Positions 1 through 64,000 of a stretch of 64,000 nucleotides of DNA are shown in pieces. Numbering within the stretch: position 1 is the first letter of the stretch; each line of letters opens with the position of its first letter. The translations under genes were made by a program, and so were the position numbers. The notes beneath the pieces were generated by a model. That model did not search any database. It had not been told where the DNA came from and was given only the letters and a program-made list of their open reading frames with translations. This DNA comes from an endosymbiont of Galathealinum brachiosum (GTDB lineage Bacteria > Pseudomonadota > Gammaproteobacteria > SZUA-229), in assembly GCA_003349885.1 (NCBI GenBank), contig QFXC01000011.1, positions 517,355-581,354 of the forward strand, in the 5' to 3' direction.

Positions 1-366
1 AACTATTTTGGGTGCCATATTTAACACCTGTTTGAAAATAGGTAATTTTTCCCAGGCGTCTTTCATGCCTTTTGGGGGCTCAGGTTCTTTAAGAAAAGCC
101 AGTAATTTTCCTACTTCATGTAATGCATCTACTGATTCCTCGCCCATGCCCATTGCAACCCTTTGAGGTGTGCCGAACAGATTAGCTAAAACCGGAACAG
201 ATGAATTTTTTACATTTTCAAAAAGTAAAGCAGGTCCTGAAGCGCGTAGTGTTCTGTCACAGATTTCCGTCATTTCAAGATAGGGGTCAACTTCAACGTT
301 TATACGTTTAAGCTCACCTTTCTGTTCGAGCTGTGTAATGAAATCACGGAGATCTTTATATTTCAT
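1..366 (-). CDS. ubiD: 3-octaprenyl-4-hydroxybenzoate carboxy-lyase UbiD, N-terminal part (gene continues beyond window start)
   Basis: Minus-strand translation from ATG at 364-366 gives [51 protein letters not shown]..., close to the E. coli UbiD N-terminus. The ORF runs off the window edge. Confidence 0.8.
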
Positions 367-401
367 AAGTCAGGCTTAAATAAGTAGTTTATAGGGCAGG
401 G

Positions 402-683
402 TTATTTGTATATGCAGAGGTAAGCTGTATCACAAGCAGTTTTGACAAGAAAAGAAACATTTGCTTCAACGATAAACATTTCGTTTATAGCAATTTCTCG
501 CCAGTTATCTTCGTTTGGTAATTTAACGGACATTTCGCCACTGATTAATGTCATATGTTCAATTGAGCTGGTGCCAAACTCATAATCACCTGCAGCCATA
601 ACGCCCATTGTCGCCTTGTCATCGCCTGATTTAAAAGCCAGTGATTTGACCTTGCCATCAAAATATTCATTTACATCAAACAT
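402..683 (-). CDS. ppnP: pyrimidine/purine nucleoside phosphorylase PpnP (YaiE, DUF1255 cupin)
   Basis: 93 aa, MFDVNEYFDGKVKSLAFKS...YLCIYK. Length and motifs match E. coli YaiE/PpnP. Confidence 0.75.
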   Translation of the reverse strand: MFDVNEYFDGKVKSLAFKSGDDKATMGVMAAGDYEFGTSSIEHMTLISGEMSVKLPNEDNWREIAINEMFIVEANVSFLVKTACDTAYLCIYK

Positions 684-741
684 AATAGACCTGTGTTTAA
701 GTTTAAAAAGTGTCGATATTTTAGCATGACCTGAGAATGAG

Positions 742-1239
742 TTAAGCAGGATTGTGCCGGTGTTTCATTAAGCAGATTTTTTTTCCATTTTTCAGGTAAC
801 GGTTAAATTTGTCGGAAATAGCTTCTGGAGCAGAATCGACATCATAACTTATAAAATTAGCGGCTGAATAAAAGTCTGACAAGTGCGTGTAGGGGAAGCT
901 ATAACATTGTAGATCACTAAGCTGTGGTTGTATGTGCTTAAGAAGGGCGCTTCCTATCCCCGTTCGGCGCATATCAGCACTTACACACATGCTCCGTAAA
1001 AGATAAAAGTTGTTAACGGGGTGTAGTCTCAGAGCAGCAACTATCACATTATTTAAAGTGGCGATGTATATAAAGTCGCCTTTAGGAGCCTGGGCCCGCA
1101 TACCATTTTTTTTATAAAATGATTTTACTAATGGCAGGGTATAATTATCTGCCTGTTTGAATATAAGTAATTCAGAAGTGTTCTCTGATGGAGTATTAAA
1201 TAATGTCCCGTGCGTTTTGCTATCAGTGTCGCCGCGCAA
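742..1239 (-). CDS. GNAT family N-acetyltransferase
   Basis: Acetyl-CoA binding motif RRTGIGSALL (GNAT motif A). The start is uncertain: the ORF begins with TTG at 1237-1239 and overlaps the divergent tapT start by 37 bp. The first ATG is at 1099-1101, which would give only 120 aa. Confidence 0.55.
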   Translation of the reverse strand: MRGDTDSKTHGTLFNTPSENTSELLIFKQADNYTLPLVKSFYKKNGMRAQAPKGDFIYIATLNNVIVAALRLHPVNNFYLLRSMCVSADMRRTGIGSALLKHIQPQLSDLQCYSFPYTHLSDFYSAANFISYDVDSAPEAISDKFNRYLKNGKKICLMKHRHNPA

Positions 1240-1823
1240 AAATCACCTGCCTGTGTGGCCGCATCGAAAAACAGCCGAATGAAATAAAAATAGTGGTACT
1301 GCAGCACCCGGATGAGCGTAATAACCCAAAAGGTAGTGCAATCATAGCAGAACTGGGCTTACAGAAGTATCAACGATGGACCGCTGAGGACTTTAGTCAA
1401 CATGAAGAATTTAATGATTTCTTAATAAAGCATAAATCTGAGGTTGCTGTGCTGTATCCATCTAAAGATGCTATTGAATTAAATAAAAAATGGAAAAATA
1501 AGGATGGATGGAATCCGAAGTATTTGATTGTGATTGATGCAACCTGGCGTAAAGCGAAAAAAATATGGGAACTACAGCCTCTTTTGCATAAATTACCTGT
1601 TTTAAGGTTAACAGAGGAAGAATTTTCTAATTACCGAATTAGAAAGGCGCCAAAAGATGGTTATTTATCAACAATAGAGAGCATTGTCATCTCTCTAAGG
1701 GCGCTGGAATACAATTCTCAGGCTTATCAGCCCTTACTGGATCTGTTTGCAGAAATGATTGATTTTCAAATAGAAAAAATGGGTGAGAGGACCTATTTAA
1801 AAAATTATTTAGATAAATTGTGA
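1203..1823 (+). CDS. tapT: DTW-domain tRNA-uridine aminocarboxypropyltransferase (TapT/YfiP-like)
   Basis: 206 aa with an N-terminal Cys cluster (CYQCRRAKITCLCG) and a DxTW motif (VIDATWRKAKK). Matches the DTW/YfiP family. Confidence 0.7.
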   Translation: MSRAFCYQCRRAKITCLCGRIEKQPNEIKIVVLQHPDERNNPKGSAIIAELGLQKYQRWTAEDFSQHEEFNDFLIKHKSEVAVLYPSKDAIELNKKWKNKDGWNPKYLIVIDATWRKAKKIWELQPLLHKLPVLRLTEEEFSNYRIRKAPKDGYLSTIESIVISLRALEYNSQAYQPLLDLFAEMIDFQIEKMGERTYLKNYLDKL

Positions 1824-1900
1824 TTTTTTTTCAGATAGTTATGGAAAATAAGTCGAGCATCATATAGACTGCGCGCCTCTTTGCAGAAAGAGCTAATTGT

Positions 1901-1976
1901 GGGTGATTAGCTCAGCTGGTAGAGCGTCGCCCTTACAAGGCGAATGTCGGGGGTTCGACTCCCTCATCACCCACCA
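1901..1976 (+). tRNA. tRNA-Val (anticodon TAC)
   Basis: GGGTGATTAGCTCAGCTGGTAGAGCGTCGCCCTTACAAGGCGAATGTCGGGGGTTCGACTCCCTCATCACCCACCA forms a cloverleaf with a CTTACAA anticodon loop. Near-identical to E. coli tRNA-Val(UAC). Confidence 0.95.
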
Positions 1977-1978
1977 AC

Positions 1979-2055
1979 GGACCGGTAGTTCAGCTGGTTA
2001 GAATGCCGGCCTGTCACGCCGGAGGTCGCGGGTTCAAATCCCGTCCGGTCCGCCA
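1979..2055 (+). tRNA. tRNA-Asp (anticodon GTC)
   Basis: GGACCGGTAGTTCAGCTGGTTAGAATGCCGGCCTGTCACGCCGGAGGTCGCGGGTTCAAATCCCGTCCGGTCCGCCA closely resembles E. coli tRNA-Asp. It starts 3 nt after tRNA-Val. Confidence 0.95.
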
Positions 2056-2065
2056 TACAAATAAA

Positions 2066-2098
2066 AAAGGCCCCCCTGTTTTCAGGGGGGCCTTTTTT
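2066..2098. terminator. rho-independent (bidirectional) terminator after the tRNA pair
   Basis: aaaaaaggcccccctgttttcaggggggcctttttt: a GC-rich perfect hairpin flanked by an A-run and a T-run. Confidence 0.85.
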
Positions 2099-2388
2099 AT
2101 TTGTATGGATAACTGGAGAGCGTTGACGGGAGTCTATTTCGAAAAAATGCCTGAAGCATTTATAAGAACAACAGTACATAACTATCGGGGACAGACCTCG
2201 CTTTTTGAGCTCTGTCCCTTTAATCCATACCACCAGGAGTTGACAGGGCAAGTTACCGTCCCCGCAATGCTCTTGATAGCATCAAAGCAGGGTCCGGCTC
2301 GAGACTTTACCATTCATTTGAAAAATGACTAATTCAGTTAACCAATATCATTCAATATAAAAAGATTAACTATGACACAATACACATT

Positions 2389-2664
2389 ATGAAATCACCT
2401 GTAGATAAATTATTAAAAAAACATCAGAAGCTCAATCAGAGTGACATGATGAAAGTTGAGTCTCATGTGCAGCGTGAGTCAGGTGAATGGATAATTAATA
2501 CACTGATGATTGAAGGTTATGCTGTGCCTTTTAAATATAAACGTAAAAAGATGTATAAAGACCTGAAAGGGCAGCGGGTCAATTTAACATATTACACGGA
2601 AACAGAAAATGTAGCAGGGATGGAAATAGAAGTGATGAACGTGGTAAGAATAAAAGTCTCATAA
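2389..2664 (+). CDS. hypothetical small protein (91 aa)
   Basis: ORF only. No motif recognised. Confidence 0.35.
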   Translation: MKSPVDKLLKKHQKLNQSDMMKVESHVQRESGEWIINTLMIEGYAVPFKYKRKKMYKDLKGQRVNLTYYTETENVAGMEIEVMNVVRIKVS

Positions 2665-2741
2665 AAAGTCAATTATTATAGTGGTTTTATTTGGTTAGTA
2701 GTAAAAGGTATAAAAATTGTTATTAAGGTTTTTTCTGTTAG

Positions 2742-3779
2742 TTACTGAGTTTTTTCCAGACTTTGTATTTTCAGGCTTACTTTTTTAGCACGATTAATTA
2801 ACTGAATTAGCTCTTTGTTTTCAGGTTCTAGTTGAGCGGCCTGTTGCCATATTTTTAGTGCATCATCTATTTTGTTTTCACTGTAAAGTGTTTTCCCAGA
2901 AGATATTTTATTAGCTACAAGTTTACTAATTTCAGAATTTAGTGTGGACAGCAGTGCTTTTGCTTTTTCATGTGAAGGAGTCACGGTAAGCAAAGCACTA
3001 AGGTGGCTTTGTGCTTTATTGTACTCATGTTTATTATATGTAACTTCATATAAATCCAGCAATTCTTTCTGACGTTTTTTTATAGATTTATCTTTTAACT
3101 GTGCATTTATTTTACTAAGCCATAATTGTTTTTGTTTAGAGGGCGCTAGATTATCTGATAAAGCATAACAGTCTCGAGCTATTTCATATTGCATATTTTT
3201 TCTGGCCTGATCGCCACATCTTTTTAGATGGCTGGCCACATCAGTTCTATCGGCATTGTATCGATCTATATCAAACTGAGCATTATAGTCATAGGGTATA
3301 AGTTTATGAAGTTTGTCATATATTTTTCGATAAGAAATTAAAGAGTGTGCTCGTTTCATGAGCATATCTTTTTTCAGGGCCGTAATTTGTTCATCTCTTT
3401 CGCGAAGCAGGTTAGATCTTTCATGGGTTAATCTGGGCTCGTCCTGAATTTTTTCCAGGGCATCATCATAAACATTAAGAGCTTGTTGCCAATCATTAGA
3501 TGATTTTAATTTTTGCGCGTTAACGGAGGTTTTTTCTATGAATTGATTTTTATTGACGACTATAGTTTCAGTTTTATCCAGAATAGATTTGAATGCTTTA
3601 TCGTTTTTATCAATGTTCTGTAGTGCGTTATCAATTTCATCGTATTCGTTCTGGGTTAACCATTGTTTTAAGTCATGATCTAGTGATTCAGGTGTTTTAT
3701 GCAATAGTGAGCAGGCTGGCATAAGAAAATATGCAAACATGAGAATAATAATCTGACAATTTTTTGTTAAAATATTCAA
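2742..3779 (-). CDS. putative lipoprotein / secreted TPR-like, coiled-coil protein
   Basis: N-terminal signal peptide ending ...FLMPAC (possible lipobox Cys), then a helical repeat-rich sequence. Its start overlaps the stop of the upstream cyclase gene by 4 nt, suggesting an operon. Confidence 0.5.
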   Translation of the reverse strand: MNILTKNCQIIILMFAYFLMPACSLLHKTPESLDHDLKQWLTQNEYDEIDNALQNIDKNDKAFKSILDKTETIVVNKNQFIEKTSVNAQKLKSSNDWQQALNVYDDALEKIQDEPRLTHERSNLLRERDEQITALKKDMLMKRAHSLISYRKIYDKLHKLIPYDYNAQFDIDRYNADRTDVASHLKRCGDQARKNMQYEIARDCYALSDNLAPSKQKQLWLSKINAQLKDKSIKKRQKELLDLYEVTYNKHEYNKAQSHLSALLTVTPSHEKAKALLSTLNSEISKLVANKISSGKTLYSENKIDDALKIWQQAAQLEPENKELIQLINRAKKVSLKIQSLEKTQ

Positions 3780-5266
3780 CTATCAGTCTCATCAGAAATA
3801 TTTAAGATATTATCTAGTTGTTTTTGCATGATTTTTTCCTGTTCAGGAACCATATTATTAACAAGCCAGGTTGATACAGGCAGTTCTTTACCGCGCACAC
3901 GAATTATTTTATGTTTGTTAGCCAGTATCTGTGTCGATATATTATTCTGTTGGTATAACTCTTCAAGAATGAGGATCTGATCACTTTCAGCGATGCCTGC
4001 GAGTCGTGAAGCAATATTAACCGGGTCTCCTATTACAGTGTATTCCATTCTATCGCTTGATCCAAGATTGCCAGCTATCATGAGTCCGCTATTAACACCA
4101 ATTCTAAAATGAATAGGAATTTTATTCTGTTTCTGGCGTATTTTATTAAGCCGGTAAACGGTTTCTCGAATCATAATGGCGCAGTTTATAGCGTTGAGGC
4201 TATGATTATCCGAAGAGTCGGGTACGCCAAAGACAACCATCGCACAGTCCCCCATAAATTTGTCTATGTGGCCATTGTATAACTGGGCAATACTTGATAT
4301 ATGTGAAAAATATTCATTGAGTAAATTGGCGATTTCTTCTGGTGGAAGCTTTTCAGATATACTGGTAAAGCCAACAATATCAGCAAATAAAACGGATGCA
4401 TCAACGTGTTTTCCACCCAGTTCTACATCATTTAGATTTTGCAAAACTTTTTCTGCAACATTGCTGGAAACGTAACGTGAAAATACATCTTCAACCTGTG
4501 TCTTTTGTAATAGTCCATGAGCCATCTGGTTAAAAGCACAGGCAAGCTCACCGATTTCATCATTACGCCGTTCATTTAAACGGTATTCAAAATCACCAGA
4601 GCCAATTGCTTTACTTGCATCGACCAGGTTATGTATAGGCTTGGATAAGTGCCGACTCATAACAAAGGCAAGTAAAATGGCAATCAGGCTCATCAATAGT
4701 GTTGCAAAAATAATTACGAAACGAGAGTTTTTTAAAGAATGAACCATTTGCTGTTTGCTGAAAGTGATAATGACATGTCCAGCGACAAGCTGCTTGAACT
4801 TGATAGGACTATCAAAGCATATCAGTTTGTCTTGAGCGTTTTTAACAGCGGCCCACTCAAAAATATGTGCTGTATTTTTATTGCCTAATTGATGCTGAAT
4901 ATAACTAATAGAGGGTGTTAAGCCATTATTGGCCAGAATTTTTTTCTGATCAGATATAATCACAGCGCCTTTTATCTGGTTATTGTCTACAAGATTGTTT
5001 ACCAGTGTTTGTAAGCCAAGATTGTCATCTGATAAAACCATTTCTGCAGCGCTAATTGAAACCTGTCTTGAAAGTGCAGAACCTATATTATTAATTTGCT
5101 GGCTCAAAACCATTTTCTGGTTTTCTAGTATGATAAATCCGAGCGTTGACATGCCGCTTACAATTAATATTGTAATGGCAATGGCGAGCTTTATGGCAAT
5201 CGGGACTCTTATTTTAAAGCGCTTGTCATCGTTTTTTTCAGGTGTCTGTTTTATGTTCTGATCCAA
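3776..5266 (-). CDS. membrane class III adenylate/guanylate cyclase with HAMP domain
   Basis: Two TM segments, a HAMP-like segment (DASKAIGSGDFEYRLNERRNDEIGELACAFNQMAHGL) and cyclase motifs (VLFADIVGFT..., KFMGDCAMVVFG, GDPVNIASRL). Confidence 0.75.
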   Translation of the reverse strand: MDQNIKQTPEKNDDKRFKIRVPIAIKLAIAITILIVSGMSTLGFIILENQKMVLSQQINNIGSALSRQVSISAAEMVLSDDNLGLQTLVNNLVDNNQIKGAVIISDQKKILANNGLTPSISYIQHQLGNKNTAHIFEWAAVKNAQDKLICFDSPIKFKQLVAGHVIITFSKQQMVHSLKNSRFVIIFATLLMSLIAILLAFVMSRHLSKPIHNLVDASKAIGSGDFEYRLNERRNDEIGELACAFNQMAHGLLQKTQVEDVFSRYVSSNVAEKVLQNLNDVELGGKHVDASVLFADIVGFTSISEKLPPEEIANLLNEYFSHISSIAQLYNGHIDKFMGDCAMVVFGVPDSSDNHSLNAINCAIMIRETVYRLNKIRQKQNKIPIHFRIGVNSGLMIAGNLGSSDRMEYTVIGDPVNIASRLAGIAESDQILILEELYQQNNISTQILANKHKIIRVRGKELPVSTWLVNNMVPEQEKIMQKQLDNILNISDETDS

Positions 5267-5529
5267 ATGTTACTCATTCGCTAAATTATATTAACCGGCT
5301 GAAATCATAGCATGTCTGGGTATGAACAGGTTTCTATTAATTATTTGAAATAGTTTGAACTAATTTAAAATAAATTCGTCTTAATATTTGCAAGCCAGCA
5401 AAGTTGGACAGGGGAGATGGTTTGTCCCTGTCCGTTTTTTGTCTGATTCTCGTTAGAGTAAAAATATCCCAGTTTGTTCCATTTCTTGTCTAGAATGTTT
5501 CTATATGCCCTATTTACAGAATTCGTTCT

Positions 5530-6429
5530 ATGCAGCCAATACTTCAGGTAAATCAGTTATATAAGCAATTTAATCGGTTAAAAGCGGTTAATGGTATTAG
5601 TTTCGACGTGCCAGAAGGAATTTGTCTTGGCCTGTTAGGTCCAAATGGTGCGGGTAAGACTACTACAGTAGAGATGCTGGAAGGTATTAAAAGTCCAGAT
5701 AAGGGAAGTATACTGTACCGTGGAAAATCGCTGGATTCCGAGTTTAAAAACAGGGCGGGCATTATGTTTCAGTCTACCGCACTGCAGGACTTCATAACCG
5801 TGCGTGAGTCTCTTGAGCTATTTCAACAGTTATACCCGAAAGTATCAAATTTAGAGCAAATTATTACGGACTGTGCATTAAACGGTTTTTTAGATCAGGA
5901 TACAGCAAGTTTAAGTGGTGGCCAGCGCCAGCGCGTATTGCTGGCTATTGCAATGGTGAATGATCCGGAGATTATTTTTCTTGATGAGCCGACAACAGGG
6001 CTGGATCCGCAGGCACGTCATAATTTCTGGCGATTAATTGAGAAGATTAAACAGCAAAATAAGACAGTCGTGCTGACTACCCATTATATGGAGGAGGCTT
6101 ATGAGCTTTGTGACAAAATTATCATTATGGACCATGGTGAAATAATAGCTGAAGGCACACCGGATGATTTGCTGTCAGAGCATTTCAATGATGTTGTGAT
6201 ACAGATGCCTTATTCTACTGCTCTTGAAATGTTACTTGAGCGGCTAAATAGCAGAGGAGTGCTTAGTTTTAGTTGCGAGCAGAAGCAGATTGAAATATGT
6301 ACTTCAGACGTGAATCAGGCAATTGAATTGCTGCTCGCAGCAGATATTTCGCTGAATGGCTTACAGATAAGAGAGCGAACGCTAGAAGATTTGTTTCTTG
6401 AGCTGACAGGTAAGGGGCTCAGGCAATGA
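5530..6429 (+). CDS. ABC transporter ATP-binding protein
   Basis: Walker A GPNGAGKTT, ABC signature LSGGQRQRV, Walker B IIFLDEPTTGLD. Confidence 0.85.
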   Translation: MQPILQVNQLYKQFNRLKAVNGISFDVPEGICLGLLGPNGAGKTTTVEMLEGIKSPDKGSILYRGKSLDSEFKNRAGIMFQSTALQDFITVRESLELFQQLYPKVSNLEQIITDCALNGFLDQDTASLSGGQRQRVLLAIAMVNDPEIIFLDEPTTGLDPQARHNFWRLIEKIKQQNKTVVLTTHYMEEAYELCDKIIIMDHGEIIAEGTPDDLLSEHFNDVVIQMPYSTALEMLLERLNSRGVLSFSCEQKQIEICTSDVNQAIELLLAADISLNGLQIRERTLEDLFLELTGKGLRQ

Positions 6430-7433
6430 AATGGAGTCGATTTATTAGTGTGTTGAGGGCGAGAGACAGGGAGTTTTTGCGTGATAGAAGTGCGCTCGCC
6501 TGGAATGTCATATTTCCATTATTAATTATCTTTGGTTTTGCTTTTGCATTTACCGGAGATCAGTTAACTCAGTATAAAGTGGGGGTTGTAAATCAGACTG
6601 ATGATGCGCAACTCGATTTCTACAGGTCTGAGTACATACAGTTTATACCGATAGTGGTAGCTGATAAAAATTCGGCTATTGATAAAGTGAAACGGCATCA
6701 GTTAGATATGCTGTTAGATGCAAAAGAGCGGCGTTATTGGGTGAATGACAGCTCTCCATCAGGTTATATGATAGAGAAAGTATTATCAGGCAGTGGTGGT
6801 GCAGGGTATCAGAAGCAGTTAGTGCAAGGTAAACAGATACGTTACGTTGACTGGCTCATTCCCGGTGTACTCGGTATGAATATGATGTTTAGTGCCCTGT
6901 TTGGCGTGGGTTATGTTGTTGTTCGATATCGAAAAAATGGCGTGCTTAAACGGCTTAAAGCAACCCCATTAAGTGCATTGGAGTTTCTATCTGCTCAGGT
7001 AGTATCCAGGTTGTGGCTGATTATGGTCATTACCACGGCCGTATTTATTGGTTGTGACCTCTTAATTGGCTTCGCTATGCATGGAAGTTATGTCAATTTA
7101 TTCATAGTATATGTGCTGGGAGCCTTTTCTATGATCAGTATGGGGTTGATAGTGGCTGCGCGCGTTAAATCAGAAGAAATGGCGGGAGGGCTGTTAAATA
7201 TGCTTTCCTGGCCTATGATGTTCTTATCTGGCGTCTGGTTTTCACTGGAAGGGCTTCATCCCTGGGTTCAAAAGATGGCACTGATATTCCCTCTTACTCA
7301 CATAACCCATGCAGCGCGTGGTATAATGCTGGACGGAGTCGGCCTGTTAGCTATATTGCCAAATCTGGTTTCTCTACTCGTTATGAGTGTTATTTTTTTA
7401 CTGCTAGGTGTGCTTTTATTCCGTTGGGAATGA
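6426..7433 (+). CDS. ABC-2 type transporter permease
   Basis: 335 aa hydrophobic multi-TM protein. Its start overlaps the ATPase stop by 4 bp, as expected for a translationally coupled permease partner. Confidence 0.7.
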   Translation: MKWSRFISVLRARDREFLRDRSALAWNVIFPLLIIFGFAFAFTGDQLTQYKVGVVNQTDDAQLDFYRSEYIQFIPIVVADKNSAIDKVKRHQLDMLLDAKERRYWVNDSSPSGYMIEKVLSGSGGAGYQKQLVQGKQIRYVDWLIPGVLGMNMMFSALFGVGYVVVRYRKNGVLKRLKATPLSALEFLSAQVVSRLWLIMVITTAVFIGCDLLIGFAMHGSYVNLFIVYVLGAFSMISMGLIVAARVKSEEMAGGLLNMLSWPMMFLSGVWFSLEGLHPWVQKMALIFPLTHITHAARGIMLDGVGLLAILPNLVSLLVMSVIFLLLGVLLFRWE

Positions 7434-7496
7434 AAGTCATATACTCTCCCCCAGAAAAGTGTATTTGCGTAGCAGATATTGTATTGAGGTTAAAAC

Positions 7497-7892
7497 ATGT
7501 TTCATTTAAGTGAAGAACGACAGGTTCTGCTAACGCAAAAAATTATGAGTAGTCTGGATGAATGGGGGCTTTGTGCCGCAGATCAGGTAACTGTTCTAAA
7601 TCTGCCAGAAGGTGTTCGTACGCGTAAATTACGTGCATTTCATGAAAATACTCCGTTGCCAAATGATGATAACGTTGAGTTCAGGGCAATTCGTATTCTG
7701 GGTATTATTGATGCTTTACGCACAACCTATCCGAAAAATGAAATGATGGGTGCTCGTTGGATGAAAAAACCGCATCGTCGTTTTCAAAACCGTCCACCGC
7801 TTCAGGTGCTGGTTGAAGAGGGTAATACAGGGGTAGATAGCGTATTAGCCGAACTGGATTGCTCATACGCCTGGGAGCTAAGTGCTAAATAA
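7497..7892 (+). CDS. hypothetical protein, DUF2384-like (Xre/MbcA/ParS antitoxin C-terminal domain-like)
   Basis: 131 aa. The C-terminal ARWMKKPHRRFQNRPPLQVLVEEGNTGVDSVLAELD resembles the toxin-binding domain of ParS/MbcA antitoxins. No RES-domain partner is adjacent. Confidence 0.35.
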   Translation: MFHLSEERQVLLTQKIMSSLDEWGLCAADQVTVLNLPEGVRTRKLRAFHENTPLPNDDNVEFRAIRILGIIDALRTTYPKNEMMGARWMKKPHRRFQNRPPLQVLVEEGNTGVDSVLAELDCSYAWELSAK

Positions 7893-8205
7893 CCATTTTG
7901 CTTTTTATCCCGGGAAGGCTCATCTCTGCATTAAAGAGCATGTGATTAGCGTTACGAGTATGTTTTTTAAAGTAACCATCGGCCTTTCTGGGTTAGGCAG
8001 AGTGATTAATGGCATTATCTACAGCTTTTTCGTTCGCATCGTTGCTGTGAAGCGAGATATTGTTTAAATTCTTGATTAAATCACCGGCAATTATCTTTTC
8101 TCCTGTCTATACTCTTTTCCATACTAATAATAATTTTTTAAATTTCTGATTTGTGCTTAACGGGATTGTTGGCACTGTCTATTTCACGTAATTGGGTAAT
8201 CTATA

Positions 8206-9408
8206 ATGGAAATAACAACTACTATTCTATTATTGGGCTTTGTAGGCGCTCTGGTAATGGGTTTTGTTGCTCATAAAACAAATTACTGCACCATGGGTGG
8301 GGTTTCTGACTGGATTAATATGGGCAATACTGCTCGATTAAGTGCCTGGTTTTTCTCTATCGCTATTGCAGTTTTCGGTGTTCTTTTTCTTCAAAGTTTC
8401 AATGATGTTTCTGTCGAGAGTACTTTGCCGCCTTTTCTAACGGCTAATTTTGCCTGGCTTAGATATATAGTGGGTGGTCTTATGTTTGGTATAGGTATGG
8501 TACTTGCCGGAGGTTGTGGAAATAAGACACTGGTAAATATCGGAGGGGGAAGTCTTCGTTCATTGTTTGTTTTATTGATAGCATCAATAATGGCTTACCT
8601 GATGACTAAAACGTCTTTCTATGAAATGTTCTTTCATAGCTGGGTGAGTGCTACGAGTATTAACCTTGCTGACTTTGAAATTCAGAACCAGTCTATTGAT
8701 CATTTAATTTCTGCTTTAACAGGTATGGAGCCTTCGACAAGTATTCATAATATTGTTGGTGCTTTATTAGGTGCTACTTTTTTATACCTGGCATTACGTT
8801 CTAAGCATTTCAGAAAAAACAGACAGTTAATGGCTGGTGCTGGCATTATTGGTTTAATGATCGTTATGGCCTGGTATGTAACAGGTGGTAGCATGGGGCA
8901 GGAAGCTATTGAAACGGTTGAGTGGCTGGATGAGAGACCAGTTGGTGTTGGTGTTCAGTCGTATACATTTATAAATCCGATGGGTGATACGCTTGCGTAC
9001 CTAATGGATCCCGGCAACTTGCTTTTGATTAGTTTTGGAGTCGTAGCATTACTAGGTGTAATATTAGGTTCATTAATTTATTCATTGATAGCCGGCAAAT
9101 TTCGTATAAGTGCTTTTTCTTCAAAAGAAGATTTTATTAAACACTTAATTGGCGGAATCTTAATGGGAGTTGGTGGTGTATTAGGTATGGGATGTACCAT
9201 TGGGCAGGGTATAACAGGTGTTTCTACTCTGGCTTTTGGATCATTGCTTGTGCTGGGTTCAATTATTTTTTCTGCAGCGCTGACAATTAAGATCACATAT
9301 TACAAAATGGCTTATGAAGAAGAAGCCAGTTTTATCGGGGCATTTATTAGTACGCTGGTAGATTTTAAATGTTTACCTGAGTCAGTTCGAAGGTTAGAAG
9401 AACCTTAA
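8206..9408 (+). CDS. yeeE: YeeE/YedE family inner-membrane protein (thiosulfate/sulfur-compound transporter TsuA-like)
   Basis: Multi-TM protein with the two GGC-type half repeats (LAGGCGNKTLVNIGGG; GMGCTIGQG) typical of YeeE/YedE. Confidence 0.75.
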   Translation: MEITTTILLLGFVGALVMGFVAHKTNYCTMGGVSDWINMGNTARLSAWFFSIAIAVFGVLFLQSFNDVSVESTLPPFLTANFAWLRYIVGGLMFGIGMVLAGGCGNKTLVNIGGGSLRSLFVLLIASIMAYLMTKTSFYEMFFHSWVSATSINLADFEIQNQSIDHLISALTGMEPSTSIHNIVGALLGATFLYLALRSKHFRKNRQLMAGAGIIGLMIVMAWYVTGGSMGQEAIETVEWLDERPVGVGVQSYTFINPMGDTLAYLMDPGNLLLISFGVVALLGVILGSLIYSLIAGKFRISAFSSKEDFIKHLIGGILMGVGGVLGMGCTIGQGITGVSTLAFGSLLVLGSIIFSAALTIKITYYKMAYEEEASFIGAFISTLVDFKCLPESVRRLEEP

Positions 9409-9450
9409 TAAAATTTAATTTTAAATTATAAAAAATATTGGAGTAATTTC

Positions 9451-9681
9451 ATGACAGATTTTCAAGTAGAAGTTGATGCAAGGAACCTTAGTTGCCCTAT
9501 GCCGGTAATGAAAGCCAAGAAAGCGTTGAAAGGAGTTGCATCAGGTGATGTTTTGCATGTGATCGCAACTGATCCTGCCTCAGTGCAGGATTTAGAGATT
9601 TTATTAGAGTCTTTAGATGATGAATTGCTAGAGCAAACTGAAAGTGGCGGCGAGTTTCATTTTTATATTAAGAAAGCGTAA
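9451..9681 (+). CDS. tusA: TusA-family sulfurtransferase (YedF/TsuB-like)
   Basis: 76 aa. The active-site CPMP motif (LSCPMPVMKAKKAL) is characteristic of TusA/SirA. Confidence 0.8.
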   Translation: MTDFQVEVDARNLSCPMPVMKAKKALKGVASGDVLHVIATDPASVQDLEILLESLDDELLEQTESGGEFHFYIKKA

Positions 9682-9692
9682 ATAAAGATTTC

Positions 9693-9726
9693 AGCTACTT
9701 CTGTCTGATTTATGGACAGAGTAGCT
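9693..9726. terminator. bidirectional hairpin between convergent tusA and dsrH-like genes
   Basis: agctacttctgtc...gacagagtagct: a ~12-bp stem with a 9-nt loop, lying between two convergent stop codons. Confidence 0.55.
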
Positions 9727-9769
9727 TGATCGTATCATTCTTAACTTTCTTTTCATGTGTAAGTTTATA

Positions 9770-10063
9770 TTAAAGCCAGGCCTGCACATTATGCGCTTCA
9801 ACCAGGTCGACGAACCCATCATAATCTGTGGTTTCAACTCCTGCAATTAAATCATCAACTCCTCGTGCTTTAATGTCGGCACTAAGTGCATATACCTTGC
9901 AGGTTTTTAGTAATGATTCAACAAGATAAGATTTGTTAGTGTTACCTGTGGCGGCATAAACAGCGTCTTCAAATAACAGGACTACATCGTCAGCACTTAC
10001 AAAACGTATGCAGCTTTCCAGGCTTGATGTGTTAAAGGGGGATTTATTAATAGTATGTAACAT
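9770..10063 (-). CDS. DsrH/TusB family sulfur relay protein
   Basis: 97 aa with a conserved N-terminal Cys (SLESCIRFV). Sits in the E-F-H operon order. Confidence 0.7.
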   Translation of the reverse strand: MLHTINKSPFNTSSLESCIRFVSADDVVLLFEDAVYAATGNTNKSYLVESLLKTCKVYALSADIKARGVDDLIAGVETTDYDGFVDLVEAHNVQAWL

Positions 10064-10085
10064 AAATATTTCTCAAAATATTGTT

Positions 10086-10484
10086 TTAAAAAGATAAAAT
10101 AGTATCCTGCTGTTTCATCATTTCTTTTAGTTGATCTGTAGACAGTGCTCTGGGATAAACAGTTTCTTCTGTTTCATCATCTTCACCAACAGAGATGAGT
10201 TGATCTGTAGAAATATTTCTATCTTTAAGTGAATCAGAGTCTACATATACGTTTTTAACATCCCAGTCAGCAAGGGCGCCCAATGATGCGCTGAATCCTT
10301 TAATTCCCAGGTCTTTAGTGTCCTGTCCTTTTTTAACTGAGAAAACACCATCATCAATAAAAACGATAGATAAATCCATTTCAAAAGAAGCCATGATAAA
10401 CATCACCTCTATAGCCTCCTGTACATAAATGGTTCCATGAGGGGCTTTACGTAATGTGATCATAAGTTTGTGAGCATCAGACAT
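10086..10484 (-). CDS. DsrF/TusC family sulfur relay protein (with a C-terminal acidic insertion)
   Basis: Aligns to TusC (RKAPHGT..., VFIDDGVF) and has no active-site Cys, as in TusC/DsrF. It carries a ~13-aa acidic insert (VGEDDETEETVYP) not seen in E. coli TusC. Confidence 0.65.
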   Translation of the reverse strand: MSDAHKLMITLRKAPHGTIYVQEAIEVMFIMASFEMDLSIVFIDDGVFSVKKGQDTKDLGIKGFSASLGALADWDVKNVYVDSDSLKDRNISTDQLISVGEDDETEETVYPRALSTDQLKEMMKQQDTILSF

Positions 10485-10493
10485 TTTTTCTCC

Positions 10494-10850
10494 TTAATCA
10501 CCAAAAGTAACTAATCGGTCAGAGTTTTGTATCATATTCGCCAGCTGGCCTAGCCCAGAAATACGTGTGTTTTCTATTAGAATATCTTCGGTCATTCCTC
10601 TACGCTTTGCAGCTGCAATACAAACTACAATATCAACTCCCTGACTGCCAACTTCTGACCAGCGATTTGAAATGTGCCGGTCATCCTGGGGTGGCTCCAT
10701 CATTTTGGTAACATTGTTTACACCATCATGATAAAAAAATATGCCAGTTATCTCGTGTCCCTTCTTTATAGCAGACTGTACAAATTGATAGGCGCTATCA
10801 GCAGCCTGATGATTGTATGGTCCCTCCTGAATTAAAATGGTTAATTTCAT
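10494..10850 (-). CDS. DsrE/TusD family sulfur relay protein
   Basis: 118 aa with the conserved Cys loop (VDIVVCIAAAKRRG), as in TusD/DsrE. Confidence 0.75.
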   Translation of the reverse strand: MKLTILIQEGPYNHQAADSAYQFVQSAIKKGHEITGIFFYHDGVNNVTKMMEPPQDDRHISNRWSEVGSQGVDIVVCIAAAKRRGMTEDILIENTRISGLGQLANMIQNSDRLVTFGD

Positions 10851-10873
10851 TATAAAACCCCTTAGTTATAAAA

Positions 10874-11212
10874 TTACTGGTACGCTTTGTCGCATCGCGC
10901 AGCCATAATAAAATCGTTAATAAATAAGCCTGACAGGCTATGTGTCCACCAGCTTAAATTTACTGTTCCCCATTCAATACAAATGCAGGGATGGTGGTTC
11001 TCTTCTTCAGCAAGGTCGGTCACCATATTGGCAAATTTCATGGCTGACCTGAAATCTTTAAATTTGTAATTTTTTATTATTTTTTGGCTGTCTTGCTGGT
11101 AATTAAGAGTCCAGCCGTTGAGTTCCCTCAGGTGTTTTTCAATTTCTATTGTAGACAGTGCTAAACTATCTTTGTCGCAAGTTTTTAATGACTGTTCAGT
11201 TAAAGTGATCAT
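10874..11212 (-). CDS. phhB: pterin-4a-carbinolamine dehydratase
   Basis: 112 aa with the PCD signature EEENHHPCICIEWGTVNLSWWTHSLSGLFINDF ([E]xxxHHP...W...H...D). Confidence 0.8.
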   Translation of the reverse strand: MITLTEQSLKTCDKDSLALSTIEIEKHLRELNGWTLNYQQDSQKIIKNYKFKDFRSAMKFANMVTDLAEEENHHPCICIEWGTVNLSWWTHSLSGLFINDFIMAARCDKAYQ

Positions 11213-11319
11213 GAGAAGGTCTCTTTATTCTAAAGGGAGCATATAAGTCGCTTTTTATTATTAGAAATGCCCTTTAATATATTAGTAGAAAATTAGAAAA
11301 AAACGAATTTAAAGAAAAG

Positions 11320-11697
11320 ATGACAATGAAATATATGGCCGAGGTGGAAGAATTTCGTGACAAACTAAAGTCAGGTGGCAAGCCATTTTTATTAAGAAAT
11401 AGACTGCCAGCCGTAAAAGTAGAGCTAGAGTTTGAAGGGCTACTTAATGGTATGCCTGTGGTATGGCACGCCTGCATTAGAACGGTGGAAGATTGTTCGT
11501 TGAATAATCAGGTTTCTGATGATCCAAAGCAATTTATAAAAATTGAAATTATTGACGGTAGACATGAACTTGAAGTTGCTTTAAATCTTAATGTCATTGA
11601 TATGGCTACGCTAGAGCGTACTATAATTATGATTAGAAAATATAAGCGATTACAGCCCGGATGCCATGAATATGGTGCGCGAAGTAAGACAGAATAG
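11320..11697 (+). CDS. hypothetical protein (125 aa)
   Basis: ORF only. Immediately upstream of, and on the same strand as, the ParA-like gene. Confidence 0.3.
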   Translation: MTMKYMAEVEEFRDKLKSGGKPFLLRNRLPAVKVELEFEGLLNGMPVVWHACIRTVEDCSLNNQVSDDPKQFIKIEIIDGRHELEVALNLNVIDMATLERTIIMIRKYKRLQPGCHEYGARSKTE

Positions 11698-11746
11698 ATT
11701 TTAAAATTTATGGCTTAGGTTAACTGGTTAAGGATAGATATCAGCA

Positions 11747-12409
11747 ATGAAGCGTATAGTTGTAATTAATACTAAAGGTGGGTGTGGTAAGACGACAGTC
11801 TCCACCAATCTGGCGAGCTATTATGCATCTAAAGGATTTAATACCGCATTATTTGATTATGATCCTCAGGGTTCAAGTATGCGCTGGTTGAAGCTTCGGG
11901 AAGGTGATATGTCGGATATATATGGTGTGGTTGCGCATAAAAATTCAGCCAAAGCAGTTACCATGAGCTGGCAATTGCGATTACCGGCAGAAACAGAACG
12001 GGTTATTATAGATACGCCACCGGGATTAAAAGGCCCGGAGCTCAAGGAGCAATTAAAAGGCGCAGATAAAATTCTAATACCTGTTCTACCTTCCCCTCTG
12101 GATATTTTTGCTACAGCTGATTTTATTCGTGATTTGCTGCTTGATGTTAAGGTTCGATTAAATCAGACCAGTATCGGCATTGTGGCAAATCGGGTTAGAA
12201 AAAATACGGTTGCTTTTCAATCTTTAGAGCGTTTTTTAAGTTCATTAAATATACCAGTAGTTGCTAGATTAAGGGATACGCAGAATTATTTACGTGCGAC
12301 TGAAGAGGGTATGGGGATACATGAATTAAAGGGTAAAAATGTGTATCTGGATAGAACGCACTGGAAAGGTATAGTTGAGTGGCTGGACAGGAATGATCAG
12401 AATTTATAA
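11747..12409 (+). CDS. ParA/MinD-family P-loop ATPase (orphan, no parB)
   Basis: Deviant Walker A NTKGGCGKTT at the N-terminus. 220 aa. No ParB-like partner nearby. Confidence 0.75.
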   Translation: MKRIVVINTKGGCGKTTVSTNLASYYASKGFNTALFDYDPQGSSMRWLKLREGDMSDIYGVVAHKNSAKAVTMSWQLRLPAETERVIIDTPPGLKGPELKEQLKGADKILIPVLPSPLDIFATADFIRDLLLDVKVRLNQTSIGIVANRVRKNTVAFQSLERFLSSLNIPVVARLRDTQNYLRATEEGMGIHELKGKNVYLDRTHWKGIVEWLDRNDQNL

Positions 12410-12411
12410 AT

Positions 12412-12442
12412 AAAAAAGCCAGCTTAAAGCTGGCTTTTTTAT
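12412..12442. terminator. bidirectional rho-independent terminator
   Basis: aaaaaagccagcttaaagctggctttttt lies between the convergent ParA-like gene and the PEP-CTERM protein gene. Confidence 0.85.
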
Positions 12443-12450
12443 TATAAATC

Positions 12451-13212
12451 TTATTTCTTTTTTCTTCTGCTTATGAGGCCTAGTCCAGTGATTCCAGACA
12501 GGAGCAGTAAGAAGGCGGGTGGTAATGGAACAGGCGTAACGGGTGGAGATATACTTGTTATAGAAGAATTCAAAGCAGCTGTTAATGATAATGCCATTGG
12601 GCTAGTTGAGTTTGCCTGCAAATCAATAAACAAAGACTCGTTTAGCGTTTCCCCCAGTGAAATATCAAAATCAGATAAATCTATTGAAGCGGCCATTAAC
12701 CGAACATTTGAATAAGTTGAGCCATCCCAGTCAACGCGATTAGCAACCTGTTCTGTGCCTGACGTGCTGAAAACATTGGAGACAGTTAATGCCTGGCTTA
12801 CACCATTTATAGAAACGGTTGCATCATTTTGTGTCTGGTCCCAGATAAAAAAGAAGGCAAGATCATCGCCATTACCATTCAGGGCGAAAGTTTGGCTAAA
12901 GTCTAATTCCAGAGACAGGCTGCCGGCACCTTGCATTGCTGCTAAAGACGTGGACAGGTCAGAATCTGTAGTATCGTTAGGTGTATTGGTGTTAGCCCAG
13001 GCCTGACCAGTGTATGTTAGCCATGAGTTACTATCTCTGTTTCCTGCGTACCAGGATGTGCCGTTGTATGCTGTGCCCTGACCTGAAATGAGTTGATCGG
13101 CAACAGCATTATCTTCAAATGCATATGAGCCAATACTTGCAGCATTAACCTGTGAGCCTGCAGCAAGTGCTGCAAATAACAAAACGGGTTTTAAAATAAC
13201 GTTAATGTTCAT
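12451..13212 (-). CDS. secreted protein with C-terminal PEP-CTERM-type (VPLPA-like) sorting signal
   Basis: N-terminal signal peptide (LLFAALAAGSQVNA), then a ~200-aa Ser/Thr/Asn/Asp-rich domain. The C-terminus TPVPLPPAFLLLLSGITGLGLISRRKKK has the motif - TM helix - basic tail layout of PEP-CTERM sorting domains. Confidence 0.65.
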   Translation of the reverse strand: MNINVILKPVLLFAALAAGSQVNAASIGSYAFEDNAVADQLISGQGTAYNGTSWYAGNRDSNSWLTYTGQAWANTNTPNDTTDSDLSTSLAAMQGAGSLSLELDFSQTFALNGNGDDLAFFFIWDQTQNDATVSINGVSQALTVSNVFSTSGTEQVANRVDWDGSTYSNVRLMAASIDLSDFDISLGETLNESLFIDLQANSTSPMALSLTAALNSSITSISPPVTPVPLPPAFLLLLSGITGLGLISRRKKK

Positions 13213-13261
13213 TTTCTTTACTCTTAATTTTTTTATAATTTAAATTTTCAGTATTGAGGTT

Positions 13262-13585
13262 CTACTGAAAAGGCGCCGGTGGCGGCGGCGGTAGTGTTAC
13301 AGGAGTTGGTGGGGCAGAGATAACGGGCGTAGATGCATCTATATTGCTGAACCCGGCAATAGTGTTAGGTGTCAGTATTGCTTCACGCAGAAATGCCGAA
13401 TTCTCATTTGGGCGGAAGTTAACGTTAGGTGTTTTAGCTGGTGGAGGCGTTACTCTGGCAACAGGGCCAGCAGCAGGTTTAAGTCCCTCAGACCATTTCC
13501 CCCATGTGTATACAGAGTCCTGCTCTATTGCTGATGCATGCATGGGTACAAGTAATGCGATTGCTAATAAATATATTCTTTTCAT
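13262..13585 (-). CDS. secreted proline-rich protein (107 aa from ATG at 13583-13585)
   Basis: Signal peptide MKRIYLLAIALLVPMHASA. The C-terminus is Pro-rich (APPTPVTLPPPPPAPFQ). Contains a PAAG tetrapeptide. Confidence 0.45.
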   Translation of the reverse strand: MKRIYLLAIALLVPMHASAIEQDSVYTWGKWSEGLKPAAGPVARVTPPPAKTPNVNFRPNENSAFLREAILTPNTIAGFSNIDASTPVISAPPTPVTLPPPPPAPFQ

Positions 13586-13947
13586 ATTCTTAAACCTTAT
13601 TGATATAGAAAGAATTAAAAGCAAATACGATGCCGATAAATATAAAACCTAACGTAAACAGTCACTTGTGTTCAATAGAATTGAAATGCATTTAATCCGT
13701 TATTTCTGTGGGCTTCTATCCCAGATTTGGAAGATTATAGTTATCGTAAAATGCCTGTCCATACCCCATTCGAGGGGGCGCTGAGGGATATTTATGTAAC
13801 TAATTGATAATAAAGCGAATGTTTAAGCGTGAAGTTTGTTTTTTTAGATGAGCTGTTAAATTCAAAATGATTTGTACTTGCCTGTATTGTAAATACTACC
13901 GACAATGACTTGATTATAGTGTCGGTAATATTTACAGGGCATGTATA

Positions 13948-15210
13948 TTAGAAGAAATAGCGGCGCATATTTAGCGCATAGGTATCTCTGTCATATTCGG
14001 TTTCTGCTATATTTGAATCATTATTAGTAAATGTATATTGAGCATTTAGTGTCCATGATCTCAATAAGCCTGTGCGGAAATCATGACTCACCCCTAATAC
14101 AACAAGTAATTCTGTTTCATCACGTATTTCAGTAAAGCTATTGGCTGTATCTATGGCTTTATATTTGTAGTCTCGGCTACTGGCAGTTAAATAAGCCAGC
14201 GCATCATCCCAGGCGGGCATCTGTCCACCGAGATAATATTCGGCACCTGTGTAGTGAAGTGTGCCATCAACTGCACCATTATCGTGATACCTGATGCCCC
14301 CCTGAATCCCTATTGACTGGCGTTCAAAGAATTTTGCAAGGTCAATATTCCATGTTGTCATGGTGCCCCTGAGTCCCTGATCTTCCGGCTGATCATATTC
14401 CCGAATTGATGTTTTGTTTTCGAAAGTGATTTCAAGGTCTTTTGTGATGCTGTAGGTCGCTAAAGGATTAATGCCTATATATTGGGCATAGTCTTCCTTG
14501 CCAAATATGAGCTTGTCAATTTTAAAATTCAAAGCAGCACGCCATTTTTCTTCAGCTATTAGTGCAGGACCGGTGTTTAAGGTTAATACAGATAAATTGA
14601 AGTCAGTATCATCTGAGCCATAAACTCTGCTGAAAGCCGTTGCCTGAGTATGCCATTCAAAATCAACTATGGAGCCGCCCATGTGTAAGGCCTGACTCGC
14701 TCTTGAGCGGTGTGAATAAGTGAACATGAACTGGCCACCACTACCACTTTGCTCGAGTGTTTCTGGTGTGACGCCGGTTATATCTTTGCCAGGGCCCAGA
14801 TTGATATTTGAATCAGTAAACATACCAGCAGAAATATACATGGAAGAGGTAGATCGTTGAGCAGCTGTTTTTATATCACCTGATAATTGAGCTAAATAAG
14901 CGGTTATAGATAATTTAACTTCATCAGGTGTTTCCGGGTCATTTAAAACAGTGGTTAATTCATCTTTTGCATCTTGATAACGACGTGTCAGGTGATAAGA
15001 GATGGCGAGTTCCAGACGCGCACGATTAAGGCCTGGCTGATTACTTAAAATAGTTTCAAATATTTCAATGGATTTGAATAACTCACCATCCTGACGATAA
15101 CGCATCGCTTCGTTAAATAAAGTCTCCGGATCTACGGCTTCTTCAGCGTAGACAGGTGGTGCGAGAAGCGCTGTAGATAAACAGGCTGATACCAGAATTC
15201 TCCTGATCAT
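13948..15210 (-). CDS. outer-membrane protein: N-terminal TPR-like domain + C-terminal beta-barrel (Slam/DUF560-like architecture)
   Basis: Signal peptide (LLAPPVYAEE). The helical TPR-like N-terminal ~110 aa is followed by alternating amphipathic beta-strand sequence ending in ...RRYFF (C-terminal Phe OMP signature). Confidence 0.5.
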   Translation of the reverse strand: MIRRILVSACLSTALLAPPVYAEEAVDPETLFNEAMRYRQDGELFKSIEIFETILSNQPGLNRARLELAISYHLTRRYQDAKDELTTVLNDPETPDEVKLSITAYLAQLSGDIKTAAQRSTSSMYISAGMFTDSNINLGPGKDITGVTPETLEQSGSGGQFMFTYSHRSRASQALHMGGSIVDFEWHTQATAFSRVYGSDDTDFNLSVLTLNTGPALIAEEKWRAALNFKIDKLIFGKEDYAQYIGINPLATYSITKDLEITFENKTSIREYDQPEDQGLRGTMTTWNIDLAKFFERQSIGIQGGIRYHDNGAVDGTLHYTGAEYYLGGQMPAWDDALAYLTASSRDYKYKAIDTANSFTEIRDETELLVVLGVSHDFRTGLLRSWTLNAQYTFTNNDSNIAETEYDRDTYALNMRRYFF

Positions 15211-15478
15211 TTAAATATCCTCAATACAATAAGTAATTTTTCGTGATATTGACGTTTTTTAGGTGTTTTTACAAGGAAAACCGTGATTCTTATCCCATAT
15301 GGGGGGGTGTACTAATTAAGTGTGGGCAGATGAATCAGGTGGTATATACATGAAAAATTGATATTAAAGCCCGTCGCTAGCTATAAGCTATTTTTAAAAG
15401 CGTCCTTAGGCTATTATATTTAACGGTAATTAGCTTAAGCAGGTATGAGTTGTTGATCTACGTAAAGAAGGCGCAAGT

Positions 15479-16114
15479 TTGAGGCAAAAAAGTAAATATT
15501 TACTACATTTTTTGAGTTTGTTGTTTGTTGTGATTCCAGATATTGCTTTGGCAGGGCTTTTTGGATATCAGGAAAATGAACGTGAAAATTTAAAGATGTT
15601 TCCTCAATGGTTATCTGTCTTAGAACGAAATATCAAAGAAAGTGCGCCAGAGGGTAATTGTGAAAGTAGTCGGCTGGATAGTTGTCATGTGAAAAACTGG
15701 TTAAGTTTTCTGAAAAGCATTCGGCATCTTTCAAAAATGCAGCAGATAAATAAGGTTAATCTTTATGCCAATGAGCATGACTATATTTTAGATATAGAAA
15801 ATTACGGTGTTAAAGATTACTGGGCGACTCCCAGAGAGTTTTTATACAATAATGGTGACTGTGAAGATTATGCAATAACTAAAATGCTCTCATTAAAAAT
15901 GTTAGGTTTTAATATGAAGGGTATTAGGTTGGTAGTATTGCAGGATACAAACTTGAGAACACCTCATGCTGTTTTAGCATTGCACACTAAAAATGATATT
16001 TTGATAATGGATAATCAGGTGGATGAGGTTGTGTCACATAAACATATTGTACATTATGTGCCGGTTTATGCAGTGAATGAAAATAAGTGGTGGATGTTTT
16101 TGCCGCAACAATAA
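15479..16114 (+). CDS. periplasmic transglutaminase-like cysteine proteinase (BTLCP / Peptidase C93, LapG-like)
   Basis: TTG start with a GAAGG RBS. Signal peptide, then a candidate C-H-D triad in the conserved context (NNGDCEDYAITK ... TPHAVLALH ... IMDNQ). Confidence 0.65.
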   Translation: MRQKSKYLLHFLSLLFVVIPDIALAGLFGYQENERENLKMFPQWLSVLERNIKESAPEGNCESSRLDSCHVKNWLSFLKSIRHLSKMQQINKVNLYANEHDYILDIENYGVKDYWATPREFLYNNGDCEDYAITKMLSLKMLGFNMKGIRLVVLQDTNLRTPHAVLALHTKNDILIMDNQVDEVVSHKHIVHYVPVYAVNENKWWMFLPQQ

Positions 16115-16165
16115 TGCGAAATTAATCTGTTGTTTAGCTTGCTAAAGTATTTATAAGATAAATGT

Positions 16166-18187
16166 ATGAAAGATAAAAGAACTTCAAAAAAAACAAATTC
16201 CCCTCCCTTGCTGGCAAGTATTTTTCTGGTGTTTTTTGTCGCGATAAGTTTGTGGTTGATTTTTGAGTATGCAGAAAAAGAGAGAAGTCGTGATTTAATA
16301 AACTGGAAAACCCGATTAGCTTTACTGGCTGAGATACGCGCGGCGGCTGTTGAAGACTGGATTGGATTGAGGAAAATCCAGTTGAATAAACTGGCGGAAA
16401 ATGCCAGTTTAAGATTATATCTTTCGGCATATAATAATCGTGATGAAGTTGATAAAAATGTATTGGGCGCTGAGCAGGGGCACGTAAGAAACTTATTACG
16501 AGCAAGCGCGGATCGTTTTGGCTTTGCAGAAAATATAAGCGCGATAAATAAAAATAATTCAAGTGATTATGGACTAGCGATTTTAGATGCAAATCGCCAG
16601 CTTGTTATGTCTACAAAAGGTTTTCCAGATAATGTTGATATACATAGCGGTGTTATAGATAAAGTATATTCGACAGCAAAGTCGCTGATAATAGATTTAT
16701 ATGCGGGGGAAAATAAACAACCGGTTTATGGTTACATAATACCTGTATTTCAGATTCAGGATCTTGAAGCAGTGAATCCTGTTGGCGCAGTTATGCTGTT
16801 GCTGGATCCACAAAAGAATCTATTTTCTATATTAAAAAACAAACAAAGTGTAACGATTTCTGATGAAACATTGCTTGTTAAAAGAGATGGACCAAGCCTT
16901 GTTTTCTTAAGTCCGGTGAAAGGCGAGTTTAAACTGTTTTATCGTCTTCCTGATAATAACAATCAGTTAGCCGCATCTTATGCGTATCATAACCCGGGTG
17001 GTTTTAAAGAAATCAAGGATTATAGAGGAAATGACGTACTGGTGACGGGTCGTAAAATCAAGAATAGCCCCTGGGGGTTAGTGCAGAAAATTTCTTCTTC
17101 TGAAGCGTTAGCTGAATCGAACAAACATCAGGAGTTTTTAATAACAACATTTATATTGTTTGTGATTGGAGTCGCAGCCGCGTTTGTTGCAATCTGGCGT
17201 CACAGTACCAGTTTGCGTTTACAGTCTTTGAGTGATGAGCTTGAAGTTAGAACAGTTTTGCTAGATGCTGTTACGGATAATATAAAAGATAATATTCTTT
17301 TACTGGATCATGATTCAAAAATTATTTTTATAAATATTGCATTTGCAAAAGCCTTGTCGCTGGATGTTGATGAAATAAGATCAAAGCACATAACCAGTGT
17401 GCTTGGAAAGGAAACGGCAGAATCATTAGTTAATAGTTCATGTGAAGATAGTAAAGCATGTGTTATGGCGTTACAGATAGAGGCCAGTGAGCGTGTATAC
17501 CATGTGTCATCTACTCGGCTGGAGTCGGGTGCGCATCAAAGTGCAACTTTATATGTATTGCACGATATAAGCGAGTTAAAGCAGGAGCAGGAAAAACGTG
17601 AACAACTGGGGCAAGGGATTATTCAAACTTTAGTTAAAGCGGTAGATTTGCATGATCCGTTTTGTATCAATCATTCTGAGCGTACGCGTGATGTTGCAGT
17701 AGAAATAGCTAAAGAAATGGATTTAACTAATATTCAGTTAGAGTCTCTTGAAATGGCGTCTTTACTTGCCAATATAGGTAAGTTATTCGTGCCGAAGGAG
17801 ATCCTGATTAAAATGGAAGCATTGTCAGATGATGAGTCTAAACAATTGAAAAAGCATATTGAGTATGCTGTTGATATATTGTCAGGGCTTTCGTTTAATG
17901 GACCTGTTGTTGATATAATTTCACAGAAAAATGAACGACTTGATGGCAGTGGGTATCCTAAAGGTATAACAGGTAATGATATTATGCTTGAATCACGAAT
18001 CCTGGCTGTAGCAAATGCATTCGTCGCAATGGCTAGTTCGCGAGCGTATCGAGAAGGCCGTGATGTAAAAGAAGTAATGAATATCCTTCTAGAACAGTCT
18101 GAATCATTATATGACCGTCATGTTGTTGCTGCTTTATTTCATATATCAGAGAATAAAGCAGACTGGAAAACGTGGCAGAGTATATAA
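16166..18187 (+). CDS. membrane sensor: periplasmic Cache-like domain - TM - PAS - HD-GYP c-di-GMP phosphodiesterase
   Basis: TM helices at ~residues 15-37 and ~321-343, bracketing a ~285-aa Cache-like periplasmic domain. A PAS-like region follows, then HD-GYP motifs (DLHDPFCINHSERTRD ...NIGKLFVP... ERLDGSGYPKGI). Confidence 0.7.
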   Translation: MKDKRTSKKTNSPPLLASIFLVFFVAISLWLIFEYAEKERSRDLINWKTRLALLAEIRAAAVEDWIGLRKIQLNKLAENASLRLYLSAYNNRDEVDKNVLGAEQGHVRNLLRASADRFGFAENISAINKNNSSDYGLAILDANRQLVMSTKGFPDNVDIHSGVIDKVYSTAKSLIIDLYAGENKQPVYGYIIPVFQIQDLEAVNPVGAVMLLLDPQKNLFSILKNKQSVTISDETLLVKRDGPSLVFLSPVKGEFKLFYRLPDNNNQLAASYAYHNPGGFKEIKDYRGNDVLVTGRKIKNSPWGLVQKISSSEALAESNKHQEFLITTFILFVIGVAAAFVAIWRHSTSLRLQSLSDELEVRTVLLDAVTDNIKDNILLLDHDSKIIFINIAFAKALSLDVDEIRSKHITSVLGKETAESLVNSSCEDSKACVMALQIEASERVYHVSSTRLESGAHQSATLYVLHDISELKQEQEKREQLGQGIIQTLVKAVDLHDPFCINHSERTRDVAVEIAKEMDLTNIQLESLEMASLLANIGKLFVPKEILIKMEALSDDESKQLKKHIEYAVDILSGLSFNGPVVDIISQKNERLDGSGYPKGITGNDIMLESRILAVANAFVAMASSRAYREGRDVKEVMNILLEQSESLYDRHVVAALFHISENKADWKTWQSI

Positions 18188-18308
18188 TATTTTCTAATTA
18201 AAATAAGTATATTAGCATTAACTGTTTGTCTTTTAAGTCAATGACAGACATTATTGATCTGTTAATAGAAATAAACGAAAGAATACAAGTCGGGAGCTTG
18301 TCACCACC

Positions 18309-20513
18309 ATGTATGAATCTTTTTATGGGCTTACGGAAAAGCCATTTACATTATTACCTGATCCGGACTATTTATATCTGAGTCCTAAACATCAACGGGC
18401 GTTGACGCTTCTTGAATATGGCATGATGAATCAGGCTGGCTTTAGCGTAATCTGTGGTGATACAGGGGCTGGTAAAACAACCCTGATTCGACGTCTCTTG
18501 ACTGAATTGGGTGATGACACCAAAGTCGGTCTTATAAATAATACCCATCACTCATTTGGTGAATTGCTTAACTGGGTTTTGATGGCATTTGGCATTGATG
18601 GTGACGGCAAGAGCAAAGCCCAGATGCACCAGATGTTCATCGACTTTCTGATTGAACAGTATGCTCAGAATAAACACACAGTTTTGATAGTTGATGAAGC
18701 GCAGAACATGAAGGCCGATACATTAGAAGAACTGCGCATGTTGTCGAATATTAATTCAGATAAAGATCAGGTGTTACAGGTTATTCTGGCGGGGCAACCT
18801 GCACTGCGTGAAACTTTACGCCAGCCTGAGTTAATGCAGTTTGCGCAGCGTATAGCCGTAGATTATTACCTTGAATCACTGAGTGTTGAGGAAACAAATG
18901 CTTATATTCATCACCGACTAAAGGTTGCGGGCACTGAAAATACGATTTTCACGGATGCCGCCTGTGAAGCAATATTTAAATACAGTGGTGGGACACCGCG
19001 ACTAATTAACCTTCTTTGTGATACAGCACTTGTATATGGTTTTGCTGAGCAAAGCGAAGAAATAAGCGAACAATTAGTACATGACGTAGTGCGCGAGCAA
19101 CATAGCAATAGCATTATACCTACGTTTAACACGGATCATTCTGGTTCGGTTTCCAATCCAGCTAAGAATAGCCCGGATCCTGCCCCATTAGTTGATGTGC
19201 CGATTACACAAAGTGATCAGAAAATAAGTGAGCAGAGTGCTGCTTATGAAAAAACAGAAAAAAAGGTCGTAGTTGCTGAGCCACCAGTTAACGAAGAAGA
19301 TAGAGCAGAGAAATCAGCTGAATTACTTCAGCAAGCCAGTCAACAGACAGCCAGTGTGGTCGGTAGTGCTGAGTCGACAGCTCCAGTTTCTCATACAGAG
19401 TCTTTGTCTGGTATAGAAAAGGCACAGATTAGAAATACGGCTAATGACACTTCAAAAGATGAATCTAATGTAACACCGATAAAGGCTGTGCTGTCTGAAG
19501 CGGAAGAAGTAATTGAAGAGTTAGATGCGGCTGAATTAGAGGATGATACAGATCAGCAAGTTGCGTCTGACGTTAAAGAGCCTGAGCAGGCGAGATCAGA
19601 TGAGACGTTTAAAGAGCCAGTTGATCAGGATCAGGAAAGCGGGTCTGGTGAAAGCTCACCAGAAGATATCCTTAGCCATAATGCCCCTGAAATGGGAAGG
19701 CGAAAAGAGGATGTTGAAGAAATAGCACCATATATGTCACGTAGAAAGCGTGATAACGAAGATGACGATGTTTATCCGATTGTGCATATAGAAGAGAATC
19801 CGAATAAGGGATTCAATATGGTAGTGATTGGCGTTGTTGGGGGAATGTTTGTTGCTTCCATTATAATGATGATAGCTGCCTGGACGATGTTTGGATCAAA
19901 AGATAATATTGATCAACAGGCTGTACAGAAAAACTTAAATCAGCAATTACAGTTAGAGGATGAAAGTCGTGAGCTTAAAGCATTGCAAAAAGAGCGTGAT
20001 GCAGCTTTAGCCGTAACACGCGCGCTTGAAAGAGAGCGTGATGCAGCGATAACTGCAGCAAAAGCACAGGAAGAAATTCGTGCAGCCGAGTTACGTGCAG
20101 CCGAGATATTAGCTGAGCAGCAACGTAGAGCGGATAAGAAATTACAGCAGGCTAGAGCCCGAATAAGAGAGGCTGAACTAGCTGAGTCTAAGGCACTGGC
20201 ACGAGAACATGAAATGCAGCTAGCAGCTGAAAGAAAAGAGTCTGAGTTAGAAAATGAGCGTCTTAGGCTGCTTCGTAAAGAACGGATAAGATTAGAAGCT
20301 CTTGCAGTTGATGAAGAAATGGCCGCAATACGTTTGAAAGAAAAACAAAGCCTTATAGAAGAGTCAGAAGTAGTTGATGAAGTAGTTGATGAAGTAGCGG
20401 ATGAAGTAGCGGATGAAGATAAAGTCCAGACAAAACCCGAAGAAGCTAAGAGTTTTTCATCAAATCCATGTAATAGTCCTTCAGCAAAATTTTTGTCTAC
20501 CTGTAAAAAGTAA
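18309..20513 (+). CDS. ExeA/GspA-family AAA ATPase fused to acidic linker, TM helix and TolA-like periplasmic coiled coil
   Basis: N-terminal FYGLTEKPFTLLPDPDYLYLSPKHQRALTLLEYGMMNQAGFSVICGDTGAGKTTLIRRLL (ExeA/MshM-type Walker A) with Walker B LIVDEAQN. A long acidic low-complexity region is followed by a TM helix (VVIGVVGGMFVASIIMMIAAW), an Ala/Glu/Arg-rich coiled coil and a VDEV tandem repeat. Confidence 0.65.
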   Translation: MYESFYGLTEKPFTLLPDPDYLYLSPKHQRALTLLEYGMMNQAGFSVICGDTGAGKTTLIRRLLTELGDDTKVGLINNTHHSFGELLNWVLMAFGIDGDGKSKAQMHQMFIDFLIEQYAQNKHTVLIVDEAQNMKADTLEELRMLSNINSDKDQVLQVILAGQPALRETLRQPELMQFAQRIAVDYYLESLSVEETNAYIHHRLKVAGTENTIFTDAACEAIFKYSGGTPRLINLLCDTALVYGFAEQSEEISEQLVHDVVREQHSNSIIPTFNTDHSGSVSNPAKNSPDPAPLVDVPITQSDQKISEQSAAYEKTEKKVVVAEPPVNEEDRAEKSAELLQQASQQTASVVGSAESTAPVSHTESLSGIEKAQIRNTANDTSKDESNVTPIKAVLSEAEEVIEELDAAELEDDTDQQVASDVKEPEQARSDETFKEPVDQDQESGSGESSPEDILSHNAPEMGRRKEDVEEIAPYMSRRKRDNEDDDVYPIVHIEENPNKGFNMVVIGVVGGMFVASIIMMIAAWTMFGSKDNIDQQAVQKNLNQQLQLEDESRELKALQKERDAALAVTRALERERDAAITAAKAQEEIRAAELRAAEILAEQQRRADKKLQQARARIREAELAESKALAREHEMQLAAERKESELENERLRLLRKERIRLEALAVDEEMAAIRLKEKQSLIEESEVVDEVVDEVADEVADEDKVQTKPEEAKSFSSNPCNSPSAKFLSTCKK
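20372..20419 (+). repeat. 4 x 12-bp tandem repeat (gtagttgatgaa / gtagcggatgaa) inside the ExeA-like CDS
   Basis: Direct tandem copies encoding (V[VA]DE)x4. A slippage-prone in-frame repeat. Confidence 0.7.
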
Positions 20514-20681
20514 CAAACTAGCCCTGCTTATCTAGCAGGGCTGTCTAAAATAGTGATTGTATTAAACAGCAAAATCAAGACTAATTAGAGTCATTTCTAA
20601 AAAACTGCATTACTCATATTTATACAAACTCAAAGCTTAATTGAACTACACTATGTATACCTGATTTAATACGAGAATGAT

Positions 20682-22148
20682 ATGCAGACGTCTGAGGTTA
20701 CAGAAAATATACACTTACATTGGCGTAGAACAAAAATCATAGCGACATTGGGGCCGGCGAGTAAAAGTGAAAAAAAAATCACCGAACTGATTGATGCGGG
20801 TGTAAATGTATTTCGTTTGAATATGTCGCATGGTACGCATGAAGAGCACAGATTATTAGCAGAGCGTATTCGCAAAATATCAAAACGGAAGAAAGAATAT
20901 GTAGCCATACTAATGGATTTGTGTGGGCCAAAAATTCGTGTCGGTGACTTTGAAAATGGTGAGATAGAATTAAAATCAGGAGATGATGTTGTTGTGAGTT
21001 GCTCGGCAACTATTGGAATGGATGGACTGATAGCGTCACAGTATAGAAGCTTATATAAAGATGTAAAAAAAGATGAAAGAATATTGCTTGATGATGGGAA
21101 GATAGAGCTAAAAGTTAAAATGATTGATGAAAAGGATGTTAATTGTGAAGTTATATACGGAGGTATATTAAAAAATAAAAAAGGACTTAACCTTCCCGAT
21201 TCAAATATTTCAACAAATAGTTTTACAGCTAAAGATAAAAAAGATACAGAATTAGCGATTGAATTAAATGCTGATTTTCTGGCGTTGAGTTTTGTCAGGG
21301 ATGAAAAGTGCATTAAGACATTAAAGCGATATGTAAAAAAATCGGGTGGAGATATTCCGGTTATAGCAAAAATAGAAAAACCTGAAGCCATAAATAAAAT
21401 AGAAGAAATTTTGTCTGAAGCAGATGGAATAATGGTGGCGCGTGGCGACTTAGGTATTGAAATGCGAGCACAACAGGTTCCGCTAATACAAAAAGAATTA
21501 ATCAATAAAGCAAGGTTGCATGGCAAGCCGGTTATAGTGGCAACACAGATGCTTGAATCAATGATAACGAGCTCTAAGCCGACAAGAGCGGAGGTGGGCG
21601 ATGTTGCAACAGCTGCTCTATCGAGTACAGATGCTGTAATGTTATCAGCGGAAACAGCGAGCGGAGATTATCCTGTACTGGCAGTAAATATGATGGATGA
21701 TATTTTATGTGAAATGGAGGTGTATCAATGGCAGCATGGGAAGTTTGGAGAAGCTGATTTCGAACAGTGTGCAGAAATGATTGAACCTGATAGAAAAGCC
21801 GTAGCAAGAGCGGTTAAGTCATTATCTAATGAGTTAAAGTTGCAGGGAATAATAGTGCCTACAAGAAGCGGATCTACAGCTAGTATTTTGTCAGCAGACA
21901 GACCGGGCTCACCGTTAATAGGCGTAAGCAGTAATGAGGCCGTATGTAGAAGACTGGCATTATGCTGGGGTGTCGTGCCAATTTATATTAAAGAAAAAAT
22001 AACACATGACTGGCAGGGCTTATGTAATAAAGTGGCTGATATGTGTAATATTGCAACCACAGGCAATCGAGTATTGCTTGTGTCAGGTTTTAGTGATGAT
22101 GTTAGTTTAAATGAACCTGTTTTAAAGCTGATGAGAATTAAAGACTAA
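20682..22148 (+). CDS. pyk: pyruvate kinase
   Basis: TKIIATLGPAS, NMSHG, MVARGDLGIE and ATQMLESM motifs. 488 aa. Confidence 0.9.
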   Translation: MQTSEVTENIHLHWRRTKIIATLGPASKSEKKITELIDAGVNVFRLNMSHGTHEEHRLLAERIRKISKRKKEYVAILMDLCGPKIRVGDFENGEIELKSGDDVVVSCSATIGMDGLIASQYRSLYKDVKKDERILLDDGKIELKVKMIDEKDVNCEVIYGGILKNKKGLNLPDSNISTNSFTAKDKKDTELAIELNADFLALSFVRDEKCIKTLKRYVKKSGGDIPVIAKIEKPEAINKIEEILSEADGIMVARGDLGIEMRAQQVPLIQKELINKARLHGKPVIVATQMLESMITSSKPTRAEVGDVATAALSSTDAVMLSAETASGDYPVLAVNMMDDILCEMEVYQWQHGKFGEADFEQCAEMIEPDRKAVARAVKSLSNELKLQGIIVPTRSGSTASILSADRPGSPLIGVSSNEAVCRRLALCWGVVPIYIKEKITHDWQGLCNKVADMCNIATTGNRVLLVSGFSDDVSLNEPVLKLMRIKD

Positions 22149-22177
22149 AAGACAGGTGAAGTTGTTTTATAAAATTA

Positions 22178-25153
22178 TTAATTATCAGGCTCAGGTGCAA
22201 ATCCCCGGCGCAATGTATTTTCACTAACACAGTAAGTGTGCATGAATTGCAACAGGTAACCGGCACCGCCTGCTTTGCTACCGGCACCGCTCATTTTGAA
22301 ACCTCCAAAAGGATGTCTTCCAACAAGAGCGCCAGTGGTTTTTCTGTTCAGGTATAAGTTACCTACATCAAAGTTATCACGCGCATATTGCAGGTGAGAT
22401 GGTTGTCGAGAGTATACGCCACCGGTTAAAGCGTAACGACTATTGTTTGCTATCTCAACAGCCTGTTTAAAGTCATCTGCTTCAATAACGGATAATACAG
22501 GTCCAAATATTTCTTCCTGCGCTAGCGGTGATGAAGGGTCAACATCAACAAAAACACAGGGTTTGATATAGTATCCGTTATCAGGGTTATTGCCATTTTC
22601 ATAATTATACATAGTTGTGAATAATCGTGCATTTTGAATAGTTTTTAAAATCTTTTCGTATGCAATTTTATCAATGACCGGGCCGATTAAATTGTGAGAT
22701 TTTTCAGGGCTTCCGAATGTAAGGCTATCTGTAGTTTCAATAAGTCGTTTAACAAATTTTTTATAAATATTACGCAGTACGATGACTCTGGATGCGGCGC
22801 TACATTTCTGCCCCTGAAAACAAAATGCAGAATGTACAACGCCCAGAACAGCATCATCCAGATCTGCATCGTTATCAATAATAATGGCATTTTTACCGCC
22901 CATTTCTACAATGACTTTTTTAATATGATTTTGTCCGGGTTGTATGTGTGAACCTATGCTTAGTAATTTTGTACCAACCTGTAGTGACCCGGTAAAAGTA
23001 ATAATATTTATTTCAGTTTTTCTTGCGAGATATTCACCTACTATTTTACCTGGCCCCGGCAGGAAGTTGATGACGCCATCCGGGATGCCCACTTCCTGCC
23101 AGAGCTGCATGAATTTGGATGCTACAACAGGTGTAAGGCTGGATGGTTTAAGTATGCAGGTGTTGCCTGTAACAATTGAGGCGCTTAACATGCCACATAA
23201 AATGGCTAATGGAAAATTCCATGGGGGTATAACGAGACTGACGCCGTATGGTTTATAGTTTATATGATTATATTCTCCGCTTACATCGATGCTTTTTCCT
23301 TTTAAAATCAGTTCGGCCTGATCAGCGTAATAATTAAGAAAGTCGATGGCTTCGCATACGTCTCCATCAGCTTCCTGCCAGTTTTTTCCCGCTTCAAAAA
23401 CCTGCCATGCAGAAAATTCCATGCGTTTTTTAATTAATAAAGAAGCGACTCTGCGTAAGTAGTCTGCACGTTGTTTTACTGGTGTATTTTTCCAGGATGA
23501 AAATGTTTCTACAGCAGACTTAAGTGCTGCATCAGCGTATGTGTGATTTGCGCAGGACACGCTGCCAATTAATTGAGTAGGTTTTGACGGATTATATGAT
23601 TCAATTTTATCTTCAGTATAAATTTTTTCACCATTAATTATTAATGGATAGTTTTCACCAAAATGTTCCGATACTTTTAGTAAATTATTTTTGAAGTCAT
23701 CACACTGCTGTTGTTTGATAAAACGTAACAAGGGCATATTTTTAAATGAGTGGTTTCCAATGGATTTAAATTTAGTAGTCTTAATAGGGGGTGTAGGTGC
23801 GTTAAAAGTATAATTATTTATCGGCTTGATATTATTTCCGATGCCGGAATCTATCATGCTTTGACCACTGGCATTTTCCAGCAGTCTGCGCACAAGGTAA
23901 GCCATGCCGGGAAGTGTTTCACCATAAGGGACATATATGCGTAAGCGATATCCAAGACTAACTAATGCGGGTTTCAAGGTGTCCGCCATTCCGTAAAGCA
24001 TCTGGAATTCAAACTGGTCTTTGTTCAGATTTAATTTTTCGGTGAAAGCTATTGCAAAAGCAATGCTACGAAGGTTATGTGTGGCGATAGCAGTATGGAT
24101 GACATGTTGGGAATTTAATAATAAGGTAAGGCATTTTTCATAATTGTAATCGGTATCATTTTTTTCTTTCCAGACAGGACATGGCCAGTTGTTCTGTTTC
24201 GCGATAACTGTTTCGTAATCCCAGTATGCACCGCGAACAAGACGCACTGTAACCGGTGTGGCACGGTTATTAAGCAGCTTAATTAGTTGTTCGATGTCAT
24301 CATAGCTATCTTTTAAATAGGCCTGTATAGCAATACCGATATGAGGCCATGACTTAAATTCATCTTCCATAATTATTTTTGTAAAACAGCCGAGAACAAT
24401 ATTTTTAATATCGTATTGCTCCATATCAATGGTAATAAATGCATTGTTTTTAATGGCTGATCTAAGTATAGGTCTGAGCTTTTCACAAATAGCTAAAATA
24501 GAATATTGAGGAGAGACGCTTTGAATTTGTGAATAAAGAGAAGAGAGTTTAATAGAAAAATTGAGTCGGGGTGAGTTACTGCTGTGGCTTAAATCTAGTA
24601 AATCGTTTTGATTCCAGTTGCTTACAGGTTCAGATAGTTTGTCTAGCATTTCCAGGTATTGAAGTTGATAAGCTTTGCTTTCAGTTTCAGAAATAGTTGC
24701 TTCACCTAGTAAATCAAGAGTGAAATTCATTTTTTGATGGCGTAAACGACTGATGCTGGTCATTGCCTGATGTAACAGGTGTCCACCCATAAATTTGCGA
24801 GCCAGCCCCCGTAATGTATAACGGACGGTTGGTGCTGCGATTCGTGTTACCCATTGGGCATCAGTGTGCTTTAGTCCCCATTCAGCAATACGAGGTAGTT
24901 GTAAGTTGGAGAAATATTCCTGCAAATGCTCAGCCAGTACCTGGTCGTCATCGAGGCTGGGTAAAACATCAATAAAACGTAATGCCTGAATGCGGAAATC
25001 AGTCTCGGAAATAGTGCGATTAATCAGCTGTTCAAGCCAGTTATGTTGAGATTTAGATGGTGATATATTGTCTAATATGGCTTCACCAAGACGTTCTCCG
25101 CAGTCTGCTACATGCTGCTGAAAAGCTTCGGGTGTTGTGTGTAGAGCAGTCAT
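22178..25153 (-). CDS. putA: bifunctional proline dehydrogenase / delta-1-pyrroline-5-carboxylate dehydrogenase PutA (short form without N-terminal DNA-binding domain)
   Basis: 991 aa. Proline dehydrogenase barrel region plus aldehyde dehydrogenase motifs (VEMGGKNAIIID, EIFGPVLSV, C-terminal FGGFKMSG). Confidence 0.85.
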   Translation of the reverse strand: MTALHTTPEAFQQHVADCGERLGEAILDNISPSKSQHNWLEQLINRTISETDFRIQALRFIDVLPSLDDDQVLAEHLQEYFSNLQLPRIAEWGLKHTDAQWVTRIAAPTVRYTLRGLARKFMGGHLLHQAMTSISRLRHQKMNFTLDLLGEATISETESKAYQLQYLEMLDKLSEPVSNWNQNDLLDLSHSSNSPRLNFSIKLSSLYSQIQSVSPQYSILAICEKLRPILRSAIKNNAFITIDMEQYDIKNIVLGCFTKIIMEDEFKSWPHIGIAIQAYLKDSYDDIEQLIKLLNNRATPVTVRLVRGAYWDYETVIAKQNNWPCPVWKEKNDTDYNYEKCLTLLLNSQHVIHTAIATHNLRSIAFAIAFTEKLNLNKDQFEFQMLYGMADTLKPALVSLGYRLRIYVPYGETLPGMAYLVRRLLENASGQSMIDSGIGNNIKPINNYTFNAPTPPIKTTKFKSIGNHSFKNMPLLRFIKQQQCDDFKNNLLKVSEHFGENYPLIINGEKIYTEDKIESYNPSKPTQLIGSVSCANHTYADAALKSAVETFSSWKNTPVKQRADYLRRVASLLIKKRMEFSAWQVFEAGKNWQEADGDVCEAIDFLNYYADQAELILKGKSIDVSGEYNHINYKPYGVSLVIPPWNFPLAILCGMLSASIVTGNTCILKPSSLTPVVASKFMQLWQEVGIPDGVINFLPGPGKIVGEYLARKTEINIITFTGSLQVGTKLLSIGSHIQPGQNHIKKVIVEMGGKNAIIIDNDADLDDAVLGVVHSAFCFQGQKCSAASRVIVLRNIYKKFVKRLIETTDSLTFGSPEKSHNLIGPVIDKIAYEKILKTIQNARLFTTMYNYENGNNPDNGYYIKPCVFVDVDPSSPLAQEEIFGPVLSVIEADDFKQAVEIANNSRYALTGGVYSRQPSHLQYARDNFDVGNLYLNRKTTGALVGRHPFGGFKMSGAGSKAGGAGYLLQFMHTYCVSENTLRRGFAPEPDN

Positions 25154-25400
25154 AAGAGCATTGCCTTTTAGACTTGTCGTACTAAGGTAATAGCTGTTTA
25201 ATGAGCTGCTTGCAAGTTAGAAAATGAGTATTGCGATATGCGGTGTAACGATTAAATATCGGTGTTCGATAAATCAATAACCTGGATAAGAGTATCCATT
25301 GTAGTGATAGCGAAAATAGGGGTTTAAGTGATTAAATCCTCAGGCAGGTTAAATTAACTGCTTGAGGCAATGGATCACATAACGGGGATATGAGTAGAGT

Positions 25401-25673
25401 TTACTCTAGAAAAACCAGACCAATCCCGTCAGGCTCATGCCGTACAACTTTTGCTCGGTTTACAGGTGGTTCTTCACCATCACCTAGCTGGTTTTTAAGG
25501 CGAACCTGCACTTCAGTATCAACTTTAGGAAGCTCAATATTATCAAGAATGAGATAAAGTCCTCCATCACTAATGTTGCGGGTGCGTACATTCATCATAT
25601 CCTGACCTGGAAGTGTAAGTTCAATATCTACGATAAGGCCTATGCGTAAGTGTTTTCTATTTTCAGATGACAT
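25401..25673 (-). CDS. PilZ-domain c-di-GMP binding protein
   Basis: 90 aa with an RxxxR motif (RKHLRIG) and a D/NxSxGG motif (NISDGGLYL). Confidence 0.7.
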   Translation of the reverse strand: MSSENRKHLRIGLIVDIELTLPGQDMMNVRTRNISDGGLYLILDNIELPKVDTEVQVRLKNQLGDGEEPPVNRAKVVRHEPDGIGLVFLE

Positions 25674-25718
25674 AATTCATTATTATTTTTTTAACAGACT
25701 AGGTATTAATAATAGCTG

Positions 25719-26189
25719 TCAATTTTGAATTTGCACAGATTTTAGTATTTGAGTGATATCTTCTAGCCACTTTTCAAATGTGGGTTTTAGTTCGGGCAGT
25801 TTAAACAGGTCATTATAAGTGGTTGGGTTAGCGCTAATTAGAATAGTATTTTCACCTTCAGCGAAGATCGCTATTTTTAAAGGCAAATAAGGTATTAATT
25901 GGGGGTATTTAAGGGAAAGTTCCTGTATTTGTTTGCCTTTGCCAAAAAAAACGACTCTGTATTTATCAGTTTCATAACCTTTAGCGCTTAAACCTACGTC
26001 TATTCGTTGTATTCTGCTTAATTCATACCCCTGATTACGAATAGCCTCCTGTAGCAGAGCCATCGTTTCTGGAAACGCTTCAGAAGAGCGCACCATAACC
26101 ATTTCACCTGTTACTACAGCCTGGGCATTAGTTGTAGTGAGAAGAAAGCTTATAAGACAGGAAAAAAGCAGTTTTTGAATGATATTCAC
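25719..26189 (-). CDS. DUF302 domain periplasmic protein
   Basis: Signal peptide plus a ~130-aa domain (PLKIAIFAEGENTILISANP). Its start overlaps the stop of the upstream cytochrome gene by 4 bp. Confidence 0.5.
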   Translation of the reverse strand: MNIIQKLLFSCLISFLLTTTNAQAVVTGEMVMVRSSEAFPETMALLQEAIRNQGYELSRIQRIDVGLSAKGYETDKYRVVFFGKGKQIQELSLKYPQLIPYLPLKIAIFAEGENTILISANPTTYNDLFKLPELKPTFEKWLEDITQILKSVQIQN

Positions 26190-27262
26190 AGGCTGGCATC
26201 CTCCAGGATGCTGGTATATACCTCATACATCTGGTCACATGACTCATCCAGTTCGTCATTATTGAACAGTTGGGTCAGGTGTTTGGGGTTAATACTCATC
26301 ATCTGAACCTTGTTGTTTTGTTCGATTACCGTAATACGACAGGGCAGGAACATGCCAGCCCGAGGATCAATTTTTAAAGATTCATATAAAAAACTAAAAT
26401 TACAGAAATAAATAATGGTTTGCTTCGGGTTAACTGAAGTTTCAATATCAAAGCCATGAGTTAATGCCTGATTACGTATATGAACGAAATTTGAGCCGGT
26501 GATTGCGCGTTTTACATTCTCAACTGTTTCATCAAATGAATAAGGAGAGTCTTCAATCAAACTGGCTGGTTCTTCATGGTAAAGAGATTTGTGGGTAATG
26601 TTCTGAAGTTGAAAACTGCGTATATAACTAACCAGATTATTAATATCCTTGTCACTGAGGCCAAGTGCCTTAGCTGATGGCATGGGTGTTTCTTTGCGCC
26701 CATGGCTAATAATGTAATGCAGCATAGAGTCTGTAGCTGAATTTAACAGGCCCTGATTATTAAGAGCGGGAGGCGTGATAGGTAGACCATTTGTTCTTGA
26801 AAAATGCAATCCAGAGCCTTTGCCACCCTGAGCGTTATCACCATGACAAGATGCACATTTGCTTTTAAAGAGTTCTTTACCTGCCAGTTTATTGGCTTTT
26901 ATAGTTTTGTTGTTCCAGATAGGTGCGGGTGTTTTTCTCCAGCTATCAAGGTAGTGAATAATTTCATCAATATCTGATTCAGGCATCCAGTAAAAAGAAG
27001 GCATAATACGATTGGGTCTACCTAATCTAATGGTCTGTTTTATGTAATCTGTTGATGCAGATTTAAGGAAATCATCCAGTGAAAGAGGGATTCCCATGCC
27101 GCCCTCACCTTCATTGCCATGACAGATGGCGCAGTTTTCCAGATAAAGATTTTCACCCCGACTTTCATCAGCCATACTTGTCTGGTTAATGAATATGCCA
27201 ATAGTGATTAAAAGCAGTGCAAGCTGCAAAGGAAGCTTTGAAATGGGGGTTAAAGTGTTCAT
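26186..27262 (-). CDS. di-haem cytochrome c with C-terminal DUF302-like domain
   Basis: Two CxxCH motifs (CAICHG, CASCHG). Signal peptide from the ATG at 27260-27262 (MNTLTPISKLPLQLALLLITIGIF). The C-terminal ~130 aa resemble the downstream DUF302 protein. Confidence 0.6.
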   Translation of the reverse strand: MNTLTPISKLPLQLALLLITIGIFINQTSMADESRGENLYLENCAICHGNEGEGGMGIPLSLDDFLKSASTDYIKQTIRLGRPNRIMPSFYWMPESDIDEIIHYLDSWRKTPAPIWNNKTIKANKLAGKELFKSKCASCHGDNAQGGKGSGLHFSRTNGLPITPPALNNQGLLNSATDSMLHYIISHGRKETPMPSAKALGLSDKDINNLVSYIRSFQLQNITHKSLYHEEPASLIEDSPYSFDETVENVKRAITGSNFVHIRNQALTHGFDIETSVNPKQTIIYFCNFSFLYESLKIDPRAGMFLPCRITVIEQNNKVQMMSINPKHLTQLFNNDELDESCDQMYEVYTSILEDASL

Positions 27263-27361
27263 GAGTTTTAATAGCATAACATGTATAGGTATGCTTTTAT
27301 TAAAGTAATTACCGTGTTTGATAAAGATGATAAAAAGCTGAATATCAGTACAAAGCATAAA

Positions 27362-30300
27362 TCAGGCATCGGAAATATCATTCCAGATTTTCTTTAGTCT
27401 TTTTGCGGAAACGGGTGAAATCGTTTTGATTTCCTGTGCAAAAAGGGAAATGCGATACTCTTCAAGTAACCAACGATACTGTTCAAGCTGTTCTGATTTT
27501 TGATTGTTTTTAAGTAACATGTCCGATCGTTTTTTATAATCTTCCCATAAAGAAGAAATTTCTAATCGGGCTTTTCGATCACGCTCAGGGTTTGCCTGTA
27601 TTTTCTCCAGTCTTTTGTCGATGGCGTTTAGATAGCGTGTATAGTTATTTAAATTATCGTCGTGTGTTTTCAGAATAAAATTATTATGCAATAAATGATT
27701 CAACTGGTTCTGAATGTCTGTCATTGCATCTAACCAGTTAAGGGGTGGGTTTTTTAGTTTTTTATTAAGCTGATGGAAAAGATCGAGTATTTTAGAGAGT
27801 TTACTTAAGGTGTCGGTGAGTGAGTCATCTATGTGTTTACGGTTATCCAGAAGAGCCGTGAATTCATTCTGTGTTGTTGGCATGTGGCGAGTAAAAAGAT
27901 GATCAATTATTCTATGTATTACCTGAGATTTAAATTGTTCGCAGCTACCAATGGATATATATTTTGCACATAAATTTTGCTGTTTTTTTAAATTTAACTT
28001 TAAGTTCTTTACAGGTTGTGAAAGTGCATTAATAAAAAGCTGTCTAATTCCCTCGTAATGTTTTTTCTGCGCCTCAAGCTGTGAGGCTATTATCCGAACA
28101 TTAACCTGTTTTCCTGAAGCGACAATAACGGGATAAGCTTTAATCATTATTCCGTTATTGTTTATTTCAATACTGTCAGGAAGATCATCAAGAATACTAC
28201 TGTCGACATCATCCTGTTCCAGTTTGTTGTTCTTTGTCTCTGGCTCGGTAGTATCAGTGAAGTTTGAATATTCAATCTGAAGTTTAGTTAAATCTCTGCT
28301 TTGTTTAAGTGTTTTTCCATCAGCAGATATAACTCGATAATTAAAGAACAGATGGTCTGAAAGTTTGGCTTCCTGCCACGCGTCATATGCTATTTCAGTC
28401 CCGGTAATTTTTTTCAAATGATTAGACATGGCCATTGTCAGGGTGGTTGTTCCGGGTGATAAGGCGTCCAGACAAGCTTCAGCAAAATTAGGTGCAGGAA
28501 CGAAATTTTTTCTTAACTGCTTAGGTAATGATCTAATCAGTTCGGTCATTTTTTCAAGCAACATACCTGGTACAAGCCAGTCGCAAGCATTTGAATTTAA
28601 TGATGCCAGTCCGGCAGCAGGAGTGATTAGCGTTATGCCATCACAGTGATGACTGGGATCAAAGTGATAGTCAAGGGGGAATTGAATGTCATTAATAAGA
28701 ATAGTATCAGGAAATAAGTTATCTGAAACATGATCGCCACTTTTTTTCATCAGATCATCAATTGATAATAATAATTTTTTAGAATCGTTGTTTTTGATCC
28801 ATTTATTTAATTGAGGCCCACTATAAATATCTTCAGGTAAGCGTTGATCATAAAAATCATAAACGTCATTGTCATCTACAAGAATGTCCTGTCGACGTGA
28901 TTTGGCTTCAAGTTTTTCGATTTCATTAATCAGATCACGATTCTTGTTGTAGAAATCATGCTTACAATCGAAATCACCCTGCACTAGAGCGCTACGTATA
29001 AATATCTCACGAGATTCTGCAGGGTTTATCGGTCCATAGTTTATTTTGACTCCTGGGTTAATAAGCAATCCGAATAGAGTTGATTTTCGAATGGCTGAGA
29101 CCTGAGCCGGTTTTTTCTCCCAATGTGATTCTGTGTAACTATGTTTGATCAGGTGCCTGGCTTTATCCGCTATCCATTGGGGTTCAATCTTCGCAAGGTG
29201 TCGGGCATATACCTTTTGCGTTTCTACAATGTCAGACGCGACAACCCATTTAGGGCCTTTGTTAAATAATCCTGATCCTGGAAAAATATGGAACTTTCGT
29301 TGTCGACAGCCCTGGTATTCATGGCCCTCTTCTTTGAAGCCAAGCTGGCTTAAAAAGCCCGTTATTAATGCTCTGTGAATCTGGTTGTAATCAGCGTCAC
29401 TGGTATTAGGTTTTAATCTTAATTCCGATGACATTTTTTTTATTTGTCGATGAGTATCAATCCACTCGCGCATACGCAACCACGAAATGTAATGCTCTTT
29501 ACACCATTTACGTAACTGGTTGCCAGATAATTCATATTTTGCAGTATGGTATCCTTTCCATAAATTTAACCAGCTGATAAAATCTGATTTATTATCACTA
29601 AATTTTTTATGGGCTTCATCAGCTGCCTGTTGTTTATTAAGCGGGCGTTCACGAGGGTCCTGTACTGATAACGCAGAAACAATGATTAGTGATTCAATCA
29701 AACAGTTTTCTTTTACGGATTCGATTAAAATTCGACCCAGTTTCGGGTCGATAGGCAAGCGAGCTAATTGTTTACCCGTGTTTGTAATTTTATGATGGTG
29801 ATCTATTGCACCCAGTTCATGTAATAATTTGTAACCATCAGTTATTAATCGACTATCGGGTGACTCAACAAAAGGAAAGTCTTCCACATGTCCTAACTGC
29901 ATGTGTTCCATTTGTAATATAACAGCAGCTAAATTTGTTCGTTGAATTTCAGGCTCTGTGAATTCTTTACGTAGATTAAAGTCATCTTCAGAATAGAGGC
30001 GAAAACAAACCCCGGCGCTCACTCTGCCACATCGACCTTTACGTTGATTGGCTGAAGCCTGAGAAATTTTCTCAATAGGAAGGCGTTGTATCTTACTGCG
30101 CCAGGAATAACGTGAAATGCGTGCCAGTCCTGTGTCGATTACATATTTTATGCCGGGAACGGTGAGAGATGTTTCGGCAACGTTGGTGGATAAAATAATA
30201 CGACGTTTTCCAGAGCTTCTAAATATTTTATTCTGTTCAGCTGCAGACAGTCGAGCAAGTAAAGGCAGGATTTCGGTGTTATGTAATTGTTGTTTTGTCA

Positions 30301-31228
30301 GATAATCAGCAGCTTCTCGAATGTCACGTTCACCACTAAGAAAAACCAGTATGTCGCCTCGGTCATAACGAGAGATCTCATCAACGCAGTCTGCAATTGC
30401 ACGAGTCAGATCTTTAGATTCTCCATCTTCAGATTCGGTATCACGATATTCAACATCGACAGGGTATGTTCTTCCTGATACTTCAATAATGGGTGCATCA
30501 TTAAAATGAGTTGAAAATCGCTGAGGATCGATAGTGGCTGAAGTAATTATAATTTTTAGATCATGGCGTTTAGAAATAAGTCGTTTTAGATAACCCAGTA
30601 AAAAATCGATATTTAAACTACGCTCATGTGCTTCATCAACAATAATGCAGTCATATTGATTAAGAAAGGCATCATGATGTGTTTCAGATAATAAGATACC
30701 ATCTGTCATCAATTTGATTAACGCATTTTCACCCAGCGTATCGCTAAATCGTACCTTGTAACCAACAACTCTTCCGCTTTCGGTTTTTAACTCTTCTGCA
30801 ATACGATTAGCAACAGAACGTGCGGCCAGTCGCCTGGGTTGTGTGTGACCAATCATTCCGCGGATACCGAGTCCGGCATCAAGGCACATTTTTGGTAATT
30901 GTGTTGTTTTACCAGAGCCGGTCTCACCGCAAATAATAATGACCTGATTTTGCTTAATGGCCTGAATAATTTCATCCCGTTTCTGACTGACAGGTAGTTC
31001 TTCCGGGTAAGTGGTTGTGGATTTGTTTTGTGCGCGTCGATGGAATTGGCTGGCAGATTTATCAATTAAATCCTGTAAATTGACAAGTAACTTTTCAACA
31101 GGTTTACTGGAATTAAGGCGTGACTGAAGACTCTGGATTTTACGTCTGGCTGAAAATTCATCTTTTAGCATGATTTGCTGAAGAGATTTTTTTAACTGCT
31201 CAACTTGTTTTTTGGGTGACATACTCAT
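27362..31228 (-). CDS. hrpA: ATP-dependent RNA helicase HrpA (DEAH-box)
   Basis: 1288 aa. GETGSGKTTQ and IIVDEAHERSLN (DEAH) motifs, plus an HrpA-type C-terminal extension. Confidence 0.9.
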   Translation of the reverse strand: MSMSPKKQVEQLKKSLQQIMLKDEFSARRKIQSLQSRLNSSKPVEKLLVNLQDLIDKSASQFHRRAQNKSTTTYPEELPVSQKRDEIIQAIKQNQVIIICGETGSGKTTQLPKMCLDAGLGIRGMIGHTQPRRLAARSVANRIAEELKTESGRVVGYKVRFSDTLGENALIKLMTDGILLSETHHDAFLNQYDCIIVDEAHERSLNIDFLLGYLKRLISKRHDLKIIITSATIDPQRFSTHFNDAPIIEVSGRTYPVDVEYRDTESEDGESKDLTRAIADCVDEISRYDRGDILVFLSGERDIREAADYLTKQQLHNTEILPLLARLSAAEQNKIFRSSGKRRIILSTNVAETSLTVPGIKYVIDTGLARISRYSWRSKIQRLPIEKISQASANQRKGRCGRVSAGVCFRLYSEDDFNLRKEFTEPEIQRTNLAAVILQMEHMQLGHVEDFPFVESPDSRLITDGYKLLHELGAIDHHHKITNTGKQLARLPIDPKLGRILIESVKENCLIESLIIVSALSVQDPRERPLNKQQAADEAHKKFSDNKSDFISWLNLWKGYHTAKYELSGNQLRKWCKEHYISWLRMREWIDTHRQIKKMSSELRLKPNTSDADYNQIHRALITGFLSQLGFKEEGHEYQGCRQRKFHIFPGSGLFNKGPKWVVASDIVETQKVYARHLAKIEPQWIADKARHLIKHSYTESHWEKKPAQVSAIRKSTLFGLLINPGVKINYGPINPAESREIFIRSALVQGDFDCKHDFYNKNRDLINEIEKLEAKSRRQDILVDDNDVYDFYDQRLPEDIYSGPQLNKWIKNNDSKKLLLSIDDLMKKSGDHVSDNLFPDTILINDIQFPLDYHFDPSHHCDGITLITPAAGLASLNSNACDWLVPGMLLEKMTELIRSLPKQLRKNFVPAPNFAEACLDALSPGTTTLTMAMSNHLKKITGTEIAYDAWQEAKLSDHLFFNYRVISADGKTLKQSRDLTKLQIEYSNFTDTTEPETKNNKLEQDDVDSSILDDLPDSIEINNNGIMIKAYPVIVASGKQVNVRIIASQLEAQKKHYEGIRQLFINALSQPVKNLKLNLKKQQNLCAKYISIGSCEQFKSQVIHRIIDHLFTRHMPTTQNEFTALLDNRKHIDDSLTDTLSKLSKILDLFHQLNKKLKNPPLNWLDAMTDIQNQLNHLLHNNFILKTHDDNLNNYTRYLNAIDKRLEKIQANPERDRKARLEISSLWEDYKKRSDMLLKNNQKSEQLEQYRWLLEEYRISLFAQEIKTISPVSAKRLKKIWNDISDA

Positions 31229-31422
31229 ATGAACGGGTGATAAATTAACTATAAATGATTTAAATTGTGTCTAAAAGTGAAGAAAAACCTGTTTTTCTAA
31301 AGCATATGTTAAATATGAGCTATATAAATAGTGACAGGTTTTACTTATATTGGCCTGTTATATGCGTAGTTTAAGTGATTGTCAGTTTTCTGGCTCATAG
31401 TATGTGGTGATTTAGTAATAAC

Positions 31423-31968
31423 ATGAAATCAGCGATTATACAGTTTCTAAAGTTTTTTCCAGAGATACTTCTGGTAATGGCGTTGTTTTTCCCATTTTTG
31501 CTGCAGGCCGATTCAGATCGTGCGTGGCCTATTATTACTTTTACCTGTGACAAAGCCAAAAATGAAGTGAAATTAAAAAATGAAGTGAAATGGGGTGAGG
31601 CCGGGAAAAATTTTCAATTCAGTGCGGAGCAAGGCACCTATAATCCATGGTCTTTAGTTTCACTTGAAGATCGAGGTGAGAGAACCCTGATTTCAGAAAA
31701 AACACAGCTTGACCTTAAGTGTAGTTTGAGTGGAGCAGAGTATAAATTTGTTATTAAACCAAAAATATTCAATACAAATTTTAATGCAAAATGTGGAGAT
31801 CGTTTATCGGTTAAAGTGAGTGTGTATAAAGGCTCTTCAATTCTGATACAGGATAAATCTATGGAAACCTTTTGTCATGGCAATGCACCTGTATTAAGGG
31901 GTATCAAGGTAAAAGGCGGGAATAATAAGGTGAAGTTCTATGAAGTGGCCCGTAGCCGGTTTTATTAG
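31423..31968 (+). CDS. hypothetical secreted Cys-containing protein
   Basis: Signal peptide (LLVMALFFPFLLQADS). No family recognised. Confidence 0.4.
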   Translation: MKSAIIQFLKFFPEILLVMALFFPFLLQADSDRAWPIITFTCDKAKNEVKLKNEVKWGEAGKNFQFSAEQGTYNPWSLVSLEDRGERTLISEKTQLDLKCSLSGAEYKFVIKPKIFNTNFNAKCGDRLSVKVSVYKGSSILIQDKSMETFCHGNAPVLRGIKVKGGNNKVKFYEVARSRFY

Positions 31969-31984
31969 GATAAAGCTTTAGATT

Positions 31985-32063
31985 AAGAATGTTCCGGACA
32001 TTTTTCCGAAATCAGTTCGAATCAGGACGCTAGAGCCCCCATATAAAAAAAGCCCTCTTAAGA
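31985..32063. repeat. ~80-bp direct repeat, copy A (matches 34504-34585)
   Basis: aagaatgttccggacatttttccgaaatcagttcgaatcaggacgctagagcccccatataaaaaaagccctcttaaga differs from copy B at only a few positions. Confidence 0.85.
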
Positions 32064-32335
32064 TGTGTGCACGCTTATATATCCTGGCCATATATAAGGC
32101 GCATAAATTGGCCATTTAGAGACTTATTTATTGAATTATTCCCCTAAGCTGGAATTTATAGAGGTGTTAATGAGTTACTGCTTACACCACAAAGTGGACA
32201 TCAGAGATATGTGTATACTAGTCTCTAAACGACCCAAAGCAGACGTTCGTTGGTGCGTCTATGAATGCCTGTACATTTTGAAGCTGAATAAATGTCACCG
32301 TAAATTCAGCTCATTTGAATAAAAACTTAAAGTGT

Positions 32336-32995
32336 TTACGAAAGCTGCGTTACCAGTTCATCAATATCTCGATAAGCATCTTTAAGCGAGTTTTCATGTC
32401 TTTCATCTGCAAATTCTTGATACTCTGATTTAATTTCATAGAACTCCTCAACTCCAAGGTATTTACTGGCGGTTTTTACATGTGGCCCTAGATGATTCAT
32501 CTTTTCTCTAATACCACCTATTTCAAAACCGAATTCTCCGCTTGACGAAATAAGCACAAGTTTCTTACCCGACATAATTGGCTCTATTGGAAAATCACCA
32601 CGTGCTAAATCAAAAGTAAATGTTTTGCCGATACGTACTACCTGGTCAAACCAGGATTTAAGCGCGGCTGGCATGCCGTAGTTATACATAGGGGAAGAAA
32701 TAACAATAATGTCTGCCTGATCAACCTCATCAATTAAGGTATCAGATAAGGCTAACAATGCTCTTTGCTCATCAGTTTTACTTTCATCAGGCGTAAAAAC
32801 AGCGGCAATCCAATCTTGACTAATATACTCTGGTGGGTTTAACCCTATATCTCTATAGATAACTTCATCTTCGGTATTTAATGTCATCCACTTATCCATA
32901 AAGTGTGCCGCAAGTGTTTTCGAAATAGAGTTGAACTCTTGTATATCGTTATCTGTTCTTCTTGCGCTGGTATCTATATGTAATATAGTTTTCAT
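32336..32995 (-). CDS. azoR: FMN-dependent NADH-azoreductase / flavodoxin-like quinone reductase
   Basis: MKTILHIDTSARRTDN..., SSPMYNYGMPAALKSWFD. AzoR family. Divergent from a LysR-family gene. Confidence 0.75.
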   Translation of the reverse strand: MKTILHIDTSARRTDNDIQEFNSISKTLAAHFMDKWMTLNTEDEVIYRDIGLNPPEYISQDWIAAVFTPDESKTDEQRALLALSDTLIDEVDQADIIVISSPMYNYGMPAALKSWFDQVVRIGKTFTFDLARGDFPIEPIMSGKKLVLISSSGEFGFEIGGIREKMNHLGPHVKTASKYLGVEEFYEIKSEYQEFADERHENSLKDAYRDIDELVTQLS

Positions 32996-33112
32996 TTTTT
33001 ATCCTTTTTCAGTTTGAATAAGTTATGGATAAATTTTGCTTGTATAGGTAGTTATTGACAAATGATCAATATTGTCTTATAGATGAATAAAACTTATCTA
33101 TGGTGTTTGTAT

Positions 33113-34003
33113 ATGTATGTCAATCTCCCCCCTTTAAATAGCATTAGGGTTTTTGATGCTGCGGCAAGAACAGGCAGCTTTAAAAAGGCCGCAGAAGAGC
33201 TTTACGTAACGCCGACGGCTGTTTCACATCAAATAAAAGCACTTGAAGCTGCGCTAGGCACTTTGTTATTTGTTCGAAAAACACGGGCAATTGAACTAAC
33301 TCACGATGGTAATTTGTTAGCCAAAACTGCATATAATGTTCTACAACAGTTGGCGAATACAGTGAGTGAAATATCGAGCACTAAAAATATTATTACCGTA
33401 AGCACCACATCTTCTTTTGCAGCAATGTGGTTAGTACCAAATTTAACTAAATTTTATCAACTGCACCCTGATATAGAAGTCGCGGTAAAAACAGGTGAGC
33501 AACTTGATGATTTGGAAAAAGATAGAAGAGTTGATCTCGCTATTAGGTATGGCATTTATGACGAAACTTCAGTCAACGCATCTCTGTTGGTTACAGAAAA
33601 AATAGGCATGTACGCTACTCCAGGTTATATTGAAAATCTTGCCTCTGGGCAATCCATAAATCTATTAGAAACTAGATGGCAATTGCAAAATACAAACCTT
33701 CCAGTATTTACGTGGCATGCACTACGAAAAAACTCAGGAAATTATAAAAATATAGAAAGCGTTAGACAGTTCACTCAAGAGCATCACATTATTCAAGCTG
33801 CTCTCGCAGGTCAAGGTATTGCCTTAGTGAGCAATTTGCTTGTTAAAAATGTGCTAGAGCAAGGTTGGTTAACTCAATGTGACTATGTAGAAACTGATCA
33901 AGAAATTGAAGGATTAAGTTACTACTTATTAGTGCCTGAGCATAATGCTTATAGTAAAAGCATTATTTCGTTTAAGGATTGGCTTCTGGAAGAACTAAAG
34001 TAG
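33113..34003 (+). CDS. LysR-family transcriptional regulator
   Basis: N-terminal HTH (LNSIRVFDAAARTGSFKKAAEELYVTPTAVSHQIKALE). The ORF track starts at 33083; the ATG at 33113 is more typical for a LysR N-terminus. Confidence 0.8.
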   Translation: MYVNLPPLNSIRVFDAAARTGSFKKAAEELYVTPTAVSHQIKALEAALGTLLFVRKTRAIELTHDGNLLAKTAYNVLQQLANTVSEISSTKNIITVSTTSSFAAMWLVPNLTKFYQLHPDIEVAVKTGEQLDDLEKDRRVDLAIRYGIYDETSVNASLLVTEKIGMYATPGYIENLASGQSINLLETRWQLQNTNLPVFTWHALRKNSGNYKNIESVRQFTQEHHIIQAALAGQGIALVSNLLVKNVLEQGWLTQCDYVETDQEIEGLSYYLLVPEHNAYSKSIISFKDWLLEELK

Positions 34004-34280
34004 TAGATATACTTAAGTGAATGGCTGCTATTACTAACAAAATTGCTCATGTAAATGGCTCCTAAGCCCATTCTGCAGAAGTCAGGTTAGCACTCCTTAA
34101 GAGTCAGCTACTGGCTGAAAATGCTCTGTCAGTGCTGATAAGCGAAGGTCTGTTAATGAGACATAAGCGACCGCCAGCAATACTAAATAGAAGGCTTAAT
34201 AAAATTAGGTATCGTGGCCAGATTATACTGTCGTTTAACCATAATGTGGCCAAAACGGCCAACTTATGCCTTCGTGCACA

Positions 34281-34319
34281 GACGCAGAGGGCTTTTTTTA
34301 TATGGCGCGCCCTAGAGGG
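34281..34319. repeat. partial duplicate of the tRNA-Arg 3' end plus downstream flank (att-like scar)
   Basis: gacgcagagggctttttttatatggcgcgccctagagg matches 34583-34621 (16 nt of the tRNA 3' end including CCA, plus 22 nt beyond) with one mismatch. Confidence 0.8.
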
Positions 34320-34503
34320 TGAAGGCGTTAAGAAATTACGCATGTAATTTTAGCCTGAACGCCCGAAGGCTCTGCCGTAGGGCTGGACAATCCTCTTTCG
34401 CTATCAGTGTGAAATAAAGTGTATTGCGGGGTTAGAGGATTGCTCGTCTCATCCCTGAGACTCGGCCTTCGGCCCAGGGTATAAAAAAGCGCCATACCCT
34501 GTC

Positions 34504-34585
34504 AAAAAATGTTCCAGACATTTTTTTCGAAATCAGTTCGAATCAGGGCGCTAGAGCCCCCCATATAAAAAAAGCCCTCTTAAGA
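34504..34585. repeat. ~80-bp direct repeat, copy B (matches 31985-32063)
   Basis: See copy A. Confidence 0.85.
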
Positions 34586-34604
34586 CGCAAAGGGCTTTTT
34601 TTAT
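34567..34604. terminator. bidirectional rho-independent terminator downstream of tRNA-Arg
   Basis: aaaaaaagccctcttaagacgcaaagggcttttttt. Confidence 0.8.
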
Positions 34605-34605
34605 A

Positions 34606-34682
34606 TGGCGCGCCCTAGAGGATTCGAACCTCCGACTTCCACCTCCGGAGGGTGGCACTCTATCCAGCTGAGCTAAGGGCGC
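34606..34682 (-). tRNA. tRNA-Arg (anticodon CCG)
   Basis: Reverse complement GCGCCCTTAGCTCAGCTGGATAGAGTGCCACCCTCCGGAGGTGGAAGTCGGAGGTTCGAATCCTCTAGGGCGCGCCA is near-identical to E. coli tRNA-Arg(CCG). Confidence 0.95.
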
Positions 34683-34813
34683 GTAGGCGACGGAGTATAT
34701 CAGAATAACCATCTTCGACAATCTAATGTGGAGTGACTTAAGTCATCAGGGGGCGAGATAGACGTGAATATAACTTCAATCTGAAATATAATGTGCGCCT
34801 TTATAAAGTCTAA

Positions 34814-37051
<2,238 letters not shown>

Positions 37052-37165
37052 CCTGTCAGTTGCCTGTGTGCTGAAGCAATTTGCCCTGTCATGGCGCTTC
37101 CCCGGTGGAGAAGTGCCATGACAGTGGCGTTTAAGTTAAAGCATGAAAAATTGAGAGATAGTAGG

Positions 37166-38671
37166 CTAAGACATAAACCGATCTAACGAACGATAAGAAA
37201 TTGCTTCAGTTAAGTGTTTTGCGTTAATTGTTTTTTCATTTTCCAGATCTGCAATTGTTCTGCTCATACGCAAAATTCTATGATAAGCACGAGCAGATAG
37301 TTTTAATTTTTCCATGGCGCTATCGAGAAGTTTTGTTTCGTTTGAGTTTAAATCGCAAAACTCATCGGTTTCTCGACTGGTTAATTCCGCATTAGGCTTT
37401 CCGCATCGTTTTAACTGTTTTTCAAATGCAGAAATTACACGCTGTTTTATTTTGGAACTCGTTTCATTATTATTTGTTTTTTCAGATAAAACTTTTCTAT
37501 CAATTGCAGGCACTTCAATATGAATATCAATGCGATCAAGCAGAGGAGCAGAAATTCTGGAGCGGTGTTTTAATTGTTGTTCATGGGTGCATTGGCATAA
37601 TGATTTCCCATCACAGTTATAACCCTGGGGGCAGGGATTCATTGCTGCAACTAACTGAAAACGAGCAGGGAACTCAGCTTGTCTTGCGGCTCTTGAAATA
37701 GTGATGCTTCCCGTTTCTAAAGGTTCACGTAAAACATCAAGGCTGTGCCTGTCAAATTCAGTTAGTTCATCTAGAAAAAGAACCCCATTATGTGCCAGAG
37801 AAATTTCACCAGGTTTAGGGTTAGATCCTCCACCAACTAACGCAACCCCTGATGCTGTGTGATGGGGTGCGCGAAAAGGTCGCTGCCCCCATTCATTTAT
37901 ATTAAAACCCTGATGGCTTATAGATTTAATCGCCGCGCTATCAATTGCCTGTTGTTCAGTTAAGGGAGGGAGCAAACTTGATAATCGAGATGCAAGCATA
38001 GTTTTACCAGTGCCTGGAGGACCAACCATCAGTAGATTATGTCTTCCAGCGGCTGCAATTTCTAAAGCTCTTTTTGCACGGTGCTGGCCTTTTACATCTT
38101 TAAGATCAAGAATGTGAGTTTCATTTTTGTAGAGTTGAATTTTTGGGCGTTGCAAGTCCTCCTGTTGATGCAGGTACCTGCAAATGTCTAATAAATATCT
38201 GGCCTGATAGATGTCTGCATCTTTAATCAGTGAGGCAATTTCAGCAGATTTATCAGGTAGTATTAAAGTATGCTTTAGTTTTTTTGCACCTATGGCAACA
38301 GGTAGTGCGCCACTTACCGGTCGAAGTTCACCACTTAGTGCTAATTCACCATGAAATTCAAATTGCTGTAATGATTCAACGGGAATTTGTTTTGAGGCGG
38401 CCAGAATGCCAATTGCAATGGGTAAATCATAACGGCCTCCATCTTTAGGTAAATCAGCAGGTGCAAGATTGACCGTAATTCGTTGCATGGGAAAATCAAA
38501 GCCAGAATTTATAATGGCAGCACGAACCCTGTCTTTACTTTCTCGAACGGCGGCTTCAGGTAAGCCAACGATAGATAAAGACGGCAACCCACTTGAAATA
38601 TGAACTTCTACACTAACTGAAAGTGATGATACGCCGTTGAGGGCCTGAGTATTGATAGAAGCGTAAGACAT
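37166..38671 (-). CDS. comM: YifB/ComM family Mg-chelatase-like AAA+ ATPase
   Basis: 501 aa. N-terminal Lon-like domain (VEVHISSGLPSLSIVGLPEAAVRESKDRVRAAI), Walker A GPPGTGKTM and a C-terminal ComM domain. Confidence 0.85.
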   Translation of the reverse strand: MSYASINTQALNGVSSLSVSVEVHISSGLPSLSIVGLPEAAVRESKDRVRAAIINSGFDFPMQRITVNLAPADLPKDGGRYDLPIAIGILAASKQIPVESLQQFEFHGELALSGELRPVSGALPVAIGAKKLKHTLILPDKSAEIASLIKDADIYQARYLLDICRYLHQQEDLQRPKIQLYKNETHILDLKDVKGQHRAKRALEIAAAGRHNLLMVGPPGTGKTMLASRLSSLLPPLTEQQAIDSAAIKSISHQGFNINEWGQRPFRAPHHTASGVALVGGGSNPKPGEISLAHNGVLFLDELTEFDRHSLDVLREPLETGSITISRAARQAEFPARFQLVAAMNPCPQGYNCDGKSLCQCTHEQQLKHRSRISAPLLDRIDIHIEVPAIDRKVLSEKTNNNETSSKIKQRVISAFEKQLKRCGKPNAELTSRETDEFCDLNSNETKLLDSAMEKLKLSARAYHRILRMSRTIADLENEKTINAKHLTEAISYRSLDRFMS

Positions 38672-38775
38672 GGATTCCTTTCCTGATGTAATTTAATTGT
38701 AGTGTGAAGAGCGCACTTAAGGTATTAACATTCTCCGTCCCTCATTGAATGTTAATTCTGCACTTCAATAATTAT

Positions 38776-39009
38776 TTATTCTAAATCTTCAACCTTCTTT
38801 TCTAAATCTTTTAACTGTTTAAGTGTACGTTCCAGTAACGCAGTTTGTACATCAAACTCTTCCCGGCTAACCAGGTTCATCTGACGTAAGCTGGATTCAA
38901 GAATAGCCTTCATATTACTTTTCACATCAGATTGCAGGGTTTTAAAGTTGTCAGGTATGGCAGAAGACAGCTTGTCTGCAAGGTCATTCAGGTTTTGATT
39001 GTTGATCAT
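38776..39009 (-). CDS. ubiK: ubiquinone biosynthesis accessory factor UbiK (YqiC/BMFP family)
   Basis: 77 aa. LVSREEFDVQTALLERTLKQLKDLEKKVEDLE matches the E. coli YqiC C-terminus. Confidence 0.7.
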   Translation of the reverse strand: MINNQNLNDLADKLSSAIPDNFKTLQSDVKSNMKAILESSLRQMNLVSREEFDVQTALLERTLKQLKDLEKKVEDLE

Positions 39010-39055
39010 TGCTTGGTCCGGCTAAAAATGTGTCTTTAGTTTACATTAAATATTA

Positions 39056-39072
39056 TGCACCTGCTTTGTGCA
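39056..39072 (+). promoter_or_regulatory. candidate NtrC binding site (enhancer)
   Basis: TGCACCtgcttTGTGCA against the consensus TGCACCAnnnTGGTGCA (12 of 14 specified positions). It lies ~145 bp upstream of the sigma-54 promoter. A weaker half-site GCACCA is at 39080. Confidence 0.45.
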
Positions 39073-39200
39073 AAATTGAGCACCAAAATAGAGCGCATTA
39101 AAATTATATGGTTCATTTTAGTGCATTCAAAGGGTTGGAAAATAACATCATGTATATTAGAAATGGCTGTAACTATATGTTTTTAAAGATTAACTTGTAG

Positions 39201-39217
39201 TTGGCACGTCTGCTGCT
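39201..39217 (+). promoter_or_regulatory. sigma-54 (-24/-12) promoter for the torF-like-glnK-amtB transcription unit
   Basis: TTGGCACgtctgctGCt: GG and GC separated by exactly 10 nt, TGGCAC perfect. ~50 bp upstream of the ATG at 39266. Confidence 0.65.
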
Positions 39218-39265
39218 GTGTACTCTGTCACATTTTGTAATTAATGCTTTTAACAAACTAGGGTC

Positions 39266-39937
39266 TTGAACATGAAAAAATTAAACTTATTAGCACTTAG
39301 TGCAGCAGTAGCTGGTGCACTGGTAAGCGGTACAGCAGCAGCTGACCTAACAGGCAACATTGGTCTTTCTAATAATTATTTATGGCGTGGTGTTACCCAG
39401 ACAGGCGATTCTGCAGCAATTAGTGGTGGAATTGATTATTCAAATGAATCGGGTGTTTATGCCGGTGTTTGGGTAGCTAATATTGATGATTTTGATAGTG
39501 ACCCTGTAACAGGTTCTGCCTATGAAATGGATTTATATGCAGGTTATGCAGGAGAAGCTGGTTCTATTGGATATGATGTAGGTTTTATCACTTATCAATA
39601 CCCACTATCAACAGACGTTAATTTTACTGAAGTTTATGTTGGTGTAGATGTTGTTGGTTTAGAGCTTGATGTTGCATTTACGGTTGATACGGATGCAGGC
39701 GGTGATGATGCTGATATTTATGCGTCTGTAGGTTATTCGTTTGATTTAGGTAATGATCTGAGTTTAGGTCTTTTATACGGCAACTATGCATTTGATGCCG
39801 CTGGATCTGAAGACTATAGCCATTATTCAGCTTCTTTAGGTAAGGGTGATTTCTCTTTTGCGCTTGAAGCAAATGATACTGATGCTGATGACGATATGCG
39901 CGTTGTTGTTGCATGGGGTCAGGAATTCGAACTTTAA
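39266..39937 (+). CDS. TorF-family putative outer-membrane porin (commonly linked to glnK-amtB)
   Basis: Signal peptide, then Gly/Asp/Tyr-rich beta-strand sequence (LSNNYLWRGVTQTGD...) ending ...WGQEFEL. Resembles the TorF-like proteobacterial porin family. Confidence 0.55.
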   Translation: MNMKKLNLLALSAAVAGALVSGTAAADLTGNIGLSNNYLWRGVTQTGDSAAISGGIDYSNESGVYAGVWVANIDDFDSDPVTGSAYEMDLYAGYAGEAGSIGYDVGFITYQYPLSTDVNFTEVYVGVDVVGLELDVAFTVDTDAGGDDADIYASVGYSFDLGNDLSLGLLYGNYAFDAAGSEDYSHYSASLGKGDFSFALEANDTDADDDMRVVVAWGQEFEL

Positions 39938-40003
39938 TTTAATATAGGCAAGCGTAAATCGCTTGCCTTTTTTGCCTGTTATACAGGCTTCTTCTGGAGA
40001 TGA

Positions 40004-40345
<342 letters not shown>

Positions 40346-40363
40346 TTATTGAGGGTATAAACA

Positions 40364-41632
40364 GTGGAAAATCAAATTTTCGAACTTCAATATGCAATGG
40401 ATACCTTTTACTTTTTGGTGTGCGGTGCATTAGTAATGTGGATGGCAGCTGGCTTTGCAATGTTAGAAGCGGGTTTAGTTCGTTCAAAAAATACAACAGA
40501 AATTTTAACCAAGAACGTAGCATTGTTCGCGATTTCATGTGTTATGTACATGGTATCAGGTTATGCAATTATGTATGACGGTGGTTACTTCCTTGCGGGT
40601 ATTGCAGGTGGTGATTCATTAGTTAAAGATGCTCTGGCGTCTTCAGCTGAAAATGGTTTTGGTGGTGATTCAGTTTATTCTGGTGCTTCTGACTTCTTCT
40701 TCCAGGTGGTTTTCGTTGCTACGGCAATGTCTATTGTCTCTGGTGCAGTAGCTGAACGTATGAAGTTATGGGCATTCCTTGCGTTTGCAGTTGTTATGAC
40801 TGGCTTTATCTATCCGATGGAAGGTTCATGGACATGGGGTGGCGCTTCTGTATTCGGTATGTTTACACTGGGCGATCAAGGCTTCTCTGACTTTGCAGGT
40901 TCTGGCATTGTTCATATGGCAGGTGCAACAGCCGCTCTAGCGGGTGTATTGTTATTAGGTGCACGTAAAGGCAAATATGGTGCAAATGGTCAGATACACC
41001 CGATTCCAGGTGCAAACTTACCAATGGCTACACTAGGTACATTCATATTATGGATGGGCTGGTTCGGTTTCAATGGTGGTTCAGTTCTGAAGCTAGGTGA
41101 TATCGCAAGTGCTAACTCTGTAGCGATGGTATTTTTAAATACTAATGCAGCAGCAGCGGGTGGTGCATTAGCAGCATTAGTGGCAGCACGTTTACTGTTT
41201 GGTAAAGCTGATTTAACAATGCTGTTAAACGGTGCGTTAGCAGGTCTGGTTGCAATTACGGCAGAGCCTTCTACGCCAACAGCATTGCAGGCAACTATGT
41301 TTGGTGCGATCGGTGGTGTACTGGTTGTATTTAGTATTATTGCACTGGATAAGATGAAAATTGATGACCCTGTTGGTGCAATCTCTGTTCACGGAACATG
41401 TGGTTTATTAGGTCTTTTATTAGTGCCTATTACAAACCCAGAAGGTGCAACATTTGCGGGTCAGTTATTAGGTGCAGCAACTATCTTTATCTGGGTATTT
41501 GGTACAAGCTTCGCAGTATGGATGGCCATTAAAGTTGTTATGGGTATTCGTGTAAGTGAAGAAGATGAATACGAAGGTATGGATCTGGTTGACTGTGGTA
41601 TGGAAGCCTACCCTGAATTTACGACCAAATAG
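40364..41632 (+). CDS. amtB: ammonium transporter AmtB
   Basis: 422 aa multi-TM protein of the Amt family. Classic glnK-amtB pair. Confidence 0.9.
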   Translation: MENQIFELQYAMDTFYFLVCGALVMWMAAGFAMLEAGLVRSKNTTEILTKNVALFAISCVMYMVSGYAIMYDGGYFLAGIAGGDSLVKDALASSAENGFGGDSVYSGASDFFFQVVFVATAMSIVSGAVAERMKLWAFLAFAVVMTGFIYPMEGSWTWGGASVFGMFTLGDQGFSDFAGSGIVHMAGATAALAGVLLLGARKGKYGANGQIHPIPGANLPMATLGTFILWMGWFGFNGGSVLKLGDIASANSVAMVFLNTNAAAAGGALAALVAARLLFGKADLTMLLNGALAGLVAITAEPSTPTALQATMFGAIGGVLVVFSIIALDKMKIDDPVGAISVHGTCGLLGLLLVPITNPEGATFAGQLLGAATIFIWVFGTSFAVWMAIKVVMGIRVSEEDEYEGMDLVDCGMEAYPEFTTK

Positions 41633-41682
41633 CGTGGTTGATAAATACCAGTAGTTTAGACTCCTGCTGGATTGTGGTTGAA

Positions 41683-41712
41683 GCCGGTGCAATTGCACCG
41701 GCTTCTTTTTTT
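41683..41712 (+). terminator. rho-independent terminator after amtB
   Basis: gccggtgcaattgcaccggc followed by ttcttttttt. Confidence 0.85.
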
Positions 41713-41763
41713 GTGAAAAATATATATAATTTAAAATTACTGCTAAATTCAAAATAAATAATT

Positions 41764-42201
41764 ATGATAAAAAATACTGTGGCTATTCTATTGCTTGTAT
41801 ATTCCTGCTTTACGAATGCAGAAATATATAAATGGGTAGATGAGCAAGGAAGAACGCATTATGAGGATAAACCTGTTGGTAATGCTAAAGAGATGGAAAT
41901 AAATACAGAAAAACAGGGGCATATTAAAGTAAACAAAGAAAGAGAATTAAAGCAGCAGAGATTATTAGAAACATATGAAGATGATCTGCAGAGAAAAAAT
42001 GAAGAGATAGCTAGAAAGAAGAAAAAGAAGAAAAAACTGGCGCGAGAATGTTATCAGGCAAAAAACAGATTGAAACATTACGAAAGAGCAAGCTCACTGT
42101 ATGATCTGGATAAGAATGGAAAGAGGATCACAATGTCAAATATTGAAAGAGAGAAAGCAACCGCAGTATTACGAAATAAAATAAAGAAGAGCTGTAAGTA
42201 A
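41764..42201 (+). CDS. DUF4124 domain secreted protein
   Basis: Signal peptide plus the IYKWVDEQGRTHYEDKP motif typical of DUF4124. Lys-rich coiled-coil tail. Confidence 0.6.
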   Translation: MIKNTVAILLLVYSCFTNAEIYKWVDEQGRTHYEDKPVGNAKEMEINTEKQGHIKVNKERELKQQRLLETYEDDLQRKNEEIARKKKKKKKLARECYQAKNRLKHYERASSLYDLDKNGKRITMSNIEREKATAVLRNKIKKSCK

Positions 42202-42259
42202 TATAAAAGAAGTGGGTACGTTTTTGATTAAGGTCTACACGCTATTATTTAGCGCATTA

Positions 42260-43288
42260 TCAACCAATTTTCTGAAACTGTGTCTTAGATGAAGGTTTGG
42301 TAAATAAATTGTCATGCTTGTAAACTTTTGATAATCCTCGATTAAGTTCTTCTACAAATTCATTTAAGTTCTTTTCAAGTTTTTTAATACCATTTCGATT
42401 TACGAAAATTAACACATCAGAATCCAGTTTAATTAATGAAAGGCGCAATCTGCGTGGCGGCGTAACATCGTCGATATAAATTTCACACCAGATACCAGGC
42501 TTAATTGAAGGTGGTAGAGAGCAACTGTTTGAGAGCGGAGATTTCTGTGTGTTTCCTGACGTTTTATCACTAGAAAAAGAAGATGTTTTCAGGATGGTAT
42601 TGTAGTGCCCTATTAAAGATTTAATCTCGGTCTCTACTTTATCTTCCTGATGATAAAGCAATAACATATTGTTATTGCTTCGTGCAATGTTCATGTAATT
42701 TTCTTTTATATGAATATACTGGTTTGTATCGGCAAGGGGTTGAATAGAAGATAGCAACTCTTTATACATATTAATAGCGTTAATCCATTGAGCGCTAGTT
42801 TCTCCATGGGACTTTAATAATTTAAATAAAGCAATAGGCCATAATTTTAAAATAAGGCCCTGGCAGGGCTTTGGTATGTCATGGTTCAGAATGCAGCTTT
42901 TTATTTTATTGTTTAATATTTTCTTGGAAGTTAATGTTTGATTATCACGACTTGTTTGTAATAAAGTGATTAGTTTTTTAAGCTGAATATTTGCTATAGA
43001 AAATTTATTTACATCAGGTGCTGGTACGTGAAGTTCAGATAAAATAATGTCAATTTTACGGATTATAGATGTATTGTTTTTAGATAAAGCGGATAATTTT
43101 TTTGCAATAAATAAAGTGCGTCTCGCAGGGTGCTTCGGGTTATTGCTGAAATTAGAGTCGGATAAACTAATTTTGTGCATAGGTAGTTGTAATCGCAGTA
43201 GCGATATTTTCAAATCTGCAGGCATGGTTGGATCGCAGCTGACTGTATTGAATAATCGTTCAATAAGTTCAGAGTTTTTTTCAGTCAT
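42260..43288 (-). CDS. truncated paralog of the downstream DUF1631-like protein (C-terminal ~340 aa only)
   Basis: Shares the LLRLQLP block and the C-terminal block (KPGIWCEIYIDD...RRLRLSLIKLD..LIFVNRNGIKKLEKNLNEFVEEL) with the 789-aa neighbour. Confidence 0.5.
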   Translation of the reverse strand: MTEKNSELIERLFNTVSCDPTMPADLKISLLRLQLPMHKISLSDSNFSNNPKHPARRTLFIAKKLSALSKNNTSIIRKIDIILSELHVPAPDVNKFSIANIQLKKLITLLQTSRDNQTLTSKKILNNKIKSCILNHDIPKPCQGLILKLWPIALFKLLKSHGETSAQWINAINMYKELLSSIQPLADTNQYIHIKENYMNIARSNNNMLLLYHQEDKVETEIKSLIGHYNTILKTSSFSSDKTSGNTQKSPLSNSCSLPPSIKPGIWCEIYIDDVTPPRRLRLSLIKLDSDVLIFVNRNGIKKLEKNLNEFVEELNRGLSKVYKHDNLFTKPSSKTQFQKIG

Positions 43289-43484
43289 AATTCTGTAACC
43301 GTCATAAAGTTCCCGAAGACTAAAATAATTCTTAAGGGTTAATGCTCATGGATGACATCCATGCCAGTCAAATGGGCACACAAAAATGCAGAATCATCCC
43401 GCATTATCAGGGTTGAAATATACAGTCAAAGGTTAAAATAACCTGAACTGATAATTTCATTTTATATTTTGCTCATTTTAAGGT

Positions 43485-45854
43485 TTAAACGGTTACGGAT
43501 AGTGAGTTAATGACCATGCCAAGAGCATGATCGAAAGCAGAATGGTCGGCTATAATTTGCGATTCATTAGAACGTAACTCACTGGTAAATATTTCAGCGT
43601 CTTTTTCTATGACTTTAATGCCGACTCTATCAACAAAAATCAACTTGGCTTCTTCCATTATAATGACTGATAATTTAACACGTCGTGCTGCAGATTCTTC
43701 GCCATTGTAAACTTTAAACCAGACGCCAGGTCGTACTTCATGAGGAAGATTGGCAATTTTTTCGCGAGCAACATTGATCTGCTCAAGGAGGGGGTCAACT
43801 ATCTCTTCTTCAATTTCCAATATTGGCTCAGACATAGAGTAAAAATCATCTATTTCATTGTCTGCTTCATTGACAGAAACAAAGTAGGAGTTATGGTCAG
43901 ACGTGTTTTCGGGATTGAAAGCACTTTCATTGAGCGTGCTTTCAAAGGTTAAAAATACATTATTAACTTCAGTTTCGATATCAACCGGATTTTGTTTTGT
44001 GTTTAGTAGGTTGGTGTGAATGGCATCGAGAGCATCATCTTTCTCAGTAGATAAAGTATTGTATGCCTGCGATGATTCGACAGGCTGTAATAATTTGATC
44101 AGGTTGTTTACTATGTGTACAGAGTCGCGCCAGTCGTCACTATTCTTGCCGTACTTTATGTACCGGTGATACATAAGTGTTGACCAGAATTTAAGGACTA
44201 ATTTTTGTGAAATTTTAGGCAAGGTTTTATTTGTTACAAGGTGTTTCAGCTCTGCAAGAACGACTTCGCGAGCATGTTTTTGCAAGACTGATTTTTGAGT
44301 TTCTTTTTCTTCTTTAGCGGTTATTTGTAGCTCATCAAGCTCAATGGATTCTAACTGCGTTGTGGAATTTTCGAAGCTATTAATGTCAATATCAAAATCA
44401 TTCAATAGCATTTCAACAACATCGTTTAATCTGGAAAAGAGAGAGTCATCTCTTGAAGTGAGGCCGCGACCAAGATGTGCTATAAGGTTAAGTGTAGCTC
44501 TGCATGGGTGTTCACCATCTGCAAAAAAGGTTTTGTCTAACATGGCTACTTTTATTACGGGTATTTGTAATCTAAGTAACAAGTTTGTAACGGGTTCTGA
44601 AATACTGATGTCTTCAGTAATGGCGTCAAATAACATTTCAATGAAGTCGATGGTTTTTTCATCAACCTGATTGACCTGTTTAGTGATAGCTCCACCACTG
44701 CGACTTCCCATGTCGGCTAACAGGGCTCGCTTGAAGTCGGCAGCATTTATCTGTTCTATAGGTTCGCTTGACTGTGAAACATTGTGTTGCAGGTTGGACA
44801 GTGCATTCATTACATCGCGGCGGTCATAATATTGCGTGCCAACTGAAGCGTGCGCATTATTTGTCGTTGTAAATGATGCTGGTATTCCTGGTCCAGAAGC
44901 GGTTAGTTCGCCATTTATAAATTGACTTATAACCTGATGCGGCTGTTGCTTTGTATTGTTTGATGAAGAATTGTAAATTTGACTTTGTTCAGAGCCTGTC
45001 GAATATGAAGACCCGGTGCCAGATGAATTGTAATTATAAGTGGAGCTCTGTGAGGCATTATAAGTCGGGTTTTCAATATAAACAGCATCTGTTTCTTTTG
45101 GTTGATCTACAGGCGCTACCTGTGCATTTATTTTAGACGATGTTTTATCTGTAGCATCCCCAAGTTTTATCTGAGGTAATATTCCCTGTTCTATGAATAG
45201 CTGATTTAAGTTTTTGTAAAGATCTTCCAGGTGTAAAATGACTTCCTGATCAAATAACTTATATAAAATTAATTTATTATTTGTTGAAAGTTCTATTTCA
45301 GATAGTGCGTCTTTAAATGATTCGCAAATGTTTTTAGGTTCAAGTGCATTCTTGATAAAAATATCGGAAGATTTAAGTGATAAAAATTCTATTCTGGCTT
45401 CAAGGTGACCAACAGCCTCGCCATATAAATTCATTGCTTTGGAGTGCATAGTGGATATGGCAACCATTTCCTCTAATTCGTCCTGATCAACAAGGCTTAG
45501 CTCATCTTCCTCGGTAGTATTTTGGTTGTTTTGGTTGTTTTGGTTATTGGCTGGTTGTAAGTATTCTTTTAAATTGACAGCGAAATTTTGCCCGATTTGT
45601 TGACGTTCAGTACGTAACATCCGCATCGTGTCAAAATACTGATTCTGGTCTTCGTTTGAATCCGCATTTTCGGCTAGCTGGAATAACATATCATCAGCAC
45701 CGTCAAACATACGACCCATTAATTCAGATAACTCCTCATTGAGGCAGTATGCAATTTTACTTTTTAACTGTTTGAGGTTTATCTCAGCAGTCTGCCCGGG
45801 TGTTCGGGATGTGTTGTTAAAGTTGTGTATGATCGCGCTCATGTATTTTTCCAT
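43485..45854 (-). CDS. DUF1631-like large cytoplasmic protein
   Basis: 789 aa. The N-terminal block ...LMGRMFDGADDMLFQLAENADSNEDQNQYFDTMRMLRTERQ resembles the DUF1631 family. Contains an NNQ repeat and a C-terminal RR...DRVGIK block. Confidence 0.5.
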   Translation of the reverse strand: MEKYMSAIIHNFNNTSRTPGQTAEINLKQLKSKIAYCLNEELSELMGRMFDGADDMLFQLAENADSNEDQNQYFDTMRMLRTERQQIGQNFAVNLKEYLQPANNQNNQNNQNTTEEDELSLVDQDELEEMVAISTMHSKAMNLYGEAVGHLEARIEFLSLKSSDIFIKNALEPKNICESFKDALSEIELSTNNKLILYKLFDQEVILHLEDLYKNLNQLFIEQGILPQIKLGDATDKTSSKINAQVAPVDQPKETDAVYIENPTYNASQSSTYNYNSSGTGSSYSTGSEQSQIYNSSSNNTKQQPHQVISQFINGELTASGPGIPASFTTTNNAHASVGTQYYDRRDVMNALSNLQHNVSQSSEPIEQINAADFKRALLADMGSRSGGAITKQVNQVDEKTIDFIEMLFDAITEDISISEPVTNLLLRLQIPVIKVAMLDKTFFADGEHPCRATLNLIAHLGRGLTSRDDSLFSRLNDVVEMLLNDFDIDINSFENSTTQLESIELDELQITAKEEKETQKSVLQKHAREVVLAELKHLVTNKTLPKISQKLVLKFWSTLMYHRYIKYGKNSDDWRDSVHIVNNLIKLLQPVESSQAYNTLSTEKDDALDAIHTNLLNTKQNPVDIETEVNNVFLTFESTLNESAFNPENTSDHNSYFVSVNEADNEIDDFYSMSEPILEIEEEIVDPLLEQINVAREKIANLPHEVRPGVWFKVYNGEESAARRVKLSVIIMEEAKLIFVDRVGIKVIEKDAEIFTSELRSNESQIIADHSAFDHALGMVINSLSVTV

Positions 45855-46235
45855 TCAGGAATTTAATTACATAATGGCACTATAGTTTCTAACCCAGAAA
45901 AAGCTTTTGGCTTGGTGTTAGTGCGCATCTTCTATAAAAGGGGTTAACCTTCCGATGCTTTTAACATTTGAGGCGTGTGGTGAATTAAGTATTGCACACC
46001 GTTACTTAATAATTTAGTTGCTTTTGCGGGTTTCTGTCGTGATCCTGTTCACAAAAGAGATAACCATATATCTAGCGGTCCAGTCGATAATTTTGACAGG
46101 ACAGTTTTATTTTAGTTCTATTTCTAGAGAATAGTAGTAGAAGCAGACAATAATGAGGTTATCGAAGATGAGAGGTTAAATCGTCATCTTTTTGAATCAT
46201 TAGAGCCCCTTGTGAGGCGCTCTAATGAGTGGCAG

Positions 46236-47099
46236 TTATACCCTGGGGCAGATAATGTCCAGCACCTCAGCGGCCTGTTCCCAGGCCTGCTCCATTACGT
46301 CGGGCAGGATTTTTAAATCCAGACCTGTTATTTCAAGAGATTTAGGTTCAAAACCTGGAAAATCATCGAGTAAGTGTTCATCTACTTCAATGTCAGGCCC
46401 CAGCGCGTTTACTACACAGTTTGCAATGTGCACAATAGAGGCCTCCATACGATAGTTTTTGGCTTTAAGGGGGGTATGGTGGTAGGCGACAACTTCTTTC
46501 AGGGTGTCTGATAGTTTCCAGGCTTCTATTAAAGCAGCACCAACGTCGCCATGGGTGAAGCCAATGATTTTTTGTTCTGAGCGAAATAACTGACCATCAG
46601 ATTCAGCTGCAGCAAGTAATACCTCTTGTGATAACGCAGGTTCTTTAAAGTATAAAATTAGCTTACCAATGTCATGTAGCATGCCGGCAACAAACAGACG
46701 TTCACCGTGTAAAATATTGCAGTGTTTAGATAGCAGTCGTGAAACAATGCCTGTGTGTACGCTATGTCGCCAGAATAAATCTATATCAACCAACTGGTTG
46801 GGGATCCGCTTGAATGTATCAACGGCTGATGTTGCCAGAACCAGATTACGTAGATCGTCTTCACCAATAACCGATACAGCCCGACTAACGAGTTCTATTT
46901 TTGCTCTGAGAGAGTAATAAGCGCTGTTAACAATGCGTAAAATGCGTGCGGTAAGAGCCGGGTCGTGGCTAATTATTTCACCGAGTTGTTTGGCGTTATG
47001 ATTTTGATCTTCAAGAATCTGGGAGACGCGAATATATATTTCAGGTAATGAAATAAGTTTGACGACGCCTTTTACGAGGTCTTCGGGCTTGCGAACCAT
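46236..47099 (-). CDS. HDOD domain signal-transduction protein
   Basis: LPEIYIRVSQILEDQNHNAKQLGEIISHDPALTARILRIVNSAYYSL plus a downstream HD-like region (MLHDIGKLIL). Confidence 0.75.
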   Translation of the reverse strand: MVRKPEDLVKGVVKLISLPEIYIRVSQILEDQNHNAKQLGEIISHDPALTARILRIVNSAYYSLRAKIELVSRAVSVIGEDDLRNLVLATSAVDTFKRIPNQLVDIDLFWRHSVHTGIVSRLLSKHCNILHGERLFVAGMLHDIGKLILYFKEPALSQEVLLAAAESDGQLFRSEQKIIGFTHGDVGAALIEAWKLSDTLKEVVAYHHTPLKAKNYRMEASIVHIANCVVNALGPDIEVDEHLLDDFPGFEPKSLEITGLDLKILPDVMEQAWEQAAEVLDIICPRV

Positions 47100-47119
47100 T
47101 GTTTTCCCTAAGTTTGAGC

Positions 47120-47142
47120 AAAAAAAACCACCCGTTCGGGTG
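47120..47142 (-). terminator. rho-independent terminator downstream of the FHA gene
   Basis: On the minus strand: cacccgaacgggtg followed by T8. Confidence 0.8.
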
Positions 47143-47235
47143 AGTTAGTAGTGAATAATGGCTTAAAATGCGTCGATTTTCTAGTTAACTATAAAAAAAA
47201 CATAAAAATAGGGTGAAAATATGTGTTTTTACAGG

Positions 47236-47502
47236 TTAGTGTGAAATTTCAGCTCTTGCGATAAGTTCTCTAACAGTGCAAACGTGCTCACCAAAAGACA
47301 GGGTTTGTTCTAGATTGATATAACCTTCTTTGAAGCGCTTGCGTTTTCCGTGATCCATCAAGTAAGTGCCGTTAGTGGAATCCAGATCTGTTAAATACAT
47401 TTGATCATTCAAAACAACTAACTCTGCATGACGTGAGCTTGTTGTTTTATCAAAAAGTTCTATATTGCCCCTGCGGCCAATAATATACGTCTTGTTTTCC
47501 AT
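47236..47502 (-). CDS. small standalone FHA-domain protein
   Basis: 88 aa with the signature GR...SSRHAELV...L.DLDSTNGTYL. Confidence 0.7.
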   Translation of the reverse strand: MENKTYIIGRRGNIELFDKTTSSRHAELVVLNDQMYLTDLDSTNGTYLMDHGKRKRFKEGYINLEQTLSFGEHVCTVRELIARAEISH

Positions 47503-47686
47503 TTTTATCCTTTGGAATCTCGCGATTCTCTTCGTTTATCATTTTTATCTGACTAATAGTTATAGAACAGATTCAATTAAGTTGCGTGATTTATATCACA
47601 ATGAAAGTAAAACAACTATGCCTTCCAGCCTTTATCACAGAAGGCCGACAGGTATATCAGAAAATCCTTACGTTGTTCCCTGAAAA

Positions 47687-48064
47687 CTATCTGTTTCTCA
47701 TAAAATCGGCGGTTTTATAGAATGCATCATATAAGATCTGTTTTAATTCGCTTTCAATGTTCATGTCAGTCATTGCTTGCTGTATACAGCTCATCCATTG
47801 GTCTCTCTCAATTTCTCCAATGACAAAAGAAATGTGGCGTTGACGAAGTCTGGGATGTCCGTATTTTTCTATATAGAGAGAGGGACCACCTAACCAGCCA
47901 GATAAAAACATAAACAGTTTTTTACGTGCTTCAGTTAAATCCGGGGCGTGTAATTCTCTTAATTCTGTCATATCTGACTTTTTGTCCATCAGGTCGTAAA
48001 AGCGGTCAACGAGTTCTCGTACTGATTTTTCTCCACCAAGGGACTCATAATGGGTGTTTTTCAT
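47687..48064 (-). CDS. group 2 truncated haemoglobin (trHbO/GlbO)
   Basis: 125 aa. LYERLGG-type N-terminal motif (HYESLGGEKSVRELVDRFYDLM) and proximal His in ...RQRHISFVIG. Confidence 0.75.
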   Translation of the reverse strand: MKNTHYESLGGEKSVRELVDRFYDLMDKKSDMTELRELHAPDLTEARKKLFMFLSGWLGGPSLYIEKYGHPRLRQRHISFVIGEIERDQWMSCIQQAMTDMNIESELKQILYDAFYKTADFMRNR

Positions 48065-48207
48065 AGCATTTTGTCAAATAAGTTCGAATATATGCATTCT
48101 ACACTAATCATAAAGCTCTAATATGCTGTATAATTTGCCACCCTTTTTGATTGGCCGGAACAACTGGCCCATTTGCAACTATTTTTGGCCAGGAGCTTGA
48201 AGCAAAC

Positions 48208-50031
48208 ATGAAATTACGTAATGTCGCAATAATTGCCCACGTTGACCACGGTAAAACTACTCTGGTTGATGAATTGTTAAAGCAGTCCGGCACAATAGAT
48301 GATAGCCGTGGAGACATGGATACCTGTGTTATGGATTCCAATGATCAGGAAAAAGAACGTGGTATTACTATCCTGTCAAAGAATACCGCTATTACCTGGA
48401 ACGATTTTCGTATCAATATCGTAGATACACCGGGTCACGCGGACTTTGGTGGTGAGGTTGAACGTGTACTTTCTATGGTTGACTCAGTATTACTACTGGT
48501 TGATGCACAGGAAGGTCCTATGCCTCAAACACGATTTGTTACGCAGAAAGCTTTCGACATGGGTTTCAAGCCAATTGTTGTTATCAATAAAGTAGATAAG
48601 CCTGCTGCACGCGTTGACTGGGCGTTAGATCAAACATTTGAACTGTTCGATCAGTTAGGTGCAACAGATGAGCAGTTAGACTTCCCTGTTATTTATGCAT
48701 CAGGTTTAGGTGGTTTTGCAAGTCTGGAAGATGACGTAATGGAAGGCGACATGACTCCGCTTCTTGAAGCAATTATTGAGCATGTGCCTGCTCCTGATGT
48801 TGATATTGATGCGCCTTTTCAGATGCAGGTCAGCTCACTGGATTACAACTCATATGTAGGTGTAATCGGAATAGGTCGTATTAAACAGGGTAAAATCAGA
48901 CGTAATCAGGCTTTGTCATTGATAGATAGTGAAGGCAATATCCGTAATGGTATTCGAATGCAGCAAATTTTAGGCTTCCATGGTCTTGAGCGTGTTGAAG
49001 TCGATGTGGCGCAGGCGGGTGATATCATTTGCTTTAATGGTATCGATAAGTTGAATATTTCAGACACAATCTGTGATCCTGAAAATATTGTTGCGATGCC
49101 TCCACTATCTGTAGATGAGCCTACATTAAGCATGACGTTCCAGGTGAATAATGGCCCGTTTGCTGGTCAGGATGGTAAATATGTTACATCGCGTAATATT
49201 TCAGATCGTTTAGATCAGGAACTAATTCACAATGTTGCTTTAAAAGTAGAGCCAGGTGAAACAGGTGATAAATTTAAAGTGTCAGGTCGTGGTGAATTGC
49301 ATTTATCTGTATTAATTGAATCAATGCGCCGTGAAGGTTTTGAGCTTTGTGTAGGTCGTCCTGAAGTGGTTATCAAGGAAGTTGATGGTAAGTTACAGGA
49401 GCCGTATGAAGCGTTGACGGTTGATGTGCCTGAGGATTCGCAGGGAACGATAATGGAAGCCCTGGGTATTCGTAAGGGTGAGCTGAAAGATATGGTGCCA
49501 GATGGCAAAGGCCGTGTTCGTTTAGATTATAAAATACCAACCCGTGGTTTAATCGGTTTCCGTACAGAATTCCTTACAGCGACACAGGGTAATGGTCTTA
49601 TGTATAACGTATTTGATAGTTATGGCCCTAAGCTGGATGTGATTATTGGTCAGCGTAGTAAAGGTGTGCTTATCTCAAATGGTACAGGTAAGGCACTTTC
49701 CTTCTCAATTTATAACCTGCAAGAACGTGGCAAGATGTTCCTTGAGCATGGTGATGAAGTTTATGAAGGTATGTTAGTTGGTATACATGCGCGTGATAAT
49801 GACCTGGTGGTTAACCCGCTTAAAGGTAAGCAGTTAACAAACGTACGTGCATCTGGTACAGATGAAGCATTGACTCTTGTTAAACCTATTCAAATGTCTT
49901 TAGAGCAGGCGCTTGAGTTCATCGATGATGATGAGCTGGTTGAGGTTACGCCTAATCATATCCGTAGCCGTAAGAAATTATTGACTGAAAATCTACGTAA
50001 ACAGAGTTCGCGTGGTATGAAAGTAAGTTAG
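48208..50031 (+). CDS. typA: ribosome-associated GTPase TypA/BipA
   Basis: MKLRNVAIIAHVDHGKTTL..., DTPGHADFGGEV, NKVDK. RBS AGGAGC sits 11 nt upstream of the ATG at 48208. The ORF-track start at 48151 is an upstream in-frame extension. Confidence 0.9.
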   Translation: MKLRNVAIIAHVDHGKTTLVDELLKQSGTIDDSRGDMDTCVMDSNDQEKERGITILSKNTAITWNDFRINIVDTPGHADFGGEVERVLSMVDSVLLLVDAQEGPMPQTRFVTQKAFDMGFKPIVVINKVDKPAARVDWALDQTFELFDQLGATDEQLDFPVIYASGLGGFASLEDDVMEGDMTPLLEAIIEHVPAPDVDIDAPFQMQVSSLDYNSYVGVIGIGRIKQGKIRRNQALSLIDSEGNIRNGIRMQQILGFHGLERVEVDVAQAGDIICFNGIDKLNISDTICDPENIVAMPPLSVDEPTLSMTFQVNNGPFAGQDGKYVTSRNISDRLDQELIHNVALKVEPGETGDKFKVSGRGELHLSVLIESMRREGFELCVGRPEVVIKEVDGKLQEPYEALTVDVPEDSQGTIMEALGIRKGELKDMVPDGKGRVRLDYKIPTRGLIGFRTEFLTATQGNGLMYNVFDSYGPKLDVIIGQRSKGVLISNGTGKALSFSIYNLQERGKMFLEHGDEVYEGMLVGIHARDNDLVVNPLKGKQLTNVRASGTDEALTLVKPIQMSLEQALEFIDDDELVEVTPNHIRSRKKLLTENLRKQSSRGMKVS

Positions 50032-50046
50032 TACAATACCTGTCTT

Positions 50047-50091
50047 CTGGAGAATGCTTCTTCACTTATGAAGTGCAGGAGCATTCTCCAG
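50047..50091 (+). terminator. long perfect hairpin after typA (terminator-like)
   Basis: ctggagaatgct ... agcattctccag forms a 12-bp perfect stem with an inner secondary stem. A T-run follows 8 nt downstream. Confidence 0.5.
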
Positions 50092-50195
50092 ATCACAATT
50101 TTTCTCCAGCTTGAGCGCTCTTCGTGCAAGCCCTGTCTATAACAGCTAAACTCCGGTAATCTAACAATAATTATCAGTAGTGGGTTTTAGTATCA

Positions 50196-51344
50196 GTGTC
50201 AGAAAATAATAAAGAAAATCAGGTCCTCGTTGTAGACGATTCCCGTGTGATTCGTCGTGCCGCAGTTAAAATTCTTCAGAAAGAGTTTGATGTAGTTGAA
50301 GCAGAAGATGGCGAAGACGCCTGGGATGAACTGCAGAAAAATTCAAATATATCCGTCGTATTCAGTGATCTGGGTATGCCTAATATGGATGGTTTTGAAT
50401 TATTAGAAAAAGTACGCAATGCTCAGGACCCTGTGCTGGCTAAAATGCCAATAATTATTATTACGGGGGCAGAAGAGTCTGATGGGACTAAAGAAGAAGT
50501 GCTGCGATTAGGTGCAACTGATTTTATCTCTAAACCGTTTGATTCTATCTCTTTAAAATCCAGAGCATCGGCTCATATAAATTATCGTAATGAAGTGAAG
50601 TCACTGGAAAAAGGTGCTGCACTTGATAAATTGACCGGTTTATTAACTGAGGCTTCTTTTCATCAGCAGGGAGAGCAGGCGCTTGCTTATGCCAAACGAC
50701 ATTGTACCGAATTTACACTAGTACGATTTGATATCGACCGTTTTGCTGATGTTTTTGTAAAGCACGGTAAAGATATTGCAGAACAGATATTAGCTAAAGT
50801 GGCTTCATTAATTAATGAAGGTAAACGCACAGAAGATATAGCCGCACGTCTGGGTGTGTCACGCTTTGCTTTGTTGCTACCCTGTTCGGATCCGCAGGGG
50901 GCGGAAGTCGTCGTTAGTCGAATTTGTCAGCGAGTATCACGATTAAAATTAAAAATGGGCAAAGATGTTTTTAATATACAGTTTAGTACCGGTATAACTT
51001 CACCTGTACTGGATGATACGGAAGTTGTTTTTTCAGATCTGTTCAAACAGGCAGAAATTGCATTACAAAAAGCAGTAACTGATGGCAGTGGAAAAATCGT
51101 TCGATATCAGAGCGGCGAAAGCAGCGTTACAGAAAATACACCAGAATCACTGTCTGTTAGCGAAACAGAGGTTGATCTTGAAGATATTGTGATAAAACTG
51201 GCCAGAGAAGACGCTAGCGTAACTGATGAGCAACTGGCTTCAGCAATGCGAAAAATGCTGCCATTAATTGCGCACGCAGATAGCCGGCTTAAGCTGGGTT
51301 TAAGTAAGGTAATACTGCATCTTAAAAAGCGACTACACCATTAA
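50196..51344 (+). CDS. response regulator: REC domain + degenerate GGDEF domain retaining I-site (likely c-di-GMP receptor, PopA/PelD-like)
   Basis: REC motifs (VVDDS..., phospho-acceptor in VFSDLGMPNMDG). The GGDEF domain reads DKLTGLL...RFDIDRF...RTEDIAARLGVSRFALLL, i.e. the RxxD I-site is present but GG(D/E)EF is replaced by GVSRF. GTG start. Confidence 0.65.
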   Translation: MSENNKENQVLVVDDSRVIRRAAVKILQKEFDVVEAEDGEDAWDELQKNSNISVVFSDLGMPNMDGFELLEKVRNAQDPVLAKMPIIIITGAEESDGTKEEVLRLGATDFISKPFDSISLKSRASAHINYRNEVKSLEKGAALDKLTGLLTEASFHQQGEQALAYAKRHCTEFTLVRFDIDRFADVFVKHGKDIAEQILAKVASLINEGKRTEDIAARLGVSRFALLLPCSDPQGAEVVVSRICQRVSRLKLKMGKDVFNIQFSTGITSPVLDDTEVVFSDLFKQAEIALQKAVTDGSGKIVRYQSGESSVTENTPESLSVSETEVDLEDIVIKLAREDASVTDEQLASAMRKMLPLIAHADSRLKLGLSKVILHLKKRLHH

Positions 51345-51479
51345 CTTGTGATGACAACAGTTGGTTAATAGTCGTTATATTAAAAAGGTATTTTTAGCAG
51401 AATTCGATAATATTTACAGCGATATTACTGGCCTTTAGGTACAATAGAGTCTTTTAAATTATCAGGATTTTACTGTTCC

Positions 51480-53777
51480 ATGCTGTCTATCTCACAACGT
51501 ATTGCCGAAGAATTATCCGTTAACGAAAAGCAGGTTATTGCTGCAGTTGAGTTACTGGATGAAGGCTCAACAGTTCCATTTATCTCTCGTTACAGAAAAG
51601 AAGTTACAGGTGGCCTGGATGATTCGCAGTTGCGGATGCTTGATGATAGATTGCGATATTTGCGTGAGCTTGACGATCGACGGGAAGCAATATTAAAAAA
51701 CATAGATGAACAGGAAAAACTCACACCAGAATTAAAAGCCTCAATTATGCAGGCTGATACAAAAAACCGACTAGAAGATTTATATTTGCCATACAAGCAA
51801 AAACGTCGTACTAAAGCACAGATTGCAAGAGAATCAGGTCTGAAGCCATTGGCTATTACTTTATTCGAAGACCCCTCATTACAGCCAGAAACAGAAGCTG
51901 AAAAATATATTGATGAAGAAAAAGCAGTACCTGATATAAAAGCAGCGCTTGATGGTGCACGACAAATTTTAATGGAACAGTTTGCTGAAGAAGCTGATTT
52001 GTTACAAAATTTACGCGAATATCTGTGGCAGCAAGGTATTATTGAATCAAGTGTAATAGCTGGAAAAGAAATTGAAGGTGCAAAGTTTTCAGATTATTTT
52101 GAATACGAAGAAGCAGTAGAAAAAATCCCATCACATCGTGCTCTTGCATTATTCCGTGGCCGTAATGAATCAATATTACAAATGAATTTAAAAGTGCCAA
52201 ATGAAGATGAGCTGGATACCCATCCTTGTGAAGCTAAAATTACAAATTATTTTAATATTGAAAATCAGGGTAGAGCAGCTGATAAATGGTTGCAGGATAC
52301 CGTTCGCTGGGCGTGGAAAATAAAAATATTTAGTCATCTTGATGTTGAGTTAAAGATGAAGCTTAAAGAGGCGGCCGAAGAAGAAGCTATTAAAGTATTT
52401 GCTTCAAATTTAAATGATTTATTACTGGCAGCACCAGCAGGACCAAAAGCAACCCTTGGTCTTGATCCTGGCTTACGTACAGGCGTTAAAGTTGCTGTTG
52501 TTAATGAAACTGGGAAACTTGTTGATTACGCAACAATATATCCTCATGTACCAAAAAATCAGTGGGATCAATCTGTTGCGACATTAGCTGCATTATGCAA
52601 AAAACATAATGTAAAACTAATTAGTATTGGTAATGGAACCGCATCTCGCGAAACAGATAAATTAGCAAAAGAGCTGATAAGTAAATATCCTGAACTTAAA
52701 ATGACTGCACTTGTTGTGTCTGAAGCAGGTGCTTCTGTTTATTCTGCATCAGAATTAGCGTCAAAAGAATTTCCTGATATAGATGTTTCAATTCGTGGTG
52801 CTGTTTCAATTGCCAGGCGCCTGCAGGATCCATTGGCGGAACTGGTTAAAATTGAACCTAAAGCAATTGGTGTAGGGCAATATCAACATGATGTCAGCCA
52901 GGTAAGGTTAGCGCGTCAACTAGATGCCGTGATAGAAGACTGTGTGAATGCAGTAGGCGTTGATATTAATATGGCTTCAGTCCCATTGTTAACGCAGGTG
53001 TCAGGTTTGAGTGTATCTATGGCTGAAAATATTGTTCAGTTCCGTGATGAAAATGGAGCGTTTAAAAACAGGAAGCAATTATTAAATGTGCCACGGTTAG
53101 GACCTAAAGCGTTTGAGCAATCAGCTGGTTTTTTACGCATATCTAAAGGTGACAATCCATTGGATAGTTCTTCTGTTCATCCAGAAGCGTATCCTCTGGT
53201 AGAAAAAATAGTTGAACAATCCGGCAAATCTATTAATGCCATTATTGGTGACACAAGTTTTCTTAAAAAATTAAGTGCTAATGATTTTGTTGACGATAAC
53301 TTTGGTTTGCCGACTGTTGTTGATGTTATTGGCGAAATGGAAAAACCGGGAAGAGATCCGCGTCCAGAATTTAAAACAGCCGAGTTTAAAGATGGTGTTG
53401 AAGAGATAAAAGACTTAACCGCAGATATGATTCTTGAAGGTGTTGTGACAAATGTGACAAACTTTGGTGCATTTATAGATGTCGGTGTACATCAGGATGG
53501 TCTGGTTCATATTTCAGCATTGTCAAATACCTTTGTAAAAGATCCACGTGAAGTTGTTAAAACAGGTGATGTGGTTAAAGTGAAAGTGATGGAAGTTGAT
53601 GTACAGCGTAAGCGTATAGCTTTAAGCATGAGACTGGATGATGATAGCCGTGATCAGGTTAAAGATATGTCTCGTGAAAAGAAACGTCCGCAAAAATCAA
53701 GACCACAAAATCAGTCTGCAAATAGTATGGGTAATTCAGCTATGGCTGATGCATTAGCTCAGGCGTTTAAAAAATAG
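51480..53777 (+). CDS. tex: transcription accessory protein Tex (YqgF/HhH/S1 domains)
   Basis: 765 aa. [42 protein letters not shown]-terminus and a C-terminal S1 domain. Confidence 0.9.
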
Positions 53778-53901
53778 TCGTAAGTCTTTGTCGTGAGTCA
53801 TAAGTTTAACTGTCAGGCCAGGTTTAATTTTTGATTGTGACTTAAGGTTTATGACTTGTTAAGGTGCTTATAAATAAGCAGAAACTAAAAAGAAAAAACG
53901 A

Positions 53902-55809
53902 ATGTTAACCCTCTCAAATCTCGCAATTCGTCGTGGAACAAAAGTTTTGTTCGAGCAGGCTAGTTTTAAAATACATCGTGGTAATCGCGTTGGTATTACA
54001 GGTGCCAATGGCTGCGGTAAATCTAGTTTGTTTGCGTTAATTTTGAAGCAGATTCACAGTGATGCGGGTGATTTAACAATACCTCAAAAAACGATCATTG
54101 CTCATGTGGCACAAGAAACACCGGCAACACAGAAGAGCGCTATAGATTACGCACTGGATGGTGACGTTGAGCTAAGAAATATTCAGCAACAATTAGCAGA
54201 AGCAGAAAATATTGATGATGGTGCAGCTCAGGCTGAGTGTCATAGTCGTCTGGAAGAGATTAATGCTTATACTGCTGAGTCGCGTGCGGGCAAATTATTG
54301 TTAGGTTTAAGTTTTACAACTGAGCAGTTAACTAATCCCGTTAGTAGCTTTTCTGGGGGCTGGCGTATGCGTTTGAATCTTGCGCAAGCACTTATGTGTC
54401 GGTCTGATTTGTTGCTACTGGATGAACCTACCAATCATCTCGATTTAGATGCGGTTATCTGGTTAGAGCAATGGTTGTTAAATTATACCGGAACCATGTT
54501 ATTGATTTCTCACGATCGTGATTTTCTTGATAAGGTGACCAGCCATATTGTTCACATTGAGCAGCAATCTGTAAATCTTTATACGGGTAATTACAGTGCA
54601 TTTGAAAAATTGCGTGCTGAAAAACTCGCGTTACAAAAATCTCAATATGATAAACAACAACGAGAAATAGCACATATAGAAAGTTTTATACGTCGATTTA
54701 AAGCTAAAGCCAGTAAAGCAAAACAGGCACAGGGACGGGTAAAAGCACTGGAAAGAATGGAAATGATTTCAGCTGCGCATATAGATTCGCCCTTTAATTT
54801 TTCATTTTTTAAACCTGAGAAATTACCTCATCCGTTAATGACACTAGATGATATTAACGTTGGATATGGGGATGTTGAAATATTGAAAGGTGCCAGTTTG
54901 AGTTTGCTACCCGGTGATAGAATTGCATTGTTGGGTCATAATGGTGCTGGTAAGTCGACTTTAATAAAATTGTTAGCTGGAGAGCTTCAGCCGCAGAAAG
55001 GTGAATTTGAGCAATCTTCTGAATTAAAAATAGGGTATTTTGCGCAGCACCAGCTAGAGCAACTTGATTTAGAAGCCAGTGCCCTGTTGCATTTGCAACG
55101 TTTAGATTCAAAATTAACGGAGCAACAAATTCGTAGTTATCTAGGTGGTTTTGATTTTCACGGTGATAGAGTGCTTGAATCAGTTGGGCCATTTTCTGGT
55201 GGTGAAAAGGCTCGATTAGTATTGGCATTACTTATTTACCAGAAACCCAATATATTATTACTGGATGAGCCAACCAACCATTTAGATCTTGAAATGCGGC
55301 ATGCTTTATCGCTTGCTTTGCAGGAATATGAAGGCGCTATGGTTCTGGTATCTCATGATCGCCATTTATTACGTGCCGTTACTGATCAGTTTCTACTGGT
55401 TGATGAGGGTAAAGTTAAGGTATTTAATGACGATCTGGATGCATATAGGAACTGGTTATTACAGCCAAAAACAAGTATTGAAAATGAGTTAGATTCTAGT
55501 AATGAGCCAAAGGCAGTTAATAAAAAAACTCAGAGACAACAGTTGGCAGACCAGCGCAAGTTGTTGAATCCTTTGACAAAAGAGATCAAGTCGTTAGAAA
55601 AAGCAATGGGGTCTATTGAGCAGGAAATAGAAACGATTGAAGTTGAATTATCAAAGCCTGAAATGTATGAGGCAGAAAATCGTGAACAAATGGAGCAGTT
55701 ATCAAAACACAGAGGTGATCTGAGTAACAAACTCGAAGAAATAGAAGAAAACTGGCTGCTTAAAAGTGAAGAGTTAACCCTGTTAACATCTCAGCAGACA
55801 TCTGAATAA
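53902..55809 (+). CDS. yheS: ABC-F family ATPase (YheS-like, two ABC cassettes + C-terminal coiled coil)
   Basis: 635 aa. Two Walker A boxes (GANGCGKSS, GHNGAGKST) and two signature motifs (FSGGWRMRL, FSGGEKARL). Closely matches E. coli YheS along its length. Confidence 0.8.
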   Translation: MLTLSNLAIRRGTKVLFEQASFKIHRGNRVGITGANGCGKSSLFALILKQIHSDAGDLTIPQKTIIAHVAQETPATQKSAIDYALDGDVELRNIQQQLAEAENIDDGAAQAECHSRLEEINAYTAESRAGKLLLGLSFTTEQLTNPVSSFSGGWRMRLNLAQALMCRSDLLLLDEPTNHLDLDAVIWLEQWLLNYTGTMLLISHDRDFLDKVTSHIVHIEQQSVNLYTGNYSAFEKLRAEKLALQKSQYDKQQREIAHIESFIRRFKAKASKAKQAQGRVKALERMEMISAAHIDSPFNFSFFKPEKLPHPLMTLDDINVGYGDVEILKGASLSLLPGDRIALLGHNGAGKSTLIKLLAGELQPQKGEFEQSSELKIGYFAQHQLEQLDLEASALLHLQRLDSKLTEQQIRSYLGGFDFHGDRVLESVGPFSGGEKARLVLALLIYQKPNILLLDEPTNHLDLEMRHALSLALQEYEGAMVLVSHDRHLLRAVTDQFLLVDEGKVKVFNDDLDAYRNWLLQPKTSIENELDSSNEPKAVNKKTQRQQLADQRKLLNPLTKEIKSLEKAMGSIEQEIETIEVELSKPEMYEAENREQMEQLSKHRGDLSNKLEEIEENWLLKSEELTLLTSQQTSE

Positions 55810-55961
55810 TTAGTGAAACTGCAAGTTTCAGTGTTCTTACTGTCTTTTAGCACAGGAAATAGCCCGTTAGTCAGAATAGTGGAAAGCTGAAAAAGTAATT
55901 CTCTATAATAAATGTATATTCCCGGCACCCAATAGACATGGTCTTAATGGGGGAGAGCTAA

Positions 55962-57119
55962 ATGTCTAAAAATAATTCAGTACATCAACTGGAAGCTATC
56001 GGTGCTAGTGCGCTGGCGAGTTTCTTTGTCAATTTTTCTTCATCACAACAGCAAATAGAGCAATCGCTATTAATGCTGGAAATGTCACCACAAGATGATG
56101 AATTAATTCAGGAGTTACAGCAGGGTGTTGAGTTAATTCAGCAGTCATTGAAAGACGTCGGTCTTGAAAAAATTGAACCTTTAACAGTTAGTTTGAATGG
56201 TCTGCTTCAGCAAATAAAATTAAAAAATCTGACATTTGAATCAATGTTAAGTGATTTGATATTGGTAGCCATTGATGACATTAAAATTATAATGGAAAAA
56301 ATGATTGATGCTGAAGATCGCTGTGTGATAGTGACACGAATGCCAAGAATTTGTGAAAGCATAGATGCCATTAGTACAGCGGATGAGCTCAGTAGAAACG
56401 CAGTAATTAAGGATGCTTTATTATTGCTCGATCCAAGTATGGAAATTATTGAAACGAATATTTCTCATAATGATTCATTGGTAAATCTATTTTCTAAAGA
56501 GACGCCAGATGTAGAAGAGCTTGCAGCATATGGAGTTGAGGAAAGTGATGATTTTATTTTCTTTCGAGCGTTGTCTGAACCTTTAGAAACGCGAGCCAAT
56601 TACTGGAGTGGGCGGGTTCATCGTATGTTACGCCTGGCTCTTAAAATGAATGACCATGCAGGCCGGCCAGTAAACCCCAACCAGCTTGCTGCTGCAATCT
56701 ATATGCACGATGCAGGCATGGCTTTGTTGCCTTTAGAAGTTATTAATTGTGAAGATGAATTAACAGAAGGGCAACGAGTGCAGATTCAACAGCATCCTAT
56801 TGTTGGTTATGAATTAATGCGATACATGAAAACCTGGCGTGAAGCGTCATTTATTGTATTGCAGCATCATGAACAGGTTGATGGTTGCGGTTACCCTTAT
56901 GGTTTGAGTGATAATGATATATGTGATGGTGCAAAAATACTGGCTATAGTTGATGCGGTAGATGCGAGAACACATGAACGTGTACATGCTACATTATTAA
57001 AAAGACCATTGCTTCGAGCCGCTATAGAGCTTGGGCAAAATGAAGGAACCCAGTTTAGTGAAAAATGGGTGACAGTTTTTAAAGCTGTATTTCAGGAATT
57101 AAGGAAGCTAAAAACCTGA
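55962..57119 (+). CDS. cytoplasmic HD-GYP domain phosphodiesterase with N-terminal uncharacterised domain
   Basis: IYMHDAGMALLP (HD) and HHEQVDGCGYPYG (GYP). Confidence 0.7.
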   Translation: MSKNNSVHQLEAIGASALASFFVNFSSSQQQIEQSLLMLEMSPQDDELIQELQQGVELIQQSLKDVGLEKIEPLTVSLNGLLQQIKLKNLTFESMLSDLILVAIDDIKIIMEKMIDAEDRCVIVTRMPRICESIDAISTADELSRNAVIKDALLLLDPSMEIIETNISHNDSLVNLFSKETPDVEELAAYGVEESDDFIFFRALSEPLETRANYWSGRVHRMLRLALKMNDHAGRPVNPNQLAAAIYMHDAGMALLPLEVINCEDELTEGQRVQIQQHPIVGYELMRYMKTWREASFIVLQHHEQVDGCGYPYGLSDNDICDGAKILAIVDAVDARTHERVHATLLKRPLLRAAIELGQNEGTQFSEKWVTVFKAVFQELRKLKT

Positions 57120-57193
57120 TTATAGTTTTATGTATAGCTATTTTTAGAGTTAATAGACCTGACAATTACAGAAACATACTTTAATAGCATTAA

Positions 57194-57655
57194 ATGCTGA
57201 AACAATTAAATATGAAAGAATTAAAACAACTAGAATTAGAAAGTCTTAATCATCTTTCTCCTCAGGAAGCGGTGGATATCCTCGAGCAGAAATCAAGTGC
57301 ATTGCTGATTGATATTCGATCTAATATGGAATTTTTATTTGTTGGGCACCCTAAGGGCGCGTTACATGTTCCGTGGATTGATGAACCTGATTGGTGTGTT
57401 AATCCTTATTTTGAAAAAGAAATACGCCAGTTAATGTTAGGTGGTATTTGTGATCAGGGTGAAAGTACTCCCCCTATTATCTTGATTTGCCGTAGTGGGA
57501 AGCGTTCAATTGATGCAGGTAATGTTCTTCTTGAAGCGGGCTTTCATAATGTATGTCATATTACTGAAGGTTTTGAAGGTGATAGAGATTCTGAATATCA
57601 TAGAAGTTCAACTGGTGGCTGGAGATACAGAGGTTTTCCGTGGGAACAGTGTTAA
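57194..57655 (+). CDS. rhodanese-domain sulfurtransferase
   Basis: Active-site loop ICRSGKRS (Cys-Arg-x-Gly-x-Arg). ~150 aa. Confidence 0.65.
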   Translation: MLKQLNMKELKQLELESLNHLSPQEAVDILEQKSSALLIDIRSNMEFLFVGHPKGALHVPWIDEPDWCVNPYFEKEIRQLMLGGICDQGESTPPIILICRSGKRSIDAGNVLLEAGFHNVCHITEGFEGDRDSEYHRSSTGGWRYRGFPWEQC

Positions 57656-57709
57656 TCGATAGAAACTAATCAGTAATAATAAATTAAATAACCAAAAATT
57701 AATTTTAAA

Positions 57710-58108
57710 ATGACTAAAACAACTAAAACTAAAGAACAATGGAAAAAACAGCTCGATGAAGAAACTTATCGAGTGGCACGTGAGCAGGGAACAGAAGCTC
57801 CGTTTAGTGGAGCGTATTACGAAAATAAAGAAACAGGAACCTATAATTGTATCTGTTGTAATGCGCCATTATTTACTTCCCATGAAAAATATGACTCAGG
57901 AAGTGGCTGGCCAAGTTTCTGGCAGCCGGTTAGTGACTCAAGTATAACTGAAATACGAGATGTTTCGCTGGGTATAGAACGTGTAGAGGTCAGATGTGCA
58001 GAATGTGACGCACACCTTGGTCATGTATTTGAGGATGGCCCAAGGCCAACTGGCTTGCGCTACTGTATAAATTCGGTGTGTATGGATTTTAAGTCAGAGA
58101 AAGAATAG
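57710..58108 (+). CDS. msrB: peptide-methionine (R)-S-oxide reductase MsrB
   Basis: Two CxxC pairs (CICC...; [16 protein letters not shown]) and the RYCINS catalytic Cys motif. Confidence 0.9.
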
Positions 58109-58115
58109 AAGAAAA

Positions 58116-59504
58116 CTATAATTCAATACACTGATTATATTCAGCTATAACGGGTTTTATATTTAAATCTGTATTTAATTTTTCGGCAAGTATTTTTTGA
58201 GCCTCAGGCTCACCATGAACCAGTACTAATTGTGGGCGATTTTTAAAATTTTTATACCAGTCAATCAGTCCCTGTTGATCGGCATGAGCTGATAAACCTC
58301 CAGGCGTTGTTACTTTTGCATTTATTCTGATTTTTTCACCCCATAGTGTTAACCATTCTGCGCCATCAACCAATGACCTTCCCGGTGTATTTCTAGCCTG
58401 AAAACCGACAATAATTACATGGCTTTGATGGCGCCATAAATTATGTTTTAAGTGATGTTTGATTCGACCACCTGTGCACATGCCGCTACCGGCTATAATG
58501 ATCGCACCAGATTGAATGCGATTTAAAGCCATTGAATCTTCAGTGGATGAGGTCATTGTTAGATTAGGTAGATTTAAAGGATTGCCACAGTTTTGTGCAT
58601 CTTTACGTGCATCATCCTCGTATATAGAAGAGTATTTTGAGTAGATATTTGTGGATTTTATTGCCATCGGGCTATCCAGAAAAATTTTCCAGTTGTCGAG
58701 TTGCCAGTCATCATAATGCTTATTAAAGCAGTATAATAATTCCTGAGTACGCCCGACTGTAAAAGCGGGAATTAATATGTTACCTCGCTGGCTATGAGCA
58801 TTGCGTATAGTTGATCCTAACTCTTCCCAGGTATCGTCCCAGTTTCTGTGTAGGCGGTCTCCATAAGTGCTTTCCATTAAAACAATATCGGCTTTAGTCA
58901 GGCAGGTCGGATCTTTTAGTATTGGAGCTCCGGCATGTCCAAGGTCACCGCTAAAAACAACTTTCTTTGAATGATTATTTTCATTGAGATCAAGCTCAAC
59001 TATACATGAACCTAAAATATGCCCGGCATCGTGAAATTCAAGCGTTACACCGGACATTAAAGTGGTTTTATGAGTATAGGGGACAGGCTTGAAAAACCGT
59101 AAGCAATTACGTGCTTGCTGTTGTGTGTATAACGGCTCGACTAATTCTAATCCCTGACGTTCACGTTTTTTATTTTCCCAGAATGCACCCCGTTCATTTA
59201 AATAACCCGCATCCTCAAGTAAAACTTCGCATAAATCTATTGTTGCAGGGTGAGCGAATATTTCACCTTTAAATCCTCTCTCTATTAATAAAGGGAGTTT
59301 CCCGCTATGGTCAAGATGAGCATGACTTAAAATTACAGCATCAATTGATGCGGGATTAAAAGGAAAGTCATCATAGTTTTTCTGGGCCTGTTCGTAATCG
59401 CCCTGAATAAGCCCGCAATCCAGTAATATTTTATGGTCATTAATCTGTATAAGGTGGCATGAGCCTGTAACGTACTGTGTTGCACCTAGGAATGTAATAT
59501 TCAT
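58116..59504 (-). CDS. MBL-fold metallo-hydrolase, RNA-metabolising beta-CASP family
   Basis: HAHLDHSG motif II, a beta-CASP middle region and a C-terminal HGEPEAQ motif. Confidence 0.65.
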   Translation of the reverse strand: MNITFLGATQYVTGSCHLIQINDHKILLDCGLIQGDYEQAQKNYDDFPFNPASIDAVILSHAHLDHSGKLPLLIERGFKGEIFAHPATIDLCEVLLEDAGYLNERGAFWENKKRERQGLELVEPLYTQQQARNCLRFFKPVPYTHKTTLMSGVTLEFHDAGHILGSCIVELDLNENNHSKKVVFSGDLGHAGAPILKDPTCLTKADIVLMESTYGDRLHRNWDDTWEELGSTIRNAHSQRGNILIPAFTVGRTQELLYCFNKHYDDWQLDNWKIFLDSPMAIKSTNIYSKYSSIYEDDARKDAQNCGNPLNLPNLTMTSSTEDSMALNRIQSGAIIIAGSGMCTGGRIKHHLKHNLWRHQSHVIIVGFQARNTPGRSLVDGAEWLTLWGEKIRINAKVTTPGGLSAHADQQGLIDWYKNFKNRPQLVLVHGEPEAQKILAEKLNTDLNIKPVIAEYNQCIEL

Positions 59505-59676
59505 AATTAACCTGAAGAGCTCGTAATCGCAACAGAAGAAGATATATTAAGTGTGGCATAAAATGGCCTTACTTCAAGTTTTGTTGTGTATTGCATTGCC
59601 CGGTAGTTACAATCGGGTCTATAATGAATGGCCGTTTCGGTATACTATTCACGAAAGACCATTGCATGGGTTTATT

Positions 59677-59883
59677 ATGTCTGATCTGGATCAAGAGTTA
59701 TTGCGTAAGAAATTAGATGAGTTACTCCTTGAGCATCGTGATCTAGATGATGTAATACATCGCTTTCATATGACAGGTGGTCTGGATCAAATGCAAATCC
59801 AGCGCTTGAAAAAACGTAAGTTAGTATTGAAAGAGTTAATTGTGAAAATTGAAGATCGGTTAATACCAAATATTATTGCCTGA
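59677..59883 (+). CDS. DUF465/YdcH family small protein
   Basis: 69 aa from the ATG at 59677: LDQELLRKKLDELLLEHRDLDDVIH...RLKKRKLVLKELIVKIEDRLIP. The ORF-track start at 59551 is probably an upstream extension. Confidence 0.55.
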   Translation: MSDLDQELLRKKLDELLLEHRDLDDVIHRFHMTGGLDQMQIQRLKKRKLVLKELIVKIEDRLIPNIIA

Positions 59884-59932
59884 ATCAGATTGCAATAACC
59901 TGATATAAAATTAAAAGTTTTCCAGCAATATA

Positions 59933-61657
59933 TTATATTTTTGAGCTGGACAGCTGAAAGCAGACATTAGACGGTTCATTATGAATCAGTTGTAATTGAT
60001 ACCCATTTCTTTCAGCTAGTTGTGCAGACTGATATAGACCAATTCCATATCCATCTTTAGATGGCAATATTTGTTTAAATAATACGTTTGTTTTTGAGAC
60101 GGGGACAGGGTCACCATCATCATAGACCGTTATAACTGGTTGGCCTTTTTCAAGTTTGATGGTGGTAGTAATTTCAGTTTCTGGTCTTGTGCGGCGTTTG
60201 TTTCTGGCGTTTTCAAGCAGATTTTCAAGAACAGTATCAAAGACATCAGTATCGATAGAGGTATTTTGATCTGTTTCTCCAACAAACTGAATATCACGTC
60301 CATGATATCGGCTTTGAAGTTCTGTCCACCAGACATCCATTTGTTTGAAGCTTTTACCAGTGTCAGTTTTAGTCTGTAATTTATCAAGTGTGTTTTGTAA
60401 ACGTTGAGATAATATAGGTAGTTGTTTGCTAATAAGTTGATGGCTTTCAGCCGGATCATCTGCGGCATGCACAACACCAGTTAATGCCTGTAGAGACTGT
60501 AAAATGTTTTTAATATCGTGTGTTAGTTTTGATCCGGTTTCATAAACCGCTTTTAAATGTGTCTGGTTTTTAAGCGTTATTTCACGTAATTTTGAATTAT
60601 AAAAATAACTCATTAAATGCATAAGTAATTGCGCATGAATTTTTAAAGCTGAGCCCATAGGAATATGGCTATATAGAATCATCCTGATTCCATTATCTTC
60701 AAATAATGTTTGTTGTGCACTTACCTCACCGTAAAGGTTCTCGCTTTTATTGTCTGACCATTTAACGCCGCTTACCCAGGAGAGAGTTAATAATTGTTTA
60801 ATGCTATTTTCGAGATATAAATCAGGTGTTATTTTTTTATTCTGCCCCAGCAATGATGTATGTTTAACCCAGTTTTCAAATGGATTGCCGATATTTAAAA
60901 TGTGTTGTTCCCATATTTGTCCTATGCCGGCAAGACCATGTCTGGGTAACCATATAAGACTCAGAATAATAAAGAAAACACCAATGGATAATGCCGTAAT
61001 TAGTAATGACTGGAGATAGTGAATGTTTGAAGTAAAGCTAATTAATATGCTGGTGACATAAAAGCTAAATAACCCAAAACTGATTAAAATACTGTGTAGG
61101 TAATCAATTTTGACAGAACGAACTTTTTTACAAGGCCATAAAATAAGTAAAGCACAGGCAAACAATAAAACATAAAAAATAATTTGTTCGAGTTCATGAT
61201 CAAGTACATTTAAATGAAATAAGCGAGGTGTCAGTATAAGGCTAAGTTGTAGAAATAAAATTACAGCTGAAAGCGCATATAGGGTTCGTTGAAAGCCATT
61301 AACAAGAGCGCTTCCGCTAGTTAAGCCAATTAATAAAATGATCCATAGCGCGATAAACCAGTCACCGAGAAGCAAATACAGCGCTATGTTTAGGAGTAAA
61401 ACAGGTATTAATGTCTTTAGGTGTATTTCTTCAGTCGCATTTAAGGCGGGTTGCCAGAGTAGAAAAAAACCAATGTGTGCGAGTAGAAGTGCTGAAACAA
61501 GAGGGCTGTTTTCCGTTGGTTGGTGTAATGCCAGGTGTAGCAATAACAGCATTAACCCAAGGTTAATAAACTCAAACCGGGTGCTGGTGGTGACTCTGTA
61601 AATATTAGGTTTATTAAACATATATTGTTGAAACATTGTCATTTGTTGATATTTCAA
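59933..61657 (-). CDS. multi-TM sensor histidine kinase (PilS-like architecture)
   Basis: ~7-8 N-terminal TM helices, a cytoplasmic linker, H-box THDIKNILQSLQALTG and HATPase_c (DDGDPVP...DGYGIGLYQSAQLAERNGYQL). No cognate response regulator is adjacent other than glnG. Confidence 0.65.
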   Translation of the reverse strand: MKYQQMTMFQQYMFNKPNIYRVTTSTRFEFINLGLMLLLLHLALHQPTENSPLVSALLLAHIGFFLLWQPALNATEEIHLKTLIPVLLLNIALYLLLGDWFIALWIILLIGLTSGSALVNGFQRTLYALSAVILFLQLSLILTPRLFHLNVLDHELEQIIFYVLLFACALLILWPCKKVRSVKIDYLHSILISFGLFSFYVTSILISFTSNIHYLQSLLITALSIGVFFIILSLIWLPRHGLAGIGQIWEQHILNIGNPFENWVKHTSLLGQNKKITPDLYLENSIKQLLTLSWVSGVKWSDNKSENLYGEVSAQQTLFEDNGIRMILYSHIPMGSALKIHAQLLMHLMSYFYNSKLREITLKNQTHLKAVYETGSKLTHDIKNILQSLQALTGVVHAADDPAESHQLISKQLPILSQRLQNTLDKLQTKTDTGKSFKQMDVWWTELQSRYHGRDIQFVGETDQNTSIDTDVFDTVLENLLENARNKRRTRPETEITTTIKLEKGQPVITVYDDGDPVPVSKTNVLFKQILPSKDGYGIGLYQSAQLAERNGYQLQLIHNEPSNVCFQLSSSKI

Positions 61658-61754
61658 CAGAAGCTATCTTTAAATTGTCGAAATATCAACATAAATTAAT
61701 GCAAAAAATCACCTTTATTAGCTAAGTTATTGAAATATATGTGCTATATATTTA

Positions 61755-61771
61755 TGGCATGGGCTGTGCAA
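61755..61771 (+). promoter_or_regulatory. sigma-54 (-24/-12) promoter upstream of the pilin gene
   Basis: TGGCATgggctGTGCA: GG-N10-GC spacing is exact. 54 bp upstream of the ATG at 61824, and a GGAGAAAG RBS follows. Confidence 0.6.
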
Positions 61772-61823
61772 TATATCCATCAAAGCATTATTTTAATTAT
61801 AAAATCTTTCTGGAGAAAGAATC

Positions 61824-62375
61824 ATGAAAAGACAATCAGGTTTCACATTAATCGAAATAGCCATTGTACTTGTTATTATCGGTTTGTTATTGGGTGGGGT
61901 ATTAAAAGGTCAGGAAATGATGACCAATGCTAAGATCAAGCGTATTTCTAATGACTATAACGGTATTTCAGCAGCAACATTTTCATATCTTGATCGTTAT
62001 TCTTCATTCCCGGGCGATGATCCAAATGCAGCAGCGCGTTGGGGTGGTGCAGTTGTAAGTGGTGACGGCGATGGCCTTATTGATGCCGGAGAGCAACCTG
62101 ACGTTTGGGAGCACTTAAGAGCATCTGGTCTGGTTTCAGGCACGGGTACTACTAATCCCACTCATGCATTTGGTGGTATTATTCGAGTTCAGCAAAATGG
62201 TGCAGGTTTAACGGGCACAGTAATCTGCATGTTAAATATGCCAGGTAAAACAGCTGAAATTATAGACAGACAGGTTGATGACGGTAATGGTAATACCGGT
62301 GAGTTTAGACAAACTGTTAACTCTGTTACTTATGATCAGAATGTTACCAATCTGGAAGTTTGTAAAAAGCTTTAA
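61824..62375 (+). CDS. type IV pilin-like protein (prepilin-type N-terminal methylation domain)
   Basis: MKRQSGFTLIEIAIVLVIIGLLLGG matches the class III signal (G-1/F+1/E+5). 183 aa. Two C-terminal Cys residues (VICM...EVCKKL) are consistent with a D-region disulfide. Confidence 0.75.
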   Translation: MKRQSGFTLIEIAIVLVIIGLLLGGVLKGQEMMTNAKIKRISNDYNGISAATFSYLDRYSSFPGDDPNAAARWGGAVVSGDGDGLIDAGEQPDVWEHLRASGLVSGTGTTNPTHAFGGIIRVQQNGAGLTGTVICMLNMPGKTAEIIDRQVDDGNGNTGEFRQTVNSVTYDQNVTNLEVCKKL

Positions 62376-62395
62376 GCGCACACTGTAAATTAGCA

Positions 62396-62424
62396 CTTAA
62401 AAGGCCTGCATTAGCAGGCCTTTT
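62396..62424. terminator. bidirectional rho-independent terminator between the pilin gene and glnG
   Basis: aaaaggcctgcattagcaggcctttttt. Confidence 0.85.
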
Positions 62425-62452
62425 TTGTTTGATGTTTATAATATAAAAAACT

Positions 62453-63853
62453 CTATTCCATACCAAGTTCTTTGATTTTGCGGGTTAAGGTGTTTCGTCC
62501 CCAGCCAAGCAACTTGGCTGCCTCCTGACGTTTGCCTCCGGTTTTAGCCAGTGCGGCATCAATGAGTATCTGTTCAAATCTTGGCTGAATCTCAGCTAGA
62601 ATATCTTCTTTTCCCATATTTAATTGAGCCTCAGCCCAGCTTAGTAGTCCGTCCTCCCAGTTTTGAGAAGGTCTGTCCATTGGGCTAACACTTTCAGGAG
62701 AAAGCTCGGGAGGCAGATCAGACATATGTATTTCACGGCCAGAAGCCATAACTGTAATCCAGCGACAGCTGTTTTCCAGTTGTCTTACATTGCCCGGCCA
62801 GTCAAGGCTGGATAAATAAGCCTCAACATCACTGAGCAGTATTTTGGCTTCTACCTGAATTTCTTCAGCAGCCTGCTGTAAAAATAAGTGTAACAATGCA
62901 GGAATGTCTTCTTTGCGTTCGCGCAATGGTGGAATCTGGATGCGAATAACATTGAGACGGTGAAAAAGGTCTTCTCGAAACAGGCCTTCTTTAACCCGTT
63001 GTTGTAAATCCTGGTGGGTCGCAGTAATAATTCGAACATTAGATTTAACCGGAGTATGCCCACCAACACGATAAAACTGTCCATCAGCCAGGACCCTTAA
63101 CAACCGTGTTTGTAAATCTGCAGGCATATCACCGATTTCATCGAGAAACAGGGTGCCGCCATCTGCCTGTTCAAATCGACCTCTACGCTGAGATGTCGCG
63201 CCTGTAAACGCGCCACGTTCGTGCCCGAATAATTCTGACTCTAATAAGTCCTTAGGGATAGCGGCTGTATTAATGGCAATAAACGGATGGTTTGCTCGGG
63301 GGCTATGTTTATGTAATGCACTTGCTACCAGTTCTTTTCCTGTGCCTGATTCACCATTTATCAGAACGGTGATATTGGACTTTGATAAACGACCAATTGC
63401 CCTAAATACTTCCTGCATAGAAGGGGCTTCACCAATAATATCTGGTGAGCCAATTTCCTGAGATGTGTTTTTATTTGCATACTCATCACTTTTTTTGCAG
63501 GCGCGTTGGGTTAAATCTACAGCATCATCAATATCAAAAGGTTTAGGCAGGTACTCAAAAGCGCCACCCTGATAGGCAGAAACAGCACTATCAAGATCTG
63601 AATGAGCCGTCATGATAATGGCCGGAATTTCAGGGTGTTTTTCGTTTAAGATGCTTAGAAATTCGATGCCATCCATACCGGGCATGCGGATATCAGTAAT
63701 GATGACATCGGGTTTGGAATTGTTTAAATATTCCAGTGCAGCATCAGCGGTTTCAAAACTACTTACTATAAAGTCTGCAGATTTCAATGCTTTTTCAAGC
63801 ACCCAGCGAATGGAAGGGTCGTCATCTATAACCCATACATTATGCTCGCTCAT
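62453..63853 (-). CDS. glnG: nitrogen regulation protein NR(I), sigma-54-dependent response regulator NtrC
   Basis: 466 aa with REC, AAA+ ([14 protein letters not shown]) and Fis-type HTH domains. Near-collinear identity to E. coli NtrC, including the C-terminal [22 protein letters not shown]. Confidence 0.95.
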
Positions 63854-64000
63854 TTATGTTCTCCAATTTGTTTCTTTCCATTTTTATGATCCTGAGAAGC
63901 AACTGATAAGGGTAAATAAATTGTAAAAATAGTTTCACCGGGGCGGCTGCTCATTTTGATCAGTCCACCATGTTGATTAATGAGTGACTGTGCAATTGAT
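63850..64000 (-). CDS. glnL: nitrogen regulation sensor kinase NtrB, C-terminal fragment (gene continues beyond window end)
   Basis: Minus-strand translation ...QHGGLIKMSSRPGETIFTIYLPL... matches the NtrB HATPase C-terminus. Its TGA stop overlaps the glnG ATG (ATGA). Confidence 0.8.
   Translation of the reverse strand, partial: SIAQSLINQHGGLIKMSSRPGETIFTIYLPLSVASQDHKNGKKQIGEHK

What the first reader, a model, noticed from the sequence alone, without database searches (positions are those of the whole stretch)
18309..20513. ExeA/GspA-type AAA ATPase with non-canonical periplasmic module (acidic linker, single TM, TolA-like coiled coil, VDEV repeats)
Residues ~1-270 match the ExeA/MshM/GspA secretion-associated ATPase family (Walker A GDTGAGKTT, Walker B LIVDEAQN). 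Canonical ExeA continues into a peptidoglycan-binding periplasmic domain. Here the ATPase is followed by ~220 aa of acidic low-complexity sequence, one TM helix, an ~170-aa Ala/Glu/Arg/Lys-rich coiled coil reminiscent of the TolA helical domain, and a 4x(V-x-D-E) tandem repeat encoded by a 12-bp DNA repeat (20372-20419) that could vary by slippage. PEP-CTERM loci are known to include an ExeA-like ATPase subfamily, so the PEP-CTERM protein 5 kb away is a plausible client.
Basis: partly seen in the sequence, partly recalled or inferred. Interest (0 to 1): 0.55.

Follow-up and report, generated by a model that had tools for sequence, protein, structure and literature searches.

The report
GspA-like ATPase fused to periplasmic stalk
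This gene of a tubeworm's sulfur-oxidizing symbiont fuses a secretion-type ATPase to its membrane partner, a long periplasmic helix ending in an almost invariant two-cysteine peptide; the family is conserved but unstudied, it resembles known GspA-GspB fusions, and it is not tied to the nearby PEP-CTERM protein.

Summary
The layout is a GspA/ExeA/TIGR03015-type AAA+ domain, a disordered acidic linker of about 228 aa, one TM helix, a 147-residue helix and a 12-bp repeat. The protein belongs to a conserved family seen almost only in uncultured Gammaproteobacteria. The C-terminal module is rare (43 representatives among 1.84 billion proteins). In one lineage it is a separate gene directly downstream of the cognate ATPase, so the two halves work together. 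The distance from the TM helix to the first tail cysteine is held at 187 ± 10 aa although most of that stretch varies in sequence. Best reading: a fused ATPase-plus-bitopic-partner unit analogous to GspAB, with a new periplasmic module and an unknown periplasmic or outer-membrane target. The PEP-CTERM "client" idea fails. TIGR03015 scores do not discriminate and stay below cutoff, and the window has no exosortase. The VPLPA-CTERM neighbour belongs to a separable Slam/BTLCP/DvhD-like module that also occurs without this ATPase. This is a new variant of a known kind, of moderate interest.

The parts
18309..20513 (+). Whole gene, 734 codons plus stop: ATPase, linker, TM helix, helix, spacer, Cys-loop tail
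   Evidence: ORF list. 100% identical to a hypothetical protein (locus tag DIZ80_10910) of the MAG 'endosymbiont of Galathealinum brachiosum', with more than 100 full-length homologue clusters.
18309..19118 (+). Cytoplasmic AAA+ P-loop domain (aa 1-270) of the GspA/ExeA/TIGR03015 superfamily
   Evidence: AAA_22 95.8 bits and TIGR03015 302.9 bits, end to end. Mean column identity 0.90. Fold-level matches to MuB, ORC/Cdc6, RuvB and TnsC.
18456..18482 (+). Walker A motif GDTGAGKTT (aa 50-58)
   Evidence: All nine residues are invariant in the 27-sequence alignment.
18684..18707 (+). Walker B motif LIVDEAQN (aa 126-133)
   Evidence: L126-N133 are invariant.
19119..19802 (+). Acidic, disordered cytoplasmic linker (aa 271-498), with a short conserved motif SNVTPIK
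   Evidence: 22% D+E and net charge -32 over 271-515. pLDDT below 50 for 276-498. Column identity 0.21. Length 140-301 aa across the family.
19773..19811 (+). Conserved juxtamembrane motif YPIVHIEENPNKG (aa 489-501)
   Evidence: Y489 and P490 invariant; region identity 0.77. Specific to the close clade.
19812..19892 (+). Single transmembrane helix (about aa 502-528)
   Evidence: Kyte-Doolittle mean 2.59 over 19 residues, the only segment above 1.6. AF2 helix 499-529. Present in all 139 family members measured.
19968..20138 (+). Conserved membrane-proximal part of the periplasmic helix (aa 554-610) with two ERDAA motifs 14 residues apart; heptad-like periodicity
   Evidence: Column identity 0.79, with E562 R563 D564 and E576 R577 D578 A579 A580 invariant. 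Period-3.5 peak reached by 156 of 5000 shuffles.
20139..20366 (+). Variable polyampholyte continuation of the helix (aa 611-686)
   Evidence: AF2 models one continuous helix 540-686. Identity 0.47. No heptad signal.
20367..20450 (+). Poorly conserved flexible spacer (aa 687-714) containing the 12-bp tandem repeat 20367-20418 (VVDEVVDEVADEVADE)
   Evidence: TRF: 4.3 copies, 95% matches. Identity 0.24. pLDDT below 50. 21-nt in-frame indel relative to the 83%-identical relative.
20451..20510 (+). Near-invariant C-terminal tail KSFSSNPCNSPSAKFLSTCKK (aa 714-734; this part covers aa 715-734, SFSS...CKK) with two invariant cysteines 10 residues apart
   Evidence: Column identity 0.93. F716, N719, P720, C721, S725, K727, F728, L729, S730, T731, C732 and K733 are invariant. 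The motif is kept in distant fused and stand-alone forms.
20519..20543 (+). GC-rich 10-bp hairpin 6 nt after the stop codon (possible terminator or stabiliser; no U-tract on the + strand)
   Evidence: MFE -19.1 kcal/mol, z = -3.4, 0 of 200 shuffles fold as well. Also reported.
12451..18187 (.). Adjacent but separable module: VPLPA-CTERM protein (12451-13212, -), small secreted protein (13262-13624, -), Slam-type TPR/beta-barrel protein (13948-15210, -), BTLCP/LapG-like protease (15479-16114, +), dCache-PAS-HD-GYP DvhD-like receptor (16166-18187, +)
   Evidence: Family scans. Synteny in L001-L004 and L089-L091. In 80 BTLCP-centred loci the triad is always together, while the ATPase-stalk follows in only 34 of 47.

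Best explanation
The gene encodes a two-part inner-membrane machine that has been fused into one polypeptide. The first part is a cytoplasmic, catalytically intact AAA+ ATPase of the GspA/ExeA/TIGR03015 superfamily. The second part is its cognate bitopic partner. Shown: the domain layout, the conservation pattern, the co-inheritance of the two halves with both fused and split forms, and independence from the neighbouring genes. Inferred: because the ATPase needs cytoplasmic ATP and there is a single TM helix, the last roughly 205 residues lie in the periplasm. They consist of a conserved coiled-coil-like base (ERDAA x2), a sequence-variable but length-constrained helix, a flexible spacer, and an invariant tail whose two cysteines probably form a disulfide loop. 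By analogy with GspA-GspB/ExeAB, ATP-dependent oligomerisation of the cytoplasmic domains would organise a bundle or ring of stalks. The tips of those stalks, about 20 nm or more from the inner membrane, would dock onto a conserved periplasmic, peptidoglycan or outer-membrane partner to assemble or anchor an envelope structure. The partner is unknown. In this symbiont's clade the gene sits next to a Slam/BTLCP/DvhD-like module, but that linkage is not family-wide.
For: ATPase identity and intact Walker motifs. Fold-level similarity to oligomerising AAA+ proteins. Single TM helix and one 147-residue helix. The C-terminal module is a rare, specific family: 43 representatives at E<=1e-3 among 1.84 billion proteins. 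Stand-alone partner proteins exist. In L084, L086 and L093 they lie directly downstream, on the same strand, of a separate ATPase that is 56-67% identical to this N-domain. P0145, from the same lineage, reads through as a fusion. All tail-associated ATPases, fused or split, form one clade in the tree. The TM-to-Cys distance is 187 aa (SD 9.8, n=139) although much of that stretch has 0.24-0.47 column identity, while the cytoplasmic linker ranges 140-301 aa. Literature: GspA is a cytoplasmic ATPase with a TM segment and a periplasmic domain that acts with bitopic GspB, and GspAB fusions of varied domain content arose repeatedly (PMC9239104). The ExeA ATPase is required for ExeAB complex formation and secretin multimerisation (PMC4098917). 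In other loci, ATPases of this superfamily are immediately followed by small single-TM genes.
Against: No partner or target has been identified, and no secretin, Wza-like, T2SS or EPS gene is conserved next to the family. The periplasmic module has no GspB homology-region or PG-binding domain, and no Pfam or NCBIfam hit at all. Topology, the disulfide and oligomerisation are inferred, not tested. The tree has no bootstrap support. The length constraint is measured on many closely related sequences, so phylogenetic inertia inflates it. Clean split cases come from a single lineage, and two further 'splits' (L006, L094) look like frameshifts.
Confidence: 0.55

Rival explanations
1. It is the XrtA/PEP-CTERM-system ATPase (TIGR03015) of this organism, and it handles the VPLPA-CTERM protein encoded 5 kb upstream.
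For: TIGR03015 is the best NCBIfam hit and matches end to end. The nearest outgroup ATPases sit in genuine XrtA/PEP-CTERM EPS-export loci (L014). A VPLPA-CTERM-type protein is conserved in the same block across the close clade.
Against: The score of 302.9 is below the 324.5 cutoff and matches that of an ExeA-type protein and other relatives. The 64-kb window has no exosortase or EPS genes. Distant fused and split members have no PEP-CTERM-type protein in their flanks. The VPLPA-CTERM protein persists beside the Slam-type gene in loci that lack the ATPase-stalk. Canonical members are soluble proteins of 270-480 aa.
Confidence: 0.06
2. In this clade the protein is a working component, or the substrate, of the neighbouring Lap/Dvh-like c-di-GMP-controlled proteolysis module. 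For example, its tail might dock on the TPR domain of the Slam-type outer-membrane protein, or the BTLCP protease might cut the stalk at the conserved Asp-Ala-Ala sites.
For: The gene order Slam | BTLCP, DvhD-like, ATPase-stalk is kept in every close-clade locus examined, even where the downstream flank changes. No strong promoter-like site lies in the 121-bp gap. The ERDAA motifs are invariant. DvhG/DvhD pairs regulate periplasmic cleavage (PMC13090378).
Against: Thirteen of 47 triad loci lack the ATPase-stalk. Fused and split members in other lineages lack the triad. The tail is invariant even where no Slam gene is adjacent. The Dvh paper never mentions an ATPase. Known LapG-type substrates are adhesin retention modules, which is a statement from general knowledge, not tested here.
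Confidence: 0.15
3. It is an orthodox T2SS GspAB fusion that assembles a GspD or PilQ secretin encoded elsewhere in the genome.
For: The superfamily and overall logic match, and GspAB fusions are documented. A prepilin-like ORF exists at 61824-62375, so pilus or T2SS-type machinery is present in the organism.
Against: ExeA-type ATPases with a PG-binding end lie on the opposite side of the tree. There is no PG-binding or GspB homology-region domain. No gsp genes are adjacent in any lineage.
Confidence: 0.08
4. The C-terminal region is functionally unimportant low-complexity sequence attached to a membrane-anchored ATPase, and the VDEV repeat is the only 'feature'.
For: The linker and spacer are disordered and poorly conserved. 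The repeat is absent from the 83%-identical relative.
Against: The tail (0.93) and helix 554-610 (0.79) are as conserved as the ATPase (0.90). The module survives as an independent gene. Its length is constrained.
Confidence: 0.02

Closest known systems
GspA-GspB / ExeA-ExeB and natural GspAB (EpsAB) fusions of type II secretion
   Same: A cytoplasmic AAA+ ATPase of the same superfamily, a single TM helix, cooperation with (or fusion to) a bitopic partner whose periplasmic part reaches toward the outer membrane, and repeated fusion and fission in Gammaproteobacteria.
   Different: No PG-binding (PF01471) or cysteine-peptidase-like domain and no GspB homology region. Instead there is a long helix plus a Cys-loop peptide. 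The gene is not in a gsp locus, and the ATPase falls in a different branch from the ExeA-type proteins.
TIGR03015 XrtA/PEP-CTERM system-associated ATPase
   Same: It is the best-scoring curated model, matched end to end. The nearest outgroup (for example L014) is a genuine member in an EPS-export locus.
   Different: The score is below the curated cutoff. Canonical members are soluble, 270-480 aa, and embedded in polysaccharide-export clusters. This protein carries a TM helix and periplasmic module and lies outside any such cluster.
TolA (domain II) and other periplasm-spanning helical tethers
   Same: An inner-membrane anchor followed by a long Ala/Glu/Lys/Arg-rich helix of roughly periplasmic length, with a small C-terminal interaction element. 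This rests on general knowledge.
   Different: No sequence similarity was detected and there is no globular domain III. It is coupled to a cytoplasmic ATPase, not to a TolQR proton-motive-force motor, and the anchor follows a large cytoplasmic domain instead of sitting at the N-terminus.
Lap / Dvh c-di-GMP-controlled periplasmic proteolysis system (LapD-LapG, DvhD-DvhG)
   Same: The two genes immediately upstream are a BTLCP protease and a dCache-PAS-HD-GYP protein with the DvhD architecture.
   Different: That system has no ATPase component. The ATPase-stalk and the triad each occur without the other.

Membership tests
AAA+ / P-loop NTPase, AAA_22 (ExeA-like) group | Walker A GxxGxGK[ST] and Walker B hhhhDE, with a Pfam AAA_22 match above the gathering score | tested here: met
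   AAA_22 scores 95.8 bits against a cutoff of 27. GDTGAGKTT and LIVDEAQN are invariant.
GspA/ExeA (T2SS assembly ATPase) | A single TM segment after the cytoplasmic ATPase domain | tested here: met
   One hydrophobic segment at about 502-528; AF2 helix 499-529.
GspA/ExeA (T2SS assembly ATPase) | A periplasmic peptidoglycan-binding domain (PF01471), with or without a cysteine-peptidase-like domain (PMC9239104) | tested here: not met
   Among the 25 families shown of 31 at E<=1, none matches mainly beyond residue 173. ExeA-type relatives L081 and L082 end in a '...DGIVG...' motif that I take to be PG-binding-like, which this protein lacks.
GspA/ExeA (T2SS assembly ATPase) | Co-location with gspB or other gsp genes | tested here: not met
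   Neighbours are the HD-GYP gene and pyruvate kinase. No gsp genes were found in any family locus.
GspA/ExeA (T2SS assembly ATPase) | Phylogenetic grouping of the ATPase domain with ExeA-type proteins | tested here: not met
   In the NJ tree, L081 and L082 are distant, and this protein groups with the tail-associated ATPases next to EPS-locus ATPases (no bootstrap).
GspAB-type fusion (ATPase fused to its bitopic partner) | The two halves occur as adjacent separate genes in some genomes and as one polypeptide in others | tested here: met
   Split in L084, L086 and L093; fused in the window, L001-L005, L008, L042 and P0145.
GspAB-type fusion (ATPase fused to its bitopic partner) | The partner carries the GspB homology region that binds secretin N0 | tested here: not met
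   No Pfam or NCBIfam hit to the partner region or to stand-alone P0142. AF2 shows only a helix and a short tail.
TIGR03015 XrtA/PEP-CTERM system-associated ATPase | HMM score at or above the curated cutoff of 324.5 bits | tested here: not met
   302.9 bits. The model also gives 285-318 bits to ExeA-type and other relatives, so sub-cutoff scores do not discriminate.
TIGR03015 XrtA/PEP-CTERM system-associated ATPase | Location in an XrtA/EPS-export gene cluster (export protein, chain-length determinant, tyrosine kinase, exosortase) | tested here: not met
   No such genes in the 64-kb window. Compare L014, which has them.
TIGR03015 XrtA/PEP-CTERM system-associated ATPase | An exosortase is present in the genome | not testable with these tools
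   Only a 64-kb window is available. The VPLPA-CTERM neighbour implies that an exosortase exists somewhere in the genome.
TolA | Sequence or fold homology to TolA domains II/III and partnership with TolQR | tested here: not met
   No PDB sequence match (best E = 0.11, MinE). No Pfam TolA hit. The resemblance is compositional only. TolA domain II is poorly represented in the PDB, so this is a weak negative.
Canonical coiled coil | Significant heptad (3.5-residue) hydrophobic periodicity along the helix | tested here: inconclusive
   Present in 554-610 on family-averaged hydrophobicity (156 of 5000 shuffles) but absent in 611-686 (1573 of 5000). Not significant on the single sequence. No dedicated coiled-coil predictor was available.
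Anti-phage defence systems (PADLOC) | A significant match to a defence-system protein model | tested here: not met
   Only P-loop-level hits of 16-20 bits.

The most novel reading that the evidence does not exclude
The ATPase-stalk is an ATP-powered counterpart of the TolA/TonB type of energy transducer, or a periplasmic 'ruler'. A cytoplasmic AAA+ ring would transmit conformational work or positional information through a length-calibrated stalk of about 190 residues. The disulfide-stapled invariant tip would dock on an outer-membrane partner. In this symbiont's clade that partner could be the neighbouring Slam-type translocon, which would couple ATP and c-di-GMP status to surface display or release of the VPLPA-CTERM protein.
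Probability: 0.1. Interest if true: 0.8.

Novelty: new variant of a known kind. Interest (0 to 1): 0.45.

Why it matters
GspA-type ATPases are among the least understood accessory parts of envelope machines, and how a cytoplasmic ATPase influences assembly at the outer membrane remains unresolved. This family offers a stripped-down case: the ATPase, one TM helix, a length-constrained helix and a 19-residue invariant tip, with no peptidoglycan-binding domain. That makes the tip-partner interaction and the role of stalk length directly testable. The work also separates the ATPase from a neighbouring Slam/BTLCP/DvhD-like/VPLPA-CTERM module. That module looks like an undescribed form of the Lap/Dvh adhesin-release circuit in sulfur-oxidizing symbionts and sediment bacteria.

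Tried and rejected
(1) TIGR03015 versus ExeA discrimination by HMM score was not informative, because all relatives score 285-318 bits, below the cutoff.

(2) PDB sequence searches found nothing, either with the whole protein or with the C-terminal module (best E = 0.11).

(3) The Foldseek PDB search returned only generic AAA+ matches with RMSD of 14-18 Å, usable at fold level only.

(4) Pfam and NCBIfam scans of stand-alone partner P0142 and of genes flanking the split and distant modules gave no hits.

(5) Two small proteins (about 92 aa and about 150 aa) recur near distant family members, but profile searches found no counterpart in the window.

(6) L006 and L094 were first counted as split genes but look like frameshifted fusions, with the TM helix interrupted or in another frame, so they were set aside.

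(7) A classic ER/K single-alpha-helix reading was rejected because i-to-i+4 acid-base pairs are rare.

(8) A defence-system reading was rejected by the PADLOC scan.

(9) Covalent Lpp-like attachment through a C-terminal lysine was considered and rejected, because family tails also end in ...CR...CN...CKE and ...CQE.

(10) Literature searches for TIGR03015, VPLPA-CTERM, or Slam together with LapG found nothing relevant. The founding PEP-CTERM paper never mentions the ATPase.

Full report
**Observation.**
The ORF at 18309-20513 (+) is real and encodes 734 aa. Pfam places residues 42-170 in AAA_22 (95.8 bits) well ahead of AAA_16 (32.4). NCBIfam TIGR03015 matches residues 1-264 end to end (profile positions 1-266 of 269) at 302.9 bits, under the curated cutoff of 324.5. 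A Kyte-Doolittle scan finds one hydrophobic segment, at about 502-528. Region 271-515 is 22% Asp+Glu with net charge -32. TRF finds a 12-bp repeat at 20367-20418 with 4.3 copies. An AlphaFold2 model built on 27 homologues has mean pLDDT 55, as expected for a protein that is roughly one-third disordered. It shows a P-loop domain, a disordered 276-498, a TM helix 499-529, one unbroken helix 540-686 (pLDDT 82-91), a disordered 687-719 and a short terminal helix. The protein is identical to a hypothetical protein of the MAG 'endosymbiont of Galathealinum brachiosum', a sulfur-oxidizing gammaproteobacterial symbiont.

More than 100 clusters of full-length homologues (47-83% identity, 640-800 aa) share the architecture. 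Mean column identity by region is:

| Region | Residues | Column identity |
|---|---|---|
| ATPase | 1-270 | 0.90 |
| Linker | 271-485 | 0.21 |
| Juxtamembrane motif | 486-500 | 0.77 |
| Helix, proximal part | 554-610 | 0.79 |
| Helix, distal part | 611-686 | 0.47 |
| Spacer | 687-714 | 0.24 |
| Tail | 715-734 | 0.93 |

The tail, FSxNPCNSPSAKFLSTCKK, has two invariant cysteines. The VDEV repeat lies in the least conserved spacer and is absent from the 83%-identical relative. At the DNA level the window carries a 21-nt in-frame insertion there. 'Coiled coil' needs qualifying. Family-averaged hydrophobicity shows a period-3.5 peak in 554-610 (156 of 5000 shuffles reach it) but not in 611-686 (1573 of 5000). 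The sequence also lacks the i-to-i+4 salt-bridge pattern of ER/K single helices.

**The two halves are one functional unit.**
I searched residues 485-734 alone against 1.84 billion representative proteins. Only 43 hits came back at E<=1e-3. Some are complete proteins of 220-320 aa with no ATPase: a short acidic N-terminus, one TM helix, a helix, and the same [ND]PC..PSA.FLSTC tail. In L084, L086 and L093 these stand-alone genes lie directly downstream, on the same strand, of a separate ATPase gene. The two complete copies are 315-335 aa and 63-67% identical to this N-domain; the partial copy in L093 is 56% identical. These loci come from different samples and assemblers. P0145, from the same lineage, reads through as a fusion. 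Two further apparent splits (L006, L094) look like frameshifts and were not counted. One distant partner (P0147) follows a MOSC gene on a short contig. In an NJ tree of ATPase domains, without bootstrap, all tail-associated ATPases form a single clade whether fused or split. Across 139 proteins the distance from the TM helix to the first tail cysteine is 187 aa (SD 9.8, range 165-224). The cytoplasmic linker, by contrast, ranges from 140 to 301 aa. Many of these sequences are close relatives, so the constraint is suggestive, not proven.

**Which known family?**
TIGR03015 does not discriminate. An ExeA-type protein with a peptidoglycan-binding-like end (L082) scores 288 bits, a Methylophilus EPS-locus ATPase 299.5, the split ATPases 285-305, and a planctomycete ATPase 318. 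All are below the cutoff. Most plain relatives in species genomes are 270-310 aa and nearly all lack a TM helix. The nearest outgroup to the tail clade (for example L014, Thiogranum) sits at the end of a canonical XrtA/PEP-CTERM export cluster (pepcterm_export, the TIGR03016 outer-membrane protein, ChnLen above its cutoff, TyrKin). ExeA-type proteins lie far away, grouped with ATPases that are followed by small single-TM genes starting 'MS-I--AL+K'. From memory that resembles the GspB N-terminus, which I did not verify. According to the literature, GspA is a cytoplasmic ATPase followed by a TM segment and periplasmic cysteine-peptidase-like and PG-binding domains, and it acts with bitopic GspB. 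[quoted passage not shown] The ExeA ATPase is needed for ExeAB complex formation and secretin multimerisation (PMC4098917). The present protein therefore works like a GspAB-type fusion. It fails membership of GspA proper (no PG-binding domain, no gsp context, a different branch) and of TIGR03015 proper (below cutoff, no EPS locus, a different architecture). No Pfam, NCBIfam, PDB or PADLOC model covers the periplasmic module. Foldseek links the N-domain only generically to oligomerising AAA+ proteins such as MuB, ORC/Cdc6, RuvB and TnsC.

**Genomic context and the PEP-CTERM idea.**
In the window the gene follows a BTLCP/LapG-like protease (15479-16114) and a dCache-PAS-HD-GYP protein (16166-18187). 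The latter has the architecture of the recently characterised c-di-GMP receptor DvhD. Transcribed divergently are a Slam-type TPR/beta-barrel protein, a small secreted protein, and a 253-aa protein ending in a VPLPA-CTERM anchor. This block is conserved across the close clade, even where the downstream flank differs. It is nevertheless separable from the ATPase-stalk. Distant fused members (L005, L008, L042) and split members (L084, L086) have none of these genes and no PEP-CTERM-type protein nearby. In 80 BTLCP-centred metagenome loci the Slam-type gene (52 of 52) and the DvhD-like gene (47 of 47) always accompany the protease, but the ATPase-stalk follows in only 34 of 47. In six of the ATPase-less loci with enough flank, the VPLPA-CTERM protein is still beside the Slam-type gene. 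The PEP-CTERM-type protein therefore belongs to the Slam/BTLCP/DvhD-like module, not to the ATPase. The 64-kb window contains no exosortase or EPS genes.

**Mechanism.**
Shown: the architecture, the conservation pattern, the rarity of the module, fusion and fission with a dedicated ATPase clade, and independence from neighbouring modules. Inferred: (i) the ATPase and linker are cytoplasmic and the last roughly 205 residues periplasmic; (ii) the two invariant cysteines form a disulfide loop; (iii) the helix of about 22 nm plus the flexible spacer place the tail near the peptidoglycan or outer membrane; (iv) ATP-dependent oligomerisation organises the stalks, and the tail docks on a conserved partner, as in ExeAB-assisted assembly. 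I give this general mechanism about 0.55. A clade-specific functional tie to the Lap/Dvh-like module remains possible (about 0.15). An orthodox T2SS role (about 0.08) and the PEP-CTERM client role (about 0.06) are less likely.

**Verdict.**
The object is a new variant of a known kind: a GspA-like ATPase fused to a previously undescribed periplasmic stalk-and-tip partner. It belongs to a conserved family seen so far almost only in uncultured, mostly marine sulfur-oxidizing Gammaproteobacteria. Interest is moderate (0.45). ATPase-partner fusion is already known, but the invariant tip and the length-constrained stalk give a clean, testable handle on how GspA-type ATPases act across the envelope.

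Noticed in passing
window 12451-18187 (also L001-L004, L089-L091, L097-L176): A five-gene module is conserved: VPLPA-CTERM protein, small secreted protein, Slam-type TPR/beta-barrel protein (with a SlipAM hit in L090), BTLCP/LapG-like protease, and a dCache-PAS-HD-GYP DvhD-like receptor. In 80 loci the Slam-type gene (52 of 52) and the DvhD-like gene (47 of 47) always accompany the protease. It looks like a Lap/Dvh-type c-di-GMP proteolysis circuit built around a Slam-type outer-membrane protein and a PEP-CTERM-class protein, with no adjacent T1SS or giant adhesin. I found no paper describing it.
   Followed up: partly
L005 3407-3697(-) and 9722-10138(+); L008, L042, L084 11255-11533(-) and 11864-12316(+); L006: Two small uncharacterised proteins, one of about 92-132 aa and one Cys-rich of about 138-153 aa, recur within a few kb of the ATPase-stalk module in all distant lineages. 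They have no Pfam match and no counterpart in the window.
   Followed up: partly
L094 7217-9673(+): An 818-aa paralogue lies next to a (possibly frameshifted) ATPase/partner pair. It has the same ATPase type (56% identity), followed by about 370 aa of Ala/Glu/Lys-rich helix-like sequence and a TM segment near the C-terminus. That is the opposite order of helix and membrane anchor.
   Followed up: no
L064, L066, L071, L083, L082 (gene immediately downstream of the ATPase): Plain 270-aa ATPases from Planctomycetota, Omnitrophota and Verrucomicrobia loci, and an ExeA-type protein, are each followed by a 159-202-aa single-TM gene starting 'MS-I--AL+K'. From memory this resembles the GspB N-terminus, which would mean the ATPase-plus-bitopic-partner pairing extends far beyond Proteobacteria. 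I did not verify the GspB resemblance.
   Followed up: partly
window 20519-20543: A stable 10-bp GC-rich hairpin lies 6 nt after the stop codon (z = -3.4). It has no U-tract on the + strand, while the consensus scan calls it terminator-like on the - strand.
   Followed up: partly
window 25401-25673 (-): A 90-aa ORF occupies the position held in L002, L089 and L090 by a 90-aa PilZ-domain gene. That would make it a second putative c-di-GMP-binding protein within about 5 kb of the DvhD-like receptor.
   Followed up: no
window 61824-62375 (+): A 183-aa ORF begins MKRQSGFTLIEIAIVLVIIGLLLGG, which is a prepilin/pseudopilin-type N-terminus. So type IV pilus or T2SS-like machinery exists in the genome.
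   Followed up: no
L014 15233-20767 (-): In the Thiogranum MAG locus, a run of ORFs with prepilin-type N-termini, apparently a T2SS gsp pseudopilin cluster, lies about 4 kb from the EPS-locus TIGR03015-type ATPase. The identification rests on N-terminal sequences only and was not annotated further.
   Followed up: no

Follow-up and report, generated by a model that had tools for sequence, protein, structure and literature searches.

Which regulator controls the type IV pilin gene that lies between a divergently transcribed sensor histidine kinase gene and glnLG (ntrBC) in the Galathealinum symbiont? The initial annotation had found no PilR-type activator adjacent to the kinase and had named NtrC as the only sigma-54 activator nearby, and NtrC is indeed the only one encoded in the window, by which we mean the whole 64-kb stretch of DNA analyzed. 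The genes at this locus and the boundary between the pilin gene and ntrC are as follows.

61824-62375, plus strand: prepilin gene, 183 aa, identified as an ORF with a Pfam N_methyl match
59933-61621, minus strand: sensor histidine kinase gene, 562 aa from the conserved ATG, delimited by the ORF and by the starts of its homologues
62453-63853, minus strand: ntrC (glnG), TIGR01818 match of 735 bits against a cut-off of 558.6
63850-64000, minus strand: 3' end of ntrB (glnL), cut by the window edge, identified by tblastn with the L001 NtrB (79% identity, last 33 residues)
62399-62424, no strand assigned: bidirectional intrinsic terminator hairpin of the convergent pilin and ntrC genes, with an 11-bp stem, 6 GC pairs and flanking A and T runs

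The hairpin agrees with the bidirectional terminator common to the pilin gene and ntrC that had been described earlier. The kinase and pilin genes are divergent neighbors in 45 of the 55 informative loci, at kinase identities as low as 32%. A search of positions 59400-64000 against Rfam returned no RNA family.

The sigma-54 (RpoN) promoter first noted upstream of the pilin gene was assessed by motif frequency and by comparison across related loci.

61755-61770, plus strand: sigma-54 -24/-12 element TGGCATGGGCTGTGCA, supported by its sequence and by positional conservation in clades A and B

The element ends 53 nt before the pilin ATG, and a GGAG Shine-Dalgarno sequence is located at 61812-61815. 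Its presence and its conservation across loci stood up, but its frequency alone is at chance level: the motif TGGCAY-N5-TTGCW, allowing one mismatch, was found six times in the window against 6.6 expected, with no excess over chance. Since motif counting alone gives no support, we used conservation for this purpose. In every clade A and clade B locus, a -24/-12 element is located 37-118 nt upstream of the pilin start codon, and the position of the promoter before the pilin gene is kept in about 45 related loci, with pilin identity as low as 36%. The element is also present where the pilin gene is internal to an operon encoding an ABC-2 transporter, an arrangement found in many lineages. With a match to the GG-N10-GC consensus, upstream activator sites and conservation across orthologues, the pilin gene is, judging from sequence, very probably sigma-54 dependent.

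Upstream of this promoter, the following elements were identified in the kinase-pilin region.

61644-61659, no strand assigned: putative upstream activator site 1, perfect dyad TGTTGATATTTCAACA, from the window count and conservation
61676-61691, no strand assigned: putative upstream activator site 2, TGTCGAAATATCAACA, from the window count and conservation
61626-61641, no strand assigned: putative degenerate third dyad TGTTGAAACATTGTCA, a weak candidate with only its left half-site intact
61721-61735, no strand assigned: conserved block GCTAAGTTATTGAAA, kept in the six closest loci, a possible IHF site

Sites 1 and 2 are two copies of a TGTTGA-N4-TCAACA dyad, spaced 32 bp center to center, the first perfect and the second with one mismatch. 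Site 1 is centered at approximately -130 relative to the predicted transcription start, 63 nt lie between site 2 and the -24 element, and the degenerate third dyad is directly upstream of the kinase start. The dyad motif has four matches in the window against 0.28 expected, two of which fall within the kinase-pilin intergenic region. Site 1 is kept in all clade A loci, and clade B carries equivalent TGTYGA-N4-TMRACA dyads 5' of its pilin promoter; the dyads of both clades are conserved at 0-2 mismatches. Among the T4F and HK loci scanned, the combination of upstream activator sites and promoter occurs before the pilin gene only. On the reverse strand the conserved block reads TTTCAATAACTTA, which fits the IHF consensus, WATCAANNNNTTR, with one mismatch. 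The arrangement suggests that the sigma-54 promoter would drive the pilin gene, and that it would be activated from TGTYGA-N4-TCRACA dyads, two or three in number and some 100-130 bp farther upstream, probably with the help of IHF-mediated looping. Clade C (Beggiatoaceae) keeps the kinase and pilin genes but lacks both the sigma-54 promoter and the dyads; therefore, the output of the kinase cannot be identical everywhere.

NtrC, encoded next door, might itself activate the pilin promoter, with the multi-TM kinase acting as a second input to NtrC, and so couple the pilus to nitrogen status. Conserved synteny speaks for such a link, as in 24 of 40 loci ntrC is located no more than 6.5 kb away (the order in relatives being glnA-DUF4124-ntrB-ntrC), and the sigma-54 promoter of the pilin gene occurs in precisely those two clades that have ntrBC adjacent and is missing in the clade that does not. 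The kinase H-box, HDIKN, is moreover of the general type found in kinases that partner NtrC-family regulators. However, the clade correlation represents a single evolutionary event, and the kinase-pilin pair survives without ntrBC in Beggiatoaceae. The site content also argues against NtrC. Upstream of glnA in the same lineages, canonical NtrC sites (TGCACC-N5-GGTGCA) occur in tandem at -97 and -67, and the NtrC core GCAC-N7-GTGC, with at most one mismatch, was found in 14 of 16 glnA regions versus 3 of 46 pilin regions; the other 43 pilin upstream regions lack it, and in the three that have it the position is not conserved. The kinase-pilin intergenic region of the window, for which a scan for NtrC sites had been proposed, contains none. 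NtrC is an unlikely activator because the conserved pilin dyads differ in sequence from the NtrC sites at glnA in the same lineages, and relatives encode a dedicated sigma-54 regulator in their locus. We rejected NtrC as the pilin activator on this site content and regard its control of the pilus as quite improbable; it appears to be a bystander to the pilin circuit, and adjacency to glnLG is no evidence of nitrogen control.

The candidate for the dedicated activator comes from relatives that have the full locus. There, a gene for a sigma-54 response regulator is followed by genes encoding an MshM-like ATPase, an MshL secretin, an MshN-like TPR protein, an MshE-like ATPase and a GspF/MshG-like platform protein, and then by five unknown genes, the convergent kinase gene, the divergent pilin gene and ntrC-ntrB-glnA. 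The cluster proteins p529, p203, p149, p580 and p247 had no family match. The regulator (REC, sigma-54 AAA+ and HTH_8 domains; 477-487 aa) is encoded first in the machinery operon in six of the seven clusters examined, across both clades; the L087 machinery cluster is without a regulator. The regulator has the acidic pocket, the phospho-Asp and the GAFTGA motif, and its recognition helix is unlike that of NtrC. The relatives' regulators scored 335-341 bits against the PrsR model TIGR02915 (cut-off 502.6) and were also below the NtrC cut-off. The regulator gene is located about 14 kb from the kinase gene or on a separate segment, and in a close relative with a split layout like that of the window and a kinase 74% identical, the regulator and the machinery are encoded elsewhere on the same contig. 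In Beggiatoaceae, no response regulator gene was found beside the kinase gene; genes for Roadblock, CZB and Ras-like GTPase proteins are found there instead. On the basis of co-location, which is the one criterion used for the pairing, the regulator heading the machinery operon is the likely partner of the kinase. The activator would then be this NtrC-family response regulator and not NtrC, with the divergent kinase as the sensor of the two-component pair, and we infer that the regulator binds the dyads and receives phosphate from the kinase. The initial annotation had offered a choice between control in trans by an unlinked PilR and an orphan kinase. An unlinked activator in trans is the better of the two, although the candidate is not PilR but the PrsR/NtrC-like regulator of the relatives' machinery operon.

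The identity of the filament was assessed from the pilin and from the relatives' machinery. The pilin matches Pfam N_methyl (PF07963) with 34 bits (cut-off 21.2) and TIGR02532 with 26.3 bits (cut-off 16.3), and its 6-aa leader, MKRQSG, is followed by FTLIE, with cleavage between G6 and F7. These matches, together with G-1, F+1 and E+5, confirm the class-III prepilin leader reported before; the mature pilin has 177 aa. The AF2 model (pLDDT 88.3) is folded like a pilin: a long alpha1 helix (H9-59) packs against an antiparallel beta-sheet of 4-5 strands. The best Foldseek matches of the model, CofA and TcpA, are weak (E 3e-3, TM 0.4-0.5), making type IVb pilins its closest folds, and a PDB profile search aligned the pilin to MshA (9lab) over residues 1-22 only (E 0.008). 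Weak GspG and GspH matches at the pilin N-terminus, together with GspE and GspF as the top matches of the machinery ATPase and platform protein and a T2SSG-like stretch in a second prepilin of the relatives' cluster, would fit a type II secretion-like apparatus in which the protein serves as a pseudopilin, and not as the subunit of a surface pilus. We consider this very improbable, since every Gsp score is below its cut-off (for GspG, TIGR01710, 24.8 bits over the N-terminal 56 residues only, against 88.85) and the mature protein has no GspG-like fold match. In addition, the relatives' secretin passes the MshL model TIGR02519 (259 against a cut-off of 250.2), and their ATPase has an MshE-type c-di-GMP domain (NF053729, 63.8 against a cut-off of 38). 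Because of this score and fold, we rejected a GspG identity, and the pilin shows no clustering with T2SS pseudopilins, a grouping that had been raised as a challenge to its annotation. By these family matches, the machinery in relatives is MSHA-like, and the product of 61824-62375 is probably the major subunit of an MSHA-like filament. As far as the matches extend, the system is restricted to sulfur-oxidizing Gammaproteobacteria, comprising uncultured lineages, Thiotrichales/Beggiatoaceae and the frenulate tubeworm symbiont.

The kinase ORF (59933-61657, minus strand) extends to a TTG at 61657, and the start conserved among homologues is the ATG at 61621. Two features within the gene are relevant to its function.

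60947-61621, minus strand: region coding for the 8-TM sensor domain, in which H, W, P, R, D and Y residues within the membrane are conserved
60518-60520, minus strand: codon of the predicted phospho-accepting His (His368 from the ATG at 61621), in the H-box AVYETGSKLTHDIKNILQS, invariant in the family

The protein consists of eight TM helices (aa 14-223), a small alpha/beta domain (231-318), a DHp domain (324-416, with THDIKN) and a CA domain (425-559). Hydropathy and the AF2 model agree on the eight helices and their short loops, in line with the earlier description of a multi-TM kinase with almost no periplasmic loop. The catalytic motifs are invariant across 50 homologues. HATPase_c is the sole Pfam match, and the top NCBIfam match is to the C-terminal core of PrsK (TIGR02916), which scores 45 bits where 300 are required; the N-terminus matched no Pfam or NCBIfam model, including the MASE and 5TM sensor families, a match to which would have spoken against the earlier description. 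A phmmer search with the TM domain against 1.84 billion representatives gave 201 matches, and the full-length ones are all kinases of 540-615 aa with the same architecture. By this search, the TM domain is confined to an architecture of about 560 aa. Fold searches with the kinase model matched the kinase core only, and so taught nothing about the TM domain. The proposed PilS type of the kinase did not hold, as the TM search retrieves only its own family; we rejected both PilS and PrsK as its identity on the eight TM helices, the unmatched N-terminus and the PrsK score, the PilS comparison being made via family models. By analogy with PilS, and from the adjacency of the kinase and pilin genes in 45 of 55 loci, one may speculate that the signal is the pilin pool in the inner membrane. 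It is conceivable, if doubtful, that the 8-TM domain evolved independently as a sensor of this pool, recognizing the neighboring pilin through its near-invariant alpha1 helix (GFTLIEIAIVLVIIGLLLGGVLKGQE) and tuning pilin transcription through the dedicated sigma-54 regulator.

Taken together, we favor, with somewhat more confidence than doubt, a reading in which the pilin of an MSHA-like type IV system is expressed from a sigma-54 promoter through the dyads by a dedicated NtrC-family regulator, with the 8-TM kinase as sensor, and in which the ancestral locus has been split. The ancestral locus would have had the regulator gene first in the machinery operon and the kinase gene at the far end, beside the pilin gene. 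In the lineage of the window, a rearrangement would have parted the operon from the kinase-pilin pair, which remained by glnA-ntrBC, and this split would have left the two genes beside glnLG. The 64-kb window contains no gene for the dedicated regulator or the machinery; an AAA_22 paralogue at 18309-20513 was considered as a pilus-cluster member and is not part of one.

The kinase and pilin genes might instead be relics, the machinery and regulator having been lost in the symbiont lineage and the pilin being silent or assembled by another type IV system. The symbiont genome has been reported as more than 95% complete (PMC6194059). The partner may be missing from it, because a search with p529, a machinery-specific protein, gave no match attributable to the Galathealinum symbiont; this negative result is weak, as the search was word-filtered, about a quarter of the database proteins had named sources and the symbiont proteins were partly indexed. 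The NCBI matches checked for the regulator belonged to other assemblies. We nevertheless consider a relic unlikely: both ORFs are intact, all family-invariant residues are kept in the pilin and kinase of the window, the first dyad is perfect and the second nearly so, and the nearest relatives with a split layout keep the regulator and machinery elsewhere.

Members of the group with this system include giant sulfur bacteria, Gammaproteobacteria of vents and seeps, and a tubeworm symbiont, and type IV pili have been proposed to function in host colonization by siboglinid symbionts (PMC6194059). The analysis offers a candidate regulator family and a putative cis-regulatory code (TGTYGA-N4-TCRACA dyads separated by about 63 nt from a -24/-12 element), and gives a context to several protein families currently without one. 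If the 8-TM domain does sense pilin, the circuit would parallel PilS-PilA autoregulation by convergence, within an MSHA-like system found in sulfur bacteria and tubeworm symbionts.

Sigma-54 two-component control of a major pilin is already known from PilSR; here, a non-homologous sensor together with a PrsR/NtrC-like regulator would provide the same logic for an MSHA-like filament system that is divergent and for the most part unannotated. As in PilS-PilR/pilA of Pseudomonas aeruginosa type IVa pili, a polytopic kinase without a periplasmic domain is encoded beside the pilin gene, the candidate regulator is of the NtrC family, and the major pilin gene is preceded by a sigma-54 promoter and upstream activator sites. 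Unlike PilS, the kinase has eight TM helices instead of six, with no homology detectable by family models or by the TM-domain search; the regulator gene is about 14 kb away, at the head of the machinery operon, or unlinked; and the machinery is MSHA-like and not T4aP. PilR sites are tandem (C/G)TGTC repeats, whereas the upstream activator sites here are 16-bp dyads. Our literature search yielded nothing usable on a PilR consensus site or on an MSHA system under sigma-54 two-component control.

A second comparison is with the PrsK-PrsR-PrsT regulation of PEP-CTERM genes (PMC1569441). For four components, the closest annotated proteins are PrsK (kinase core), PrsR, the PEP-CTERM-associated ATPase and PrsT, although none of the four scores comes near its family cut-off. 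The cis layout before a single target gene is also the same: PEP-CTERM genes have a motif of 16-17 nt that is repeated in some cases, an interval of about 63 nt (mean 62.8), a sigma-54 element and about 50-70 nt to the start codon (PMC1569441), compared with 63 nt and 53 nt here. In contrast, the PEP-CTERM box is a 17-mer ending in TTTACA (PMC1569441) and the motif here is TGTTGA-N4-TCAACA, a difference that rules out a PEP-CTERM box identity for the dyads. Here a prepilin takes the place of a PEP-CTERM protein as the target, the kinase has an unrelated N-terminal sensor domain, and the locus has no exosortase.

With MSHA of Vibrio and Shewanella, the relatives share an MshL-type secretin, an MshM-like AAA ATPase, an MshN-like TPR protein, an MshE-type ATPase with an N-terminal c-di-GMP-binding domain and a GspF/MshG-like platform protein. 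The present system differs from MSHA in its gene order, in five cluster proteins without a family match, in a pilin that resembles MshA in the N-terminal helix only, in the ABC-2 transporter of many pilin operons, and in having a sigma-54 two-component regulator of its own.

Galathealinum brachiosum, a frenulate tubeworm, is the host of the endosymbiont whose genome (3.77 Mb in 14 contigs; PMC6194059) contains the window. Inspection of its right end confirmed the initial annotation of a pilin gene with a sigma-54 element and a divergent multi-TM kinase beside glnLG, with the following features.

Features of the kinase-pilin locus in the window
59933-61657, minus strand: histidine kinase ORF (ORF call)
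61644-61659: dyad 1, 16 bp, TGTTGATATTTCAACA (alignment of kinase-pilin intergenic regions)
61676-61691: dyad 2, 16 bp, TGTCGAAATATCAACA (same alignment)
61755-61770: -24/-12 element TGGCATGGGCTGTGCA, a good consensus match; predicted transcript 5' end close to 61781
61824-62375, plus strand: prepilin gene, 183 aa (ORF and Pfam/NCBIfam)
62399-62424: hairpin terminator between the pilin gene and ntrC
62453-63853, minus strand: ntrC, sigma-54 activator, 466 aa (NCBIfam)
Right end of the window: 3' end of ntrB, truncated by the window edge

Matches to the -24/-12 consensus occur in the window at the frequency expected by chance (6 observed versus 6.6 expected), so the motif by itself proves nothing. 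We therefore compared 80 loci of kinase relatives (one genome per species) and several metagenomic contigs, comprising clade A (window-like, pilins 54-94% identical), clade B (pilins 36-45% identical) and the Beggiatoaceae (clade C). Every clade A and clade B locus has the element, placed 37-118 nt ahead of the start of its pilin gene. The clade B pilin gene occupies the third position of an operon (ABC-2 permease, p247, pilin, ABC ATPase; p247 is a protein without family match), and the element, TGGTATGGTAATTGCT, is located in the short gap immediately before it, indicating that the promoter tracks the pilin gene and not the beginning of the operon. No -24/-12 element was found before the pilin genes of the Beggiatoaceae, where often there is no upstream GG-N10-GC at all. 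The same four-gene operon is found in most clade B and C loci (e.g., L002:4679-7899; L-numbers denote loci of relatives, each with its own numbering), and the window's clade has lost its three non-pilin genes. A CTATAWAA box is also common to clades A and B; it reads GTGCTATAT in the window, at 61742-61750 just upstream of the -24 element, and GCTATATAA in clade B, about 10 nt upstream of that element.

The two dyads (type TGTTGA-N4-TCAACA) form a candidate upstream activator site (UAS). Their centres are separated by 32 bp, a spacer of 63 nt lies between dyad 2 and the -24 element, and a third, degenerate copy directly adjoins the kinase start. Four matches to the pattern are present in the window versus 0.28 expected, two of which fall within the kinase-pilin intergenic region. 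In clade B loci, two dyads of this type (TGTCGA-N4-TCGACA and TGTTGA-N4-TAGACA) directly adjoin each other approximately 65-72 nt upstream of the promoter, and among the loci scanned the pair of dyad and promoter was found only before the pilin. The interval from the UAS to the promoter contains, in the closest loci, a shared block GCTAAGTTATTGAAA, a candidate IHF site with one mismatch to the IHF consensus.

The start codon conserved in homologues of the kinase corresponds to the ATG at 61621, for a protein of 562 aa. Its sole match in Pfam and NCBIfam is HATPase_c, and the closest named relative is the PrsK C-terminal core (45 bits versus 300). Hydropathy and the AF2 model (pLDDT 75) agree on eight TM helices, joined by loops of 3-13 residues and with both termini inside, followed by a small alpha/beta domain, a DHp domain with the invariant H-box THDIKN, and a CA domain. 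Structure searches with this model matched the kinase core only. When the TM domain alone was searched against 1.84 billion representatives, 201 proteins were retrieved, the full-length ones all being 540-615 aa with the same layout. This confinement to one architecture of about 560 aa identifies it as the dedicated sensor domain of one narrow family. Assignments to the PilS, PrsK, MASE or 5TM types were rejected on this basis; the earlier description of a PilS-type kinase was not borne out, its N-terminus lying outside the PilS family.

The kinase is carried by roughly 128 genomes, and of 55 informative loci, 45 have the kinase and pilin genes as divergent neighbors. In clades B and C the kinase also adjoins genes for an ABC-2 transporter and p247, which are missing from clade A, leaving the pilin as the conserved partner of the kinase; the kinase probably regulates the adjoining pilin gene. 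Both dyad 1 and the degenerate copy are situated no more than 40 nt from the start codon of the kinase (61622-61660), and a regulator bound there could also repress kinase transcription. No Shine-Dalgarno sequence was evident before any of the three candidate kinase starts. In Beggiatoaceae (L050:2200-4408, also L064, L067, L076, L080 and L081), same-strand genes downstream of the kinase encode a Roadblock/LC7 (MglB-like) protein, a CZB-domain protein, a protein of about 380 aa without family and a Ras-like small GTPase (MglA-like). These genes resemble a polarity or motility module, placed beside the kinase-pilin pair of gliding filamentous sulfur bacteria.

The activator at 62453-63853 is a true NtrC (735 bits versus an NCBIfam cut-off of 558.6), and its possible relevance to the neighboring pilin gene was assessed through glnA, located just beyond ntrB in relatives. 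There the upstream region has the classical glnAp2 layout (TGGCAC-N5-xTGCA) and two TGCACC-N5-GGTGCA sites at about -97 and -67, indicating that NtrC of these organisms has canonical specificity. The core GCAC-N7-GTGC (at most one mismatch) was present in 14 of 16 glnA upstream regions versus 3 of 46 pilin upstream regions, with no conserved position among the latter and no occurrence in the window; the pilin dyads differ in sequence from NtrC sites. Adjacency to NtrC was observed at 24 of 40 loci, and the kinase-pilin pair is found also without it. The sigma-54 promoter is present in the two clades with ntrBC adjacent, a single phylogenetic contrast that leaves a caveat; on these motif comparisons, NtrC is probably a bystander at the pilin locus. 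In many relatives a conserved sigma-54-like element, TGGTTCRnTWnTTGCA, besides glnAp2, lies directly upstream of ntrB (L001:4517, L002:2014, L003:6174, L084:6424); the window ends before the corresponding region.

A convergent cluster comes after the kinase in 38 of 65 loci; its genes encode a prepilin-like protein, four proteins without family assignment, a GspF-like platform and a GspE-like ATPase. Loci centred deeper in the cluster provided the complete operon order.

Machinery operon in relatives
Gene 1: response regulator, 477-487 aa (REC, sigma-54 AAA+, HTH_8)
Gene 2: AAA_22 ATPase, MshM-like or PEP-CTERM-ATPase-like
Gene 3: secretin, passing the MshL model (259 versus 250.2)
Gene 4: TPR protein
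Gene 5: ATPase with MshE-type c-di-GMP domain (63.8 versus 38)
Gene 6: GspF-like platform
Operon end: p529, p203, p149 and p580 (no family match), and the prepilin-like protein

Six of the seven clusters seen, from both clades, begin with the regulator gene. In L083 this gene occupies 882-2324, with D67 as the predicted phospho-Asp of its product, and p529 is at 10001-11596. The regulator possesses the acidic pocket, the phospho-accepting Asp and GAFTGA, scores under both the PrsR and NtrC cut-offs, and carries the recognition helix INRTTLYSR, unlike the WGRNTLTRK of NtrC. As partner of the kinase and as dyad-binding protein, this regulator is the obvious candidate. Of the earlier interpretation, the alternative of pilin control in trans is upheld, whereas membership of the PilS family fails and a contribution of NtrC is unlikely. 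At L087:1993-3847, genes for an HNH nuclease and a DNA methylase take the place of the response regulator and AAA_22 genes, which probably reflects the insertion of a restriction-modification system.

The only above-cut-off match of the pilin in Pfam and NCBIfam is the N-terminal methylation motif; GspG identity was rejected (24.8 bits versus a cut-off of 88.85). The AF2 model (pLDDT 88) has standard pilin architecture, with weak structural matches to type IVb pilins only, and sequence profiles match solved pilins chiefly via the N-terminal helix. Within the family, the alpha1 helix is near-invariant, and a Cys pair and the loop D-x-Q-x-DDG-x-x-N-x-G are conserved. From its gene context, the filament is more likely MSHA-like than a T2SS pseudopilus or a T4aP.

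The ancestral order is that of L085 and L088: gpsA and spoU, the machinery operon (regulator first, prepilin-like gene last), the convergent kinase, the divergent pilin (with or without ABC-2 genes in loci of this type), then ntrC, ntrB, DUF4124 and glnA. In the window's subclade there is a break between operon and kinase, and the genes after the kinase are instead those for DUF465, a beta-CASP nuclease, msrB and a rhodanese. The regulator and machinery genes are not present within the 64-kb window; in a relative with the split layout (kinase 74% identical) they are located elsewhere on the same 437-kb contig. Because the ORFs are intact and the dyads near-perfect, we argue that the circuit may still be in use in the window's genome. 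The beta-CASP metallo-beta-lactamase nuclease (58116-59504, minus strand) has as its top NCBIfam match the type VII CRISPR-associated Cas14 model (381 bits, well under the 800 cut-off) and is probably an ordinary RNase J/CPSF-like enzyme. The gene at 18309-20513 (plus strand) encodes a 734-aa AAA_22 (ExeA/MshM-like) protein with 32% identity to the ATPase of the machinery cluster; the genes on either side encode an HD-GYP-type signalling protein and pyruvate kinase, and it lies outside any pilus cluster.

By analogy, the circuit would work like PilS-PilR-pilA. The likeness of the kinase to PilS is functional only: it is polytopic, without a periplasmic domain, and adjoins a pilin gene that it probably regulates; it may also sense pilin in the membrane. 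The cis layout resembles that of PrsK-PrsR with the PEP-CTERM box, a 17-nt motif followed, after a mean spacer of 62.8 nt, by the sigma-54 element (PMC1569441). Tests for membership in the PilS-PilR and PrsK-PrsR families both failed. We interpret the system as a known type of regulation, similar to PilS-PilR-pilA, in varied form and joined to a poorly annotated MSHA-like system.
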